NCBI GenBank assembly: GCA_934553285.1
Contig: CAKTFD010000001.1
Coordinates: forward strand, 33,475-97,474
Direction: 5' to 3'
Length of the DNA: 64,000 nucleotides
Source: an uncultured Faecalibacterium sp.
Lineage (GTDB): Bacteria; Bacillota; Clostridia; Oscillospirales; Ruminococcaceae
A model generated the notes under the pieces. It was given only the letters and a program-made list of their open reading frames with translations. It was not told where the DNA came from and searched no databases. Shown here in pieces: positions 1-64,000 of the stretch (position 1 is the stretch's first letter; every line of letters starts with the position of its first letter). Both the position numbers and the translations under genes were made by a program.

Positions 1-423
1 TTCCCGCAGAGGCAGGATGCCGCCCTTATACAGCTCAACATCGCAGTCCATCGCAAGGAACATGGTAAGCACATCGGAAAAGCCGAACCGGCTGTAGATG
101 CTGCCGCCCACGGTGGCCAGATTGCGCAGCTGTACGCCCACGATGTGGCGTACAGTCTCCCGCATGGCACCATGAGTATAGGCAGCAAGCCCCGGGTGCT
201 GTTCCAGCTGGCGCAGGGTCACCATAGCGCCGATGGAAAAACTCTCGGCGGTCTCCTCGATGGTGTCCAGCCCAAGGCCGGAAAGGTCGATGGCAGTGCC
301 AACATTGATGGTTTCCATCTTAAGCCAGATCATACCGCCCAGGATGCGGTTCTGCTTTTTCTGGTTGAGCTGCCATGCTTCCTCCAGGCTTTCCGCCCGT
401 TTGTATTCTCGGATCGTCATCAT
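1..423 (-). CDS. xanthine dehydrogenase / molybdopterin dehydrogenase FAD-binding subunit (partial; only the N-terminus is in the window, the C-terminus lies beyond the window start)
   Basis: Reverse-strand translation from the ATG at 423 gives MMTIREYKRAESLEEAWQLNQKKQNRILGGMIWLKMETINVG...VGGSIYSRFGFSDVL, which looks like a CoxM/XdhB-type FAD_binding_5 domain. An RBS (AGAGAGG) lies 9 nt upstream. The MocA-like and xanthine permease genes sit next to it. Confidence 0.75.
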   Translation of the reverse strand, partial: MMTIREYKRAESLEEAWQLNQKKQNRILGGMIWLKMETINVGTAIDLSGLGLDTIEETAESFSIGAMVTLRQLEQHPGLAAYTHGAMRETVRHIVGVQLRNLATVGGSIYSRFGFSDVLTMFLAMDCDVELYKGGILPLRE

Positions 424-517
424 ATGCAGGTACCTCTCTTTTATATCACTGCTTTTATTTTATCACAGGTTCCGGTATAATACTATTGTAAATTGAGGAT
501 AAAGGGGTGCTTTTTGT

Positions 518-1177
518 ATGAAGATGCCGTTTTCTGTCGGCTGTGTCATCATGGCTTCCGGGCAAAGCCGCCGTTTTGGCTCCAATAAACTGCTGGCAGA
601 TTTTTGCGGGCAGCCCATGCTCTGCAGGGCATTTGCCGCGACCGCTACGCCCAATCTTGCCGCCCGCATCGTAGTGACCCGGGCAGTAGAAGTGCAGGCG
701 CTGTGCACTGCCCACAGCATCCCCGTACTGCTGCATCAGCAGCCCGGACGCAACGATACCGTCCGGCTGGGGCTTTCTGCCCTGCTGGCGCAGCTGCCGG
801 AGCTTGCCGGCTGCATGTTTCTGCCCGGAGATCAGCCTTTGCTGCGCCGGGAAAGCGTGGAGGCCCTGACGGACGCCTTCTGCCGGGACTATTCCTGCCT
901 GACAGATACGCAAAAAGAAACAGAACGGGAGATCTTCCGGCTCGGAGCCGGGGTCGAAAACGACCCGGTCCCACTTGTCGGAAGTCCCGTTCTGTTTGGA
1001 AGCAGCTCTTTTCCGGAACTGCTCACCCTGCCGGAAAACAAAGGCGGCAATGTGCTGCTGCAAAAATATCCTGCGCAGGTGCATACTGTTTGCATCGCGG
1101 ACCGTACGGAGCTGCTGGATGCAGATACCCCCGCCGTACTCCGGCAGCTGGAAGCCATTGCCCGGCAAAAAGGCTGA
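518..1177 (+). CDS. MobA-like NTP transferase / molybdenum cofactor cytidylyltransferase (MocA family), xanthine dehydrogenase accessory protein
   Basis: ORF track 219 aa. The N-terminal sequence ASGQSRRFGSNKLL matches the nucleotidyltransferase P-loop-like GxxSxRxGxxK motif. AAAGGGGTG sits 8 nt before the ATG. It is divergent from the xdh FAD-subunit gene. Confidence 0.8.
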   Translation: MKMPFSVGCVIMASGQSRRFGSNKLLADFCGQPMLCRAFAATATPNLAARIVVTRAVEVQALCTAHSIPVLLHQQPGRNDTVRLGLSALLAQLPELAGCMFLPGDQPLLRRESVEALTDAFCRDYSCLTDTQKETEREIFRLGAGVENDPVPLVGSPVLFGSSSFPELLTLPENKGGNVLLQKYPAQVHTVCIADRTELLDADTPAVLRQLEAIARQKG

Positions 1178-1181
1178 GTAG

Positions 1182-2588
1182 TTACTCTGCCATATCGTTC
1201 TTAGGCAGTAGGACGTTCAGCAGGATCGCCACGAAGGCGGCCGGCACGATGCCGGACTCGCCGCAGATCAGCTGGAGGGCCTGCGGAGCCTGTGCCAGGA
1301 TGCCGCTGTTGGCACCCATGCCATAGCCCACGCCCAGTGCCACGGACACGATGGTCAGGTGGCGCGGGGTCATCTTATCCTTGGTGATCAGCTGGATACC
1401 GCTGACCACGATAGAAGAGAACATCATAACAGCTGCGCCGCCCAGAACCGCCTGCGGCATGATGGAGATCAGCGCACCCAGCTTGGGGATCAGGCCGCAC
1501 AGGATCAGGAACACCGCACCGGAAGCCAGTGCCATGCGGTTGACCACCTTGGTCATGGCCACCAGACCAACGTTCTGGCTGAAAGAGGTATTGGGCAGCA
1601 CGCCAAACAGCGCTGCAAAGGTGGAGCCAAGGCCATCGCAGATGACGCCGCCGGACAACTCCTTATCCGAAGGTTCGCGACTCATGCCGCCTTCCATAAC
1701 GCCGGAGATATCGCCCACGGTCTCCACAGCAGTGACGATGAACATGATCAGCACCGGCAGGATAGCGCGTGCATCAAACACGACCTTGACCGGCATCAGC
1801 TTGGGCACGGCAAACCAGGAAGCCTGTGCTACCTTGTTCCAGTTGAGCACCCACGCTTTTGTAAACTCCACACCATCGGCGGTAACACCGGTAGTAGGCA
1901 GCACCAGCCCCATGATAAAGGCCGCCGCATAACCGGCCAGGATGCCGATGAGGATAGCAGAAGAGCTGAGGAAACCGGTGGTCCAGTGCTTGAAGAAGAG
2001 GATCACCACCAGCACAAACAGTGCCAGCAGCAGGTTTTCTACAGAACCGAAGTCCATGGCCTTGTTGCCGCCGCCAAAGGAGTTGATACCCACAGAGATC
2101 AGCGACAGGCCGATGGAAAGCACCACCGTACCGGTGACTACCGGCGGGAAGAACTTGCGCAGCGGCTTGAGGAAAAAGCCCAGCACGCTTTCAAAAATAC
2201 CGCCGATGATGGAAGCGCCCATGATGGCGCCGTAGGCCAGCACACCGCCGCCCATGGTACCGACAACACTGTTGAACACCCCGATAAAACCAGAACTGGT
2301 GCCCATGATGATAGGCACTGCACCGCCCACAGGCCCGATGGTGAACAGCTGCACCAGCGTAACGATACCGGCTACGAACATGGCGCTCTGCAGCAGGGTG
2401 ACCTGCAGATCTGCAAATTCGCCGCCCGCAATGCCGCAGGCGCTGGTGATGATCAGCAGCGGGGTCAGATTGCCCACAAACATGGCGCAGACATGCTGCA
2501 GACCCAGCGGGATCGCCTGCCGCAGAGACATTTTGGCTTCAAAATGATAAGCCGATTCTTCCAGCTTGACTTCCTTCAAAAATTCCAC
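1182..2588 (-). CDS. pbuX: xanthine/uracil permease (NCS2 family, PbuX-like)
   Basis: 468-aa ORF with the ...LGLQHVCAMFVG... signature of nucleobase:cation symporter-2. Start is uncertain: GTG at 2588 directly abuts the AGGAGA Shine-Dalgarno; TTG at 2579 has ideal 9-nt spacing; ATG at 2531 aligns with the B. subtilis PbuX N-terminus. Confidence 0.85.
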   Translation of the reverse strand: MEFLKEVKLEESAYHFEAKMSLRQAIPLGLQHVCAMFVGNLTPLLIITSACGIAGGEFADLQVTLLQSAMFVAGIVTLVQLFTIGPVGGAVPIIMGTSSGFIGVFNSVVGTMGGGVLAYGAIMGASIIGGIFESVLGFFLKPLRKFFPPVVTGTVVLSIGLSLISVGINSFGGGNKAMDFGSVENLLLALFVLVVILFFKHWTTGFLSSSAILIGILAGYAAAFIMGLVLPTTGVTADGVEFTKAWVLNWNKVAQASWFAVPKLMPVKVVFDARAILPVLIMFIVTAVETVGDISGVMEGGMSREPSDKELSGGVICDGLGSTFAALFGVLPNTSFSQNVGLVAMTKVVNRMALASGAVFLILCGLIPKLGALISIMPQAVLGGAAVMMFSSIVVSGIQLITKDKMTPRHLTIVSVALGVGYGMGANSGILAQAPQALQLICGESGIVPAAFVAILLNVLLPKNDMAE

Positions 2589-2645
2589 TCTCCTAAGGTT
2601 TTACAGTTTTGTGCGTTTCGGACACTTTGTAAAAAAAGCGAAATT

Positions 2646-2674
2646 ATTATAGCAAAAAGCAAATTCAATGTAAA
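2646..2674 (-). promoter_or_regulatory. sigma-70 type promoter for the permease gene (TTTACA-17bp-TATAAT)
   Basis: Minus strand reads TTTACA (2674-2669), a 17-nt spacer, then TATAAT (2651-2646), about 50 nt upstream of the permease start. No purine-riboswitch-like sequence was seen in the short leader. Confidence 0.5.
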
Positions 2675-2740
2675 ATAAGTATGACTTTTTCATGAAGAAA
2701 TGTTGTATGCTCCAGCAGGCGTTTTTTCTTTCGGAACGTC

Positions 2741-2818
2741 AAAAAAGCAGGGTCTCTGTAGGTTTCGTCCATCCTCTTGTGGGCAGACAGCATACAGAAC
2801 ATCCTGCTTTTTTTGCGC
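2741..2818. terminator. stem-loop flanked by an A6 run and a T7 run (bidirectional terminator-like) downstream of rfbD
   Basis: aaaaaaGCAGG...(about 50-nt structured loop with inner CTGTA/TACAG pairing)...CCTGCttttttt. On the minus strand it follows the rfbD stop at 2865. Confidence 0.4.
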
Positions 2819-2864
2819 ATTTCGCGTTTTTTTGTGCGATACGGAAAAAATCGTGCTTTTGCAG

Positions 2865-3701
2865 TCAGGCCAGACCATACTCCCGCAGGCAGCGTTCAAT
2901 GCCTGCCTGCGTCGTATCAAACACGATACCATGTGCCCGGAGCTTCCTGCAATCCATGGCAAGATTTCGTGCCCAGGCCGCCTGCTGGATATCGACCGTG
3001 ATCCCCAGCGCTTTTGCAAACTGCCGGGCGGTCAACACCATGTTTTCTGTGTTTTCGCTGCCAAAATTATAGACTCCGCCGGGCAGCAGCAGCGCAGGCT
3101 CCAACAGATCTATCGCCTGCCGGACATAGGTAATACCCCGGAAATCCCGGGTGGAAAAGCGGATACTCTCGCCCCGTTGCGCCGCACGCAGAAGATTCAG
3201 CGGCAAATTGCCCCGGATAGGCAGATGGTATCCGGGCAGATCATACATCCAGGTGGCACGCAGCAATACAGCATCCGGACAAACTGCCTGCACCTGCTGT
3301 TCCATTTCCAGCTTTCCCTGCCCGTAGAGATTGGCGGGCTGCAGCGGAATGCTTTCCGGCAGTGCGCCGGGCTGCGTTACGCCTGCATAAACCTGATCTG
3401 AGCTGAATGCCACGATCTTTGCACCGACCGCAGCTGCCGCTCGTGCGATCCACACCGGCAGCTCCACGTTTGCGCGGCGAGCCTGCTCCGGGTGGTCTGT
3501 GCAGTAGCCGGTATCCGAGATGGCTGCAGTGTGCAGGATGATATCCGGGCGCTGCTGCAGAACAAACTGCCGCACGGCGCTTTCCTCTGCTGTGGAGAGA
3601 AACCCTTTAGAAAAGGTGCACAGGTCATATCGGCCCGCCCATTGCTGCATCACGCGGGAGCCTACAAAACCGCCCGCACCCGTTACAAGAATCTTCTTCA
3701 T
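2865..3701 (-). CDS. rfbD: dTDP-4-dehydrorhamnose reductase (RfbD/RmlD family NAD-dependent epimerase/dehydratase)
   Basis: 278 aa with an N-terminal Rossmann motif (MKKILVTGAGGFVGSRV) and overall RmlD-like sequence. No rfbA/B/C neighbours, so it is an orphan. Confidence 0.8.
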   Translation of the reverse strand: MKKILVTGAGGFVGSRVMQQWAGRYDLCTFSKGFLSTAEESAVRQFVLQQRPDIILHTAAISDTGYCTDHPEQARRANVELPVWIARAAAAVGAKIVAFSSDQVYAGVTQPGALPESIPLQPANLYGQGKLEMEQQVQAVCPDAVLLRATWMYDLPGYHLPIRGNLPLNLLRAAQRGESIRFSTRDFRGITYVRQAIDLLEPALLLPGGVYNFGSENTENMVLTARQFAKALGITVDIQQAAWARNLAMDCRKLRAHGIVFDTTQAGIERCLREYGLA

Positions 3702-3730
3702 TTGTTACATGCGACCTCCGGCATAGGGCA

Positions 3731-4036
3731 TCAGATAAAAAATTCCAGCACGAATACCACCGCACAGCAGCCGGCAGCCACCTGAAACAGACTGGCTCCA
3801 TACCAGGCTGCCGCAATGCCAACCACCAGCGCAACAGCACCTGCTGCGGGGCTTTGGGTGGCCTGGATAATGGCCGGAAAGGTCATCACTGCCAGCGTCA
3901 CATAGGGTACATAGTATAAAAACGACTGAACAAAGCGGTTCTGGATCGGCTTACGGATGAGGGTAAGCGGCAGGACGCGGATGGCATAGGACACCAGCGC
4001 CATAACCGCGATATAAATATAATTGTTATGCGTCAT
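3731..4036 (-). CDS. azlD: branched-chain amino acid transport protein AzlD
   Basis: 101-aa hydrophobic protein adjacent to and overlapping azlC. The AzlD-like sequence begins MTHNNYIYIAVMALVSYAIRVLP. Confidence 0.8.
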   Translation of the reverse strand: MTHNNYIYIAVMALVSYAIRVLPLTLIRKPIQNRFVQSFLYYVPYVTLAVMTFPAIIQATQSPAAGAVALVVGIAAAWYGASLFQVAAGCCAVVFVLEFFI

Positions 4037-4802
4037 TTTCGGATTCCTCCTGCTTGACCGGAAACAGAACTGCCGCTGCGCCGGAGATTGCCACTGTCAG
4101 AAGGATGGTGCGGCCGCCTTCGGAAAGCGCCGAGATGCCCGGCAGATAGTTGCACATAAAACTCAAGGCAAAACTGATGACGACCAAAGCCGCCACGGTG
4201 CCATTTTTGTGGGCGGGCGGGATGATGATAGCCAAAAACATGCCATACAGTGCCACACTCAAAGCACTGACCACCCGCAGCGGCAGAAGATTGCCCGCCA
4301 CGATGCCCAATGCCGTACCGGTCGCCCAGGCCGGAGCGGCCAACAAAATAGCGCCGTAAGTATAATATGGGTTCAGACTGCCCGGTCGTGCAATGGTGAT
4401 GCCAAAAAGTTCATCTGTGACATCATAACCGATCAGCAGCCGATGCCAGAAAGGCGTGCCAGGCGCAAAACGCTGTGCCAGCGCACAGCTCATTAGCAGA
4501 TAGCGTGCATTGGCGATCAATGTGATAACGGCAACCTCGAAATAGGTGGCATTTGCCATAATGAGCGCAAATGCAGCATACTCGCCTGCGGAGGCGTTGT
4601 TCAGCAGACTGACAAGAAACCCCTGAAACGGTGTGAACCCCGCCTTGCGGGCTGCAATGCCCAGTGAAAATGATACCGCAAAGTAGCCCAGCGCAATGGG
4701 TACACCATCCCGCATTCCATCGCAGAACACCTTACGGCTGAACCGATCGGCGCGTACGATCTGATCCGACTGCCGATCCAGAAGCTCCTGCTTCGATCCC
4801 AT
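4026..4802 (-). CDS. azlC: branched-chain amino acid permease AzlC
   Basis: ORF track 4026..4928 (300 aa). The internal ATG at 4802 (MGSKQELL...) is preceded by AGGAAAGGGG and matches the length of AzlC family membrane proteins. Confidence 0.8.
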   Translation of the reverse strand: MGSKQELLDRQSDQIVRADRFSRKVFCDGMRDGVPIALGYFAVSFSLGIAARKAGFTPFQGFLVSLLNNASAGEYAAFALIMANATYFEVAVITLIANARYLLMSCALAQRFAPGTPFWHRLLIGYDVTDELFGITIARPGSLNPYYTYGAILLAAPAWATGTALGIVAGNLLPLRVVSALSVALYGMFLAIIIPPAHKNGTVAALVVISFALSFMCNYLPGISALSEGGRTILLTVAISGAAAVLFPVKQEESENDA

Positions 4803-4894
4803 AGTTGATACTTCCCCTTTCCTCTTTTGCCAACAACAAAGCCTATTATACTCCACTCCGCGCAGAGAAGAAAGAGGTTCTTTGCTTTTTTGTG

Positions 4895-4934
4895 TAAAAC
4901 TGCCGAGTTCCGGCTCAATATCCGGCACTCAGCA
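4895..4934 (-). terminator. intrinsic terminator-like hairpin downstream of the RM operon
   Basis: Minus strand: CTGCTGAGTGCCGG-atattgag-CCGGAACTCGGCAG followed by TTTTA. It lies about 200 nt after the methyltransferase stop codon. Confidence 0.4.
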
Positions 4935-5137
4935 GTTCTTAGCGGGATTTTTATAGCAATTCAACTTTTTAATGCAACAGCGTTGAATTACATATCGCAA
5001 ATATGCTGCTTGAATGTTGCGCTAATTCTCAACTTGCGATAAATGTTGGAGTTATTCTAGGGCATTGGGGTAATATCAGGCAATCCGTAGCGGAACCTCT
5101 GCGAAGATTACAGATGATTTCTTACGTATTTTGATTT

Positions 5138-6766
5138 TCAGCTTCTTCCCAATCTTCTTCTCTGCATTTTTTTCCAGATTGCCCGGCACTGATCACATAC
5201 TTCTTGGTCAAGCCCCAGCATACCAACTAAAACTTCCCGATCGCCTATATCCAAGGCCTTCTCAATATCGCCATTCTCCCTGACGATCCGATCTATTTCA
5301 CTCAAGAGTTTCTCTCGGTATACTGCATCTATTCGTTCAATTTTAGGAAGCAATACTTTTCCGACCTCCGTGGGCAGAATTTCCAAAACGCCTCCACCGT
5401 AGCTTCTTCCGCAGATCTCAGTAAATGCGAACGATACACTATTATAGTATGCTAGCAGTATGTTTTCGGGGTCAACGCCCTCATTAAATTTTATTCTGTG
5501 CATTGTATCTGTGGAAACTGCTCCACATTGATTTAGAACAAACTTAGGATATAGATTATTGCGTCTTAGAAAAAAAGCATCTGGAACCCAAACGGATGGG
5601 ATAATATACCATCTGTCTCGAATTGAACATTTATATCCAGCATTTTCATTGTTTGCTTCTCCTTTTAAAATATAGTCCTTATAGTTTTCAGGATACTTTT
5701 CATATGGAATATTTTCCGGGAAGCAAACAAGCCTAGCTTGCTTCCCGGCTTGCTTATTGTAATTCCAATCTTGTTCGGTAAAATATATACCATGTGCATG
5801 CGAGCTTCTTCCAATTAAAGGCCGTGTTGCCTCCTCAAGATGATATTGGTTTGTTTTTTCTTCTGTTATAGAAAAGTATCCATTATTTCCGGTTGTAATT
5901 CCAATATTTATAAGTCCATAATCCGAAAACTCAGAAAAGCGATTATCCGATTTCAATTTCTGAATCAATTCGATTTCTTTTTCGCTTGTAAAATATTTAG
6001 TCCACTTTTCCCTAACGTGTTGCATAGGTTGAAAGCCATTAGAATTTAAGTTCAGAGTATCAAATCCACAAATATCTTGTAATTCAATAATCCGAATACC
6101 TTTTTCCTCTTTTCCTTTTTCGCCGATAAAAACGACTACCTCCTGCTCAATGTCAGGAAAAACAAGTTGTTCAAATGTAATAAGCGTAATTTTGGCAAGA
6201 TTATTTGCCAAATAGAGTCGAAGGTCTTCCGCATATGCAACTTGCAATATTTCTGCAGGAATGACAAATGCGATTTTACCTTTTTCCGAAAGAAGCTGAA
6301 TGCACGCCACCATAAACGCAACCCATGCATTTATCAGTTTGTTTGACTTCATTCCATGAGATTTTAAAATTTGTGCTTGATATTCTCGCTGTTTTTCCTG
6401 CAAGTATTGATAACGAATATATGGCGGGTTTCCAAGCACTAAATCATATGTTCTTTTTCCTAATGCTTCCCTATAGAAGTCAAAGAAATCCTCATTAAAA
6501 ACCTTTACCTTCGGAGTATTATCATATCTATCACGTACTTTTTTTGCTTCGCCTTCTTCTATTTCAACGGCTTCAACACTATGAATCTCACTCAGTAAGT
6601 GCAACTCACTCAATGCATCAAGAAAAACGCCGTCACCACAGCTTGGTTCCAACACACTGTTAATATCGTCAGTCTCGAAAAGGCGCACCATAGCAGTAGC
6701 CAGTTGTTGAGGCGTGTAATATGCTCCTCTTAACTTTTGTTCAGTACTATCCTTTTTGAGTTTCAT
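5138..6766 (-). CDS. N6-adenine DNA methyltransferase (gamma class; companion M.Eco57I-like enzyme of the Type IIG system)
   Basis: 542 aa. Motif X is YYTPQQLATAMVRLF; motif I (SAM binding) is LEPSCGDGVFL; motif IV is LGNPPY; the C-terminus is a target-recognition domain. The size matches M.Eco57I (about 543 aa). It lies 15 nt downstream of the R-M fusion gene, with a GAGAGG RBS. Confidence 0.85.
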   Translation of the reverse strand: MKLKKDSTEQKLRGAYYTPQQLATAMVRLFETDDINSVLEPSCGDGVFLDALSELHLLSEIHSVEAVEIEEGEAKKVRDRYDNTPKVKVFNEDFFDFYREALGKRTYDLVLGNPPYIRYQYLQEKQREYQAQILKSHGMKSNKLINAWVAFMVACIQLLSEKGKIAFVIPAEILQVAYAEDLRLYLANNLAKITLITFEQLVFPDIEQEVVVFIGEKGKEEKGIRIIELQDICGFDTLNLNSNGFQPMQHVREKWTKYFTSEKEIELIQKLKSDNRFSEFSDYGLINIGITTGNNGYFSITEEKTNQYHLEEATRPLIGRSSHAHGIYFTEQDWNYNKQAGKQARLVCFPENIPYEKYPENYKDYILKGEANNENAGYKCSIRDRWYIIPSVWVPDAFFLRRNNLYPKFVLNQCGAVSTDTMHRIKFNEGVDPENILLAYYNSVSFAFTEICGRSYGGGVLEILPTEVGKVLLPKIERIDAVYREKLLSEIDRIVRENGDIEKALDIGDREVLVGMLGLDQEVCDQCRAIWKKMQRRRLGRS

Positions 6767-6781
6767 CTAAAATAACCTCTC

Positions 6782-9769
6782 TTAAATTTCAAACCTGTAC
6801 ACCTTTTTGATCAGGTTCTGGATTTCGCCAATGAGCATATCTTTCTCATCCTGTAGCACAGAAATCACTCGTTTCGGTGGATGATCTTTAAGCTCTTCAT
6901 TTATGTTATAAATTCTGTGAGTATCCTCTATAACATTATTGTAAAGTGTTCGCTGCTTTACATCATCAAAATCCAGTTCCACAAATGGTAACGTTGACAA
7001 AACAAAAGTTCCTCGTGCTGTAAACCCATTTTCAAAATCACTTCCAACAATCCCCAAAATTCTTTCAGTAATAGGATTAGACAGCCAAGCCTGAATATAC
7101 TCTAATGCATACGGGCTTTCAGACTTTTTAGACACAGCACAATAACCTGCCGTTCCGCCTGATGCAATCAACATATCATTTGTATCTAGCGCGTACATTG
7201 GTTCCTTACTCAAAACTCCAACGATCAGCTTTGGGGTGTCTATAAATGCAGTCAATGCTTGTGTTCTCCCATACTGATACCATGAATCCGCTGTTGCATT
7301 CGGAACATCTCTGGTACCTTGGCTCGACACGCATTTTGGAACGAGACGATCATAGTAATCTTTCAGATAGTTAAATGCTCCTGGAAAATGAGATTCCATG
7401 CATTCAACTGAAAGCAGCTTTCCTTGTTTATCATAAGGGAAAATAATCCACTTATCTGTTGCCAAAGTACTATACGAGTTTAACCCCTTCTCGGCCCTTT
7501 TTGTGGGTTTAAAATACGGACGTAAAATTTTACGTTCGATTTTGTATTCTTTTCCGTTCCGAAAGATTCTAATTGTAGCATGATTCTCATCTAAAATCTC
7601 ATCTGAAGAAAACCAATAGACTGGTTTAGGACGCTCTGCACTCGTTTGAATCCCATTAAAAATATCAACATATTTTGTAATAGGAACTGCCACTTGATCT
7701 ATTTTATAAAGCATGGACAAAAACTCAAAATCTGTTGTGAGCCGCCACGGCAATCTATTTAGAATCGTAGATTTAAATTCAATTGTCTCTATTTTTTCGC
7801 CGAGCCACAGTTTATCCGCAGAATCAACACCTGTATAAGAAAATTTTTCCTGTGGCTGTTTGCACAATAACAAGATTGAGCTATAAATCGTTTTATCTTC
7901 AAATAACTGTGCATCTCCAAAGTCGTCCAAACTTACAAGATGCTTTCCCTCTGCAATCAAATTCCGAAGATATTCTCCTGCACCAACCTTAAAAAACTTA
8001 TTCGGCACAATGTAACAAATATATCCACCATCTTTTGTTTTTCTGATAGCTTGCTCTATAAAAATGAAGTATTTATCAAATTGCTTATATGCTGTTCTAT
8101 ACTTTTTCCTGTAGATCTCGACCTCACTACTTGGAAGAAGCGCATGCATATCTTCTGTACTCACATATGGAGGATTTCCGATTATTACATCAAAAGATTC
8201 TCCTCCATTGATTTTTTCCCAATCAAAAGGAACTAAGTCCAATCGCTGATTTTCTGAATTTAAAATGCCCTGCATCTCCTTCTCGCTTACAAGAGCATTC
8301 CCAAAGAAAATGTTCGTACTTAAATCAGGAAGAATATGTTTCACCAAAGCCACAGACGGTGCAGTTTCGTCTTCAATCAATTTAATAAGCAATGAAAATT
8401 TTGCAACCTCTACAGCATGAATATCAATATCGATGCCGTATATACAAGAACATAGAATCTCTTTCTTTTCTGAAATGGGAAGTTTGTATACATGATTTCC
8501 GATTTCCTCCAGATGTTCTTTTTGTCCTGCATTCAAATACCATTGCACACAATAATTTTGAAGATATGAAAAAGCCTCTTCCAAAAAGACACCTGACCCA
8601 CATGCAATGTCTGCGATTCGGATTTTCAGCAAATCTTTTGGTGTTTTCCCAGCACACGCTTTTGCCAGTGTTTTCTCAATCATATATTTAACAATTTCGG
8701 TTGGCGTTGTAACTATAGAGCGATTTATACACTCTTTCTTTTGTTGTAACCCAATACTTCCATCTTTCAAGACAACAAGCTGTTCCGTTAAAAACAACTC
8801 ATAAATTTTACCCAAAAGATGTGGCTCGATAATGTTAAAAAGATATGGACTCTGTGGGTAGTACAGTCCTTCAATCATCTCCGAGATCACATCACACGAC
8901 AAATCAAAAATAATATCATCGCCAGAAAACATGCCAGAGTTATATCTATGATCTGCCAATCTAAAAAGCTGTTCTAGCTGTTCTTTTAACTGTGATTTAT
9001 CTATAATTGTTTCTTTCAAATTATGATAAAGCGGGAGATTTTTATCCTCACAAATTCTCAGAAACACAATTTGGTTAATAAATTCCTGCACGACATCATT
9101 TAAAACTTCCAGAGATTTATATCTACCACCTTTACAGTACAGTTCATTACTAAGTGCTACCCGCCATCCATTGATTTGAGATAAGAACATCTCATCAACT
9201 TGTTGTATCTGCGCACCTGCTTCTAAAGACCCATTATTTATATTTTTATCAAACTCACCCGAATATACTGTATCCCTTGAAATCAAGTCCTTGATCTCAT
9301 TGAATTTTTCTATATATTCAGTATAATGATATAATCTGTATCGCGCAGTCGCACAATCATCTTCCTCATTTGGCAAATAACAAGTATCATAAACGGCTAA
9401 GTACTCAAAATTTGTTAAAATGGCAATTCTATGCTTTGCATTCCAACCATATTTTCTTGTTTGGAAAGCTGGTGCTCCCGTCTTTGTAATATCTACAGAT
9501 GGTTTCTTTGCTTCAACAAAAAATTTTGCAACGCCTCTTAGCGTCATCGTATAATCTGGACGATCCGAATGGCTCGAATAATTTTCTGCTATTACCTCTC
9601 TATACTGGGGAGCAACACCTTTCTCATTGGCTACATCCCAACCCAAAAATTTGAGAAAAGGATCAACAAACTCAATCCTACAAGAGTGTTCATTATAATT
9701 CTGTTTTGCATCCTTATAATAACTCAGGTTCGCACTAAATTGTTCTACCAGACGTTGTAGTTCGTTCAT
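6782..9769 (-). CDS. Type IIG (Eco57I/AcuI-family) bifunctional restriction endonuclease-methyltransferase
   Basis: ORF track 6782..9778 (998 aa, GTG start). The likely start is the ATG at 9769, preceded by AAAGGTG. The N-terminal sequence RPDYTMTLRGVAKFFVEAKK gives an exact PD-X13-EAK nuclease motif as in Eco57I. It is followed by gamma-class methyltransferase motifs: motif X TPTEIVKYMIEK, motif I DIACGSGVFL, motif IV IGNPPY, then a C-terminal target-recognition domain. The size matches R.Eco57I (997 aa). Confidence 0.85.
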   Translation of the reverse strand: MNELQRLVEQFSANLSYYKDAKQNYNEHSCRIEFVDPFLKFLGWDVANEKGVAPQYREVIAENYSSHSDRPDYTMTLRGVAKFFVEAKKPSVDITKTGAPAFQTRKYGWNAKHRIAILTNFEYLAVYDTCYLPNEEDDCATARYRLYHYTEYIEKFNEIKDLISRDTVYSGEFDKNINNGSLEAGAQIQQVDEMFLSQINGWRVALSNELYCKGGRYKSLEVLNDVVQEFINQIVFLRICEDKNLPLYHNLKETIIDKSQLKEQLEQLFRLADHRYNSGMFSGDDIIFDLSCDVISEMIEGLYYPQSPYLFNIIEPHLLGKIYELFLTEQLVVLKDGSIGLQQKKECINRSIVTTPTEIVKYMIEKTLAKACAGKTPKDLLKIRIADIACGSGVFLEEAFSYLQNYCVQWYLNAGQKEHLEEIGNHVYKLPISEKKEILCSCIYGIDIDIHAVEVAKFSLLIKLIEDETAPSVALVKHILPDLSTNIFFGNALVSEKEMQGILNSENQRLDLVPFDWEKINGGESFDVIIGNPPYVSTEDMHALLPSSEVEIYRKKYRTAYKQFDKYFIFIEQAIRKTKDGGYICYIVPNKFFKVGAGEYLRNLIAEGKHLVSLDDFGDAQLFEDKTIYSSILLLCKQPQEKFSYTGVDSADKLWLGEKIETIEFKSTILNRLPWRLTTDFEFLSMLYKIDQVAVPITKYVDIFNGIQTSAERPKPVYWFSSDEILDENHATIRIFRNGKEYKIERKILRPYFKPTKRAEKGLNSYSTLATDKWIIFPYDKQGKLLSVECMESHFPGAFNYLKDYYDRLVPKCVSSQGTRDVPNATADSWYQYGRTQALTAFIDTPKLIVGVLSKEPMYALDTNDMLIASGGTAGYCAVSKKSESPYALEYIQAWLSNPITERILGIVGSDFENGFTARGTFVLSTLPFVELDFDDVKQRTLYNNVIEDTHRIYNINEELKDHPPKRVISVLQDEKDMLIGEIQNLIKKVYRFEI

Positions 9770-9851
9770 CCTATTCACCTTTTAGTCCATCATTTTTCTT
9801 TTCGCTCAGATATACACCTATTCATTACACAGGATATTGTAGTACCTTTTA

Positions 9852-9880
9852 ATTATATTCGCTTAAAAGAACTCTGTCAA
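9852..9880 (-). promoter_or_regulatory. consensus sigma-70 promoter driving the RM operon (TTGACA-17bp-TATAAT)
   Basis: Minus strand: TTGACA (9880-9875), the 17-nt spacer gagttcttttaagcgaa, then TATAAT (9857-9852), about 75 nt upstream of the R-M gene start. Confidence 0.65.
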
Positions 9881-10023
9881 TTATAACATCTACTGCCTAA
9901 ACAATCTGGAATTTCCGAATGGTTGTGAATTGGCTAGAGGCTCTGACCTCCCCGGAGGAAAAAAACCATGATACTGGTTTGATTCTGCTCGGGGGTATTA
10001 CTTTTCTGCTACTTTGGGCGCAA

Positions 10024-10068
10024 AACAGCCCCGCCTTCAAGCGAAATCTCTTGAAAACGGGGCTGCTT
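10024..10068 (-). terminator. intrinsic terminator of guaA
   Basis: CAGCCCCGCCTTCAAG-cgaaat-CTCTTGAAAACGGGGCTG stem-loop. On the minus strand it is followed by TTTTGCG, about 60 nt after the guaA stop. Confidence 0.55.
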
Positions 10069-10126
10069 TTATGCGTTGCTGTGTTCTATTTTTCGAAGGT
10101 CTAAAAAGTCGGAAGGCAAATTTTCA

Positions 10127-11677
10127 TTACTCGAGCTCGATGGTTGCAGGCGGCTTACCGGTGCAATCATAGAATACGCGGTTAACGTGTTTGACCTCGT
10201 TGACGATGCGGCTGGTGACGGTGCCCAGAACATCCCAGGGCATGTCATAGCTTTCTGCAGTCATAAAGTCGGTGGTGGTCACGGCACGCAGGGCAACCGC
10301 ATAATCGTAGGTGCGCTCGTCGCCCATAACGCCAACGCTGTGCATGTTGGTCAGAGCAGCGTAATACTGGCTGATTTCCTTATCCAGACCTGCCTTGGCA
10401 ATCTCCTCGCGCCAGATAGCATCGGCATCCTGCACGATGGTCACCTTCTCGGGGGTCACTTCGCCGATGATGCGGATGCCCAGACCGGGGCCGGGGAACG
10501 GCTGACGGCTGACCAGATACTCGGGCAGGCCCAGCTCACGGCCGGCCTGACGCACTTCGTCCTTGAACAGGTTGCGCAGCGGCTCCACCAGCTCCTTAAA
10601 GTCCACGGTATCGGGCAGGCCGCCCACATTGTGGTGACTCTTGATGACGGTGGACTCGCCGCCCAGACCGCTTTCCACCACATCGGGATAGATGGTGCCC
10701 TGTGCCAGGAAGTCTACCTTGCCGATCTTCTTGGCTTCTTCCTCAAATACACGGATGAACTCTTCGCCAATGATCTTGCGTTTGCGCTCCGGCTCGGTAA
10801 CGCCTTTCAGCTTGCGGAAATAGCGGTCGCGGGCGTCCACGCAGATAAAGTTGATGTCAAAGCCGTTGGCATTGCCGGGGCCAAAAACAGAGCAGACTTC
10901 TTCCTTTTCATTCTTACGCAGCAGGCCGTGATCCACAAACACACAGGTGAGCTGCTTGCCGATGGCCTTGGCCAGCATGGCTGCCAGCACAGAGGAATCC
11001 ACACCGCCGGAAAGCGCACACAGGACCTTACCCTCGCCAATGCGCTCCCGCAATGCCTTGACATTGTTCTCCACAAAAGAGTCCATCTTCCAGTCGCCGC
11101 TGCAGCCGCACACATTGTATACGAAGTTGCGCAGCATTTTTTTGCCCTCAGCGGTATGCAGAACCTCCGGATGAAACTGCACTGCGTACAGGCCCTTTTC
11201 TGCATTTTCCACAGCCGCTACCGGGCAGTTAACCGTATGCGCAGTGATCTGGAAGCCGGGAGCAGCCTGCTCGATATAGTCGTTGTGGCTCATCCAGCAG
11301 ATGGTAGAGGGCTGCACATCGGTAAACAGCTTGCTCTCGGTGTTTACAAACACCTCGGTCTTGCCGTACTCGCGCTCGGGTGCACGGCAGACATGACCGC
11401 CCAGCAGGTGCATCATCAGCTGACTGCCGTAGCAGATGCCCAGCACAGGCACGCCCCAGGTAAAGATCTCGGGATCGATGGTGGGAGAATCCTCCAGATA
11501 AACACTGTTGGGGCCGCCGGTGAAGATGATGCCTTTGGGATTCTTGGCCTTGATGACCGACAGGTCGGTTTTATAGGAATAGATCTCGCAGTAGACATTA
11601 TTTTCTCGGACGCGGCGGGCAATCAGCTGATTGTACTGGCCGCCAAAGTCCAGCACGATGACAGTTTCATGCTGCAT
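10127..11677 (-). CDS. guaA: GMP synthase (glutamine-hydrolysing)
   Basis: A GATase1 domain and an ATP-pyrophosphatase domain ([15 protein letters not shown]-loop motif). The ATG at 11677 ([15 protein letters not shown]) is preceded by GGAGG; the upstream ATG at 11692 overlaps that RBS. Confidence 0.95.
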
Positions 11678-11770
11678 GATGTTTTCCTCCATTTTTGAGT
11701 GAGTTTCTACAGATAATTTTAGTATAGCACATCTTACAAGAAAAATCGACAGTTTTTGTGAAGTTTTCTG

Positions 11771-12412
11771 TTATTCTCTTTTGCGGATCGGATGCCGCAA
11801 AACGGTCTTTAGTTTTTCCGGTGCGGTACGGCGCGGGTCTCCCAGATAGATCTCGTGATGGAAACGCGCGGCCGAAAAATCCGGGCAATACCCCTGCTCC
11901 GCCGCAAAGTCATCCAGCATTCGCAGCGTTTCCGGCTCAGTGTCATAGGGGCCGATGTGCATACATTGTACGCACAGGCCTTCATCGTAGGTGAAAAATT
12001 CCACCTTGGAAAAATCCTTTTTCTTTTTAGCTGTCGCTTCCTGTACCGCCCAGTCAAATTCTGCACGGGTGACAAATTCCGGCAGACGGATCATGGAGGT
12101 CCAGATAAAAGTTTCTTTGTTGGAAAAATCTACGCCTTCCGCTCCGGGCTGATGCCACAGCCCTTCCAGCGGCGGAACAACATATGCAAAATAGCCGTCC
12201 ATCTTATGGCTGCTTTTATAGCTCATTTTGATGGTAAAGGCAATGCCGTACAGCAGCTCCAGCGCTGCCTTGTATTCCCCTGCCGGGTCGTTGGGGTCGC
12301 CTTTGCCCTGCACCGCCACAAAATTCATGGGCGGGATCGTGACGATCTGCGGTTTCTGCGGCGGAAGATAAAACTCTTTATACTCTTTTTTGTAATCAAA
12401 TGCAGCATTCAT
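11771..12412 (-). CDS. GyrI-like small-molecule-binding domain protein (YdeE/effector-binding family)
   Basis: 213 aa, beginning MNFVAVQGKGDP..., typical of GyrI-like / AraC effector-binding domain proteins. RBS is AACGGAGGTG. Confidence 0.7.
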   Translation of the reverse strand: MNAAFDYKKEYKEFYLPPQKPQIVTIPPMNFVAVQGKGDPNDPAGEYKAALELLYGIAFTIKMSYKSSHKMDGYFAYVVPPLEGLWHQPGAEGVDFSNKETFIWTSMIRLPEFVTRAEFDWAVQEATAKKKKDFSKVEFFTYDEGLCVQCMHIGPYDTEPETLRMLDDFAAEQGYCPDFSAARFHHEIYLGDPRRTAPEKLKTVLRHPIRKRE

Positions 12413-12433
12413 GGCGGCACCTCCGTTTTTTTC

Positions 12434-12462
12434 AGTATACCTTATTTGGAGATGTTTGTAAA
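12434..12462 (-). promoter_or_regulatory. sigma-70 type promoter for the GyrI-like gene (TTTACA-17bp-TATACT)
   Basis: Minus strand: TTTACA, 17 nt, TATACT, about 20 nt upstream of the RBS. Confidence 0.5.
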
Positions 12463-12513
12463 CGCAAAGTTGTTACTTTGGGCAAAGAATACATCAAAGC
12501 CGGCAAAGACGAT

Positions 12514-12553
12514 AGAAAAAAGCCATCCCCTCAGAGAAACGAAGAGGATGGCT
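12514..12553 (-). terminator. intrinsic terminator of pfkA
   Basis: AGCCATCCCCTC-agagaaacgaa-GAGGATGGCT hairpin. On the minus strand it is followed by TTTTTT, 22 nt after the pfkA stop. Confidence 0.55.
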
Positions 12554-12575
12554 TGTGTATGCGATAGAGGAAGTA

Positions 12576-13550
12576 TCAGATAGAAATGGTGTTTACGACA
12601 TCCAGCAGCACCGGGTCGAGATGTTTGGTCATCTCCAGAGCCTCATCCACAGGGTAGTCCACCAGTTTTTCGCCTTCCATGCCGACGATGCGGTTATACT
12701 TGCCCTGTTCCAGCAGGCAGACGGCCTGATAGCCCATGGCAGAAGCGTTCACACGGTCGCGCAGGGTGGGAGAACCACCGCGCTGCACATGACCCAGGAT
12801 GGTAGCACGGGAGTCGATGCCGGTGCGGGCCTGGATCTCGTTGGCGATCTCCTGTGCATGGCCAACGCCCTCGGCCACGATGATGATAAAGTGGCGCTTG
12901 CCGGTCTTCTGGGTCTCGGCGATCTTATCCAGGATATCGCGCTGCATGTCAAATTCCTTCTCAGGCAGCAGCACGGCCATAGCGCCGGAGGCGATAGCTA
13001 CGTTCAGCGCGATGTAACCGGCGTTGCGGCCCATGACCTCAACCACACTGCAGCGGTCGTGGCTCTGGGTGGTATCGCGCAGCTTATCGATCATCTCCAG
13101 CGCGGTGTTCATAGCGGTATCATAACCGATGGTGTACTCGGTGCAGGCAATATCGTTGTCGATGGTGCCGGGCAGGCCGATCATGGGGATGCCGCGGTGT
13201 GCCAGTGCGCGGGCACCACGATAGGAACCATCGCCGCCGATAACGACCAGAGCGTCAATGCCCAGCTCACGGCACTTTTCAGCGCCCTTGTCCTGGCCTT
13301 CCTTGGTCTTGAACTCCAGGCAGCGGGCCGTATACAGGATCGTGCCGCCTGCAGAAATAATATTAGAAACACTGCGCAGATTCATTTCAAAGCACTCGCC
13401 GTTCAGCAGGCCATTGTAGCCGCGCTGAATGCCGATCATACGGAAACCTTTGTGCAGACCCGTGCGTACCACAGCGCGCACTGCTGCATTCATGCCAGGA
13501 GCATCACCACCGCTTGTCAGCACGCCAATCGTTTTGATTTGCTTTTCCAT
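12576..13550 (-). CDS. pfkA: ATP-dependent 6-phosphofructokinase
   Basis: Starts MEKQIKTIGVLTSGGDAPGMNAAVRAVV... with GGDG motifs. The ATG at 13550 is preceded by GGAGGG; the ORF track 13568 start is a TTG inside the RBS. Confidence 0.95.
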   Translation of the reverse strand: MEKQIKTIGVLTSGGDAPGMNAAVRAVVRTGLHKGFRMIGIQRGYNGLLNGECFEMNLRSVSNIISAGGTILYTARCLEFKTKEGQDKGAEKCRELGIDALVVIGGDGSYRGARALAHRGIPMIGLPGTIDNDIACTEYTIGYDTAMNTALEMIDKLRDTTQSHDRCSVVEVMGRNAGYIALNVAIASGAMAVLLPEKEFDMQRDILDKIAETQKTGKRHFIIIVAEGVGHAQEIANEIQARTGIDSRATILGHVQRGGSPTLRDRVNASAMGYQAVCLLEQGKYNRIVGMEGEKLVDYPVDEALEMTKHLDPVLLDVVNTISI

Positions 13551-13723
13551 ACGAGAGATTCCCTCCAATTATAATTCAGTTCTTCATTTACCCACTTGCC
13601 TGTCATCTCTTCTTCCAGATGCAGGTCTGCTGCTTTGCAACAGCTTAGATCGCCTTTAATAATTATATCACACTCCGGCGGATTTGAAAACACCTCACCT
13701 GTTGTCATTCGCGCACAGAAATG

Positions 13724-16700
13724 TCATTTTGTTGCAACATTCTCTGTGCCGACCAGACGTTCCAGCTCTTTGAAGAACAATGGATGACCAGAAGTGTACA
13801 GCCGGCGCGGTGCAGCCAGTTTCTGTTTTGTGTCTTCCAGATACAGGATCACCGGAATATCACCATCAAAAATCTCCAGCAGATTGATCACCTTGGCATA
13901 CTGCGGGCAGCTGCGGGACGGCAGGCGGATAAATACCCGCCGGGAAGCTGTTTTGACCGGATCCGGACGCCCGTTTTCCGGGCGGGATGGGTCGTAGCTG
14001 TCGATAGGCAGGATGCTGTCTGCCAGCAGCTTGGAAGCCTCGTCTTCGCGCACCGAGAGCCGCCCATCGATGACGACAACGGCGTTTTCCCGGATGGCAT
14101 CCCGGAACCGGTCCAGCACCTTGGGGAATACGATCACTTCCATCGTGCCGGTCAGGTCTTCTACGCTGGTAAAGGCCATCATGCTGTTGGATTTAGTCGT
14201 CATCATGCGGTTTTTTACCACTGCACAGACGATACGCACCTTTTCGCCGTCCTGCACATGGGCATCCTCGCCGGTCAGGGCCTTGATGGTGTGGGAGCCG
14301 ATGCGGGCAGATCTTTCCCGGTAGGCATCCAGCGGATGGCCGGACAGGTATAGGCCGCTGACCTCTTTTTCCTGCTGGAGCAGTTCGGTGTGGCTGTACT
14401 CCTCTACCGGGCGGATCTCATAGTTGTCCTCTTCCCGGCTCTCTTCCGCGCCCCCGCTCATGACAGAGAACAGATCCAGCTGTCCGTCCAGATTACGGCG
14501 GGAGTCAGTTTCGATGCTTTTGAGGATGCCTTCCACTGCATCCACCATGCTGTGGCGGTTTGGGCCGAACCGGTCAAAGGCGCCGGCTTTGATAAGGCTT
14601 TCCACAGAGCGGCGGTTCAGCTCGCTGCCATGCATCCGCTTACAGAAATCGTACAGGCTGGCATAGGGTCTGCTTTTCCGCTCTGCAACTGCATTTTCGA
14701 TGAGATTGCGGCCTACGTTTTTTACGGCGTTCAAACCAAAGCGGATCTGCCCCTGTGCATCGGCGGTAAAACCACCGTTGGAGATGTTCACATCCGGCGG
14801 CAGCACCTTGATCCCCAGGCGGGCGCACTCGCCGGAATATTCAATGACCTTATCCGTATTGTCCAGCACACTGGTCAGCAGTGCTGCCATGAACTGGCTG
14901 GGATAATGGCACTTGAGATAGGCCGTCTGGAACGCCACGTAGGCATAGCAGGCCGCATGGCTCTTGTTGAAGGCGTAGGAAGCAAAGCTGGACATCTCGT
15001 CATAGATCTGGTTTGCCACCTGCTCCGGGATGCCGTTGGCCACGCAGCCCGGGCATTCGTGCCCTGGATCAGCACAGCCATGCACAAAGTGCTCCCGCTC
15101 CGCCTCCATAACGGCATGCTTTTTTTTGCTCATGGCACGGCGGACGTTATCTGCCTGCCCGAAGGAGAACCCTGCCAGTTCCCGGAAGATCTGCATGACC
15201 TGCTCCTGATAGACGATGCAGCCGTTGGTCACATCCAAAATGTGCGCCAGCTGCGGGGTCTTGTAGCTGATCTTATCCGGCTCGTGCCGGTTATGCAGAT
15301 AGGTCGGGATGGAGTCCATGGGGCCGGGACGGTACAGGCTGATCAGAGCGATGACATCTTCCAGGTTCTGCGGCTGCAGGCCCACAAGCACCTGCTTCAT
15401 GCCGGAAGATTCCAGCTGGAACACGCCTTCGGTATCGCCCTGCCCCAGCATCTTATAGGTGTCCGGGTCGTCATAGTCCAGATTGCGGATGGAGAACTCT
15501 GGATGCTGCTTTTGCACGGCGATCTCGGCATCCCGGATCACGGTCAGGGTGCGCAGACCCAGAAAATCCATTTTCAGCAATCCAAGTTCTTCGATCTCGG
15601 TCATGTTGAACTGGGTCACCGGCAGGCCGTCATTGGTGGAAAGCGGCAGATAGTGATCGGCAGGTTCCGGCGTGATGACGACACCCGCTGCATGGGTAGA
15701 AGCATGCCGCGGCATTCCCTCCACCTTCAGGGCGGTATCGATAAGCTCGGTCACCTGCGGGTCGGTATCGTATAGCTTTTTCAGCTCACTGGATACTTCC
15801 AATGCACGCTTGAGGGTCATCTTGAGTTCCATGGGCACGAGCTTTGCGACCACATCCACCTGCTGATACGGGATCCCCATCACCCGCCCCACATCCCGGA
15901 TGGCATTGCGGGCGGCCATGGTACCGAAGGTAACGATCTGCGCCACATGGTCGGCTCCATATTTGCGGTTGACGTAATCAATGACCTCCTGCCGGCGCTC
16001 ATAGCAGAAGTCCACATCAAAATCCGGCATACTGACACGTTCCGGGTTGAGGAAACGCTCGAAGATAAGGTTGTAGCGGATGGGGTCGATATCCGTAATG
16101 CCCACACAGTACGCGGCAATGCTGCCTGCACCGGAGCCACGCCCCGGCCCTACCGGGATGCCCTGACTTTTGGCAAAATTGATGTAGTCCCATACGATGA
16201 GGTAGTAGTTGGTATACCCCATGGTCTTTACCACACCGATCTCATATTTCAGGCGGTCGATGTTGGCCTGCGGCACATCCGGGCCATAGCGGTGTTCCAG
16301 CCCCTCCCAGCAGAGCTTTTCAAAATAAGCCTGGTTTTCCATCCCGTCCGGGGCCTTATAGTACGGTATCTTGGTGTGGCCAAACTCAAAATCAAAATTG
16401 CACTGTTCTGCGATCTTTGCCGTGTTGGCACAGGCCTCCGGCACCATGGAGAACAGCTCGTACATCTCATCGGTGGTCTTGACGTAAAACTCATCCGTCT
16501 GGAACTCCATCCGGTCGGCATCCTGGATCGTTTTACCGGTCTGGATGCACAGCAGGATGCTCTGCATCTTGGCATCCTCCCGGCGCAGATAGTGGGCATC
16601 GTTGGTGGCCGCCATGGGGATGCCGGTCTCGTGGGAAAGTTTGATCAGCTGCGGCAGAACGGTGGTATCCTCTTTCAGGCCGTGATCCTGCAGCTCGATA

Positions 16701-17233
16701 TAGTAATTCCCTGCGCCAAACAGATCCTGATACCACAGGGCCGTTTCCTTTGCACGCTCAATATCTCCTGCCAGGATGGCCTGTGGGATCTCGCCCGCCA
16801 GACAGGCAGAAAGGCAGATCAGACCCTCGTGGTATTTTTCCAGCAGTTCCTTATCGATGCGGGGCTTGGAGTAAAAGCCCTCTACAAAGCCGGCGGAAAC
16901 CATTTTGATCAGATTCTTGTAGCCGGTCTCGTTTTTGCACAGCAAGATCAGGTGGTTGTTGCCATCGATCTTATTTACTTTATCAAAGCGGGTGCGGGTA
17001 GCCACATAGACCTCGCAGCCGATAATGGGCTTGATGCCTGCCTTTTTGGCTGCCTTATAAAACTGCACACAGCCGTACATGACACCATGATCCGTACAGG
17101 CAATGGCGGTCTGCCCGCACTCCTTTACCCGCTCCATCAGCTGGTCGATACGGCAGGCACCGTCCAGCAGACTGTATTCTGTATGGATATGCAGATGGGC
17201 AAAAGGCCGGGTATTTGCATTGGGTCCGCTCAT
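13724..17233 (-). CDS. dnaE: DNA polymerase III alpha subunit
   Basis: 1169 aa with a PHP domain N-terminus (HLHIHTEYSLLDGA) and a DnaE-type polymerase core. The ATG overlaps the whiA stop (AGGAGG RBS), suggesting translational coupling. Confidence 0.95.
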   Translation of the reverse strand: MSGPNANTRPFAHLHIHTEYSLLDGACRIDQLMERVKECGQTAIACTDHGVMYGCVQFYKAAKKAGIKPIIGCEVYVATRTRFDKVNKIDGNNHLILLCKNETGYKNLIKMVSAGFVEGFYSKPRIDKELLEKYHEGLICLSACLAGEIPQAILAGDIERAKETALWYQDLFGAGNYYIELQDHGLKEDTTVLPQLIKLSHETGIPMAATNDAHYLRREDAKMQSILLCIQTGKTIQDADRMEFQTDEFYVKTTDEMYELFSMVPEACANTAKIAEQCNFDFEFGHTKIPYYKAPDGMENQAYFEKLCWEGLEHRYGPDVPQANIDRLKYEIGVVKTMGYTNYYLIVWDYINFAKSQGIPVGPGRGSGAGSIAAYCVGITDIDPIRYNLIFERFLNPERVSMPDFDVDFCYERRQEVIDYVNRKYGADHVAQIVTFGTMAARNAIRDVGRVMGIPYQQVDVVAKLVPMELKMTLKRALEVSSELKKLYDTDPQVTELIDTALKVEGMPRHASTHAAGVVITPEPADHYLPLSTNDGLPVTQFNMTEIEELGLLKMDFLGLRTLTVIRDAEIAVQKQHPEFSIRNLDYDDPDTYKMLGQGDTEGVFQLESSGMKQVLVGLQPQNLEDVIALISLYRPGPMDSIPTYLHNRHEPDKISYKTPQLAHILDVTNGCIVYQEQVMQIFRELAGFSFGQADNVRRAMSKKKHAVMEAEREHFVHGCADPGHECPGCVANGIPEQVANQIYDEMSSFASYAFNKSHAACYAYVAFQTAYLKCHYPSQFMAALLTSVLDNTDKVIEYSGECARLGIKVLPPDVNISNGGFTADAQGQIRFGLNAVKNVGRNLIENAVAERKSRPYASLYDFCKRMHGSELNRRSVESLIKAGAFDRFGPNRHSMVDAVEGILKSIETDSRRNLDGQLDLFSVMSGGAEESREEDNYEIRPVEEYSHTELLQQEKEVSGLYLSGHPLDAYRERSARIGSHTIKALTGEDAHVQDGEKVRIVCAVVKNRMMTTKSNSMMAFTSVEDLTGTMEVIVFPKVLDRFRDAIRENAVVVIDGRLSVREDEASKLLADSILPIDSYDPSRPENGRPDPVKTASRRVFIRLPSRSCPQYAKVINLLEIFDGDIPVILYLEDTKQKLAAPRRLYTSGHPLFFKELERLVGTENVATK

Positions 17234-18162
17234 GGTTCAGCCTCCTGTCCTTCCTGCTGGCGCTGGCGCAGATTTTCGGCCAGCGACTCCAGCTTTTTCA
17301 TCCGATGTGATAAGCCGGATTTGCTTACTGCCGGGTCAAAACAGCTGCACAGCGCCGTAAGCGAAAGATCCGGGTACTGCAGCCGCTTGGCAGCAGCCTG
17401 CTGCAGTACCTCCGGCAGGGTCTCCAAAGCATGCTGCTGCTGCAAAAAGCGGATGGCTTTCAGGGTCTGGGCGTTTGCCCGCGCCGTTTTGCCCAGGTTT
17501 GCAGTATCGCAGTTGGTCTGCCGGTTGGTCTGGTTGCGCACCTGCTTGAATGCCTTGAGGGTGTTGATCTGTTTTGCCGCTTCTGCTGCGCCCATAAAGC
17601 TGAGCAGCCGCTCCACGTTGGCACCGGTCTTGACATAGATCAGGTTCACACCGTTGCGGCGGGTGCGGTGCGGGGCAAACTCGTGCTCCGCAAGCAGGGC
17701 CTCAAAATCCCGCGCAAGGTTTGTGCGGGCGGTGAGAAATTCCAGATTATACTCCTTCTGCGGGTCGGTTACCGTACCGCTGCACAAAAATGCCATGGCA
17801 ATATAGGCGCTTACGCAGGTCTGGCAGCGGATAAGCCCGGGGTCGATCTGCAGGCTGGTCTCCCTGCCGGTGGTGCCAAACAGCTCATGCAGCCGTGCGA
17901 CCTGTTCCGGGGCGCAGATATTGAACTCGTACAGCACACCGCTGGTACGCGGTTTTTCCAGGATCTCGCCCCGGATGCCGCAGCGCGCAAACAGCTGCTG
18001 TGCCAGCTGCACAGTCTGCTGCTGTTCCGTTTGCAGCACAAGCCCCCGGGCATCAAAGTATTTGGCAAAGCAGGCAATGCCATAGGCTGCCGCGCGCACA
18101 CAGCACTCCTTGGTCAGGCTGCGCTGCGCGATCTGTTCCCGCGCATTGGATGCAAAACTCAT
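17230..18162 (-). CDS. whiA: DNA-binding protein WhiA (sporulation/cell-division regulator)
   Basis: The ATG at 18162 (MSFASNAREQIAQRSLTKECC...) is preceded by GAGGAAATACT. Sequence is a LAGLIDADG-like domain plus a C-terminal HTH typical of WhiA. The ORF-track N-terminal extension lacks an RBS. Confidence 0.85.
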   Translation of the reverse strand: MSFASNAREQIAQRSLTKECCVRAAAYGIACFAKYFDARGLVLQTEQQQTVQLAQQLFARCGIRGEILEKPRTSGVLYEFNICAPEQVARLHELFGTTGRETSLQIDPGLIRCQTCVSAYIAMAFLCSGTVTDPQKEYNLEFLTARTNLARDFEALLAEHEFAPHRTRRNGVNLIYVKTGANVERLLSFMGAAEAAKQINTLKAFKQVRNQTNRQTNCDTANLGKTARANAQTLKAIRFLQQQHALETLPEVLQQAAAKRLQYPDLSLTALCSCFDPAVSKSGLSHRMKKLESLAENLRQRQQEGQEAEP

Positions 18163-18178
18163 AGTATTTCCTCGATTT

Positions 18179-19042
18179 TCAGCGCACGGCATCCCGGTGC
18201 AGCACCCCCGGCTCGTATCCAAGGGAGGTGCAGTATTCCGCGATCTTGCGTGCAAACGTAATAGAGCGGTGTTTGCCGCCCGTGCAGCCCACCGCAATGG
18301 TCAGCTGACTTTTGCCTTCCTTAACATAAAGCGGCAGGGCATATTGCAAAAAGTTTTCATAGCGGCGCAGCAGCTCCGGTGCTTCGGGGTGGCTCATGAC
18401 AAAATCCACCACTTCCTGGTCCAGCCCGGTCTTATGTTTCAGCTCCGGCACATAAAAGGGGTTGGGCAGGCAGCGCACATCCAGCACAAGGTCTGCTTCC
18501 GGCGGCAGACCGAACTTGAATCCGAAGGACAGGATGGTCAGCCGCATGGCATTTTTTGCCCCGCCGTTTTTTACAAACAGGTCGCAGATACGCTCCTTGT
18601 TCTGGGCGGTGGAAAGCAGCCCGGTGTCGATGGTATAGTCCGCACGGTCTTTCAGCGGCTGCAGGATCTGCCGTTCCTTTAAAAAGGCATCCCGGGTGGA
18701 GATGCCCTCGGCAATGCTGATGGGATGGCGGCGGCGGGTCTCGCTGTAGCGGCGCATCAGCACATCATCCGGTGCATCCAGAAACAGGATCTTGTACGGC
18801 GTTTTCTGGTCGTCCAGCTGCTGCAGGGCAGCTTCGATCTCTTCCCTGCTGCGGCAGCCGCGTACATCCATAGAAAGCGCAACCCGCTCAAGCTGGTTAT
18901 CGCCCGCTTTGGAAAACGCCGTGATGCTGGGCAGCAGCACCGCCGGGACATTATCGATGCAGAAAAAGCCGATATCTTCCAGCGCATTCATAGCCACGGA
19001 CTTTCCCGCGCCGGAAAGCCCGCTGACGATCAACAGTTCCAT
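18179..19042 (-). CDS. rapZ: RNase adapter protein RapZ (YvcJ family P-loop ATPase)
   Basis: Begins MELLIVSGLSGAGKSVAMNALED with a Walker A motif. 287 aa, YvcJ family. Confidence 0.9.
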   Translation of the reverse strand: MELLIVSGLSGAGKSVAMNALEDIGFFCIDNVPAVLLPSITAFSKAGDNQLERVALSMDVRGCRSREEIEAALQQLDDQKTPYKILFLDAPDDVLMRRYSETRRRHPISIAEGISTRDAFLKERQILQPLKDRADYTIDTGLLSTAQNKERICDLFVKNGGAKNAMRLTILSFGFKFGLPPEADLVLDVRCLPNPFYVPELKHKTGLDQEVVDFVMSHPEAPELLRRYENFLQYALPLYVKEGKSQLTIAVGCTGGKHRSITFARKIAEYCTSLGYEPGVLHRDAVR

Positions 19043-19075
19043 GGTGTGTTCTCCTGCTCCTTCTGTTCCCGCGCC

Positions 19076-19972
19076 TTAACGGACGACGCGGATCTCTTTT
19101 TCCAGGTCATAGCCGGTCTTTTCCTTCACGATGGCACGCACCTGCTCGCACAATGCCAGCACATCTGCACAGCTTGCGCCCCCAAGGTTTACCACAAAGC
19201 CGCAGTGCTTATCGCTGATGGCTGCGCCGCCATGCCGATAGCCCCGCAGGCCGCACTGGTCGATCAGGGCAGCGGCAAAGGCTCCTGCCGGGCGCTTGAA
19301 GGTACTGCCCGCGCTGGGCTTATCCAGCGGCTGCTTATCCAGCCGCTTTGCCATCAGCTCCTCCATCCTTGCGCGGATGGCATCCGGTTCGCCCGGGGTC
19401 AGTGTAAACTGTGCTGAGAGGATGCAGCCGCCGTTCTCCTCAAAAATGCTGTGGCGGTAGCGCAGATCCAGCGCCGATGCGGCGGCTTGCTGCACTTCGC
19501 CCGCAGCAGTCAGGTACTGCACGGTGGTCAGCACATCCTTCATCTCGCCGCCGTAGGCGCCTGCGTTCATGTAGACCGCGCCGCCCACTGTGCCGGGGAT
19601 GCCGTAGGCAAATTCCAGCCCGGTCAGGCCGTGCGCCAGCGCTGTTTTACACAGCGCCGAGAGCCGTACTCCTGCCCCGGCGGTCAGCACCGTACCGCAC
19701 ACTTCCACGGTATCCTGCATGGCCGAAATATCCAGCACGGCTCCATCATAGCCTTCGTCGGCAAACAGGATATTGCTGCCGTTGCCCAGCAGATAGTATC
19801 GGGTATTCTGCGCTTTGCACAGCGCGATGGCGCGGCAAAGCTGCGCCCGGTCTGCCGGCTGCACAAACAACCGGGCCGGGCCGCCGATCTTAAACGTGCA
19901 GTGGGCTGCCAGCGGCTCGTTTTCCTTAAAAGCGATGCCTGCCTCGGCCAGCTGCTGCTTGAGTTGTTCCAT
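19076..19972 (-). CDS. murB: UDP-N-acetylenolpyruvoylglucosamine reductase
   Basis: 298 aa with an FAD-binding PCMH domain (GGPARLFV...LGNGSNIL) and a MurB C-terminal domain. Confidence 0.9.
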   Translation of the reverse strand: MEQLKQQLAEAGIAFKENEPLAAHCTFKIGGPARLFVQPADRAQLCRAIALCKAQNTRYYLLGNGSNILFADEGYDGAVLDISAMQDTVEVCGTVLTAGAGVRLSALCKTALAHGLTGLEFAYGIPGTVGGAVYMNAGAYGGEMKDVLTTVQYLTAAGEVQQAAASALDLRYRHSIFEENGGCILSAQFTLTPGEPDAIRARMEELMAKRLDKQPLDKPSAGSTFKRPAGAFAAALIDQCGLRGYRHGGAAISDKHCGFVVNLGGASCADVLALCEQVRAIVKEKTGYDLEKEIRVVR

Positions 19973-20000
19973 AGGGTCGATCTCCTTTTTATAGAGAGGT

Positions 20001-20936
20001 TCAGTCCATCTTGTCGTCCAGCCCCAGCCGGATCAGCAGCTCCTTGGCTGCATTGTAGCCCATCTTCTTCTGGCGGTTATTGATGGCTGCAGTTTCCAGC
20101 ACAACGGCCAGGTTGCGCCCGGGAGAGACCGGGATGCTGGTGCTGGGGATGCTGACGCCAAGGATATCATAATACTCGCTTTCCAGCCCTGTGCGCTGGT
20201 AGTTTTTGGTGGGGTCCCAGGCTTCCAGCTGCACCACCAGATCCAGGCTCTCGCTCAGCTTGACCGCACCCACGCCGTACACGCGGGCTACGTTGACGAT
20301 ACCGATGCCTCGCAGCTCGATAAAATGGCGGATATTCTCCGGCGCAGTACCCATGATCTGCCGGTTGGACACCTTGCGCAGCTCCACAGCATCATCTGCC
20401 ACCAGACGATGGCCGCGCTTGACCAGCTCGATAGCCAGCTCGCTTTTACCGATACCGCTGTCGCCCAGGATCAGGATGCCCTCGCCGTACACTTCCACCA
20501 GCACACCGTGCCGGGTGATGCGGGGAGCCAGCTCCAGGTTGAGCACACTGATCAGGCTGCCCATCAGGGTGCAGGTGGTCTCGTTGGAGCGCAGCAGCGC
20601 TACAGCGTGCTTCTGCGCCAGTTCCTGCATCTCCGGGAAGGGGGACAGCTCCTCGCTGCGGCAGACGATGACCGCCGGGGGCTGCTGCCGGAACAGCTGT
20701 TCCAGCGCCTCGTAACGTTTTTCTGGCGATAGGCAGGACAAAAAGTTCATCTCTGCCAGGCCCATGATCTGCAGGCGGAGTTTATCAAAGTAATCGTAGT
20801 AACCGGCCAGAAACAGACCCGGGCGGTTGACCTCGGCGATCTCTACGCTGATCTGGTCCAGATCCTGCGGGGTGTACACCACTTCCATGCTGACGCGCTC
20901 AGTCAGCGTTTTAAGCGAAACATTGAACGTACCCAT
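20001..20936 (-). CDS. hprK: HPr kinase/phosphorylase
   Basis: The ATG at 20936 (MGTFNVSLKTL...) is preceded by AGGAGGAACAAGG. Walker A is GDSGIGKSELAIEL, with the HprK signature. The ORF-track 5' extension is not supported. Confidence 0.9.
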   Translation of the reverse strand: MGTFNVSLKTLTERVSMEVVYTPQDLDQISVEIAEVNRPGLFLAGYYDYFDKLRLQIMGLAEMNFLSCLSPEKRYEALEQLFRQQPPAVIVCRSEELSPFPEMQELAQKHAVALLRSNETTCTLMGSLISVLNLELAPRITRHGVLVEVYGEGILILGDSGIGKSELAIELVKRGHRLVADDAVELRKVSNRQIMGTAPENIRHFIELRGIGIVNVARVYGVGAVKLSESLDLVVQLEAWDPTKNYQRTGLESEYYDILGVSIPSTSIPVSPGRNLAVVLETAAINNRQKKMGYNAAKELLIRLGLDDKMD

Positions 20937-21084
20937 CCTTGTTCCTCCTGTATCCTTTTGCCGCATTTTGCTGCGGGCGCTCATACACCTATTATAATAA
21001 ACTTTAGCCGCAAATACAACGCCCGGGAGGGTCTTTTTGCACACCCGGCGGGAAACCAACGCTGCATCGCAGCCCGTGCACAGG

Positions 21085-21145
21085 ATTTTTACATTTTTCT
21101 TACTTTACAAGGGTTTTACATTCCGCCGATTTCAGATTTTACATT
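21085..21145 (+). promoter_or_regulatory. TTTACA direct repeats (Pho-box-like) plus a -10 TATACT upstream of the Na/Pi cotransporter operon
   Basis: TTTACA hexamers at about 21088, 21104, 21115 and 21138. The copies at 21104 and 21115 are 11 bp apart and the 21138 copy is roughly two 11-bp turns further on. They are followed by TATACT at 21153. This resembles the B. subtilis PhoP box TT(A/T/C)ACA with 11-bp periodicity, which replaces a -35 element. Confidence 0.4.
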
Positions 21146-21204
21146 GCATCTTTATACTAAAATACAGAAGAAACCCATGTCAAGATAAAGTGAGGAAAAC
21201 ACTT

Positions 21205-22986
21205 ATGACTATTTTTAATGTATTTTCGCTGCTGGGAGGCCTGGCTTTGTTTTTGTTCGGTATGGACATCATGGGCAAGGCACTGGAAAAGCAGGCCGGC
21301 GGCCAGCTGCAGAAGATCCTGAGCAAACTGACCGATAACCCCCTCAAGGGCTTTTTTCTGGGCCTGTGCGTGACCGCTGTGATCCAAAGCTCCAGTGCTA
21401 CCACTGTTATGGTGGTGGGCTTTGTCAACAGCGGCATCATGGAGCTGCATCAGGCCATTGGCGTGATCATGGGCAGCAACGTGGGCACCACCGTTACCAG
21501 CTGGATCCTGAGCCTTTCCGGCCTGCAGGGCGACAGCCTGTTCATCCAGCTGCTCAAGCCCACTTCTTTCAGTCCGGTGCTTGCATTTATCGGCATTTTG
21601 CTGTATATGTGTAAGAGTGAGAAGAAAAAAGGCATCGGCACCATCCTGATCGGTTTTGCCGTGCTGATGACCGGTATGACTACCATGTCCAATGCGGTGC
21701 TGCCGCTGCAGGACGAGGTCTGGTTCACCAGCCTGTTCACCCGCTTCTCCAACCCCCTGCTGGGTGTGCTGGTGGGTGCAGTGGTCACCGGCATCATCCA
21801 AAGCTCCAGCGCCAGTGTGGGCATCCTGCAGGCGCTCAGCGCTACCGGTGTCATCACCTACGGCAGTGCTATCCCCATCATCATGGGCCAGAACATCGGC
21901 ACCTGTGTGACCGCACTGCTGTCCTCGGTGGGTGCAAACAAGAATGCCCGCCGTGCGGCCATGGTACATCTGTACTTCAACATCATCGGCGTGACCCTTT
22001 TCCTGTTCGGCTTCTATGGGCTGAACGCCGTTTGCCACTTTGCCTTTGTGGATACCACCATTGAGGCCTGGGGCATTGCGGTGGTGCACTCGATATTCAA
22101 TATCCTTGCCACTGTCATTCTGCTGCCCTTTGCTACCGGGCTGGAAAAGCTGGCCATCCTGACCATCCCGGATTCCCCGGAAAAAGAGGAGTTCGCCCTG
22201 CTGGACGATCGTCTGCTCAATACCCCGGCCATGGCCGTGGAGCGCGCCCGTGCCGCAACGGCTGAAATGGCCGAGCTTGCCCGGGTGGGCGTGGTGCAGG
22301 CCATGAGCCTGACCCACGAATGGAACGATGAACTTGCCCAGAAGGTGCAGGACGAGGAAAAGAAGGTAGACCGGTACGAGGATGCCCTGGGCACCTATCT
22401 TGTCAAGCTGTCCAGCCGGGAGCTGAACCATGCCGACAGCCAGAGCGTGAACACCCTGCTACACACCATCAGCGATTTTGAGCGCATCAGCGACCATTCG
22501 GTCAACCTGCTGGAATCCGCAGAGGAGATGCACCAGAAAGACGTTCACTTTTCCAAAGATGCGCAGGAAGAGCTGCAGATCCTGGAAGATGCCGTGCAGG
22601 ATACGCTGAACCGCACCACCGATGCCTTCCGCAAGGGAGACCTGCATCTTGCTGCCAAGGTGGAGCCGCTGGAAGCTGTTGTCAACGAGCTGGTGCGCGC
22701 CATCAAAGCCCGGCATATCGCCCGCCTGCAGGCAGGCAGCTGCTCCATCGAGTACGGCTTTGTGCTGGACGACCTGCTGACCAATTATGAGCGCGTATGC
22801 GATCACTGCAGCAACGTGGCTGTTGCGCAGATCGAAGTAGCGCAGGACAGCTTTGATACCCACGCCTACCTGAACGACCTGCGCCACGGCAATGATACCA
22901 AGGAAAGCGAAGAATTCCACCGCCGTCTGGAGCGCTACCGCGAGCGGTATCTGTTCCCGGACGGACGACCCGCTGAGGAGGATTGA
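21205..22986 (+). CDS. Na/Pi cotransporter family protein with C-terminal PhoU-like domain
   Basis: The ATG at 21205 (MTIFNVFSLLGGLALFLFGMDIMG...) is preceded by GTGAGGAAAAC. It has two Na_Pi_cotrans repeats (QSSSATT / QSSSASV) and a C-terminal PhoU-like helical region. The ORF-track 5' extension runs through the promoter. Confidence 0.85.
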   Translation: MTIFNVFSLLGGLALFLFGMDIMGKALEKQAGGQLQKILSKLTDNPLKGFFLGLCVTAVIQSSSATTVMVVGFVNSGIMELHQAIGVIMGSNVGTTVTSWILSLSGLQGDSLFIQLLKPTSFSPVLAFIGILLYMCKSEKKKGIGTILIGFAVLMTGMTTMSNAVLPLQDEVWFTSLFTRFSNPLLGVLVGAVVTGIIQSSSASVGILQALSATGVITYGSAIPIIMGQNIGTCVTALLSSVGANKNARRAAMVHLYFNIIGVTLFLFGFYGLNAVCHFAFVDTTIEAWGIAVVHSIFNILATVILLPFATGLEKLAILTIPDSPEKEEFALLDDRLLNTPAMAVERARAATAEMAELARVGVVQAMSLTHEWNDELAQKVQDEEKKVDRYEDALGTYLVKLSSRELNHADSQSVNTLLHTISDFERISDHSVNLLESAEEMHQKDVHFSKDAQEELQILEDAVQDTLNRTTDAFRKGDLHLAAKVEPLEAVVNELVRAIKARHIARLQAGSCSIEYGFVLDDLLTNYERVCDHCSNVAVAQIEVAQDSFDTHAYLNDLRHGNDTKESEEFHRRLERYRERYLFPDGRPAEED

Positions 22987-22989
22987 GTT

Positions 22990-23676
22990 ATGATCTATAT
23001 CGTAGAGGACGATGCTTCTATCCGTGAGCTGGAACAGTATGCATTGCAGTCCAACGGTTACGAAGTACAGGGGTTTGAAAGTGCCGAGCCGTTCTGGCAG
23101 GCCATGCGCACCACCGAGCCGGAGCTGGTGATCCTGGATGTGATGCTGCCCGGCGAGGATGGATTTTCCATCCTGAAAAAGCTGCGCAACACCCCTTCCC
23201 TGCGCAGACTGCCCATCATCATGGTCACGGCAAAATCCAGTGAGCTGGATACGGTGCGCGGGCTGGACTGCGGCGCAGACGACTACATTGCAAAACCCTT
23301 TGGCATCATGGAGTTTCTCAGCCGGGTGCGGGTGGCGCTGCGGCGTGCGACCCCGGAGGCAAAACCGGATGTGCTGCTGTTCCACGAGATCCAGCTGGAC
23401 AACGCCCGCCACAGCGTTACGGTGAACAGCACCCCTGTGGAGCTGACCTACAAGGAATACTGCCTGCTGCGGCTGCTGCTGGAAAACACCGATCTTGTGG
23501 TGACCCGCGAGACCATTTTGCAGGTGGTGTGGGGCACCGATATCTCGGTGGAGAGCCGTACCGTGGATATGCACATCCGCACCCTGCGCAAAAAGCTGGG
23601 CGACGCGGGGCGTTACATCTGCACCGTGCGCAAGGTGGGCTATAAGCTGACCGATGAGGAGGCCGAAGAAGAATGA
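22990..23676 (+). CDS. OmpR-family response regulator (PhoP/PhoB-like)
   Basis: A receiver domain (IVEDDASIRE...LDVMLPGEDG) plus a winged-helix trans_reg_C domain. It overlaps the kinase start. Confidence 0.9.
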   Translation: MIYIVEDDASIRELEQYALQSNGYEVQGFESAEPFWQAMRTTEPELVILDVMLPGEDGFSILKKLRNTPSLRRLPIIMVTAKSSELDTVRGLDCGADDYIAKPFGIMEFLSRVRVALRRATPEAKPDVLLFHEIQLDNARHSVTVNSTPVELTYKEYCLLRLLLENTDLVVTRETILQVVWGTDISVESRTVDMHIRTLRKKLGDAGRYICTVRKVGYKLTDEEAEEE

Positions 23677-25022
23677 AGCTGCGCAGCATGGAAGAAAAGA
23701 TCAGCTACCGGTTGTTCCTGATGGGCTTTCTGGGGCTTATATTCACCGCAGCGCTGTGCATTTTTGTATTCCATAAAGCCTTTACGGCCCAGGCCTGGGC
23801 AGGGCTGGAGCGGGAGACCGACCTTGTGCGTGCCGGGTACGAACAGAGCTGCGACCCGGCACAGCTGAGCGCTTTTGTGACCGACGACCTGCGTGTGACC
23901 CTGATCAGCCAGGATGGCAGTGTTCTGTTTGAATCTGCCACCGATCAGCCGATGGAGAACCATCTCACCCGCCCGGAGATCCGCAAGGCCATTGCGGACG
24001 GCGAGGGACGGGACATCCGCGATTCCCAGACGATGGGATACGAGACTTATTACTACGCTGTCCAGCTGTCCGGCGGGGATGTGCTGCGCGTAGCGCAGGA
24101 CGCTGAAACGGTGTGGTCCATCTACGATTCCACCATCCCGGCCATCGTGCTGAGCTGCGTAGCCCTGATGCTGGCTGCTGCGGTTCTGGCCGCCCTGCTG
24201 ACAAAAGCACTGGTGCAGCCGGTGCTGAATATGACCGAGGATCTGGACCACATCCAGGAGAATGTGCCCTACCGGGAGCTGATTCCCTTTGCGGAGAGCA
24301 TCCACTCGGATCGTATCCTGCGGGAGAACAATGAAAAGATGCGGCAGGAGTTTACTGCCAATGTCAGCCACGAGTTAAAGACCCCGCTGACCAGCATCTC
24401 CGGCTATGCGGAGCTTATCGAGACCGGCATCGCCAAACCCGAGGATGTGCCGGATTTTGGCCGCAAGATCCACAGCGAGGCTACCCGTATGATCCAGCTG
24501 GTGAACGATATCCTGCAGCTTTCCAAGCTGGATACCGTAAGCGAGACCGGCGATGCCCCCGTTATGGAAACAGTGGATCTTTTGGAGGTTGCCAAAGAGT
24601 GCGTGGAGCGCCAGAAGCTGAACGCCCGCCGCGCCTATATTTCCCTGAACTATCTTGGCGAGAGCGCCCCGGTACTGGGAAGCCGCGCTCTGCTGGATGA
24701 ACTGTGCCAGAACCTGTGCGACAACGCCATCCGCTACAACCGCCCGGGCGGCAAGGTACAGATCATTACCGCCTGCAGCCGGGATGGGCATTGCACCCTG
24801 ACCGTGACCGACAACGGCATCGGCATCCCGCGGGAGGCGCAGGCCAGCGTGTTTGAGCGCTTTTATCGGGTAGATAAGAGCCGTAGCAAAGCGACCGGCG
24901 GCACCGGGCTGGGGCTTGCCATCGTCAAGCACATTGCTCGCATCCACAATGCCCGCATCAAACTGGAAAGCCAGGTGGATGTTGGCACCACCATTACCGT
25001 CACCTTCCCCACAGCTGCCTAA
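23673..25022 (+). CDS. sensor histidine kinase (PhoR-like)
   Basis: N-terminal transmembrane helix, an H-box (ANVSHELKTPLTSISGY), and an HATPase_c domain with the GGTGLGLAIVKHIA G-box. Confidence 0.9.
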   Translation: MKLRSMEEKISYRLFLMGFLGLIFTAALCIFVFHKAFTAQAWAGLERETDLVRAGYEQSCDPAQLSAFVTDDLRVTLISQDGSVLFESATDQPMENHLTRPEIRKAIADGEGRDIRDSQTMGYETYYYAVQLSGGDVLRVAQDAETVWSIYDSTIPAIVLSCVALMLAAAVLAALLTKALVQPVLNMTEDLDHIQENVPYRELIPFAESIHSDRILRENNEKMRQEFTANVSHELKTPLTSISGYAELIETGIAKPEDVPDFGRKIHSEATRMIQLVNDILQLSKLDTVSETGDAPVMETVDLLEVAKECVERQKLNARRAYISLNYLGESAPVLGSRALLDELCQNLCDNAIRYNRPGGKVQIITACSRDGHCTLTVTDNGIGIPREAQASVFERFYRVDKSRSKATGGTGLGLAIVKHIARIHNARIKLESQVDVGTTITVTFPTAA

Positions 25023-25978
25023 AACGGCATAAAATATACGTCTGTCCGCCACTGCGGGCAGACGTTTTTTGTTGGGTCAAAACCAACCCCGGTGCCATCC
25101 TGCAGGGCTGCACGCGCCTGCAGGTGCAGCACATCCACGCCCTGCTGCCAGCAAGCCTGCAAAAGTGCCGTGCACAGTGCTGCAAGCTGTTGCTGCTGCA
25201 CCTGTGCAGGCAGCGGGCTGTGCGGTGCGCGTTGGCAGTCCAGCCGCAAAAGCACCGGCCCATTTTGCCGCAGGGTGACCGAAATGCTGCAGCGCCGGAT
25301 GCCGATGCGCTCCCCTTCCAGCCAGAACTGCCGGGTGCCGCCCTGCCCGGTGAGCAGCCGGTAGGCTTCGGCCTGTTCTCCGGACAGCGGCATATCACCT
25401 GCCGCTGTGTGCAGGATGCCGCCCGCCTGCAGGGATGCCGCTGCTGCCTCCCAGCGAACAATGGGCAGCAGGCACGGTTCCCGGTGCTGATACAGCCGTG
25501 GAGCGGTGGGAGCGGCTGCTTTCAGCTGTGCCATCAAAACGTCCGGCAGCGCGTCTTGCGCCGTCAGCAGAGCGGGGTCCCCCACTGCGCAGATCAGCCT
25601 TGCCGCTGTGCGTCCACAGCCGCGCCGGAGCACCAGCTGCTCGTACGCTGTAAGCAAAGGCTCCTCTGCCCGGGGCAGCAATAGGTGATCACACAGGCGG
25701 TAACTGGCCGTTTGGGGCAGCGCCTGCTCCGCTGCCGCCAGTGCCCGCTCCAGCGTCAGCCCCTCCGCCTGCACAAACTGCAGCGCAGCAGAGGCTTCGG
25801 CAGCATCTGCTGCGGCTTGGGGTGCCTGATACAAAAGCCCCACCTGCCAGCGCTGCCCCGCCTGCGCCAGATACACGGCCCGCACCATGCTTTTATCGGT
25901 GCTCTCGCAGCGCAGAAACAGCAGGCACCATCCTGCCAGCAGGCAAAGCAGCAAAGGGGTGCAGCGTTTCGGCTTCAT
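25019..25978 (-). CDS. putative Ger(x)C-family spore germination lipoprotein
   Basis: C-terminal 319 codons of the 640-aa ORF-track entry. They start at an ATG whose start codon overlaps the gerAB-like stop (ATGA). Signal-peptide-like N-terminus: MKPKRCTPLLLCLLAGWCLLFLRC. Assignment rests mainly on operon position after GerA and GerB homologs. The 3' end overlaps the kinase stop by 4 nt. Confidence 0.5.
   Translation of the reverse strand: MKPKRCTPLLLCLLAGWCLLFLRCESTDKSMVRAVYLAQAGQRWQVGLLYQAPQAAADAAEASAALQFVQAEGLTLERALAAAEQALPQTASYRLCDHLLLPRAEEPLLTAYEQLVLRRGCGRTAARLICAVGDPALLTAQDALPDVLMAQLKAAAPTAPRLYQHREPCLLPIVRWEAAAASLQAGGILHTAAGDMPLSGEQAEAYRLLTGQGGTRQFWLEGERIGIRRCSISVTLRQNGPVLLRLDCQRAPHSPLPAQVQQQQLAALCTALLQACWQQGVDVLHLQARAALQDGTGVGFDPTKNVCPQWRTDVYFMPF
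25038..25071 (+). terminator. intrinsic terminator after the histidine kinase gene (hairpin flanked by T-runs on both strands)
   Basis: ACGTCTGTCCGCC-act-GCGGGCAGACGT followed by TTTTTT. It sits inside the 3' end of the convergent gerAC-like ORF. Confidence 0.6.
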
Positions 25979-26766
25979 GGCTGCACCCCGGTTTCTGTCC
26001 GCGGCTGCCAGAGCAGACGGATGGCGGCACACAGCATCGCCGCCCGGCAGACGGCGCACAGCAGCCAGAGTAACAGCAGCAGCGCGTCCATGCGGGAGAA
26101 CGTGCCGCCGCTCCACGCCCGCAGCAGTTCCATCTGCGGGTAGGTGCCGCTGCCAAACAGCAGTGCATTGCCCAGCAAAACGGCTGCCTGCACCGCAAAA
26201 CTCCATATCGGGAGCCACACGGTACAGCGCACTGCGCGGGCATTGCACAGGATAGCTCCAGCAAAATACTCTGCATAGACCGGCACACGCCAGGCAAGGT
26301 GCACCGTTTGCACCGAGGGTAGCAGCCGGTACCAGTGCATCTGCCCCATAAGCCCCAGCAGGCAGATCACGCCGCCTGCGCCAGCAAACCACCACAGCAC
26401 CCGGGCGGAGGCATTCCATCCGCCGGGGCGGATATGCCATCCGGCCCAGAGCAGCAACGGCAGAAACCCGATGAGCGCCATGGAGGAAAACTCTGCCGTA
26501 CATAGCCGCTGTGCCTGCCCGATAGTCTGGAGTAATTCCAGAAAAAAGCCCGCCGTCAGCGCCAGACGTACCGCCCGGGAGGGTGCTTTGCCCTGCAGAG
26601 CTGTTGCTGCCATTGCCGAAAGGATGCACAGGCACACCGCGCTGACCGCACCCATGCCCATAGCCCGGCGTACCGGGATGCCCTGCGGGATACTTTCTGC
26701 CACCGCTGCCGTGACCACGCTGAGGGTCAGCGATGCCGGGGTAAATGCGCCTGCTTGCTGCTTCAT
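25975..26766 (-). CDS. putative Ger(x)B-like spore germination integral membrane protein (short, 263 aa)
   Basis: Polytopic membrane protein encoded between the GerAA homolog and the GerC-like gene, with ATGA-type overlaps on both sides. It is shorter than canonical GerAB (about 360 aa). Confidence 0.5.
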   Translation of the reverse strand: MKQQAGAFTPASLTLSVVTAAVAESIPQGIPVRRAMGMGAVSAVCLCILSAMAATALQGKAPSRAVRLALTAGFFLELLQTIGQAQRLCTAEFSSMALIGFLPLLLWAGWHIRPGGWNASARVLWWFAGAGGVICLLGLMGQMHWYRLLPSVQTVHLAWRVPVYAEYFAGAILCNARAVRCTVWLPIWSFAVQAAVLLGNALLFGSGTYPQMELLRAWSGGTFSRMDALLLLLWLLCAVCRAAMLCAAIRLLWQPRTETGVQP

Positions 26767-28232
26767 GGCTGTTTTCTCCCCTTTTTTCTCTTTTTCCAGA
26801 TGTTGAATCCGTGCCGGGATAGCTGCCGGTAATCGCGGCGCAGGATGCCGTCCTCTGCAAGCGGCTGCTGTGGGAATGGGTGCGGCGCAAGGTAGGGCAC
26901 ATCCAGCGCTTCGGTGCTGACGATGTTGAGCAAAAAACCAAAAAATGCCGCCGCCAAACCCACCGGCCCGGCGATCCCTGCCAGCAGCACCGTGCCGATG
27001 CGCAGCAGTGTGGCTGGCTCGTACAGGCCCGGGGTCACAAAGACCGCAATGGCTGTGATGCTGGCCACAAAGATGACCGGGGTGCTCATAAGCCCGGTGG
27101 CAATGGCGGCATCCCCGATGATGAGCGCTGATACCAGACTGACCGAATGCCCCAGCGATTGCGGCATCCGCAGCCCTGCCTCCCGGATGATCTCCAGGAT
27201 CAGGATCACGAGCAGCATCTCCGCAAACAGCGGCAGCGGGGTGGCTTTTTCCGCCGCCTCGATCTTATACAGCAGCTGCGGGGGCAGCAGTTCCGGCAGA
27301 TAGACGGCCACGCATACAAAAACGCCCGGCAGGAACACCGTAAGATAGAAGGAAAAATATTTCAGCACCCGCAAAAAGGAGGAGAACACCGCCGTGGACG
27401 CGTAGTCGTCCAAACACTCGAACTGCTCGCTGAACAATGCGGGCAGCACCAGTGCCGAGGGGCTGCCGTTGACCAAAAGCACGATCCGGCCCTCGCACAA
27501 TTTGGCTGCAGCCACTGCCGGGCGTTCCGTATAGTGCACCGGGGTAAAAAGCCTTGCTCTGCAGGGCAGCAGCCAGGGTACAAAGTAGCTGGAATCCAGC
27601 AGCAACTCCGGCTTTGCTGCGGCCAGTATCTGCCGTACCCGGCGCACCATGGCAGGGTCTGCCAGGTCCCGGCAGTAGCAAAGGGCGTACTCGGTATTGC
27701 ATTGGGTATGCGCCTGCGCCACCTCCTGTACAAGGGTATCGGTGCGGACCAGACGGCGCAAAAGGCTCAGGTTCACCCGCAGCAGATCCGCAAAGCCTTC
27801 CCTGCTGCCCCGCAAATTTCCCTCACCGGAAGGCTCCTGCACCGAGCGGAACTTTAACCCCTGCACCGAAAAGGCAATGCCGCCGGCACACCCCTCCAGC
27901 AGCAGGACTGCCATGCCCGCCGTCAGCCGTTTTACAAGGTCCGGCATATCCTGCACCGGGGTGCGCTCGGCCGGAAAAGCGGAGCCATGCAGGATATGTG
28001 CAAATGCCTGCGTACCGCTCAGCTGTACACAGGCAGACTGACGGCTGGCGGCATCCAGCAAAAGCGCCCACAGAGAATCCAGACTGGCCATGCCGTCAAA
28101 CAATACGATGCAGCCCGGACAGCCGTACAGGACGATCTTCTTCGCATAATAATCGGCCGAAGCGCCAAACATATCATCAAGCGCGGCCAGATTTTCGGCC
28201 AGGCTCTGGGATAGCTGCTGCACACACATCAC
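26763..28232 (-). CDS. spore germination protein GerAA/KA family (A subunit)
   Basis: 489 aa. Conserved GerA-family blocks EGRIVLLVNGSPSALVLP and EMLLVILILEIIREAGLRMPQSLGHSVSLVSALIIGDAAI align to B. subtilis GerAA (NGRVAILVDSSPFVLLVP / [30 protein letters not shown]). Start is GTG 28232 or ATG 28229. Confidence 0.85.
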   Translation of the reverse strand: MMCVQQLSQSLAENLAALDDMFGASADYYAKKIVLYGCPGCIVLFDGMASLDSLWALLLDAASRQSACVQLSGTQAFAHILHGSAFPAERTPVQDMPDLVKRLTAGMAVLLLEGCAGGIAFSVQGLKFRSVQEPSGEGNLRGSREGFADLLRVNLSLLRRLVRTDTLVQEVAQAHTQCNTEYALCYCRDLADPAMVRRVRQILAAAKPELLLDSSYFVPWLLPCRARLFTPVHYTERPAVAAAKLCEGRIVLLVNGSPSALVLPALFSEQFECLDDYASTAVFSSFLRVLKYFSFYLTVFLPGVFVCVAVYLPELLPPQLLYKIEAAEKATPLPLFAEMLLVILILEIIREAGLRMPQSLGHSVSLVSALIIGDAAIATGLMSTPVIFVASITAIAVFVTPGLYEPATLLRIGTVLLAGIAGPVGLAAAFFGFLLNIVSTEALDVPYLAPHPFPQQPLAEDGILRRDYRQLSRHGFNIWKKRKKGRKQP

Positions 28233-28306
28233 TCCTTTGTGTGTGCAGTATGCCCGCTTTGCCGTTGTGGAATACGCCGCGCATACCTGACCGGGAGGTT
28301 TTGTGT

Positions 28307-28999
28307 ATGAAACTGCTACTTTGCCGCACCATCATCCTATACCTGTGCGTCCTGTTTGCCATGCGGCTGATGGGCAAGCGCCAGCTGGGGGAGCTGCAGC
28401 CGGAGGAACTGGTATCCACCATCCTCATCTCCAACCTGGCATCCATCTCTATCGAGTCGGAGGATGTGCCCATCACCGCCAGCCTGATCCCGCTGTTTTT
28501 GATCGCCGCGCTGGAGCTGCTGGGGTCGGTGATCAGTTTCCGCAGCCAGAAATTTTTCAACTTTCTTTCCGGGCGGCCCAAAACAGTCATTCTGGACGGA
28601 AAGATCGATCAGGATGCGCTACGGATGCTGCGGCTGACCACCGCTGACCTGATGGAGGCGCTGCGCGGCAAGGATATCTTTGACCCGCGCAAAGTGTCCT
28701 ACGCCGTGATCGAGACCAATGGCACCCTTTCGGCAGCGCTGCGCCCGGAGCAGGCACCGGTCACCCTGTCTGACCTGCAGTTGAAAGTACAGCAGACGCA
28801 GGCCACCATCCCCTTTGTGCTGGACGGGCAGGTGCTGGAAGATAACCTGCTCTGGTGCGGCAAAGACCATGCCTGGCTGGAGCGCACTGCCCAGGCCAAC
28901 ACCCTGCTGCCGGAGGAGATCCTGCTGCTGATCGGCAACGAGACCGAGGATTATTTTCTGCTGAAAAAAGAGAGCCGGCAGCCGGGAGGAAAACGATGA
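28307..28999 (+). CDS. DUF421 domain membrane protein (YetF/YdfS-like)
   Basis: The ATG at 28307 (MKLLLCRTIILYLCVLFAMRLMGKRQLGELQPEELV...) is preceded by GGGAGG. The real gene is the C-terminal 230 aa of ORF-track entry 27554..28999, whose 5' part is antisense to gerAA. Confidence 0.8.
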   Translation: MKLLLCRTIILYLCVLFAMRLMGKRQLGELQPEELVSTILISNLASISIESEDVPITASLIPLFLIAALELLGSVISFRSQKFFNFLSGRPKTVILDGKIDQDALRMLRLTTADLMEALRGKDIFDPRKVSYAVIETNGTLSAALRPEQAPVTLSDLQLKVQQTQATIPFVLDGQVLEDNLLWCGKDHAWLERTAQANTLLPEEILLLIGNETEDYFLLKKESRQPGGKR

Positions 29000-29364
29000 A
29001 GCGGATCTATGCGTGTATCCTGATCGCAGCCGCCCTGCTGGGGGTATCCTTTTACAGCAGCGGCCGGGTGCAGGCCTTTGCAGAGGACATCTCGGCAGAG
29101 CTGGACTGCGCCATTGAGGCAGTGCGGCAAACGGACTACCCTACCGCCCGGCAGGCACTTGCCGAGGGCGCAGAGCTGTGCGACACCATGCGGGAGACCA
29201 TGAGCCACCTGCTGCGCACCGCCGACTATACCGAACTGGAATCCGCCCTGCGGGCAGCGGACGGATACCTGGAGCAGAATGCCACAGAGGATGCGCTGGG
29301 CGAGCTGCGCCGCGCACAGGTAGAGGTAGAGCGGCTGGAGTGGCTTGCCCGGCGGCTGGTATGA
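28996..29364 (+). CDS. DUF4363 family protein
   Basis: MKRIYACILIAAALLGVSFYSSG... (122 aa). The ATG overlaps the DUF421 stop (ATGA). DUF421-DUF4363 is a common gene pair. Confidence 0.7.
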   Translation: MKRIYACILIAAALLGVSFYSSGRVQAFAEDISAELDCAIEAVRQTDYPTARQALAEGAELCDTMRETMSHLLRTADYTELESALRAADGYLEQNATEDALGELRRAQVEVERLEWLARRLV

Positions 29365-29429
29365 ACCGTTTTGGCATCCTGCAGCTATGCCGCTTTGATA
29401 GGCACTGTTTTTGAAAATTGCGATAAAAG

Positions 29430-29476
29430 CAAAAAGGTGATGCAGCTTCCTGCTTGCGGAAACTGCATCACCTTTT
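29430..29476. terminator. bidirectional intrinsic terminator between DUF4363 gene and tyrS
   Basis: aaaaaGGTGATGCAGCTTCC-tgcttgc-GGAAACTGCATCACCttttt. Both arms carry A/T-runs and the flanking genes are convergent. Confidence 0.6.
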
Positions 29477-29494
29477 TATAAGTTTATAAGCGCC

Positions 29495-30715
29495 TTACAG
29501 CGTTACTTTATGGTAGATCTTTTTGCCCTTTTTGATCACGATGCCCTTGGCCAGCTGCTCTGCAGTAAAGCTGACAGTGGGCGCTGCGACCTTTTCACCG
29601 TCCACCAGAACACCGCCCTGGACGACCAGACGGCGTGCTTCGCCATTGGAGGCAGCCAGACCGGCCTTGACCATTAGGGACAGGATGCCGATGGAGCCAT
29701 CGGTCAGGTCTGCTTCGGTCAGCTGGGTGCTGGGCATGTGCTCGGTATCCATCGCGTTGCCGCTGAACAGGGCGCGGGCAGCGTTCTGAGCCTTTTCGGC
29801 CTCCTCTTTGCCGTGCACCATGCTGGTCATCTCGTAGGCAAGGATCTCCTTGGCCTCGTTCAGGCGCTGATCCTTCCAGGTGCTCATCTCATCGATCTGC
29901 TCCAGCGGCAGGAAGGTGAGCATCCGGATGCACTTCATCACATCGGCATCACCCACATTGCGCCAGTACTGGTAGAACTCGAAGGGGCTGGTCTTGTTGG
30001 GATCCAGCCAGACGGCATTGCCTGCGGTCTTGCCCATCTTTTTGCCCTGAGAGTCGGTCAGCAGCGTAACGGTCATCGCATAGGCGTCCTTGCCCAGTTT
30101 ACGGCGGATCAACTCAGTGCCGCCCAGCATGTTGCTCCACTGGTCATCGCCGCCAAACTGCATGTTGCAGCCGTAGTGCTGGAACATGTAGTAGAAGTCG
30201 TAGCTCTGCATGATCATGTAGTTGAACTCCAGGAAGGACAGGCCCTTCTCCATGCGCTGCTTGTAGCACTCGGCGCGCAGCATGTTGTTCACGGAGAAGC
30301 AGGCACCCACCTCGCGCAGCAGCTCAACATAGTTCAGATCGAGCAGCCAGTCGGCGTTGTTCACCATCAGTGCCTTGCCCTCAGAAAAATCGATGAACTT
30401 TTCCATCTGCTTTTTGAAGCATGCCGCGTTATGAGCGATATCGTCCTTGGTCAGCATCTTACGCATATCGGTACGGCCGGAGGGGTCGCCGATCATGGTG
30501 GTGCCGCCGCCGATCAGTGCGATGGGCTTGTTGCCGGCCAGCTGCAGGCGCTTCATCAGGGTCAGCGCCAGAAAATGGCCTGCGGTCAGGCTGTCGGCAG
30601 TGCAGTCAAAGCCGATATAAAAGGTAGCCTTGCCATTGTTGATAAGGTCGATGATCTCCTCATCGGTGATCTGGGCCACCAGGCCGCGGGCCTTCAGTTC
30701 TTCGTACAGCGTCAT
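29495..30715 (-). CDS. tyrS: tyrosine--tRNA ligase
   Basis: 406 aa. Class I aminoacyl-tRNA synthetase motifs (GFDCTADSLTAGH as the HIGH region, KMGKT as KMSKS) and a C-terminal S4 domain. Confidence 0.95.
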   Translation of the reverse strand: MTLYEELKARGLVAQITDEEIIDLINNGKATFYIGFDCTADSLTAGHFLALTLMKRLQLAGNKPIALIGGGTTMIGDPSGRTDMRKMLTKDDIAHNAACFKKQMEKFIDFSEGKALMVNNADWLLDLNYVELLREVGACFSVNNMLRAECYKQRMEKGLSFLEFNYMIMQSYDFYYMFQHYGCNMQFGGDDQWSNMLGGTELIRRKLGKDAYAMTVTLLTDSQGKKMGKTAGNAVWLDPNKTSPFEFYQYWRNVGDADVMKCIRMLTFLPLEQIDEMSTWKDQRLNEAKEILAYEMTSMVHGKEEAEKAQNAARALFSGNAMDTEHMPSTQLTEADLTDGSIGILSLMVKAGLAASNGEARRLVVQGGVLVDGEKVAAPTVSFTAEQLAKGIVIKKGKKIYHKVTL

Positions 30716-30749
30716 GGGAAAAAACCTCCTGTTTTATGGGGCAGAGGAA

Positions 30750-31040
30750 ACAAAAACACCCTCTGCCAAAATAAATTTGGCAGAGGGCGAGATAACTTCG
30801 CGGTACCACCTCTGTTTGCCGTTTCCTCACAGAAGCGGCCTTACGAGTGCACACCCCAGAGTAGAAGTGACACTCCTGCGTCTTTAACGCTCGCACGCGG
30901 CACAGCCTACTAGCACTTACGCATTCAGCCTGCAGCTCCGGGAGGTATTTCCCCTGCTGTTCTGTGATCCCTTGCACCGACCGGGACTTCTCTGGACAGA
31001 ACATTTCAGGGTACTTGTTCCCTTCATCGCCATTAACGAT
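30750..31040 (-). promoter_or_regulatory. T-box riboswitch leader of tyrS (tyrosine specifier UAC)
   Basis: Minus strand contains the T-box sequence AGAGGUGGUACCGCG (complement of plus-strand 30799-30816). A terminator hairpin CCCTCTGCC-aaatttatttt-GGCAGAGGG plus U-run overlaps the antiterminator region. The specifier-loop context GGGGAAAUACCUCCC has UAC at 30947-30945. An AGAGA box lies upstream. Confidence 0.85.
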
Positions 31041-31044
31041 GTCT

Positions 31045-31073
31045 ACTCTATCACAAGACGGCTGCCTTGTCAA
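31045..31073 (-). promoter_or_regulatory. promoter for the tyrS T-box leader (TTGACA-17bp-TAGAGT with extended TG)
   Basis: Minus strand: TTGACA (31073-31068), 17 nt, then TGaTAGAGT (-10 at 31050-31045). Confidence 0.5.
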
Positions 31074-31109
31074 GTGCTGCAGGTCTGCATAAACAGACAT
31101 TCCATCCGG

Positions 31110-32780
31110 TCAGCCGGTACGTTTGCGCTCCTGCAGCATCTCCCGTGCATTTGCGCGGGAAAGCTCGGTCACATGGTCGCCCGAGATCAGGCGGGCCAGT
31201 GCCTCTACGCGGCCGTTTTCGTCCAATGGATGGATCTCGGTATAGGTGCGCTCATTGGACACGTTTTTCTGGATGAGCAGATGACAATCGGCCAGTGCTG
31301 CGATCTGGGCCGTATGAGTGATACACAGGATCTGATGCCCCTGTGCGCTCTGGCGCAGCACCTCGCCGATGCGCCCGGCTGCTTTGCCGGAAACGCCGCT
31401 GTCGATCTCATCGTAGATGACAGTGGGCACAGCATCCTTATCCGCCATGGCATTTTTGATGGCCAGCGTGATGCGGCTCAGCTCGCCGCCGGATGCGATC
31501 TTTGCAAGCGGCTTAGGAGCCTCGCCGGGGTTTGTGGAGATATAAAACTCCACGCTGTCCTGCCCGTGGCTGGCCAGCGGGCCGCTGGTATGCCGCAGGG
31601 TCATGCGCACGCCCGGCATATTCAAAAAATCCAGCGTGCCGGAAATACGGGCGTTCAGCTCCTCAAACGCTTTCAGGCGGGTCTGGGTCAGGGCTTCTGC
31701 CTTTTCCCGCGCCTGCGCGTAAAGACGCATTTTTTCTGCCTGCAGCGCATCGTAGCGCTGCTGAGAGTGCTGGATATTATCCAGCTCCTCCCGGGCATGC
31801 TGCCCAAAGGCGATCACATCCTCAACGGTGCTGCCGTACTTGCGTTTCAGCCGGTACAGCAGATCCAGCCGCTGCTCCACCTCATCCAGCTCCGCATCGT
31901 TGGTATCGTAGGCATCCAGCCGCCCGATCAGGTCAGCTGCCACATCCTTGGCATTATAGTAAAGATCCAGCAGCTGCCCGGCAGCAGCGGCAAGCGCGGG
32001 GTCCAGCTGTGCTGCAGTGTCCACTGCGTTGGACGCTTCGCCCAGCAGATCTACAGCTCCGGCAGCATCATCGCTGCCAGAAAGCAGTGCATAGCTCTGC
32101 GCCAGACGATCCCGGATGGCAGACGCATTGGCCAGCACCTTCCGGCGGTTTTCCAGCGTCTGCTCCTCCCCGGCGGTCAGCCCGGCGTCTTCGATCTCCT
32201 GTACCTGATACTGCAGCAGATCGATCTTACGCTGTTTTTCAGCTTCATCGGTAATAAGTGCATCCAGCTCCCGCTTGACCCGGACCAGCTCCCGGTACAG
32301 GGTATAGTACGCCTGAAAAACGGTGCGGTTCTGCGCATAGTCATCCAGGATGCCCAGATGATGCGCCGGATTGAGCAGGCCAACGGAATCGTGCTGCCCA
32401 TTGATATTGATCAGGCCGCCGCACAATTCCCGCAGAACGGCTGCTGTGGCAGGCATCCCGTTGATGCGGCAGCTGCTTTTGCCCTCGGCTGTGATCTCGC
32501 GGCTGAGCAAAAGGGCATCCGAACGCTCGTAGCCGGACTGTTCCAGTTTATCCAGAACTGCGGACGGCACCTGCTCAAACGCTGCGCGGATCACCGCCTT
32601 TGCAGCCCCGGTACGCACCAGATCTTTAGAAGTGCGGTTGCCCAGGATCGCATTGATGGAATCGATCAGGATGGATTTACCCGCGCCGGTCTCACCGGTC
32701 AGGACATTCAGCCCCGGTTCAAAGTGCACTTCGGCCTTCTGGATCACGGCAACATTTTCAATTTGCAGGCTGCTCAGCAT
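31110..32780 (-). CDS. recN: DNA repair protein RecN
   Basis: 556 aa. N-terminal Walker A (LTGETGAGKSIL), coiled-coil middle, and a C-terminal ABC signature/Walker B typical of RecN. Confidence 0.95.
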   Translation of the reverse strand: MLSSLQIENVAVIQKAEVHFEPGLNVLTGETGAGKSILIDSINAILGNRTSKDLVRTGAAKAVIRAAFEQVPSAVLDKLEQSGYERSDALLLSREITAEGKSSCRINGMPATAAVLRELCGGLININGQHDSVGLLNPAHHLGILDDYAQNRTVFQAYYTLYRELVRVKRELDALITDEAEKQRKIDLLQYQVQEIEDAGLTAGEEQTLENRRKVLANASAIRDRLAQSYALLSGSDDAAGAVDLLGEASNAVDTAAQLDPALAAAAGQLLDLYYNAKDVAADLIGRLDAYDTNDAELDEVEQRLDLLYRLKRKYGSTVEDVIAFGQHAREELDNIQHSQQRYDALQAEKMRLYAQAREKAEALTQTRLKAFEELNARISGTLDFLNMPGVRMTLRHTSGPLASHGQDSVEFYISTNPGEAPKPLAKIASGGELSRITLAIKNAMADKDAVPTVIYDEIDSGVSGKAAGRIGEVLRQSAQGHQILCITHTAQIAALADCHLLIQKNVSNERTYTEIHPLDENGRVEALARLISGDHVTELSRANAREMLQERKRTG

Positions 32781-32798
32781 GGTTTGGTTCTCCTACCG

Positions 32799-33287
32799 TC
32801 ATCTTTGCCCCACATAGCGGGACAGCTCTGAACAAATGGTCTTGGCATCGCGCTCCGAGCGCGCCACGATCAGGAACGTGTCGTCGCCGGAAAGGGTGCC
32901 GACCACGTTTTTCCACTGCAGGGCGTCAAAAACCTCGCAGGCCGCGTTTGCCATGCCGGAGTAGCATTTTACCAGCACAACATGCCCGGCGTAGTCCACG
33001 CTCAGAACAGATTCCCGGAAAATGGTCTCAAAGCGGCCCTGCGTTTTGGGGTTGAAGCTCTCGTTCCGGCTGGAAACATAGCGATACCCCTCTGTGGTTG
33101 CGGCCTTGACCAGGCACAGCTCCCGGATATCGCGGGAAACGGTGGCCTGCGTTACGTCAAACCCCTCGTTCCGCAGGTGCTCCAGCAGCACCTCCTGGCG
33201 GCTGATCGGATGTTCCTGCACAAGACGCAGGATCGTCTGCAGACGTTCCGCCTTGGTTTTTGTTTCTTCTTTGCGGCTGCGTGCCAT
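32799..33287 (-). CDS. argR: arginine repressor ArgR/AhrC
   Basis: 162 aa. N-terminal winged-helix (QEVLLEHLRNEGFDVTQATVSRDI) and a C-terminal oligomerisation/arginine-binding domain (GDDTFLIVARSE). Confidence 0.9.
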   Translation of the reverse strand: MARSRKEETKTKAERLQTILRLVQEHPISRQEVLLEHLRNEGFDVTQATVSRDIRELCLVKAATTEGYRYVSSRNESFNPKTQGRFETIFRESVLSVDYAGHVVLVKCYSGMANAACEVFDALQWKNVVGTLSGDDTFLIVARSERDAKTICSELSRYVGQR

Positions 33288-33307
33288 CTCAAAAATCGCC
33301 TCCCCTG

Positions 33308-34159
33308 TTATTGTCTTTTGCGCAGTTTCCGGTCAATGGCCTGGAACTGGTCTGCGCGGCCAAAGGTTATCAGCTTGACATTCTGATCAGACAGGCGGAT
33401 CTCTGCCGTGGCACCGGCCTTGAGCGGGTAGCCCGCTCCGCCATCGCAGCTGATGAACACCTCATCGTCTGCCACCTGCCCTACACAGACATTGAGCTTG
33501 CGCTCCTGGGCAAACACCATGGCCGGGCTGGCCAGGCTATGGGGGCAGATAGGGGTAACCACCACGCCTTTCGTCTGCGAATCCAGGATCGGGCCGCCGG
33601 CTGCCAGCGAATAGGCGGTGGAGCCTGTAGGGGTAGCCACGATGACACCATCGCCACGGTAGTGCTCTACCAGAATGTCGTCACAATAAATGCTGAAATC
33701 GATGGCCTGCTGCAAACGCCCCTTTGTTACCACGACATCGTTGAGGGCATGTCCCTCCCAGCCATCCTGGCCGAGCACGCGGACATACAGCAGCATCCGG
33801 TTATCCAGCCGGAACTCTCCACGGGCCACAGCGGCCAGCTTGGTCTCCATTTCGCTGATCTCGCAGGTAGCCAGAAACCCGCAGCGCCCCAGATTGATGC
33901 CAAGAATAGGCTTTGCATACCGGAGCGAAAGATTTGCCTCGTGCAGGATGGTCCCATCTCCGCCGATGGTCAGGATCACATCGGCGCGTTCCAGACACTG
34001 CTCCTGCGGCAGATAGATGACCCCCACGGTGCTGCAGCTCTCCCGCAGAGAATCACACATCAGGACCGCTGCGCCATGGGTCAGCAGGATCTGCGCTGCA
34101 CGCAGGGCAGTCTCACTGGCAGAGCTTTTGCCCGGATTGGGCGAAATATAGATCGTCAT
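33308..34159 (-). CDS. nadK: NAD+ kinase
   Basis: 283 aa with the GGDGT motif (ADVILTIGGDGTILHEA) and an NAD kinase C-terminal domain. Confidence 0.9.
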   Translation of the reverse strand: MTIYISPNPGKSSASETALRAAQILLTHGAAVLMCDSLRESCSTVGVIYLPQEQCLERADVILTIGGDGTILHEANLSLRYAKPILGINLGRCGFLATCEISEMETKLAAVARGEFRLDNRMLLYVRVLGQDGWEGHALNDVVVTKGRLQQAIDFSIYCDDILVEHYRGDGVIVATPTGSTAYSLAAGGPILDSQTKGVVVTPICPHSLASPAMVFAQERKLNVCVGQVADDEVFISCDGGAGYPLKAGATAEIRLSDQNVKLITFGRADQFQAIDRKLRKRQ

Positions 34160-34194
34160 ACCGGTTTCTCCTTTGCTGGCAGCTGGGTCTTATT

Positions 34195-34998
34195 TTAACG
34201 GTCCAGCGTGGTGTGGCTTGCTGCCACGACCTGGGCAGCAGCTTCATCCTCCAGCACGGCGGGCTGGTCGCTCTTCTGCACGAACATCAGGTACTCGATA
34301 TTGCCTTCCGGCCCCTTGACCGGGCTGTAATCCAGTCCACGCACTACAAAGCCGTTCTCAGCGGCGTAGGACATGGCATTGTGCAGCACCTCGCGGTGGA
34401 CTGCAGGATCCCGCACCACACCGTTTTTGCCCACTTTCTCGCGCCCGGCTTCAAACTGCGGCTTGACCAGGCACACGCCCATGGCATCCGGGGTGGTGAT
34501 GCGCTGCGCCACCGGGAAGATATGATGCAAAGAGATAAAGGAAACATCCACGCTGAAAAACTCGATGGGTTCTGCCAGGTCTTCGGGGGTAACATAGCGG
34601 ATGTTCGTGCGCTCCATGTTCACCACGCGGGCATCCGTGCGCAGGCTCCATGCCAGCTGCCCATAACCCACATCCACGGCATACACCTTTACCGCGCCAT
34701 TTTGCAGCATACAATCGGTAAAGCCGCCTGTGGACGCACCGATATCCATGCAGACCTTGCCCTCTGGGGTAAGCGGGAAGCACTTCATGGCTTTTTCCAG
34801 TTTCAGGCCACCACGGCTGACATAGCCGATATCATGGCCGCGCACTTCCACTACAGCATCGTCCTTGATCATCTCGCCGGCCTTGTCCACCTTTTGCTGG
34901 TTGACAAACACCACGCCTGCCATGATAAGGGCTTTCGCACGCTCCCGGCTCTGCACAAGACCGTTCTGCACAAGATATTGATCCAACCGAATTTTCAC
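34195..34998 (-). CDS. tlyA: TlyA-family rRNA (cytidine-2'-O)-methyltransferase
   Basis: 267 aa. N-terminal S4 domain (IRLDQYLVQNGLVQSRERAKALI) and FtsJ-like methyltransferase domain (DIGASTGGFTD). Confidence 0.9.
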   Translation of the reverse strand: MKIRLDQYLVQNGLVQSRERAKALIMAGVVFVNQQKVDKAGEMIKDDAVVEVRGHDIGYVSRGGLKLEKAMKCFPLTPEGKVCMDIGASTGGFTDCMLQNGAVKVYAVDVGYGQLAWSLRTDARVVNMERTNIRYVTPEDLAEPIEFFSVDVSFISLHHIFPVAQRITTPDAMGVCLVKPQFEAGREKVGKNGVVRDPAVHREVLHNAMSYAAENGFVVRGLDYSPVKGPEGNIEYLMFVQKSDQPAVLEDEAAAQVVAASHTTLDR

Positions 34999-35014
34999 AG
35001 ATCATTTTCTCCTT

Positions 35015-36880
35015 TCACATAAGAGCTGCCCGGACAGCCTGCGCAATATCTGCAGCATCCAGACCCGTGCACTGCTTGATCTGCGGAACGGTCGCGTGGG
35101 GCAGACAAGCCGTGCGGACAGCATAGTGCAAAAAGCGGCCATCCCAGCCCTTTTGCTGCAAAGCATATGCCAGATGCTCTCCGATGCCACCGGTCGCCAC
35201 GCATTCCTCCGCAAACAGCACAATTTTATATTTTGACACAGTATCGATAAGTTTATCTGTAAAGGGATATAGCTTTACAAGACGCAGAACGTCCGTATTC
35301 AGCGATGTATCGTTTAATTGTTCAGACGCCTGCAGAAGGTCTTCCAGCTCATCCGCATAGCCGACGAGCAGGATCTCTGCGCCCGGCGTCTGCTGCAAGA
35401 AGTCGTATTCCTGCTTTGTGCAGTGGTACTGCGCAAGCCGTGCGCTCTCGCCCCCGCGCGGATAACGGATGGCCCGCGGGCCGGAGACCGTATCCTGCAG
35501 CAGACGGTGCAGCCAGTATTGCAGCTCCTCATAATTGGAGGGTGCGTAGAGCGGGATGCTGAGCTGGCTGAGGAAGGCAGCATCGTAAATGCCCTGATGG
35601 GTCTCGCCGTCTGCCGGGACAAAACCCGCGCGGTCGATGGCAAAGACCACATTCTCCTTCAGCAGATTGACATCGTGGATGATCTGATCGTAGGAACGCT
35701 GCAGGAAGGTGGAGTAGATGCACACCACCGGCAGCATGCCCTGACTGGCAAGACCTGCCGCAAAGGTCACGGCGTGCTGCTCTGCCATGCCCACATCAAA
35801 AAAGCGCCTGGGATGCCGGTGGGCAAAAAACTGCAGTCCGGTACCATATTTCATGGCTGCGGTGATCGCACAGATCTTCGGGTTCTGCGTCCCCTCCTGC
35901 ATCAGCAGCTTGCCAAACACGGTAGAAAACGACTCCTTGGGTGCCACTTCCGGGTCCGGCATACCGTCCGGGTCAAAGGCAGAAACGCCATGGTAGTTGC
36001 CGGGGTTCTGCTCAGCCGGTTTATAGCCCTTGCCTTTTTGTGTTACAACATGCAAAAGGTGCGGCCCCTGCCGCCTGCAGATGGAGCGCAGAGTGCGTTC
36101 CAGTTCTTCCACATTGTGGCCATCCACCGGCCCGATGTACTCAAACCCCATGTCCTCAAACATGGTGGAATGGTACATGGCGCGGCGCACCAGCGTTTTT
36201 GCGCCGACAAGAGATTTTTTCAGCGGTGTACCGACCAACGGCACCCCATCCAGGAAGGAGCGCACATTGTCCTTTGCGTCATAATACACGGTGGTGGTAC
36301 GCAGGTGGGTCAGGTAGCGTGCCAGCGCGCCAACGTTTTTGGAGATGGACATCTTGTTATCATTCAGGATCACAAGCAGATTATCCAGCCCGCCGATGTT
36401 GTTCATGCCTTCGTACACCATGCCGCCGGTAAAGGCACCATCACCGATCACCGCCACCACGGTGCCCGGTTCCTGCTTGATCTTTTTGGCCCATGCCATA
36501 CCGATGGCCAGCGAAAGCGCCGTGTTGCCGTGTCCGGCAATAAAGGCATCGTGCACGCTTTCGTTCGGGTTCGGAAAGCCGGAAATGCCATCCAATTGCC
36601 GCAGATGATCGAACTGCTTCCGGCGGCCGGTGAGCAGTTTATGGGTGTAGCACTGATGCCCTACGTCAAATACGATCTTGTCCTGCGGAGATTCCAACAC
36701 ACGGTGCAGCGCCACGGTCAGCTCTACCGTGCCAAGGTTGGAAGCCAGGTGTCCGCCGGTCTTGGAGATGTTTTCCAGCATAAAATGCCGGATCTCCTCG
36801 CAGAGGCGCTCCACCTGCTGCGTATTCAGTTTTTTTAAATCGCTGGGCTGATCGATTCTGTCCAGTAGCGACGATTCCAT
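35015..36880 (-). CDS. dxs: 1-deoxy-D-xylulose-5-phosphate synthase
   Basis: The ATG at 36880 (MESSLLDRIDQPSDLKKL...) has a GAAGGATG RBS. TPP-binding motif and transketolase-like domains are present. The ORF-track 5' extension is not supported. Confidence 0.95.
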   Translation of the reverse strand: MESSLLDRIDQPSDLKKLNTQQVERLCEEIRHFMLENISKTGGHLASNLGTVELTVALHRVLESPQDKIVFDVGHQCYTHKLLTGRRKQFDHLRQLDGISGFPNPNESVHDAFIAGHGNTALSLAIGMAWAKKIKQEPGTVVAVIGDGAFTGGMVYEGMNNIGGLDNLLVILNDNKMSISKNVGALARYLTHLRTTTVYYDAKDNVRSFLDGVPLVGTPLKKSLVGAKTLVRRAMYHSTMFEDMGFEYIGPVDGHNVEELERTLRSICRRQGPHLLHVVTQKGKGYKPAEQNPGNYHGVSAFDPDGMPDPEVAPKESFSTVFGKLLMQEGTQNPKICAITAAMKYGTGLQFFAHRHPRRFFDVGMAEQHAVTFAAGLASQGMLPVVCIYSTFLQRSYDQIIHDVNLLKENVVFAIDRAGFVPADGETHQGIYDAAFLSQLSIPLYAPSNYEELQYWLHRLLQDTVSGPRAIRYPRGGESARLAQYHCTKQEYDFLQQTPGAEILLVGYADELEDLLQASEQLNDTSLNTDVLRLVKLYPFTDKLIDTVSKYKIVLFAEECVATGGIGEHLAYALQQKGWDGRFLHYAVRTACLPHATVPQIKQCTGLDAADIAQAVRAALM

Positions 36881-36997
36881 ATTCACACATCCTTCATCAT
36901 GTGTTTGTTCTTTACGTTTTTCACTTTTTTTCAAGCTGAAAGCGCTGATCCTGCCCGGCCGCAATGTCCGGGCAGTGCTTTATAGCAATTACAAGGA

Positions 36998-37465
36998 TCA
37001 CACGATCGGGTAGAGAAAACCGACAAGTGCGCCAAGCAGAACGCCTGCCACCACCTGCAGCGGAGTATGGCCGACCATTTCCTTCAGATGCATATTCTGG
37101 AGGAAGGGGGCGTTCTTCTCGCTCACATCGATCCACTGCGCGATCATCTGGTTCAGTACCTTTGCCTGCTCGCCGGTCTCGTGGCGGACGCCCATGGCAT
37201 CGTGCATCGTAATGATAGCCACCACGCAGGCAACTGCAAAGATCGGTGAAGCGATCCCGGCGCTGCGTCCCGTGACGATGGCCATGGCGCAGACCGTTGC
37301 GCTGTGCGCGCTGGGCATGCCGCCATCGCCCCACATTCGCTCCAGCTGGAACTTGCCCAGCAGAACAAAGTTGATGATGGTCTTGAGCACCTGTGCAACG
37401 AACCAGCTCAGGAGCGAGGCGGTCAAGATCTGATTAACGGAAAGGATCTCATGGATAAACTGCAT
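36998..37465 (-). CDS. divergent PAP2-family protein (DUF212, YuiD-like)
   Basis: 155-aa membrane protein with ...GGMPSAHSATVCAMA...HTPLQVVAGVLLG..., an acid phosphatase/vanadium haloperoxidase-related signature. RBS is AAAGGAAC. Confidence 0.75.
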   Translation of the reverse strand: MQFIHEILSVNQILTASLLSWFVAQVLKTIINFVLLGKFQLERMWGDGGMPSAHSATVCAMAIVTGRSAGIASPIFAVACVVAIITMHDAMGVRHETGEQAKVLNQMIAQWIDVSEKNAPFLQNMHLKEMVGHTPLQVVAGVLLGALVGFLYPIV

Positions 37466-37485
37466 AATCTTGTTCCTTTATATTA

Positions 37486-37646
37486 GGGTGTATCTGAAAA
37501 GTCGAAAATTCAGTCTATTTCTACAAACACAGCTGGATTTTGCGTTAAACAGCCTTGAAATACACAAAGGATCCCTGCGGCTATTTGCCTTAAATCCCGC
37601 TTGTGCTTGCGAAATATTCGTCATTTTCTTTGTTTTCAGATACACC
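37486..37646. repeat. perfect 14-bp inverted repeat (GGTGTATCTGAAAA ... TTTTCAGATACACC) bracketing a 133-nt AT-rich intergenic segment
   Basis: Arms at 37486-37499 and 37633-37646 are exact reverse complements. The right arm abuts the ispA stop codon and the left arm lies just upstream of the DUF212 RBS. Confidence 0.6.
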
Positions 37647-38528
37647 TTAGTTATTGCGCACCAGAAGCTGCTGTGCCAGCTGCTGCAGAAAAGCGGCTTT
37701 TGCGCCAAAATGCTCCTGCAGGTCGGCGCAGATCTGCTCGTTCAGTTTTTGTGCCAGCGCCATTGCGCCATCCGTGCCATACAGGGTAACAAAGGTCGTT
37801 TTGCCGTTTTCGCTGTCGCTGCCAATGGGTTTGCCCAACTGCTCCGGCGTGCTGGTAACATCCAGCACATCGTCTACGATCTGGAACACAAGCCCCAGAC
37901 CGTAGGCGTAGGCAGCCAGTATCTCCCGCTGCTCCGGCGTAGCGCTGGCGGCAGCGGCCCCCATCTGCACGGCAGCATTGATCAGTGCGCCGGTCTTGTT
38001 GCGGTGGATCAGGCGCAGCTGCTCCTCGGTAGCTGCCAGGGCTTCATATTTCAGGTCCAGCTCCTGCCCGTAGACCATGCCGTGGCTGCCTGCACCGGCA
38101 CCCAGTGCCCGGGCGGCCTCCACGCAGACCTGTGCCGAAGCAGGCGCATTGGCAACCACCTCAAACGCCTCGGTCAGCAGCACATCGCCGGCCAGCATGG
38201 CGGTCGATTCGCCAAACGCCTTGTGGCAGGACGGCCGGCCGCGGCGCATATCATCGTTATCCATGCAGGGCAGATCATCGTGGATCAGAGAATAGCAGTG
38301 CAGCATCTCCACGGCGGCAGCAAACTGCGCAGCCGCCTGCATCTCGCCGCCCAGCATATCGCAGACGCTGAGCGCCAAAATCGCACGGACGCGCTTGCCG
38401 CCGCCCAGCAGGCTGTAGCGGGCAGCTTTGCACACATCCGATCCCTCGGGCAGAAAACGGGCACAAGCTGCATCCAGTGCAGCGGTTGCCTGGTCCAGAT
38501 ACTCCTGATATTGCACTTTGTATTCCAT
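37647..38528 (-). CDS. ispA: polyprenyl synthetase (farnesyl/geranyl diphosphate synthase IspA)
   Basis: The ATG at 38528 (MEYKVQYQEYLDQ...) is preceded by AGGAGGAAGCATA. It has the FARM motif (LIHDDLPCMDNDDMRRG) and the second DDxxD (FQIVDDVLD). The start overlaps the xseB stop. Confidence 0.9.
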   Translation of the reverse strand: MEYKVQYQEYLDQATAALDAACARFLPEGSDVCKAARYSLLGGGKRVRAILALSVCDMLGGEMQAAAQFAAAVEMLHCYSLIHDDLPCMDNDDMRRGRPSCHKAFGESTAMLAGDVLLTEAFEVVANAPASAQVCVEAARALGAGAGSHGMVYGQELDLKYEALAATEEQLRLIHRNKTGALINAAVQMGAAAASATPEQREILAAYAYGLGLVFQIVDDVLDVTSTPEQLGKPIGSDSENGKTTFVTLYGTDGAMALAQKLNEQICADLQEHFGAKAAFLQQLAQQLLVRNN

Positions 38529-38752
38529 TATGCTTCCTCCTTTGGCGCGTCCATGGTCTGTGTGATCTTTGCGTTGATCTCCTCGATCTGCAGCGATGTT
38601 TTTTCCAGGGTGGTGTGGCAATACTGCATCAGGGATGCTGCTTCTGCATACAATTTGACGGAATCCGCCAGAGAAGTATCCTCCTGCTGCATCTGTGCCA
38701 GGATCGCGTTCAGCCGATCCATCCCTTCTTCAAAGCTCTTGGGCGCTCTCAT
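38528..38752 (-). CDS. xseB: exodeoxyribonuclease VII small subunit
   Basis: 74 aa: MRAPKSFEEGMDRLNAILAQMQQEDTSLADSVKLYAEAASLMQYC... The sequence is XseB-like and the gene overlaps xseA. Confidence 0.85.
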   Translation of the reverse strand: MRAPKSFEEGMDRLNAILAQMQQEDTSLADSVKLYAEAASLMQYCHTTLEKTSLQIEEINAKITQTMDAPKEEA

Positions 38753-39953
38753 CGATCTCCTCCACTGTTTCTACACGGCAGTGTGCCTGATATTGCCGGC
38801 TGCGCACGCAGATCCTCTGCTCCGGCTGCAGCTGTTCCACTGCGCACACTGCCCCGTTGGCATCGGTCACAAGGGCGTAGCCACGGGCCAGCACCCGGTA
38901 CGGATCCAGCGATGCAGCCAGTGCCGCGGCATGCCGCAGCTGCATCTTTTTTGCATCCATACGCGCTTTTTGCTGCGTCTGGATAGCCTGCTGCAGCTGC
39001 TGCAGACGGCTTGAATACTGCTGTAAGATTTTGCTCGGCGCGCTTTGCTCCAACAAAAAGTTGTATTGTTCTAACTCATTATAGCACAACGCAAACCGTT
39101 TTTGTATATTTTTGTGAATATTTTCTTCAATATTTTCAAAAATGCGCCGCTGCTCGTCCCGATCCGGCACCGCAAGCTCTGCGGCAGCGGACGGTGTGGG
39201 AGCGCGCCTGTCGGCTGCAAAATCCAGCAGGGTGTAGTCGATCTCGTGGCCGATGGCGCTGATAAGCGGGACTTTGCAGTGGAACGCCGCCCGGGCGATC
39301 TCCTCGGCATTGAACACCCACAGGTCTTCCCTGCTGCCGCCGCCCCGGGCCACGATGATCTCATCCACCTTCCCGCTCTGGTCCAGGGTCCGGATCGCTG
39401 CGGCGACCTGCCGGGCGGCTTCAAAGCCCTGCACCGTGACCGGGCACAGCAGCAGCCGGACGGACGGCCAGCGGCGGCTTATCACGTTGCGGATATCCTG
39501 CAGTGCCGCACCCGTTTTGCTGGTAACGATGCCAATGCACTTTGGATACGCGGGCAGCGGCTTTTTATGCGCGGGGTCAAACAGGCCTTCCTTTTCCAGC
39601 CGGGCCTTGAGCTGTTCCAGCGCAAGCTGCGCTTCGCCCAGGCCATCCGGGAACATCGCGTTTACATACACCTGGAACGCGCCGTCCCGCTCGTAAAGGG
39701 TGGCGCGGCAGCGCACCACGACCCGCATCCCCTCTTCCGGACGGAACGCCAGGCGGCGGGCATCGGTGCGGAACATGACCGCCTTTACACTGCACGCTTC
39801 ATCCCGCAGGGAAAAATAGCAGTGCCCGCTGCGGGCGTTCTGCACAAAGTTTGCGATCTCGCCGCGCAGTGCAAGGTCGAACAGGCCATCGTTGACATCC
39901 AGCAGCGTTTTGACGTAGTGGTTCAGCTCGGATACCGAGATCACTTCAGCCAT
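38730..39953 (-). CDS. xseA: exodeoxyribonuclease VII large subunit
   Basis: 407 aa with an OB-fold N-terminus and an ExoVII_L catalytic core (CIGIVTSKTGAALQDI...). Confidence 0.9.
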   Translation of the reverse strand: MAEVISVSELNHYVKTLLDVNDGLFDLALRGEIANFVQNARSGHCYFSLRDEACSVKAVMFRTDARRLAFRPEEGMRVVVRCRATLYERDGAFQVYVNAMFPDGLGEAQLALEQLKARLEKEGLFDPAHKKPLPAYPKCIGIVTSKTGAALQDIRNVISRRWPSVRLLLCPVTVQGFEAARQVAAAIRTLDQSGKVDEIIVARGGGSREDLWVFNAEEIARAAFHCKVPLISAIGHEIDYTLLDFAADRRAPTPSAAAELAVPDRDEQRRIFENIEENIHKNIQKRFALCYNELEQYNFLLEQSAPSKILQQYSSRLQQLQQAIQTQQKARMDAKKMQLRHAAALAASLDPYRVLARGYALVTDANGAVCAVEQLQPEQRICVRSRQYQAHCRVETVEEIDESAQEL

Positions 39954-40882
39954 AGACCGGCCTCCCGTGCAGCCAGGATGGAAACACCGATGGCGTTATC
40001 GCTGGAATACTGCCCCGGCACAAAGCAGACCTGCGGCAGGCGCTGCTGCACCCAGGCGCGGATGATATCGCTGCTCATCACACCGCCCGCGCAGACCACC
40101 GGAAGGCCGGGATATTCCTTCTGCGCGGCCTTTGTCATCCGCACCACCGTATCTGCTACACAGAGCAGGCAGTATTTGCAGACGTATTCCGGCGCTTTGC
40201 CGGCCTGCAGCAGCGCATTGCACTGGTTTTCCAGCCCGGAAAGGCTGCACTGCATCCCCTTTACGCTGGACTTGGGGCGGATCTCCTCGGTGCACTGTGC
40301 AGCAAGGCGCGAGACCTCAGCCCCTGCAGGGAAGCCGAACCCCAGCCGGACGCCTACCCGGTCCACCGCCTGGCCTGCGTACAGATCGGTGCTGGTGCCA
40401 AGGGTGGTGATAGTACGCACCTGGTCGCACAGCAAAAGGTCTGTGGTGCCGCCGGAGATGTGGAACAGCAAAACCTCCCGGGTAAACAACTGCGCGCCTT
40501 TTGCGGCAAACAGTGCTGCCGCTGCATGGCCCTGCTGATGCGTGGTGTGGATCAGCGGGATATCCCGCGCCGCAGCAAAGGCGGTTGCTGCGCTGACCCC
40601 GGCCAGAAAACAGGGCATGTAGCTGCCCTCCACCGGGCGCGGCTTTTGCGAGACACCCACAGCTTCTATTTTTGTCAGGTCGAACTCCTGCGCCAGCTCC
40701 TGCAGCATCTCGGGCAACGCCGCCGTGTGATGAAACAGTGCATCGCTCTGCCGCAGGCCAAGCTGCCCGGCTTTTACCGGCAAAAACCGCTTTTTTGCGC
40801 AAACAACCTCCCCGGCTGTGTCAAAAACTGCCAGAGAGGTTGCATAGTTGCTTGTATCGACCCCGAGCGTATAACGGCTCAC
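39941..40882 (-). CDS. Kae1/TsaD/YgjD-family (peptidase M22 / glycoprotease-like, ASKHA fold) protein, divergent paralog
   Basis: 313 aa. Blocks align to TsaD: LGVDTSNYATSLAVFD (vs GIETSCDDTGVAIYD), HTTHQQGH (vs HHMEGH), LFHISGGTTDLL, CAGGVMSS, SSDNAIGV. It is translationally coupled between nusB and xseA. Confidence 0.6.
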   Translation of the reverse strand: MSRYTLGVDTSNYATSLAVFDTAGEVVCAKKRFLPVKAGQLGLRQSDALFHHTAALPEMLQELAQEFDLTKIEAVGVSQKPRPVEGSYMPCFLAGVSAATAFAAARDIPLIHTTHQQGHAAAALFAAKGAQLFTREVLLFHISGGTTDLLLCDQVRTITTLGTSTDLYAGQAVDRVGVRLGFGFPAGAEVSRLAAQCTEEIRPKSSVKGMQCSLSGLENQCNALLQAGKAPEYVCKYCLLCVADTVVRMTKAAQKEYPGLPVVCAGGVMSSDIIRAWVQQRLPQVCFVPGQYSSDNAIGVSILAAREAGLWLK

Positions 40883-41325
40883 TGTTCAGCCGACTCCGCA
40901 GCGGCTTCATCACTCAGACCATGGTCGCGTGCCACAGCACCCAGCAAGCCATTTACAAACTGGTAGTCCTCGCCCGCGCCGTATTTTTTGGTAAGCTCCA
41001 CAGCCTCGTTGATGGCAACGCCGGGCTTGTTCTCGGCGCCAAACAGCATCTCGGCCACAGCAAGGCGCAGCACGGTCAAGCTGACGCGGGGCAGGCGCTC
41101 CATCGTCCAGTTGCGCAGGTGGGCGCGGATCTCGTCATCCACCTCTGCCGAATGGTCATAGTAAGCGTTCAGCAGCAGGCGGCTGAATGCATCCACCGGA
41201 TGCTCCTCGTCGTTTTCAGCATGATTGGACAGCGCCTCGGCCAGAGGGATGTCGCCAAAGGTCTGCGAAAATGCCAGCAGAAATGCATTTTCGCGGGCTT
41301 CTCTACGGGGCAGAATATTTTCCAT
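40879..41325 (-). CDS. nusB: transcription antitermination factor NusB
   Basis: The ATG at 41325 (MENILPRREARENAFLLAF...) has an AAAGGAAC RBS. 148 aa, NusB family. Confidence 0.9.
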   Translation of the reverse strand: MENILPRREARENAFLLAFSQTFGDIPLAEALSNHAENDEEHPVDAFSRLLLNAYYDHSAEVDDEIRAHLRNWTMERLPRVSLTVLRLAVAEMLFGAENKPGVAINEAVELTKKYGAGEDYQFVNGLLGAVARDHGLSDEAAAESAEQ

Positions 41326-41408
41326 AATGTTCCTTTCGCAATACAAACCCTCCCCGCCGGGCACACCGGGAGGAGGATCGGTCCTGATATGATTTTTGCA
41401 GAAATAGG

Positions 41409-41774
41409 TTACTGTGCCGCAGCCTCTGCAAGGCCTGCGATCACCAGATCTACACGGCTGACCGTAACATTGGTCATGTTCTGTACAGCAGACTTGACGT
41501 TCTCCTGCACTTTTTCCGCCACAGAGGGGATCCGTGCGCCGAATTTCATCATCAGGTACAGTGTGATATTGGCCGTACCATCGCGCATCTCCACCACCAC
41601 AGGGGGCTGGATGCTGGCAGTTTCCAGCAGGCTTTTCAGCTTTTTATTCTGCACGCCGCAGGATACCTCGGCAACGCCGTCCACTTCCAGTGCGGCACAG
41701 CGCGCGATCTTTCCAACGACTTCGGTCGAAATCTGAAGGCTGCCGCCCTGAAGATCCATGTTCTGTAAATCCAT
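41409..41774 (-). CDS. Asp23/Gls24-family envelope stress protein (alkaline shock protein, YqhY-like)
   Basis: The ATG at 41774 (MDLQNMDLQGGSLQISTEVVGKIARCAALEVDGV...) is preceded by GGAGGACAGCACA. It holds the conserved position between spoIIIAH and nusB, as in B. subtilis. Confidence 0.8.
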   Translation of the reverse strand: MDLQNMDLQGGSLQISTEVVGKIARCAALEVDGVAEVSCGVQNKKLKSLLETASIQPPVVVEMRDGTANITLYLMMKFGARIPSVAEKVQENVKSAVQNMTNVTVSRVDLVIAGLAEAAAQ

Positions 41775-41901
41775 TGTGCTGTCCTCCATCCAAAGGCGGT
41801 TCCGGGGGCTGCCTGCAGCAGCTGCCAGAGCCGGCCTTTTCTGTTCAGACGCTCCGGCATACAATGCATACAGGAGCGCAGAATGCGTTTTTGATAGAGT
41901 T

Positions 41902-41931
41902 ATTATACCATCAATGCGGGGGCAATTTCAA
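41902..41931 (-). promoter_or_regulatory. sigma-70 type promoter for the asp23-nusB operon (TTGAAA-18bp-TATAAT)
   Basis: Minus strand: TTGAAA, ttgcccccgcattgatgg, TATAAT. Confidence 0.45.
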
Positions 41932-42043
41932 TACTTGTTTGGAAAAGTACATGGAAATCAGCTTTACATGGCATTCCGGCTGCGCAGACCGCTTTCTGCC
42001 TGCGGGAAAAGCCGCGCCTGCACCGCCGGAATGCTGCGGCAGC

Positions 42044-42667
42044 TCACTTTACCTCCACCACCGTGATGTTCTGCGCCGTCACGCTGCTTTTGTTCATCAC
42101 CACATCCCGGATCTGAGCCACCTGCGCCGCCGTAAGCGGCTCCCCTGCCGTCATCACGGTCAGGTCTGCACGGCCGGACTGCAGAAAGCACAGGCAATCC
42201 GCAAAGCCCTTGGCGCGCACCAGCGTTTCGATCTCGTTTTCGGCGTTCAGATCCTCCAGTCCTGCCGCCATTTGTGCGGTGTACTCCTTTTTCTCCTCGG
42301 CTGTCAGAGAGGAGGATTTCAGGCTCTTTTGCAGGGTATCCATGGCTTCATCGTGCGCTTTTTCCCGCTTGAGGCGGGCCTGCTCAAAAAAGCGGGTGCC
42401 GCTGTCATTGGCAACGCTTACAAGCTGTGCCTCGCCATAGTTTTTATTGGCGCTGGAAACCGCTTCCGCTTCGGTAGGCAGCGCGTCCACGACCGTTGTT
42501 TCCGCATCTGCCCCCACCGGCTCGGCAGATACCATGCGCGCGGCATCCTCCAGCTGCGGGGTGGTATCTGCGCGGGCATACTGCCAGTTTAAGTAGACTG
42601 CAATGACCAGCGCCGCTGCCAGGGTCAGGGCTGTAACACGGCGGGTGTTTCTGGAAAGTGCTCTCAT
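42044..42667 (-). CDS. spoIIIAH: stage III sporulation protein AH
   Basis: The ATG at 42667 (MRALSRNTRRVTALTLAAALVIAVYLNWQY...) is preceded by AGGAGGAAGC. It has a single N-terminal transmembrane helix and a YscJ/FliF-like C-terminal domain. Confidence 0.8.
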   Translation of the reverse strand: MRALSRNTRRVTALTLAAALVIAVYLNWQYARADTTPQLEDAARMVSAEPVGADAETTVVDALPTEAEAVSSANKNYGEAQLVSVANDSGTRFFEQARLKREKAHDEAMDTLQKSLKSSSLTAEEKKEYTAQMAAGLEDLNAENEIETLVRAKGFADCLCFLQSGRADLTVMTAGEPLTAAQVAQIRDVVMNKSSVTAQNITVVEVK

Positions 42668-42750
42668 AAGATGCTTCCTCCTTTGTTGCTCCAAGGTGTT
42701 TTTCCGGGGCTGCGTGCGCAGGGCGCACAGGGCCAGGATGATGCGGCGGC

Positions 42751-43260
42751 TCACTGCCTGCGCTGCTCTACACAGATCCGGTTGGAAGGCAGATCCAGCA
42801 GTGAATGCAGCAGCTCTGTGATGCGGGCCGCCACGCGGACATCGCCGCCGCCCTCACACAGCACGGCTACGCCGCAGACCTGCGGCAGATAGGTGGTCTC
42901 TGCCAGCGCAGAGCCATCCTGCAGCAGCACATGGGTCTCCTGCTGCTGCACATCGCCGGACTGGGTATCCACCGCGTAGACGGTTTCCTCGCCGGTGGTC
43001 AGGGTGACCATGACCGTTGTGCGTCCGGCACCCTGCAGCTGGCTGATAAGGCTTTCCAGCTGTTCTTCCAGCTGGGTCTGGTACTGGCTGGCAGAGACCG
43101 CCGGGGCCGAAGCTGCCGCCGCTTTCTGCGTTCCGCCTGTGGGCAGCAACTCCGATAAAAGGAGCAGCAGCATGGCCGCCCCGCCCACGAGCACCGCCAG
43201 TGAAGTACGCCCTTTGCTGCCGCGCAGCGCCTGCAGGATGGGCAGCGTTTCGTTTTTCAT
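42751..43260 (-). CDS. spoIIIAG: stage III sporulation protein AG
   Basis: C-terminal 169 codons of the 576-aa ORF-track entry. The ATG at 43260 (MKNETLPILQALRGSKGRTSLAVLVGG...) is preceded by GGAGG and its start overlaps the spoIIIAF stop (ATGA). Confidence 0.8.
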   Translation of the reverse strand: MKNETLPILQALRGSKGRTSLAVLVGGAAMLLLLLSELLPTGGTQKAAAASAPAVSASQYQTQLEEQLESLISQLQGAGRTTVMVTLTTGEETVYAVDTQSGDVQQQETHVLLQDGSALAETTYLPQVCGVAVLCEGGGDVRVAARITELLHSLLDLPSNRICVEQRRQ

Positions 43261-43739
43261 GTCGTAGTTTCCTCCACCGCTGTCGGGGCTGCGCCGAGCT
43301 GCTGCTGCAAAAAGGCCAGTACCGCCTGTTTTTGTGCGGCAGTGCACCCCGCCGGAAAGGCGGCAGCGGCCCGCGCCGCCACGCCCGCCTGCCCGGTCTT
43401 TTCCAACGTGACCGATACCTGCACCTCCAGCCCGAACTGCTGTCGGCACTGCGCAGTGCAGCGCTCTGCCAGCTGCGTTTCTGCCCGGCGCAGGATCTGC
43501 GTTTCCAGCGTGTCCGGCTGTGTGCAGGATGCGCTGGCCGGGGCTGCACCCCCGGAAAAAGCGGCCCGGATATTGCCCGGCAGCCGGGGCAGCTGCGAAA
43601 GAAGGACTGCTAAAATATATAGCCCGGCTACGGCTTTTATGCACCGGCCTGCCAAGGTCTGCCCGGCCAGCAGACTGACCAGCTCTGCCCCGATGCAGGC
43701 CATACAGAATACCGCTGCCGCCCGCTGGAATATCTGCAT
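43257..43739 (-). CDS. spoIIIAF: stage III sporulation protein AF
   Basis: 160 aa: MQIFQRAAAVFCMACIGAELVSLLAG... Operon position and size are right for SpoIIIAF. Confidence 0.8.
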   Translation of the reverse strand: MQIFQRAAAVFCMACIGAELVSLLAGQTLAGRCIKAVAGLYILAVLLSQLPRLPGNIRAAFSGGAAPASASCTQPDTLETQILRRAETQLAERCTAQCRQQFGLEVQVSVTLEKTGQAGVAARAAAAFPAGCTAAQKQAVLAFLQQQLGAAPTAVEETTT

Positions 43740-44753
43740 TCAACCACCTCCCGCCAGCATCAGCAGTGTGATGCCGACCACGAACAGCATAAAAAACAGC
43801 GCAGTAACTGCCGCCATGCAGCGCACTGCCTCGGCAAAGCATTGCAGCAGATCCTGGCAGCGCGCAAGCCCGCCCAGACCTGCCAGCCAGCCGCAGCAGG
43901 ACAGCAGCACCAGATGTACCAGCAGCCCGAGATACAGCGGCACAAATTCGGCCCCGATGCTGAGCAGCGCCGCAATGCCCAGGGTGCTTTTGAGCAGCTG
44001 CATCCCGGCCAGCACCGTATCCGCTGCGCTGTCCAGCGCCTGCCCTACGATGGGAACGCTGCCGGTCAGCAGCTGGCCCAGGCGGGATGTTGTGCGGTCC
44101 AGCCGGATGGTCACTACCCGCTGCAGGCTCATCAACGCGGCAAAAAATTTGCCTGTCCAGCCAAGCGCCTGCCGCAGCAGCCGCCCGGTGAGGGCGCAGC
44201 CCTCGGTCAGGCTTTTCCGGGAGCCGATGCCGCAGGCCATGCTGATGGCAAGGTAGCTGCGCAGCAGCGGCTGCAGCCAGAGGGTAACTGCCTGTGCGAT
44301 GAAACACAGGACCGTAAGCAGAAAGCCGCTGGCGGCAGCACCGGCGTTCCACTCGCCGCCCGCCGTCAGCACGCCGCTGTACACCGGCAGAAACCCCAGC
44401 AGATAGCTTTTCCACGCCGCCATCTGAGTACACAGGGCAGCCGCAAGTGCATCCAGATCCTGCCACAAAAGGACGCCGCACCCCCCGGCAGCAGCCAGCT
44501 CCAGCAATGCCCGGTCGGCGGTATCCTGCAAAAGAAATGCAAGCACGGCAGCCAGCAGTAAAAACAGCAGGATAGCGGCATATTGATGCAGCATTTCCTG
44601 CAGCAGCCGTACCGGGCGGGCGGTAAACAGCCCCAGCAGGGTGCCCAGCGGGTCGGCGGCAAACTGTTCCGGCCGGATGGGTGCTGCGTCCAGATAGGTC
44701 TGCCAGGGCATTGCCGCTGCGGCCCCATTACACAGCAAACTGTATCTCTTCAT
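43740..44753 (-). CDS. spoIIIAE: stage III sporulation protein AE
   Basis: The ATG at 44753 (MKRYSLL...) forms an ATGA overlap with the spoIIIAD stop. 337-aa polytopic membrane protein. The ORF-track 476-aa version runs through spoIIIAD and spoIIIAC in another frame. Confidence 0.75.
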   Translation of the reverse strand: MKRYSLLCNGAAAAMPWQTYLDAAPIRPEQFAADPLGTLLGLFTARPVRLLQEMLHQYAAILLFLLLAAVLAFLLQDTADRALLELAAAGGCGVLLWQDLDALAAALCTQMAAWKSYLLGFLPVYSGVLTAGGEWNAGAAASGFLLTVLCFIAQAVTLWLQPLLRSYLAISMACGIGSRKSLTEGCALTGRLLRQALGWTGKFFAALMSLQRVVTIRLDRTTSRLGQLLTGSVPIVGQALDSAADTVLAGMQLLKSTLGIAALLSIGAEFVPLYLGLLVHLVLLSCCGWLAGLGGLARCQDLLQCFAEAVRCMAAVTALFFMLFVVGITLLMLAGGG

Positions 44754-45133
44754 CCCGCCAACCCCCAGATCGTCCGGCATATCTGTTCCAGCAGCGGCCA
44801 GACCGCTGCCAGCACCAGGCAGCGCCCGGCCAGCGCGGCGCACCAGGCAAGTGCATCGGCCCCGGCTTCTTCGCAGAGGGTGCGGACATAATCTGCCAGC
44901 AGAAGGATCCCCGCGCTCCGCAAAAGGCAGGCAAAGGCCTGTCCATCCGTGCGCTGCCCCAGCTGCGCTGCAGCCTGCAATACCACGCGCAGCGGCTGCG
45001 CCAGCCGGAACAGCAGCCATATGGCAGCGCCCACAGAAAGCAGCAGGGCATATGCGGGCGCATAGCGCTGCAGCAAGGTGCAGGCAAACGCCAGCAGCAG
45101 CAGGGCCAGCAGGACCGGAACTGCCGTGCTCAT
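44750..45133 (-). CDS. spoIIIAD: stage III sporulation protein AD
   Basis: C-terminal 127 codons of the 397-aa ORF-track entry: MSTAVPVLLALLLLAFACTLLQRY... ATGA overlaps with spoIIIAC upstream and spoIIIAE downstream. Confidence 0.75.
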   Translation of the reverse strand: MSTAVPVLLALLLLAFACTLLQRYAPAYALLLSVGAAIWLLFRLAQPLRVVLQAAAQLGQRTDGQAFACLLRSAGILLLADYVRTLCEEAGADALAWCAALAGRCLVLAAVWPLLEQICRTIWGLAG

Positions 45134-45324
45134 AGCGCAAACAGGGATTTGATGGTGACGAACAGGACACTGATCTGCTTTACCAGAATAGAGAGCACCA
45201 CCACAAGCCCGGCCAGTGTGGTCATCATGGCCTGGTCTTCCCGCCCGGAGCGGATGAGCAGCTGGTTGAGCACCGCTACAATGATGCCGATGGCCGCGAT
45301 TTTGAACACAAGATCGATATCCAT
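45130..45324 (-). CDS. spoIIIAC: stage III sporulation protein AC
   Basis: The ATG at 45324 (MDIDLVFKIAAIGIIVAVLNQLL...) is preceded by AAAGGAGAACCGG. 64 aa with two transmembrane helices, similar to B. subtilis SpoIIIAC. Confidence 0.8.
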   Translation of the reverse strand: MDIDLVFKIAAIGIIVAVLNQLLIRSGREDQAMMTTLAGLVVVLSILVKQISVLFVTIKSLFAL

Positions 45325-45351
45325 CCGGTTCTCCTTTGTTCCCCACATGTT

Positions 45352-45813
45352 TTACAGAAAAAGCAGCGCCAGCATCATGCCGCCTGCCAGCCCCAGCCGG
45401 TGCGGCAGCCCCGCCTGCCGTTGCGCTGTGCGGCGCGCCTGCTGCAGATAGTCCTCGAACCGCGCTGTGTAGTAATCCAGCCGCTCGCATTCCTGCGCAG
45501 CCTCTGCACGGCCAAGGCCGCTGAAACACGCTGCAAAACAGGCGCGTTCCTCCCCCGATAATATCTCCGGCGCAGGCAGCTGCTGCAGCGTGCCGCCAGC
45601 GGCATCCGGCAGCAGCCCTTCGCGGCAGAGCTGCCTGTACAGACTTTGCAGGTCTGCCCTGCGGTACCGGATCTCCTGCCTGAGGCGCTGCAGCAGCGCG
45701 ATGGTATGCTGCAGCGCGGCAAGATGCAGGGTCGTCCGGGCCTGCACCGCATCGCCTGCCAGCCAGCCGCACAGCGGGAGCAGCAGCAGCCCTATCCCAC
45801 GCAGAAGGCTCAT
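45352..45813 (-). CDS. spoIIIAB: stage III sporulation protein AB
   Basis: 153 aa. Operon position is right for SpoIIIAB and the start overlaps the spoIIIAA stop. Confidence 0.75.
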   Translation of the reverse strand: MSLLRGIGLLLLPLCGWLAGDAVQARTTLHLAALQHTIALLQRLRQEIRYRRADLQSLYRQLCREGLLPDAAGGTLQQLPAPEILSGEERACFAACFSGLGRAEAAQECERLDYYTARFEDYLQQARRTAQRQAGLPHRLGLAGGMMLALLFL

Positions 45814-46700
45814 ACCGCGCAGAGCGTCCGGATGCAGCCGGGTGCCGCCCGCCCCGCAAGGACGACCAGATGCCGCACCATCCTGTGCTGCAGCAGATAC
45901 TGCACCTGCGGGCGGCAGCGCGCCGCCCCGGCATCCGGCGCATGGACGCTGGCGATCAGATCCACCCCGCCGAAAAAGCCCTGTTCCAGCGCCATCGTTT
46001 CGTCCAGCCCGCCCAGCTCGTCCAGCAGGATCACCTGCGGTGCCAGCGTACGCAGCGCCATCTGGATGGCAGAGGCTTTGCCCACCCCGCCGATACGCTC
46101 CAGCGGCGGCAGCGGGCTATCCGGCGGGAAAAGCTCTCCCCGCTCGTCCACCACTGCCACCAGCCGCTGCCGTTCTGCCAGGACCTGGGCGATGGTGCGC
46201 AGCAGGGTGGTCTTGCCGCTGCCCGGCTCGCCCACCACCAATAGCCCGGTAAAGTGCTGTTCCAGCAGCTCATCCAGCGCTGCCGGGAGCCGGATGGTGC
46301 AGCTGCGTGCGATACGCAGGTTGAGTGAGGTGACTTTTTGCAGCGCAACGGCCCGGCCCTCCCGCTGCACGAACTGCCCGGCCACGCCCACACGGTTGCC
46401 GGTGGCAGTGGTCAGGTAGCCTTCGGCCAGCTCCCTTTCGTGGGTGTGCACAGAGCCGTTGCAAAGGGTATGGAAGATCTCATCCAGCTGCAGTGCATCC
46501 AGCTGCAGGGTACGCAGCGCCAGAGGACAATCCGGCAGCGCCGCAGCCGGGCATTGCCGCCCCTGCACCGTAAACGCCACCGCGCAGCCTGTGCGCAGCC
46601 GCAGCTCCTGTACCTGCGCTGCTGTCTGCGCAGGCAGCTGTACCAGCGGTGCCGCCAGCCAGACCGGCAGTGCGCTGACTGCCCGGTAATACTCGTCCAC
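45810..46700 (-). CDS. spoIIIAA: stage III sporulation protein AA (secretion-type ATPase)
   Basis: Walker A (VVGEPGSGKTTLL). The GTG start at 46700 is preceded by AAAGGAGAAATCAAA. 296 aa. Confidence 0.85.
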   Translation of the reverse strand: MDEYYRAVSALPVWLAAPLVQLPAQTAAQVQELRLRTGCAVAFTVQGRQCPAAALPDCPLALRTLQLDALQLDEIFHTLCNGSVHTHERELAEGYLTTATGNRVGVAGQFVQREGRAVALQKVTSLNLRIARSCTIRLPAALDELLEQHFTGLLVVGEPGSGKTTLLRTIAQVLAERQRLVAVVDERGELFPPDSPLPPLERIGGVGKASAIQMALRTLAPQVILLDELGGLDETMALEQGFFGGVDLIASVHAPDAGAARCRPQVQYLLQHRMVRHLVVLAGRAAPGCIRTLCAV

Positions 46701-46735
46701 TTTGATTTCTCCTTTCCGGGGATCTTTGTGCTAGC

Positions 46736-46765
46736 ATTGTATGCATCCCGTGCGTTCTTAGAACC
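46736..46765 (-). promoter_or_regulatory. putative sigma-E-type sporulation promoter upstream of spoIIIAA (-10 CATACAAT)
   Basis: Minus strand has ...GTTCTAAgaacgcacgggatgCATACAATgctagc... 28 nt upstream of the GTG start. CATACAAT matches the sigma-E -10 consensus CATACA-T. The -35 match is weak. Confidence 0.45.
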
Positions 46766-46768
46766 AGC

Positions 46769-46804
46769 AAACAAAAAAGCTCCTGCAACAGCATTGCAGA
46801 AGCT
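46769..46804 (-). terminator. intrinsic terminator of ligA
   Basis: Minus strand: AGCTTCTGCAA-tgctg-TTGCAGGAGCT followed by TTTTTTGTTT, about 50 nt after the ligA stop. Confidence 0.55.
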
Positions 46805-46856
46805 CTTGAGATCAATAGATCGATCGATTATTACCGGAGCGCTCCGGGACTTTCTT

Positions 46857-49010
<2,154 letters not shown>

Positions 49011-49195
49011 TCATGGTTTGAAATCGATATCACGCAGCTCTTTTAGTTGATTTAAAATCACATTGTAAAGATACTACTCGTATATAGCATTTATTTATTT
49101 ACGTAATATCGCATGTTATTTCAACTTTCTTCTTATGGTTTTGCAGTAATTCAAAACGTCTGTTTTTCTTTTGCCCGGCAGTGCACAAAGCAGCA

Positions 49196-49244
49196 CCCCC
49201 TGCCCGGAACAGTGGCATGTGCTGTCCGGGCAGGGGGCTATTTT
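49196..49244 (+). terminator. strong GC hairpin (12-bp stem) with a T-run on the plus strand only, in the ligA / spoVID-like intergenic region
   Basis: CCCCCTGCCCGG-aacagtggcatgtgctgt-CCGGGCAGGGGG followed by CTATTTTA. No plus-strand gene lies upstream. Confidence 0.3.
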
Positions 49245-49267
49245 ACAAGAGATCTCTGTTATATGGC

Positions 49268-50785
49268 TCAGGCATCCGGTATCAGCAGCCGCTGCGCCTG
49301 CGGAAGCTGCGCAAGGTCTGCTTCCAGTTGATTTGCCGCCAGGATCTGTGCCGGTGCAACATGGAAGCGCCGCGCCACCGCAAATACCTGCTCCCCTGCC
49401 TGCGCATAGTAGATGCGCAGCGCGATCTCGGGGTCGGTATCGGGCAGCGGTTCTCCCAGGGCGATGCTGCCGATGACCGGGCTGGTAGTACAGCCCAGGA
49501 TCGCGCCCTCTGCCCGGACAGTGATGGTAGCTTCCAGTGTGCCGCCCGCACAGGTGCACTGCACGTTCTCGGTGCTCAGCCAGCATTCCGGCACAGGGGC
49601 AGTTTCCTCCGATGGTGTGATGGGCAGTGGGATCGCAACGTCCAGCGTTTTCTCGTAGCTTTCCAGCTCGCCCAGGGTATTCTCCGCCAGTGCGCTCACC
49701 ACCGCTTTGGCGGCAAGCACCCAGCCCTCCCCTTTCCGGACGACCTGCTGCGGGCCGTAGTGTACAAAACAGGCCCGCAGCTGTGCGCCTGCATCCGGCA
49801 GCGGGCCGGAGCCGGTGGCCGTAGCCGTATCGTTCAGGATACACAGCAGCTGCTCGGTGGCAAGCGGCTGCGGCACAAGCTCGATCTCGAACCGGGTGGA
49901 GAACGCATCCACCGCCACCTGCAGCTGATAGGCGCGCCATGCGCGCAGATGCAGCATGACATTAGCCGTAAGCTGGGCTGCTGTGTTTTCGGCCTGAGAC
50001 AGGGTAAAACCTACCGGCTCCAGCACACACAGGCACCGGCAGTCCTCTGTGATGCCTTCCAGATCCACCACCTGCTGGAACGGCAGCACCGCCGCCTGGC
50101 TTTGCAGCGCTGTTTCCCCCTCGGCACGCCAGGCGCACTGCACCCGCAGTTCTCCCTTGACGACCGCTTTGCCGGTAAGCAGCTTCACCTCCCGTACAGC
50201 GGCGTTGCCGGTGATCTCCAGCACGGCTGCCGGAGGCTTTGCGAACACCAGCTCCCCTTCCAGGGTCACCAGTTTATCCAGCACCGCCACACTGCGCACC
50301 CCCTGTACCGTGCGCAGCTGCTGCTCGATGCCGCCATCCGCCAGTGCGGTGATCACCTCGGTCTTGCACTGGGCATACACCGTGACCACCAGCCCAAATG
50401 CACCGCGCACCTCGATGCGGCGCGGGTCTGCCGCCCGGCTGTTGAGGTACTCAGTCTGCCCTTCTACAACAGCCGTCCAGGCCGTAAAGGCAAACTCCGG
50501 CAGCTCCAGCTGCCGGGTAAAGGGCAGCTTCTGTTCGGTCTGGCACAGACCTTTTTCCGTTTCGCCCTGGTAAAACACCGTGCAGCGGAGGTAACCTTCC
50601 AATGTAAGCCTGCCCGGCTGCAGCTGCCGCTGCAGCACCACCGGGCGGGCAAAGCATTTGACCAGTTTGCCCACCGGCGGCAGATCATCGGAGATGCGGA
50701 TCTCGGTCTCCAGCGGAAGTTCTGCTTTTACGGTACAGCCTGCCCCGGCCTGCGGCAGCGTATCCCGGAAGATCTTCAGTTCCAT
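49268..50785 (-). CDS. SpoVID-like spore morphogenesis protein (N-terminal DUF3794/SPOCS-type repeats, C-terminal LysM domain)
   Basis: The ATG at 50785 (MELKIFRDTLPQ...) is preceded by AAAGGAG. The C-terminal sequence IYYAQAGEQVFAVARRFHVAPAQILAANQLEADLAQLPQAQRLLIP matches the LysM consensus. A sigma-E-like promoter lies upstream. Confidence 0.7.
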   Translation of the reverse strand: MELKIFRDTLPQAGAGCTVKAELPLETEIRISDDLPPVGKLVKCFARPVVLQRQLQPGRLTLEGYLRCTVFYQGETEKGLCQTEQKLPFTRQLELPEFAFTAWTAVVEGQTEYLNSRAADPRRIEVRGAFGLVVTVYAQCKTEVITALADGGIEQQLRTVQGVRSVAVLDKLVTLEGELVFAKPPAAVLEITGNAAVREVKLLTGKAVVKGELRVQCAWRAEGETALQSQAAVLPFQQVVDLEGITEDCRCLCVLEPVGFTLSQAENTAAQLTANVMLHLRAWRAYQLQVAVDAFSTRFEIELVPQPLATEQLLCILNDTATATGSGPLPDAGAQLRACFVHYGPQQVVRKGEGWVLAAKAVVSALAENTLGELESYEKTLDVAIPLPITPSEETAPVPECWLSTENVQCTCAGGTLEATITVRAEGAILGCTTSPVIGSIALGEPLPDTDPEIALRIYYAQAGEQVFAVARRFHVAPAQILAANQLEADLAQLPQAQRLLIPDA

Positions 50786-50821
50786 GTGCAGTATGCTCCT
50801 TTCCCTGTCCGTTTCCGTAAG

Positions 50822-50850
50822 AGTGTATGCACCGGCAGCACCCGGTATGC
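50822..50850 (-). promoter_or_regulatory. putative sigma-E-type promoter of the SpoVID-like gene (GCATACC-14bp-CATACACT)
   Basis: Minus strand: GCATACC, gggtgctgccggtg, CATACACT, 36 nt upstream of the ATG. The -10 is identical to the sigma-E consensus CATACA-T and the -35 matches kmATATT at 5 of 7 positions. Confidence 0.45.
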
Positions 50851-50858
50851 CGGGCAGT

Positions 50859-50900
50859 AAAAAGGCCGGTGTGCAGCTGCTGCCACACACCGGCCTTTTT
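50859..50900. terminator. bidirectional intrinsic terminator downstream of thiN
   Basis: aaaaaGGCCGGTGTG-cagctgctgcca-CACACCGGCCttttt. Confidence 0.6.
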
Positions 50901-51057
50901 ACCGATTCAGTTCTCTTTGCGGATCCCGAACAATCTGCGCAGAATACCGCACAGTGCCTTTGGGCTGCGAATGACCACTACCTGCATTTCCACCCCGCCT
51001 TTCGCTCATGTTTACTCCATTATAGCATCGGACGGGGAAAAATGTTCCGGAAATGGA

Positions 51058-51693
51058 TCAATCCGCCATGGTCTCCACCACCACAAGTGCACCCTGCCGG
51101 GTGCTGATGGTGATGCAGTCCGAACCTTCGGCATACTCATTGCTCACGCCCAGCGGATACCCTGCCGTAAGCACGGCATCTTCCAGCTCGTAGAACGCGC
51201 CTTTTTCCCACACGCCTTCGGCCCGGCCCTCCATGGGGAAAGCCGAAAAGTAGAAAAATGCCTCTTTGGGATAGCGGCGGCTCTCGCCCGGCAGCACAAA
51301 GGTGATGCGGGTGCGCTCATCCTGCAGGGCAGCACGGATGCCGCGCTGCTCCAGCCCAAGGCCGGTGCACAGGTTAGCAAGGGTGTGTTCCAGCCGTTTG
51401 CCCCCCAATGCGCCCAGCATAAGCACCTCGTCAAAACCTTTTTGCGCAGCAAGTTTTGCAGCATACTCGGTATCGGTATCGTCCTTGACATGGGGCAGGA
51501 CCACGATATCATCCCTGTCCTGCTGCGGGCAGGGAGCGGAATCAAAATCGCCTACGATGACATCCGGCTTGCAGCCAAGACGCACACAGTTCTGGTAACC
51601 TGCATCGCAGGCGATGATAAAATCATCGCTGCGCAGCAGGTGCTTAAGTTCCGGCTGCACCGGGCAGGCGGAAAGGATCACACAACGGGACAT
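51058..51693 (-). CDS. thiN: thiamine diphosphokinase
   Basis: 211 aa. TPK catalytic domain (DFIIACDAGYQNC...VGDFDS) and a C-terminal thiamine-binding domain. Confidence 0.85.
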   Translation of the reverse strand: MSRCVILSACPVQPELKHLLRSDDFIIACDAGYQNCVRLGCKPDVIVGDFDSAPCPQQDRDDIVVLPHVKDDTDTEYAAKLAAQKGFDEVLMLGALGGKRLEHTLANLCTGLGLEQRGIRAALQDERTRITFVLPGESRRYPKEAFFYFSAFPMEGRAEGVWEKGAFYELEDAVLTAGYPLGVSNEYAEGSDCITISTRQGALVVVETMAD

Positions 51694-51711
51694 CTTATCT
51701 TTCCTTCCGTT

Positions 51712-52590
51712 TTACACTTTCGGGCGCTGCCAGTCCTTGACATCCTTTACCTCATCGTACATGGCACAGTAGCTGTCGTAACGGGTCTGGGAGAGCTTGC
51801 CGTCCGCCAGGGCCGCCCGCACTGCGCAGCCTTTTTCGCTGCGGTGGGAGCAGCCGGTAAACTGGCACTGCCCCAGATAGGGGCCAAACTCCGGGAATGC
51901 ATGCTCCAGATTTTCCTTGGGGATAAAACCGGCACGGTTGGCTTCCAGGCTGGCAAAGCCCGGCGTATCGGCAATGCGTCCACCGTAGGCTTCAAAGATG
52001 GTCACCTCACGGGTGGTGTGGCGGCCGCGCCCCAGCTTCTGGCTGATGGCGCTGGTCTCACGGGCGGCATCCGGCAGCAGTGCGTTCAGCAGGGTGGATT
52101 TGCCCACGCCGGAGTTGCCGCAGAACGCGCACAGCCTGCCATCGATCCACTGCTTTACCTCCGCAAGCCCTGCGCCGGTCTCGTAGTCGATGCGGATAAA
52201 CGGCAGGGTGGACTTTGCATAGGCGTTTGCCAGAAAGTCTGCCTCGGCCAAATCGCCCTTGGTGCATACCACCACCGGCTGGACCCCTTTATCCACTGCG
52301 ATGGCAGAGAGCTTATCCAGCACCAGGGTGCTGGGGGTAGGCTGGGTGGTACTGGCCACCAGGAACAGCACATCCAGGTTTGCCACCGGCGGCCGCACAA
52401 ACACATTTTTGCGGGGTGCGATCTGCGCGATGACTGCAGCGCCGTTTTCCGTTTCCAGTGTGACCTCATCCCCTGCCACAGGGGTGATCTTCTGCTTGCG
52501 GAAGATGCCGCGGGGCTTGCACTCCACGATGCCATCCGGTGTTTTTACATAGTAAAATCCACCGATGCCTTTTACGATATAACCGTTCAT
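51712..52590 (-). CDS. rsgA: ribosome small subunit-dependent GTPase A
   Basis: The ATG at 52590 (MNGYIVKGIGGFYYV...) is preceded by GACGGAGGATGGA. It has an OB domain, a circularly permuted GTPase (GNSGVGKSTLLNAL) and a Zn finger (CQFTGCSH). Confidence 0.9.
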   Translation of the reverse strand: MNGYIVKGIGGFYYVKTPDGIVECKPRGIFRKQKITPVAGDEVTLETENGAAVIAQIAPRKNVFVRPPVANLDVLFLVASTTQPTPSTLVLDKLSAIAVDKGVQPVVVCTKGDLAEADFLANAYAKSTLPFIRIDYETGAGLAEVKQWIDGRLCAFCGNSGVGKSTLLNALLPDAARETSAISQKLGRGRHTTREVTIFEAYGGRIADTPGFASLEANRAGFIPKENLEHAFPEFGPYLGQCQFTGCSHRSEKGCAVRAALADGKLSQTRYDSYCAMYDEVKDVKDWQRPKV

Positions 52591-52601
52591 TCCATCCTCC
52601 G

Positions 52602-54482
52602 TCAGCCCAGCAGCGAGGCCCACCAGTCCAGGATGCCGCTGCCGGTGGAGCTGCTGGAAGCGCTGCTGGCGCTCTGCTCCCCGCCGCCGGCGCCTTCACT
52701 GCCGGTGCCGGGCGTGCCGCCTTCGGTGCCCGGCTGCTCCGGCTCCTGCACCGGTGCAGTACCGGCACTGACGACCACATTCACGCGGCTGTTCAGTTTT
52801 GCGGTGGAACCGGCGGCAGGATTCTGGCTGAGCACCGTGCCTGCAGGCTTGTCGCTGTATTCTTCCGACTGGCTGCCCAGACCCAGATGGTTCTGCACCA
52901 GCAGGGTGCGGGCATCATCCACGCTCATGCCCACAAGAGCGGGCACCTTGGTGGTGGTGGACACCTGCGGGCGGCTGACATAGACGATGACCGTGGAACC
53001 GGCGGCCACCTGGGTACCGGCGGCAGGGTCGGTGCGGATGACCGCGCCGGAAGCCACGGTGGTATCCACTGCCTGGGTGACCAGCACCGAAACGCCCAGC
53101 GCCTTGAGCTGCTGCTCTGCGTCGGACTGCACATAGTTGGTCAGATCCGGCACGGTGACGTACTGGGTGCCCAGGCTGACGGTCAGGGTCACGCTCTGCC
53201 CCTCGCGCACGGTGCGGCCGGACACCGGCGACTGCTTATAGATATACCCGGCTGCGTAGTTGCTGTTATATTCTTCCTCCCACTCGGGCGTGATCTGCCC
53301 GGAGGCGATCTGGTCTGTGGCCATTGCCTGGTCTTTGGTCATGCCGATATAATCGCCCAGGGTAATATCGGCCTTGCTGTTCATCAGGTTGGAGGAATCG
53401 TTCAGGATCATCCAGCACAGTGCCATGCTGGCCAAAGCAAAGGCAATGGTGATGCCAAGCAGCGTTGGCAGAAAGACCGAGCGCCGCTTTTTACGGGGTC
53501 TTGACTTGGTGCTGTTGTTTTTGCGGGGAGCAGGCTGCTCGTTCTGCCGGATAGCGCGGTTCTGGTTCATGGTACGTTTCACCACCTTTTCGGGCGCTTC
53601 TTCTGTAATATACTGATATTCAAACAATACGGAGGGGTTCTGCACATAGGTATCCAGTGCTTCCAGCATCGCCCGTGCCGAAGGATAGCGGTTCTGGGGC
53701 AGTTTTGCCATAGCTTTTTCCGTGATCTCCACCAGTGCGTAGGGCACCTCCGGTGCCAGCTCGTGCAGCGGGCGCGGTTCATCCGAGATCTGCTTGATAG
53801 CCACTTCCACCACATCGTCTGCATCAAACGGCAGATGGCCGGAGAGCATCTCGTACATCATAACGCCCACCGAGTAGATATCGCTGGTGCAGTCGGTCTC
53901 ATCGCCTTTGGCCTGTTCCGGGCTGATATAGTGCACACTGCCCATCGCCTTGCCTGCCAGCAGCGGATTATCCGCGCGGGAGATGCGGGCGATGCCAAAG
54001 TCCATCATGCGCAGCTGGCCGTTATCCAGCAGCATGATATTCTGGGGCTTGATATCCCGGTGCACAACACCGTTGGCATGGGCGTGTTCCAGCGCCTTGA
54101 GGATCTGGGAGATAAAGTGCACCGTTTCCCGGCTGGAGAGCTTGCCGCCGCGCTCGTTGAGGTACTCCCGCAGGGTCATGCCATCCACATATTCCATAAC
54201 GATATACTGCAGATGGTCGTTGACCGAAACATCGTACACCTTGACGATGTTCGGGTGGTTGAGCAGCGAGATCGCCTTGGATTCGTTTTTAAAGCGGCGC
54301 ACAAGGTCCGGGTCGTGCATATATTCCTGCCGCAGCACCTTGACAGCCACTACAGTACCGGCGGGTACGGGGCCGTTCTGCCCCCGCATGACCGCCTTAT
54401 ACACATTGGCCATGCCGCCGGAGCCGATCAGCTCCTGCACCTCATACAGGCCATCCAGTTTTTTGCCGATCAGGTTATCCAT
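52602..54482 (-). CDS. prkC: Ser/Thr protein kinase with PASTA repeats (PrkC/StkP-like)
   Basis: 626 aa. A Hanks kinase domain (GSGGMANVYKA...HRDIKPQNIML...DFG), a transmembrane segment, extracellular PASTA repeats, and a Gly/Ser-rich C-terminus. Confidence 0.95.
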   Translation of the reverse strand: MDNLIGKKLDGLYEVQELIGSGGMANVYKAVMRGQNGPVPAGTVVAVKVLRQEYMHDPDLVRRFKNESKAISLLNHPNIVKVYDVSVNDHLQYIVMEYVDGMTLREYLNERGGKLSSRETVHFISQILKALEHAHANGVVHRDIKPQNIMLLDNGQLRMMDFGIARISRADNPLLAGKAMGSVHYISPEQAKGDETDCTSDIYSVGVMMYEMLSGHLPFDADDVVEVAIKQISDEPRPLHELAPEVPYALVEITEKAMAKLPQNRYPSARAMLEALDTYVQNPSVLFEYQYITEEAPEKVVKRTMNQNRAIRQNEQPAPRKNNSTKSRPRKKRRSVFLPTLLGITIAFALASMALCWMILNDSSNLMNSKADITLGDYIGMTKDQAMATDQIASGQITPEWEEEYNSNYAAGYIYKQSPVSGRTVREGQSVTLTVSLGTQYVTVPDLTNYVQSDAEQQLKALGVSVLVTQAVDTTVASGAVIRTDPAAGTQVAAGSTVIVYVSRPQVSTTTKVPALVGMSVDDARTLLVQNHLGLGSQSEEYSDKPAGTVLSQNPAAGSTAKLNSRVNVVVSAGTAPVQEPEQPGTEGGTPGTGSEGAGGGEQSASSASSSSTGSGILDWWASLLG

Positions 54483-55224
54483 GGCGCACCTCCATCGGCT
54501 CTACGCCCAGCAGCAGCGCCGTGATGTTATCCGGGCCGCCGTTTTCGTTGGCAGTGCGGACCAGCAGATCCGGCAGCTCGTAAAAAGACACGCTGCACAG
54601 CAACTGTTCCAGCTGTTCCTTTGGCACGGCATTGGTCAGGCCGTCCGAGCACAGCAGCAGGATATCGCCCGCATGCAGTGCCACCGTGGTAAACTCCGGG
54701 TCCAGCCGGTAATCCACGCCCAGTGCCCGGGTGATGATATTTTTCTGCGGGTGATGCTCTGCCTGCTCCTGGGTGATGGTGCCGCAGTCCACAAGCTCCT
54801 GCACATAGGAGTGGTCGTGGGTCAGCTGCGCCAGTTTGCCATCCCTGTACAGATATGCGCGGGAATCGCCCGCATGGCTCAGATAAGCCCTGCCGCCGCG
54901 CACCAGCGCGCAGACAGCCGTAGTGCCCATGCCTGCCAGAGATTCCTCCCGCAGCGCTTTCTGGAACACATAGCGGTTTGCGCTGAGCAGCGTCCGTTTG
55001 AGAAAATTTTCTTCCTCCCCGGGGATGCACTGGCTGTACTGCTCCTGAAAGCAGCGCTCGACCACGTTGCACGCGCACTGCGAGGCTTCCCGTCCACCGC
55101 GCGCGCCGCCCATGCCATCGCATACCAGCGCCCAGGCAGCATCACCGGGCAGTTCCCCGGCACGATAATCGTCCTGATTGTCCTGCCGGACACGACCCAC
55201 ATCCGTTTTTCCTGCAAGTTTCAT
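54475..55224 (-). CDS. prpC: PP2C-family Ser/Thr phosphatase (Stp/PrpC)
   Basis: The ATG at 55224 (MKLAGKTDVGRVRQDNQDDY...) is preceded by AGGGAGATACCT. PP2C motifs are present. The gene overlaps prkC. Confidence 0.9.
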   Translation of the reverse strand: MKLAGKTDVGRVRQDNQDDYRAGELPGDAAWALVCDGMGGARGGREASQCACNVVERCFQEQYSQCIPGEEENFLKRTLLSANRYVFQKALREESLAGMGTTAVCALVRGGRAYLSHAGDSRAYLYRDGKLAQLTHDHSYVQELVDCGTITQEQAEHHPQKNIITRALGVDYRLDPEFTTVALHAGDILLLCSDGLTNAVPKEQLEQLLCSVSFYELPDLLVRTANENGGPDNITALLLGVEPMEVRHG

Positions 55225-55240
55225 AGGTATCTCCCTCTGT

Positions 55241-56281
55241 TTATGCCTTGCCATTCATCTCGTCGCGGCGCAGCTGGCCGCAGGCGGCACTGATCTCGCT
55301 GCCAAGGCGGCGGCGCACCGTGGCATTTACGCCAAGGCTTTCGAGTTTCTGCTGGAAACGGCGTACATTGGCCGCATCCGTGGCCGAATACGGGCTGCCG
55401 TCCACCGGGTTGATGGGGATCAGGTTCACATGCGCGCCCATCCCGCGGATCAGATCTGCCAGCTGCTTTGCGCAGATATCGGAATCATTGACACCGCGCA
55501 CCATGGAATATTCAAAGCTGACCCGGCGGCCGGTCGTTTCCTGATACCGGCGCACGGTCTGGATCAGCTGCTCCACCGGGTAAGCATCGTTGACCGGCAT
55601 CATGCTGCTGCGGATCTGGTTGTTAGGTGCGTGCAGCGAGACCGATAAGGTGAGCTGCAGCTTTTTTTCAGCCAGCTGATCGATCTTGGGTACCAGGCCG
55701 CAGGTAGAAAGGCTGATGTTGCGCATCCCGATGTTGACGCCCTCAGGGGAGGTGATATTTTCCAGAAAGCGCATTACCTCGTCAAAATTATCCAGCGGCT
55801 CGCCGATGCCCATGAGCACGATATGCGAGATACGCTCCCCGATATCCTTTTGTGCGGTGTAGATCTCGGAGCAGATCTCGCCGGCTTCCAGATTGCGCAC
55901 CCGCCCTGCCTGGGTAGAGGCGCAGAAGCGGCAGCCCATGCGGCAGCCCACCTGGGTGGATACGCACACGGTGTTGCCGTAGTGGTAGCGCATGACAACG
56001 GTCTCGATGCAGTTGCCGTCCGCCATGCGGAGCAGATACTTTACCGTGCCGTCCTTAGCTTCCTGCCGGCGCTCGATCTGCGGGGCGGCAATATAGAAAG
56101 TTTCTTCCAGCTTGGCCAGCAGGGTCTTGGGCTGGTCGGTCATGGCCGAAAACTCGGTCACCAGTTTCTGGTGCACCCAGTGGAAGATCTGCTTTGCCCG
56201 GAAACCCGGCTGCCCCAACGCTTTCAGCTCTGCAGTCAGCTCTGCCAGCGTAAGGGACGAAATACAGCGTTTTTGTTCCAT
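55241..56281 (-). CDS. rlmN: 23S rRNA (adenine2503-C2)-methyltransferase RlmN (radical SAM)
   Basis: 346 aa with a CxxxCxxC cluster (GCRMGCRFCAS) and an RlmN/Cfr family core. Confidence 0.9.
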   Translation of the reverse strand: MEQKRCISSLTLAELTAELKALGQPGFRAKQIFHWVHQKLVTEFSAMTDQPKTLLAKLEETFYIAAPQIERRQEAKDGTVKYLLRMADGNCIETVVMRYHYGNTVCVSTQVGCRMGCRFCASTQAGRVRNLEAGEICSEIYTAQKDIGERISHIVLMGIGEPLDNFDEVMRFLENITSPEGVNIGMRNISLSTCGLVPKIDQLAEKKLQLTLSVSLHAPNNQIRSSMMPVNDAYPVEQLIQTVRRYQETTGRRVSFEYSMVRGVNDSDICAKQLADLIRGMGAHVNLIPINPVDGSPYSATDAANVRRFQQKLESLGVNATVRRRLGSEISAACGQLRRDEMNGKA

Positions 56282-56320
56282 TCCGTTCTCCTATGATAGG
56301 ATACGGCCCGTGGGCCGTGA

Positions 56321-57652
56321 TCATTGCGTTCCGTCTGCTTTTTGCAGCACACACAGGAAAAAGCCATCCATACCGGTGCGGGTGGGCACCGAAAGGCAGC
56401 CGTGCTCCCCTGCCGTCATTCCGGCAGGCAGCGGCACCGCCGGTGCACAGACCGAAAATTCCGGGTGGCGCTGCAAAAAAGCGGCGATCTGCTGCTGATT
56501 CTCTGCCGGGTCGATGGTACAGGTGGAGTAGACCAGCCGTCCCCCTGCCCGGAGCTGGGATGCAGCGGTATCCAGGATGGCAGCCTGGGTGGCAAGCAGC
56601 TCTGCCTGCCGGGCAGCTTCCAGCTTTTTATAGCGCAGATCCGGCTTTTTTGCCAGGATGCCCAGGCCGCTGCAGGGCACATCCGCAAGGATGCGGTCTG
56701 CCATGGGCAGCGCCGGGTTCAGCTTTGTGGCATCGTTGCACAGGGTGTGCACCCGGGCAAAGCCCATGCGGTCCACAGCGGTACGGATCAGCCCCACGCG
56801 GTTCTCTGCAGCATCGCAGCTGTACAGCTCACCCCTGCCCTGCATCTGCTCGGCCAGCAGGATGGTCTTGCCGCCGGGGGCCGCGCACAGATCCAGCACC
56901 GTTTCTCCGGGGGCAGCACCCACGCAGAGCGCTGCCAGCTGGCTGGCCTGCCCTTCCACATGGTAATACCCCTGCCGGAACAGTGCATTGTCCGCCGGGC
57001 TGCCCTCGAACCGTGCCAGCACACTGCCGGGCACGATGCCAGGCCGGGCTTCCGCCGCACCCTGCTGTGTAAGCAACGTGCACAGCTGCGCGGCACTGGC
57101 CTTGAGCGGATTGGCACGCAGGCTGGTCAGGCCGTCATCGGCTTTATAGGTCAGGATGCCAAGGGCCTCGTCCGGGTAGTTTTTGTGGAGAAACTCTGCC
57201 ACATCCCGCCCGGCAGAGCCAAGCACCATGAGCCGCTGGATCTCATCCTGAAAAACAGCGGTATCCAGCTCGTAGCTGCAGGCTTTGCGCAGCACCGCGT
57301 TGACAAGGCCGGATGCACTGGATTTTTTAAAGGTGCGGGTCAGCTTGACAGCCTCGTTCACCGCAGCAGACACCGGCACCTGCATATAACGCGCCTGCGC
57401 CAGTGCAGCGCGCAGGATCTCCCGCACAGGAGCATCCAGCTTTGCAAGCCCCTTGGGCAAAAACTGCTCCAGGATATAGTCCAGCGTACCGCGATGCTCC
57501 AGCACCGTATAAAAGATAGCCGCTGCAAAGGCTTTATCCCGGCCCTCCAGCCGCTGGCGTTTGAGTTCTGCATCCAGCACCAGATTGGAAAAGCCATCCT
57601 GCTCCTGCCGTACCAGTGCGGCGATGGCCGCCGCACGCGGATTTGCGGCCAT
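56321..57652 (-). CDS. rsmB: 16S rRNA (cytosine967-C5)-methyltransferase RsmB
   Basis: 443 aa. N-terminal NusB-like domain and a C-terminal Fmu/NOL1 methyltransferase domain (DLCAAPGGKT...PCSGLG). Confidence 0.9.
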   Translation of the reverse strand: MAANPRAAAIAALVRQEQDGFSNLVLDAELKRQRLEGRDKAFAAAIFYTVLEHRGTLDYILEQFLPKGLAKLDAPVREILRAALAQARYMQVPVSAAVNEAVKLTRTFKKSSASGLVNAVLRKACSYELDTAVFQDEIQRLMVLGSAGRDVAEFLHKNYPDEALGILTYKADDGLTSLRANPLKASAAQLCTLLTQQGAAEARPGIVPGSVLARFEGSPADNALFRQGYYHVEGQASQLAALCVGAAPGETVLDLCAAPGGKTILLAEQMQGRGELYSCDAAENRVGLIRTAVDRMGFARVHTLCNDATKLNPALPMADRILADVPCSGLGILAKKPDLRYKKLEAARQAELLATQAAILDTAASQLRAGGRLVYSTCTIDPAENQQQIAAFLQRHPEFSVCAPAVPLPAGMTAGEHGCLSVPTRTGMDGFFLCVLQKADGTQ

Positions 57653-58572
57653 CAGAGGCAGTCCCCCGTTTTCAGGCGCAGACCTGCGGCAAAGGCGGTA
57701 CCGTCCATGGGCTTTTTACCCTCCGGCACGACCTCCAGCAGCTGGATGGCACCCGTACCGCAGGCCACGGTCAGGGGCTTTGTGGCCAGCACGGTGCCGG
57801 GGGCTTCGCCGTTGGCAGCAGCGACCCGGCAGGCCAGGACCTTGAGCTTTTTGCCGCCCGACGTCACGAACCAGGCCCCGGGCCAGGGATTCATGCCGCG
57901 CACCCAGTTGTGGATATGGGCCGCAGATTCGGTCAGGCGGAACTCTGCCATCTCCTTGTTCAGCATGGGAGCAAGGGTAGCATTTTCGTGGTCCTGCGGC
58001 ACTGCCGTCAGGGTACCGGCTGCGATCTGCGGCACAGTTTCGCACAGGGCCATGGCACCCACAGCGGTAACGCGGTCAAACAATTCGCCGCTGGTCTCCT
58101 CCGGGTCGATGGCGATCTTTTTGCAGCACAGCACCGCGCCGGTGTCCAGCCCTTCGTCCATCTGCATGATGGAAACGCCGGTCTCGGTATCACCGTTCAG
58201 CACAGACCACTGCACCGGGGCACTGCCGCGATACTTCGGCAGCAGCGAAACATGCAGGTTGATGCAGCCGTAGCGCGGCAGCTCCAGCACAGACTTTGGC
58301 AGGATGCAGCCATAGGCCACCACCACGATCAGTTCCGGTGCCAATGCGCGGATATTTTCGTCCTCGCTGCCGTCCCGCAGGGTGCGGGGCTGGAACACCG
58401 GGGTTCCGTGGGCCAGTGCTACCTCCTTGACCGGCGGTGCGGTGAGCACCTGCTTACGGCCCACAGGCTTATCGCGCCGGGTGTACACGGCACAGATGTC
58501 ATGTCCGGCGGCATACAGAGCTTTGAGGCATTCGGCGGCGATATCCGGCGTGCCCATGAACAGAATGCGCAT
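57652..58572 (-). CDS. fmt: methionyl-tRNA formyltransferase
   Basis: 306 aa. Begins MRILFMGTPDIAAECL and carries the HxSLLPxxRG motif (NLHVSLLPKYRG). Confidence 0.95.
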   Translation of the reverse strand: MRILFMGTPDIAAECLKALYAAGHDICAVYTRRDKPVGRKQVLTAPPVKEVALAHGTPVFQPRTLRDGSEDENIRALAPELIVVVAYGCILPKSVLELPRYGCINLHVSLLPKYRGSAPVQWSVLNGDTETGVSIMQMDEGLDTGAVLCCKKIAIDPEETSGELFDRVTAVGAMALCETVPQIAAGTLTAVPQDHENATLAPMLNKEMAEFRLTESAAHIHNWVRGMNPWPGAWFVTSGGKKLKVLACRVAAANGEAPGTVLATKPLTVACGTGAIQLLEVVPEGKKPMDGTAFAAGLRLKTGDCL

Positions 58573-59108
58573 CAGTTGTTTCCTTTCGCTTCGCGGGCGG
58601 CTTTTTTGCCTTCCTCGGTATCTTCATAGAAATACTCGCTGGACTCCATGATGGTGATGCCGTCCAGATGGTCGTTCTCGTGCTGGATGCAGCGGCCCAG
58701 AAGACCATCGGCCTCCAGCTCAAACCATGCGCCGCTGCGGTCCTGGGCGCGCACCTTGACCGCCACAGGGCGGGTCACGGCACCGTTATGTCCCGGGAAG
58801 GACAGACAGCCCTCGTAGGCAGTTTCTTCTTCCTCGGAGACCGCCAGGATCTCAGGGTTGACGAAATCGATGAACTTATATTTGTAATCTGCGGGGATCT
58901 CTTCCGGTGCATCGGTGGTATCCCACACCACGAACAGGCGGCGCATCATGCCCACCTGCGGGCCGGCCAGACCCACGCCGTCTGCGGCGATCATAGTCTC
59001 GCGCATATCGTCCAGCAGGGTGGCCAGACGGTCATCAAAATTGGTCACAGGGCGGCAGACCTTGTTCAGGATCGGGTCGCCTTCTTTAACAATAGTACGG
59101 ATAGCCAT
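58572..59108 (-). CDS. def: peptide deformylase
   Basis: The ATG at 59108 (MAIRTIVKEGDPILNK...) is preceded by GGAGG. Motifs GVGLAGPQVG, EGCLSFPG and QHENDHLDG are present. Confidence 0.95.
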   Translation of the reverse strand: MAIRTIVKEGDPILNKVCRPVTNFDDRLATLLDDMRETMIAADGVGLAGPQVGMMRRLFVVWDTTDAPEEIPADYKYKFIDFVNPEILAVSEEEETAYEGCLSFPGHNGAVTRPVAVKVRAQDRSGAWFELEADGLLGRCIQHENDHLDGITIMESSEYFYEDTEEGKKAAREAKGNN

Positions 59109-59127
59109 AAAGGTACCTCCAATTTTA

Positions 59128-61389
59128 TCAGATATCACCGTCCGCGTGCAGATCTACCACGACCGATGCTTTGGACGGCAGTTTTTCCTGTTCATATAAT
59201 GCCAGTGCCTCCCGCACGAGGTCGCGGAAGCGGCGGTCGTTGCGGCACTTGACGGTGAGTTTGTAGCGATAGGTATCGTTGATCTTTTCAATGCTGCCGG
59301 GCGTAGGGCCAAGGATGCGCAGGGGCAGATCCGGCTGCTTTGCGGCCTGCTGCCCTAAAAGTGCCGAGAAACGCGCCGCCGCACGGGCGACCTCGTTTTC
59401 CTTTGCTCCGGCAAATCCGATGACACACAGCCCGCAGAACGGCGGGTACAGGCCCAGTTTCCGGTAGGCGATCTCCTGCTCGTAGAAAGCATCGTAATCC
59501 TGCGCGGCTGCGAGGGTCAGCACCGGGTTGTCCGGGTCCGTAGTCTGGATGATGGCAAAGCCAGGTTCCCTTGCGCGGCCGCTGCGCCCCACCACCTGCG
59601 TGATCAGGCTGAATACGTTCTCGTATGCCCGGAAGCCCTGGGCGAACAGCAGCGAATCGATGCCCAGAACGCCCACAAGGGTAACATCCTCAAAATCCAG
59701 CCCTTTTGCCACCATCTGGGTGCCCACCATGATGTCATATTCATGGTTTGCAAACTTTGCAAGCAGCTTTTCGTGGGCGTCCTTGGCGGCTGTGGAGTCC
59801 TGGTCCATGCGCAGCACCCGCGCCTCCGGAAAGAGCTTTGCCAGCTCTTCTTCGGCTTTCTGAGTGCCAAAACCCCGATACTGCAGCTTACCGCCGCAGG
59901 CCGGGCAGAGCGTAGGCGGCGGCTCCTGCTGGGAGCCGCAGTAATGGCACAGCACCTTGTGCGCCGTTTTGTGGTACACCATGGGCACGCTGCATTTGGG
60001 GCACTTGAGCACCTCGCGGCAGTCCTCGCACTGGGCGACGGTCTGGTAGCCGCGGCGGTTCAGCAGCAGGATGGTCTGCTTTTCCGCTGCCAGGTTGCGG
60101 CGGATGGCATCTTCCAGCGCAAGGCTGATCTCCCGGGGGTTGCCGGAAGCCAGTTCGGCCCGCATATCCACGATCTGCACACTGGGCAGCGGGTTGCCGC
60201 CGTAGCGTTGGGTCAGGCGCACCAGCTGGGTGCGGCCATTCTGCGCCGCATAAAAACTCTCAGTGCTGGGGGTGGCACTGGCCAGCAGAAGCAGTGCGCC
60301 GTTTTCTGCAGCGCGCTGCCGTGCCACCTCGTGGGCGGCGTAGCGCGGCGCGGATTCCGACCGGTAGGTGTGCTCCTGCTCCTCATCGATGATGATAAGG
60401 CCGATATTTTCCAGCGGTGAAAAAACTGCGCTGCGGGTGCCTACCACGATATCCGCGCCGCCATCCTGGATCATCTGCCATTGCAGCAGACGCTCGGTGT
60501 GGTTGAGCGCAGAGTGCTGCACCGCCACACGGCGGCCGAACTGCCCTTTGAGCCGCAGGATCATCTGCGGGGTCAGGCTGATCTCCGGCACCAGGACTAG
60601 CGCCTTGCGGCCAAGCTCCAGACAGCGGGCAATGAGCTTTAGGAACACCAGCGTTTTGCCGCTGCCGGTAACGCCGTACAGCAGAGCCGAGTGGGGCGCT
60701 GCATCTTCCAGCCGGGGCAGCAGTGCATCGTAAGCGGCCTGCTGCTCCGTGGTAAGGGTGATGGGGTCACTGCGGAGCGGGATGGACGCGTACAGGTCGA
60801 TGGATTTATTCACCTTGCTGCACTCCAGCACGCCCTTGGCGCACAGGTTATCCAGCACGGCACGGCTAATACCCTTATCTTCCAGTTCGTTCAGGGTGCG
60901 GGGGCCGCCGCCCAGCAGCGCCACTGCCGCCAGCTGTTTTGCCGTGGGCTTTGGCTTTTGCGGCAGCGCCCCCACCAGCCTGTAGGCGTTTTCGGTGTGG
61001 CGGGTAAGCTGCTTTTGCAGCACCGGGGTCACACCATCTGCCGCCACGGCGGGCTTATACTGGGCACCATACGGGATGACTGCCTTGACGGCCTCGTAAT
61101 AGGTGCAAAAGGTGCGTTCCTTTAAAAAATGCACCAGCCGCAGCAGTTCCGGGGTCAGGCAGGCCGACGCCGGAGCTACATCGAACAGATACTTGAGCTT
61201 CGAGTTTTCCGGCTCCGCATCGCAGGCCAGCACCACACCCATGCGGGCGCGGCTGCCCTTGCCAAAAGGTACCAGCACCATACTGCCCAGGCGCACCGCA
61301 TCCTGGTGCTCCGGCAGGACGGCATAGGTATACAGTTTATCAAAATGGAAGGTCGCATTGCTGACGGCAACGCCTACCGTCTTGGGCAT
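59128..61389 (-). CDS. priA: primosomal protein N' (replication restart helicase PriA)
   Basis: 753 aa. DEAD-like helicase with Walker A (GVTGSGKTLVF) and DEEQE, plus Cys-rich Zn-binding motifs (CEDCREVLKCPKC...CHYCG...CPACGG). Confidence 0.95.
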   Translation of the reverse strand: MPKTVGVAVSNATFHFDKLYTYAVLPEHQDAVRLGSMVLVPFGKGSRARMGVVLACDAEPENSKLKYLFDVAPASACLTPELLRLVHFLKERTFCTYYEAVKAVIPYGAQYKPAVAADGVTPVLQKQLTRHTENAYRLVGALPQKPKPTAKQLAAVALLGGGPRTLNELEDKGISRAVLDNLCAKGVLECSKVNKSIDLYASIPLRSDPITLTTEQQAAYDALLPRLEDAAPHSALLYGVTGSGKTLVFLKLIARCLELGRKALVLVPEISLTPQMILRLKGQFGRRVAVQHSALNHTERLLQWQMIQDGGADIVVGTRSAVFSPLENIGLIIIDEEQEHTYRSESAPRYAAHEVARQRAAENGALLLLASATPSTESFYAAQNGRTQLVRLTQRYGGNPLPSVQIVDMRAELASGNPREISLALEDAIRRNLAAEKQTILLLNRRGYQTVAQCEDCREVLKCPKCSVPMVYHKTAHKVLCHYCGSQQEPPPTLCPACGGKLQYRGFGTQKAEEELAKLFPEARVLRMDQDSTAAKDAHEKLLAKFANHEYDIMVGTQMVAKGLDFEDVTLVGVLGIDSLLFAQGFRAYENVFSLITQVVGRSGRAREPGFAIIQTTDPDNPVLTLAAAQDYDAFYEQEIAYRKLGLYPPFCGLCVIGFAGAKENEVARAAARFSALLGQQAAKQPDLPLRILGPTPGSIEKINDTYRYKLTVKCRNDRRFRDLVREALALYEQEKLPSKASVVVDLHADGDI

Positions 61390-61418
61390 TCGTCCAACTC
61401 CTTCAACCTGTGATTTTT

Positions 61419-61991
61419 TCAGCCCTGCAGCCCGGCACGCTGGCAGATGACCTGATACAATGCTGCAGCGCAGGTATCGATCTGATTATTGACCAGTTTT
61501 ACGGTGAATTTATCCTGCTCGGCCAGTTCCTGCCGTGCCGTGGCCAGCCGCTCGCGGATGCTTTCCTCGGTCTCGGTGCCGCGGCCGCGCAGACGGCGCT
61601 CCAGCTCCTCCACAGAGGGGGGCAGCAGGAACACGGTGGTAGCGCCCGGGAACATCCGGCGGATATTGGCTGCGCCATGCACATCGATGACCAGCACCAC
61701 CACCTTGCCGGCTTCCAGCCGCTTTTCCACCTCGGCTTTCAGGGTGCCGTAGTAGTTGCCGTTATAAAAATTATGTTCCACCACCTGGTCGTTTTCCAGC
61801 AACTGCTGGAACTGCTCCCGAGTGCGGTAGTAGTAATCCACGCCTTCCTGCTCGCCGGGACGCGGCGCGCGGGTGGTGGCCGAAACGGTCTTTTCGATCT
61901 CAGGGTGTGCTTCACGCAGGGTCTTGACCACGCTGTCCTTACCGGTACCGGCTGCGCCGGAAACTACAAACAGAAATTTATCATTCGCCAT
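61419..61991 (-). CDS. gmk: guanylate kinase
   Basis: 190 aa. P-loop ([14 protein letters not shown]) and guanylate kinase signature. Confidence 0.9.
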
Positions 61992-62259
61992 GGGATGTTT
62001 CTTCCTCCATTGTTGTCCTGCCCTCCTGCCCGGCGGCGCGGCTTGCCACGGTCTCGGGCTGCAGGGCGGAAAGCACTACGTGGTCGGAGTCCATGATGAG
62101 CACTGCCCGGGTGCTGCGGCCATAGGATGCATCGATCAGCATCCCGCGCTCCCGCGCTTCCTTCACCAGACGCTTGACCGGCGCGGAGTCCGGGCTGACG
62201 ACTGCCACCACACGCCCTGCGCTGACCATATTGCCAAAGCCGATGTTGATGAGTTTCAT
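61981..62259 (-). CDS. remA: DUF370 domain protein (RemA/YlzA-like regulator)
   Basis: The ATG at 62259 ([39 protein letters not shown]...) is preceded by GGAGGAGTCT. 92 aa. It holds the conserved yicC-remA-gmk position. Confidence 0.8.
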
Positions 62260-62277
62260 AGACTCCTCCACAACATA

Positions 62278-63156
62278 TTATTCCAGGTTCTGGATCTGCT
62301 CGCGGATCTTTTCGATCTCCGCCTTCATATCCACCACGATGCGGGTGATATCCAGATCCTGGCACTTGGAACCGATGGTGTTGGTCTCGCGGTTCAGCTC
62401 CTGCGTCAGGAAATCCAGCTTGCGGCCCACCGGCTCGTCCAGCTGCAGGATATCGCGGTACTGCGCAATATGGCTGCGCAGGCGGACAGTTTCCTCGTCC
62501 ACAGCGGTCTTATCGCCAAAGATAGCAGCTTCGGTCAGCACTCGGGCATCATCGATATCCCGATCCTGCAGGATGACCTTGAGTTTCTCGTACAGGCGGT
62601 TGGTGTAGGCTTCCACACGGCCTGCGCTCAGAGCTTCCACTTTGCCAACGCATTCTTCCAGATAGCGCAGGCGGTTTTCCACATCGGCCTTCATCTTGGC
62701 GCCCTCAGCGGCGCGCATCTCCACAAAACGGTCCAGTGCCTGGGCGGTGACAGCTGAAACATCCTGCCACAGCTGCTCCTCGTCCACATCCGCGTGGCGG
62801 GTAGCCAGCACATCCGGGAAGCGGGTCAGCACAGCGGTGGAAATATCATTTTTGACCCCCAGCTGCTCGGAAAGCGTGCGCATGGCCTGCTGATAGCTGC
62901 GGGCAAGCTCCATGTTAACGGTGACAACGGTATCTGCCGCGTCCACGTTCTGCACGGTCATGCTCAGCTCCACCTTGCCGCGGGAGATCCGCTCGTTGAG
63001 CTGCTTTTTCAGGCGGCTGTCCAGATAGCTGCAGGTGCGCGGGATGCGGGAAGAATACTCGAAATAGCGGGAGTTCACGCTGCGCAGTTCCACAGTGATC
63101 TCTCGGCCATTACGCACGGCAGTTCCCCTGCCGAAACCGGTCATGCTCAAGATCAT
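62278..63156 (-). CDS. yicC: YicC/YloC family protein (stress-induced, RNA-decay associated)
   Basis: The ATG at 63156 (MILSMTGFGRG...) is preceded by AGGAGATAGT. YicC N- and C-terminal domains are present. The ORF-track 5' extension is not supported. Confidence 0.85.
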   Translation of the reverse strand: MILSMTGFGRGTAVRNGREITVELRSVNSRYFEYSSRIPRTCSYLDSRLKKQLNERISRGKVELSMTVQNVDAADTVVTVNMELARSYQQAMRTLSEQLGVKNDISTAVLTRFPDVLATRHADVDEEQLWQDVSAVTAQALDRFVEMRAAEGAKMKADVENRLRYLEECVGKVEALSAGRVEAYTNRLYEKLKVILQDRDIDDARVLTEAAIFGDKTAVDEETVRLRSHIAQYRDILQLDEPVGRKLDFLTQELNRETNTIGSKCQDLDITRIVVDMKAEIEKIREQIQNLE

Positions 63157-63382
63157 ACTATCTCCTATTCTCTTGCGTGTGTATTCGGTTTTTTCTGTAT
63201 AGGTATCCGTTTTGGGCACACACGCCCATGTTACGATACATATAGCACCATTTTACTATTCTTTTCTAAAAAATTCAAGGTGCAGGCAGGCCCCGCGCAA
63301 AATTCCTGAGCGCATTTTTTGCTGCCGGATTGCAGGCTGCTGCCAAAACAGCGTTGCTGCGCCGGATACTTTTTACGGGCAG

Positions 63383-63430
63383 AAAAGCAGCCCTGCCGCG
63401 CGCCGGAAGGGCCGCAGCAGGGCTGTTTTA
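63383..63430. terminator. intrinsic terminator between the transposase-fragment gene and the yicC promoter
   Basis: aaaaGCAGCCCTGC-cgcgcgccggaagggccgca-GCAGGGCTGtttta. Confidence 0.5.
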
Positions 63431-63772
63431 TCAGGTCGTTTTATAAACGCAGGTCACACTGCTTTGCAGCAGGTCGGCATTGAGCAATGTGCGCTCCACC
63501 CAGTGGATGTTATCTGCGATAGTATCCAGCGAGACCTCGTATTCCTTGGCGATGCTTTCCATGCTGCGGTACTCGCAGCGGTAGAGCAGGGTCAGGATCA
63601 GCTTATCCGTCATCGAGATCTTCGTAAACCGGGGCTTGCGCTTATGCTCCTGCTGGTATGCCTCGTGCAAAGCCTGCAGCATCCGCTCAAATTCTACCCG
63701 GGTGACCCCAAAGTTCTGCTGATAATCCTGCTCCTGAAATTCAGCAATGCGCTGATCCGGGATGCGTCGCAT
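63431..63772 (-). pseudogene. IS5/Harbinger-type (DDE_Tnp_4-associated) transposase N-terminal HTH_Tnp_4 fragment; the DDE catalytic domain is absent (remnant)
   Basis: The ATG at 63772 (MRRIPDQ...) is preceded by GGAGGAAACTATT. The block RKPRFTKISMTDKLILTLLYRCEYRSMESIAKEYEVSLDTIADNIHWVERTLL matches the HTH_Tnp_4 consensus (RKLSLEDQLLLTLIYLRhYpTFqvLg..FGVSeSTa.Ri...V). The ORF ends after 113 aa and is followed directly by a terminator. The local region is AT-rich. Confidence 0.5.
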
Positions 63773-64000
63773 AATAGTTTCCTCCACATCGTCTGTTTTT
63801 ATGGCGGCAGAGCCTTTTATCCATTATAAAAGGTGTTTTGCAGCAAGTCAATGCAGAAGCCGCAGTTTTTCGTCATCTGCAGAAAAGCCGCCCCCCTGCA
63901 CAGGATGCAAAATGGGCCATTGCACAAAACGATGTACAATGGCCCATACTTATAGCAATTCAACTTTTTATAGCAGTTTGCGTTTTTAATGCACAAGCAA

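Follow-up and report, generated by a model that had tools for sequence, protein, structure and literature searches.

The closest described relatives of the system found at this locus are Eco57I of E. coli, which is composed of the 997-aa RM.Eco57I fusion and the methyltransferase M.Eco57I and acts at CTGAAG (16/14), and AcuI of Acinetobacter calcoaceticus, with the same site and cleavage distance. Within this family, recognition sites have diversified only at the two middle base pairs of CTNNAG, with BpmI recognizing CTGGAG (PMC3874165). Cac824II (CA_C3535/CA_C3534) of Clostridium acetobutylicum is a 993-aa protein with its methyltransferase gene directly downstream in tandem; it was experimentally shown to be an AcuI isoschizomer (CTGAAG) at 44–46% identity to AcuI/Eco57I, and its deletion raised transformation about 8-fold (PMC4736252).

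We analyzed a 64,000-nt stretch of Faecalibacterium DNA (the window), in which a sequence-only reading had assigned an AT-rich island between azlC and guaA to an Eco57I/AcuI-family Type IIG restriction-modification (R-M) system. The analysis makes it highly probable that the segment is a horizontally acquired and fixed Type IIG R-M cassette of the Eco57I/AcuI/Cac824II family, whose HTH regulator has decayed. The features of the locus are as follows:

4900..10125, no strand: inserted AT-rich segment of 5226 bp, delimited by comparison with island-free Faecalibacterium, where the guaA-azlC spacer is empty
4951..4971, plus strand: 21-nt sequence TTATAGCAATTCAACTTTTTA, with an exact second copy at 63950-63970
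5138..6766, minus strand: gamma-class N6A methyltransferase of 542 aa with an M.Eco57I-type C-terminal domain (Pfam, PADLOC, dN/dS)
6782..9778, minus strand: Type IIG R-M fusion gene (domain and family matches, motifs, dN/dS, AlphaFold model)
9771..9825, minus strand: remnant of a 61-aa HTH_17 regulator gene (alignment with pseudogenes and intact genes)
9852..9880, minus strand: sigma-70 promoter of the cassette, TTGACA-17-TATAAT (sole 12/12 match in the region)
10022..10069, minus strand: guaA terminator, a hairpin with T-run (inverted repeat I6, terminator scan, sequence comparison)

Depending on whether translation starts at the GTG at 9778 or the ATG at 9769, the large gene encodes 998 or 995 aa, and its product comprises a PD-X13-EAK nuclease (residues ~1–170), a helical linker (~171–345), a gamma N6A methyltransferase (~346–650) and a target-recognition domain, or TRD (~651–998). 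The exact Eco57I-type PD-X13-EAK motif reported for this protein is present verbatim in the catalytic stretch RPDYTMTLRGVAKFFVEAKK at residues 73–92 (P74-D75-X13-E89-A90-K91), and the HSDR_N nuclease family was matched above its cut-off at residues 28–132 (32 bits vs. 25). The gamma-class methyltransferase motifs were likewise recovered letter for letter, with motif X (TPTEIVKYMIEK) at residue 358, motif I (DIACGSGVFL) at 390 and motif IV (GNPPY) at 534. Across 27 homologues spanning two clades, no variation occurs at P74, D75, E89, A90 or K91, in the TP of motif X, or in DIACGSG and GNPPY. Both island proteins score above the cut-offs of the Eco57I and N6_Mtase profiles, the large protein reaching 131 bits with Eco57I (PF07669, cut-off 25.3) and 44 bits with N6_Mtase (PF02384), together with 43.8 bits for MmeI_Mtase and a full-length PADLOC match to REase_MTase_IIG (PDLC03604, 871 bits). 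No Pfam model covers residues ~651–998; the C-terminal TRD proposed earlier gains support from residues conserved in the family (NGIQTSA 708–714, WY.YGR 833–838 and SGGTAGY 873–879) and from the AlphaFold model, which has pLDDT <50 at residues 50–88, catalytic PD included, and in which the methyltransferase and TRD superpose on DNA-bound CamA and M.BseCI with target-normalised TM-scores of 0.55–0.65. The fold search returned CamA at E ~1e-27 and M.BseCI at E ~1e-22.

The separate gamma-class methyltransferase of 542 aa was found as described, 15 nt downstream, with YYTPQQ at residue 16, EPSCGDGVFL at 40 and GNPPY at 112, all verbatim; the 15-nt gap between the two genes holds the GAGAGG ribosome-binding site of the methyltransferase. 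Pfam assigned N6_Mtase, Eco57I and M_Eco57I_C (PF22837, 122 bits, cut-off 27) to this protein, PADLOC matched positions 1–541 to MTase_II (PDLC03267, 596 bits), and a sequence search matched the structures of M.BseCI and M.TaqI. With their motifs intact, both island genes are under purifying selection, the dN/dS of the fusion gene being 0.087 against the cassette at locus L004 and 0.13 within the lineage, and that of the methyltransferase gene 0.069 and 0.19, respectively.

By analogy with the described enzymes, the large protein would bind an asymmetric 6-bp site as a monomer, its gamma-class methyltransferase domain would methylate one adenine on one strand, and the N-terminal PD-X13-EAK nuclease would cut unmodified foreign DNA about 16/14 nt to one side. 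The co-transcribed 542-aa methyltransferase would be expected to modify both strands (M.Eco57I has a CTNNAG-type specificity) and to be what actually shields the DNA of the host. It is improbable that the nuclease is inactive and that the locus persists as a methyltransferase pair with an epigenetic or anti-restriction role rather than for defence, since PD-X13-EAK is intact and invariant, the dN/dS of the nuclease domain is 0.072, and an active and imperfectly controlled nuclease would be expected to deplete the host genome of its putative site, as reported below. Such a role would agree with the decay of the HTH regulator and with the age of the island, which has had time to become fixed in the lineage, and the modification of both strands by accompanying methyltransferases has suggested another role for the methylation by the fusion (PMC3874165).

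Pfam and PADLOC place both proteins in the Eco57I/Type IIG family, in agreement with the Eco57I/AcuI-family call, and the 997 aa given there for R.Eco57I matches the published size (PMC3874165). Database matches to the E. coli plasmid p124_C protein carried generic names only, and the p124_C locus (L098) serves here as a proxy for Eco57I; its methyltransferase scores 611 bits with M_Eco57I_C, which makes it a close one. AcuI was approximated by an A. baumannii plasmid locus (L099), which might not be AcuI itself and shares 71% identity with the E. coli locus. These two plasmid loci encode proteins of 998/997 and 541 aa with PD77-78-X13-EAK92-94, and the D78, E92 and K94 residues of Eco57I were reportedly found to be catalytic by Rimseliene and Janulaitis in 2001; the PD residues are at 77–78 in the E. 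coli protein and at 74–75 in the window protein. The window system shares with L098 the nuclease-methyltransferase-TRD fusion of about 998 aa, the separate methyltransferase of about 541 aa with M_Eco57I_C, the same Pfam families and the invariant catalytic and SAM-binding motifs, and with L099 the architecture and sizes (997 and 541 aa). However, identity to L098 is only 38% for the fusion (28% for the TRD) and 34% for the methyltransferase, and to L099 37% and 32%, respectively, so the window proteins are family members that are not near-identical to the Proteobacterial Eco57I/AcuI-type proteins (37–38% overall).

The gene order also differs, being convergent in L098 and L099 and tandem, fusion then methyltransferase, in the window. 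The convergent order is thus missing here, but Cac824II is tandem as well, and gene order is therefore not family-defining. In L098 a 62-aa ORF without a Pfam family precedes the methyltransferase, whereas in the clade of the window an HTH_17 gene precedes the fusion. Cac824II, a Firmicute fusion with a tandem methyltransferase, is the best organisational match, compared by its published description. The Type IIG/IIL structures BpuSI (3S1S), MmeI (5HR4) and DrdV (7LO5) were matched by Foldseek over the full length (E 1e-20 to 1e-14) and have their domain order in common with the window fusion, although identity is just 11–14%. MmeI-type enzymes have no separate methyltransferase, unlike the window system, and MmeI-type membership was rejected. 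Membership in BREX PglX/MADS was also rejected, as the best NCBIfam score was 61.6 bits against a cut-off of 500, with no BREX/MADS neighbours. The two-gene system itself is ordinary for the Eco57I/AcuI family.

A drop in GC content over about 5 kb between azlC and guaA had been noted, and we observed 37% against 59% elsewhere (0.373 in 4900-10126, 0.587 in the remainder of the window). In 500-nt windows the GC content is 0.34–0.41 from about 5250 to 10000 and 0.55–0.61 on both sides, and the lowest 5-kb window, at 0.371, lies more than 10 SD under the others (median 0.583, SD 0.020); outside the island, no 1-kb block of the window falls below 0.50. The flanking genes were identified by Pfam as azlC/azlD (PF03591/PF05437) and guaA (GATase and GMP_synt_C). 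The only long ORFs of the island are two minus-strand ones, as had been described, and their GC3 values are 0.31 and 0.32, compared with 0.73 in guaA and 0.61 in azlC. The limits first given for the island, 4935-10020, gave way to 4900..10125 (5226 bp) upon comparison with the empty site. The homology of two species-level relatives with a short guaA-azlC spacer (L005 and L006) ends at window position 10126, one base beyond the guaA stop codon, and restarts at 4899; about 141 bp lie between the same two points in these relatives, replaced by the insert here. These roughly 141 bp are unrelated, so the spacer of the relatives is not just the window spacer minus the insert. The guaA terminator is unlike that of the island-free relatives and is therefore inside the replaced DNA. 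The guaA-azlC distance is about 240 bp, with the insert absent, in F. prausnitzii ATCC 27768 and one Faecalibacterium MAG, and two more species-level relatives (L008 and L009) have no cassette copy near guaA, azlC not being adjacent there.

It is very improbable that Faecalibacterium instead had the AT-rich segment ancestrally at this locus and that ATCC 27768 and other species lost it by deletion. The insertion is unmarked by a target-site duplication or an integrase, and the unrelated spacer of the relatives is also in line with a deletion; nevertheless, deletion was rejected on the low GC3 of the island genes and on the presence of the cassette in mobile contexts elsewhere, namely an 88.7%-identical copy beside a relaxase gene and a 78% copy inside integrase-bearing elements. 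The short spacer in L005 and L006 and the lack of a cassette near guaA in L008 and L009 argue against it as well.

Horizontal acquisition, as originally proposed, is upheld by the empty site in the relatives (the segment is missing at guaA-azlC in L005 and L006) and by the same cassette near relaxase and integrase genes in unrelated genomes. The cassette (71–90% identity) is carried elsewhere by mobilizable elements, some of them inserted at guaA, a documented target of integrases of integrative mobilizable elements (IMEs; PMC5357655). The copy at L004, 88.7% identical in nucleotides, adjoins a Mob_Pre (relaxase) gene in an unrelated context, and the 78%-identity cassette lies within integrase/NikA/AAA_25 elements inserted after guaA. 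A tyrosine integrase, relaxase/NikA-type mobilisation genes and att direct repeats of the guaA 3' end are present in L088-L097 and L110. The defining features of an integrative mobilizable element at guaA are absent from the window: no integrase or relaxase/NikA-type ORF lies between guaA and azlC, a search for direct and inverted repeats at the island borders gave short chance-level pairs only, with no flanking direct repeat or target-site duplication, and copies of the guaA-type att core GAGTGGGAATRA of the related elements do not exceed chance in the window. No tRNA gene was found in the whole window, and hence none that could have been the integration target of the island, and an Rfam search of 4700-10300 detected no RNA family.

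It is very likely that a mobilizable element brought the cassette in and that all mobility genes were lost after its arrival. That the delivering element was guaA-targeting is a tentative suggestion, and the route of entry is conjecture because the borders retain no trace of an att repeat, an integrase or a relaxase. The expectation that the island would be strain-specific accessory DNA did not hold: in at least four further metagenome samples, contigs of this lineage carry the island at the identical position. Exact-protein searching with GuaA gave matches for the 516-aa start and none for the 521-aa start. Against L001, the dS of the cassette (0.036) is similar to that of the flanks (0.041–0.046), which fits a single acquisition followed by vertical descent. 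Overall, the evidence supports a horizontally acquired cassette that is chromosomally fixed in one Faecalibacterium lineage. The cassette was also called the only clear defence system in the window, and a crude check of the other ORFs ≥120 aa, none of which has a (D/N/S)PP(Y/F/W) motif or low GC3, does not contradict this.

In R-M systems controlled by C proteins (C.PvuII, C.AhdI and similar), an Xre-type HTH protein binds operators at its own promoter. A comparable arrangement was observed in relatives of the window cassette, where a small HTH gene is first in the operon and a palindrome lies inside the promoter; however, this HTH protein is of the HTH_17/excisionase type and not Xre, and the operator binding is putative. 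Every cassette on a mobilizable element is preceded by the 61-aa HTH gene together with a palindromic operator. Five loci (L004, L086, L088, L093 and L110) carry the HTH_17 gene intact along with a perfect palindrome, the L088 protein scoring 28.3 bits with HTH_17 against a cut-off of 27. In these relatives the perfect palindrome TTCGTTTAAACGAA sits at the same promoter position, and the HTH gene overlaps the fusion gene by 8 nt, an arrangement of translational coupling. A 34-nt block around the promoter is 91% identical between cassettes whose coding DNA is 73% identical, and this promoter block was the only match when the non-coding ends of the island were compared by blastn and tblastx with all fetched loci. 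The HTH regulator of the mobile relatives probably binds the palindrome in the promoter spacer.

The combination of intact regulator and operator that is typical of C-protein-controlled systems is found in these relatives and not in the window, where the HTH gene has been deleted, the palindrome is degenerate and the lineage runs without a regulator. The remnant keeps the start (ATGAATAGG...) and the 3' end of the gene around a 120-nt internal deletion at 9812/9811, and L001-L003 carry a frameshifted pseudogene that is 120 nt longer. The decayed operator palindrome in the promoter spacer, TTCTTTTAAGCGAA, has two mismatches. Pseudogenization or deletion together with a degenerate palindrome occurred in two independent lineages, one of the window with L001-L003 and the other of L106-L109. 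The single consensus sigma-70 promoter would drive both genes, and as the regulator has decayed, cassette expression in the window is probably constitutive.

Under-representation of CTGAAG-like hexamers had been put forward as a check on the recognition site, and CTGAAG proved to be depleted about 3-fold in this lineage only. The host portion of the window holds 8 occurrences of CTGAAG/CTTCAG where 23.7 are expected, which places this hexamer 14th by depletion among 2080; the island-free relatives have 52, with 56.1 expected. When the counts were set directly against those of these relatives, CTGAAG came 3rd among the 2080 hexamers (Fisher p = 1.3e-7). The CTGAAG sites of the relatives are kept at the aligned window position in only 1 of 10–11 cases, against a baseline of 46–47%, and the changes at lost sites are mostly single-base, for example to CTGAAA or CTA/CTC/CTTAAG. 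More contigs of the same lineage contain 0.06–0.16 CTGAAG sites per kb. A literature search for Faecalibacterium with CTGAAG returned primer sequences only.

These counts point to CTGAAG as the probable recognition site, a call that we make with some reserve. The TRD is just 28% identical to those of the E. coli and Acinetobacter proteins, and specificity is therefore not transferable by homology. The cassette might alternatively encode a functional family member with another site, which could be a different CTNNAG (CTGGAG or CTTGAG, for instance) or have no relation to this pattern, the CTGAAG depletion then stemming from another R-M system, past or present. Family enzymes with altered central bases do exist, as BpmI at CTGGAG illustrates (PMC3874165). 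Several more strongly avoided motifs, such as CACGTC, GRGCYC, AAGCTT and CGTCTC, are also scarce in the lineage of the window, which implies other R-M systems, either present in it or encountered in the past, of which one could in principle target CTGAAG. In addition, CTGAAG is undepleted in the flanks of other hosts with 71–79% homologues (39 observed vs. 45.5 expected), which would be explained by recent arrival on mobile elements, and these flanks lend the CTGAAG call no independent support. We nevertheless judge another site to be rather unlikely, because among the ten CTNNAG hexamers CTGAAG alone shows a depletion confined to the island-bearing lineage, CTGGAG is just as scarce in the island-free relatives (0.70 against 0.74), and Cac824II retains CTGAAG at its 44–46% identity to Eco57I/AcuI (PMC4736252).

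With CTGAAG as the site, one may speculate that an Eco57I-type enzyme, fixed and made constitutive by the loss of its controller, has purged CTGAAG 3- to 5-fold throughout the species via low-level self-restriction, mostly through synonymous changes, and that the HTH_17 gene and promoter-spacer palindrome form an undescribed Type IIG controller module that is required while the cassette establishes itself in a new host and can be dispensed with later; this combined scenario is at present doubtful. New at this locus are the HTH_17 gene and palindromic operator that precede the cassettes of mobile relatives and are decayed here, and the lineage-limited depletion of CTGAAG. Several stages in the life cycle of a defence cassette can be followed with this locus, from mobile cargo to chromosomal fixation and the loss of mobility genes and regulator, possibly accompanied by an imprint on the oligonucleotide usage of the host. 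Faecalibacterium is difficult to manipulate genetically, and a CTGAAG-cutting Type IIG enzyme, if active, would be a barrier to its transformation, as Cac824II is in C. acetobutylicum; vectors without CTGAAG sites, or pre-methylated ones, might bypass it. Neither the practical nor the evolutionary point alters what is known of the Eco57I/AcuI enzyme family.

Near the azlC-side end of the island, the 21-nt sequence at 4951..4971 was observed in two exact copies in the window against 0.01 expected, with the second copy located in a conserved core intergenic region.

The compositional break between guaA and azlC is real and large, with GC contents of 0.34-0.41 at about 5250-10000 and 0.55-0.61 on both sides (500-nt windows). 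The segment 4900-10126 has a GC content of 37.3% against 58.7% in the remainder of the window, confirming the GC drop described in the sequence-only reading. The lowest 5-kb window (0.371 GC) lies >10 SD under the others (median 0.583, SD 0.020), and a scan of the whole window detected no 1-kb block with <0.50 GC outside the island. The GC3 values are 0.31 and 0.32 for the island genes, 0.73 for guaA and 0.61 for azlC.

Comparison with related genomes revealed the empty site. F. prausnitzii ATCC 27768 and a Faecalibacterium MAG, to whose GuaA proteins that of the window is 99% identical, carry azlC about 240 bp after guaA, with neither the island nor any R-M gene in the spacer. Their homology to the window ends one base past the guaA stop codon (10126) and restarts at 4899, so that 5226 bp stand in place of about 141 bp, and the borders first placed at 4935-10020 are corrected to 4900-10125. 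At least four other metagenome samples also yielded contigs with the filled locus (98-100% identity); the island is fixed in the lineage and is not strain-specific accessory DNA, for which it had been the strongest candidate. Synonymous divergence from the sister contig L001 is comparable in both island genes (0.036) and in the flanks (0.046 in guaA, 0.041 in azlC), which fits a single acquisition with presumed vertical descent afterwards. One contig, CAVEID010000031.1, is filed under 'Oxalobacter sp.', though its GuaA is 95% identical to the Faecalibacterium protein and the neighbouring gene is Faecalibacterium-like; the public entry was probably mislabelled through a binning error.

The segment is filled by two genes only, both on the minus strand and 15 nt apart, as had been read from the sequence. 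These genes, their promoter and a related module on other contigs are as follows:

6782..9778, minus strand: R, the Type IIG fusion protein, 998 aa from GTG
5138..6766, minus strand: M, the separate methyltransferase, 542 aa
9880..9852, minus strand: cassette promoter, the sole 12/12 consensus match in the region
L004 2457-2719; L086, L088 and L110 9750-10008; L106 about 590-890: promoter palindrome TTCGTTTAAACGAA with a 61-aa HTH_17 gene translationally coupled to R

Gene callers chose an ATG three codons into R on identical metagenome contigs, giving 995 aa, and the spacer between R and M includes GAGAGG. All the motifs listed earlier were recovered verbatim, at residues 73-92, 358, 390 and 534 of R and 16, 40 and 112 of M. 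In Pfam, R contains an HSDR_N nuclease domain (residues 28-132), Eco57I (131 bits, cut-off 25) and N6_Mtase, while M matches N6_Mtase, Eco57I and the M.Eco57I C-terminal domain (122 bits, cut-off 27); with end-to-end PADLOC matches of R to REase_MTase_IIG (871 bits) and of M to MTase_II (596 bits), the Eco57I-family Type IIG call is upheld. The NCBIfam search returned only sub-threshold BREX, MADS and HemK-type matches, and the PDB sequence search returned relatives for the methyltransferase part alone (CamA, M.BseCI, M.TaqI). In the AlphaFold model of R (mean pLDDT 73, pTM 0.64, residues 50-88 poor), the MTase and TRD half resembles CamA (E ~1e-27) and M.BseCI (E ~1e-22), and the full length also resembles the single-chain Type IIG/IIL enzymes BpuSI, MmeI and DrdV as well as BREX PglX. 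Across 27 homologues from two clades, P74, D75, E89, A90, K91, T358-P359, D390-G396 and G534-Y538 of R are invariant, and so are several TRD blocks. Both genes are under purifying selection; dN/dS against a 90% homologue is 0.087 for R (0.072 in the nuclease domain) and 0.069 for M, and 0.13 and 0.19, respectively, inside the window lineage.

Full-length relatives were obtained from plasmids by tblastn at 35-46% identity. On the E. coli plasmid p124_C, the genes for a 998-aa protein and a 541-aa methyltransferase are convergent, with a 62-aa ORF ahead of the latter, and an A. baumannii plasmid is arranged likewise (997 and 541 aa). The p124_C locus serves as a close proxy for Eco57I, since its methyltransferase reaches 611 bits with the Pfam model M_Eco57I_C. 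The two large Proteobacterial proteins are 71% identical to one another and share PD77-78-X13-EAK92-94, while the window R is 37-38% identical to them overall (nuclease 43%, MTase 44-45%, TRD 28%) and M is 32-34% identical to their methyltransferases; judged from these identities, the system is therefore a genuine yet distant family member. The earlier claim of a close likeness to Eco57I thus stands for family membership but not for near-identity, and the gene order is tandem in the window whereas it is convergent in both plasmid loci. The best organisational match, found in the literature, is Cac824II of Clostridium acetobutylicum, a 993-aa enzyme with a methyltransferase gene immediately downstream, 44-46% identity to AcuI/Eco57I and experimentally demonstrated CTGAAG cleavage (PMC4736252). 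Eco57I itself has 997 aa, methylates one strand and cleaves at 16/14, and M.Eco57I recognises CTNNAG on both strands, so family diversification is confined to the central two base pairs (Loenen et al., PMC3874165). The 62-aa ORF (MAKGESGRIVLEV...; p124_C locus 8682-8870, A. baumannii locus 8710-8898) is conserved, overlaps the methyltransferase gene start and has no match in Pfam; it may be a regulator of the Eco57I/AcuI-type clade.

CTGAAG is, with moderate confidence, our candidate for the recognition sequence. In a k-mer check of the kind proposed earlier, covering the 58.8 kb of the window that flank the island, CTGAAG/CTTCAG was counted 8 times against 23.7 expected from a maximal-order Markov model, which places it 14th in depletion among 2080 hexamers. 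Four Faecalibacterium relatives that lack the island have 52 in 70.9 kb (56.1 expected). In an unbiased count comparison with the relatives, CTGAAG ranked third in differential depletion (p = 1.3e-7), and it alone among the ten CTNNAG hexamers shows depletion specific to the window lineage. Only one of 10-11 CTGAAG sites of the relatives is kept at the aligned window position, against 46-47% for all hexamers (binomial p ~0.01, our arithmetic from aligned-site counts), the replacements being mostly single-base, such as CTGAAA or CTA/CTC/CTTAAG. Six further lineage contigs reaching beyond the window (98.8-100% identity) hold 0.06-0.16 sites per kb, where relatives have 0.65-0.98. Two observations count against CTGAAG: in other hosts, the DNA flanking mobile homologues shows no depletion (39 against 45.5 expected), and the window lineage avoids other motifs as well. 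The one CTGAAG of the island (7603-7608) falls inside the R gene; among homologous cassettes, L004 has one and L086 and L088 have none.

Several further motifs are missing or almost missing from the lineage (window 1-4899 and 10127-64000, and the lineage contigs L100-L105), suggesting that more R-M systems, GRGCYC-, HindIII- and Esp3I-like among others, are encoded elsewhere in the genome. Absent from the lineage yet common in island-free relatives are CACGTC/GACGTG (0 against 29), GAGCCC/GGGCTC (0 against 28) and AAGCTT (0 against 20). The host part of the window contains no GGGCCC (15.8 expected), two GAGCTC (31 expected) and no CGTCTC/GAGACG (12.4 expected), and ATTCTG/CAGAAT occurs 3 times against 22 in the island-free relative L006.

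Related cassettes were located on mobile elements. In L004, a 10-kb contig with flanks of 56% GC, the R and M genes adjoin a Mob_Pre relaxase gene, and the cassette is 88.7% nucleotide-identical across exactly window 9788..5137. A 307-aa low-GC ORF there (7349-8272), absent from the window, overlaps the methyltransferase gene end and has no match in Pfam or NCBIfam. Homologues of 78-79% identity sit in elements encoding a tyrosine integrase, a NikA-like protein, an AAA_25 protein and DUF6061 (L088-L097, L106-L110), which carry the cassette as cargo at the guaA 3' end, with a 12-13 nt guaA 3'-end repeat at their far side and CGAGTGGGAAT(A/G)A at both ends. Their variable extra defence cargo comprises GmrSD_N+HEPN+Mrr_cat, HamA+helicase (Hachiman-like) and OLD-TOPRIM+UvrD (Gabija-like). 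The guaA gene is a documented target of an IME integrase (PMC5357655). In Alloscardovia omnicolens, a cassette of 71% identity lies in another variable region. ORF, repeat and similarity searches of the window island found neither an integrase or relaxase gene nor att repeats or any other remnant, so arrival on a guaA-targeting element is plausible from its position only.

All mobile relatives have the 61-aa ORF (MNGYITVQEAAEKWG...), which shares 8 nt with the start of R and matches HTH_17 (28.3 bits, cut-off 27), and in them the spacer separating the -35 and -10 boxes holds the perfect palindrome. The 34 nt around the promoter are 91% conserved, against 73% for coding DNA. In the window, the palindrome has two mismatches and the HTH gene is reduced to its initial 14 nt plus its 3' end; in the sister contigs L001-L003 the gene is a frameshifted pseudogene, 120 nt longer than the window remnant. 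The HTH gene is likewise a pseudogene, and the palindrome degenerate, in an independent lineage (L106-L109). Because gene and palindrome decay together in both lineages, we infer that the HTH protein is a C-protein-like controller predicted to bind the palindrome, and it would be dispensable once the system is established.

By analogy with the family, R would bind its asymmetric site as a monomer, methylate one strand and, stimulated by SAM, cut unmodified DNA at a fixed distance downstream, while M would modify both strands for effective self-protection; the two genes would be co-transcribed from the strong promoter, apparently unregulated. The original observation is thus confirmed and its interpretation supported, and three points of moderate specialist interest are added here: the relatives on mobile elements, the decay of the HTH/palindrome module and a CTGAAG depletion specific to the lineage.

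The 21-nt sequence TTATAGCAATTCAACTTTTTA is repeated exactly, in direct orientation, at 4951-4971 and 63950-63970 (two copies against 0.01 expected), with weaker similarity continuing 3' of it. Within the island, the first copy sits downstream of M as part of a AATTCAAC...GTTGAATT hairpin; the second precedes a 113-aa gene, in a core intergenic region that is conserved.
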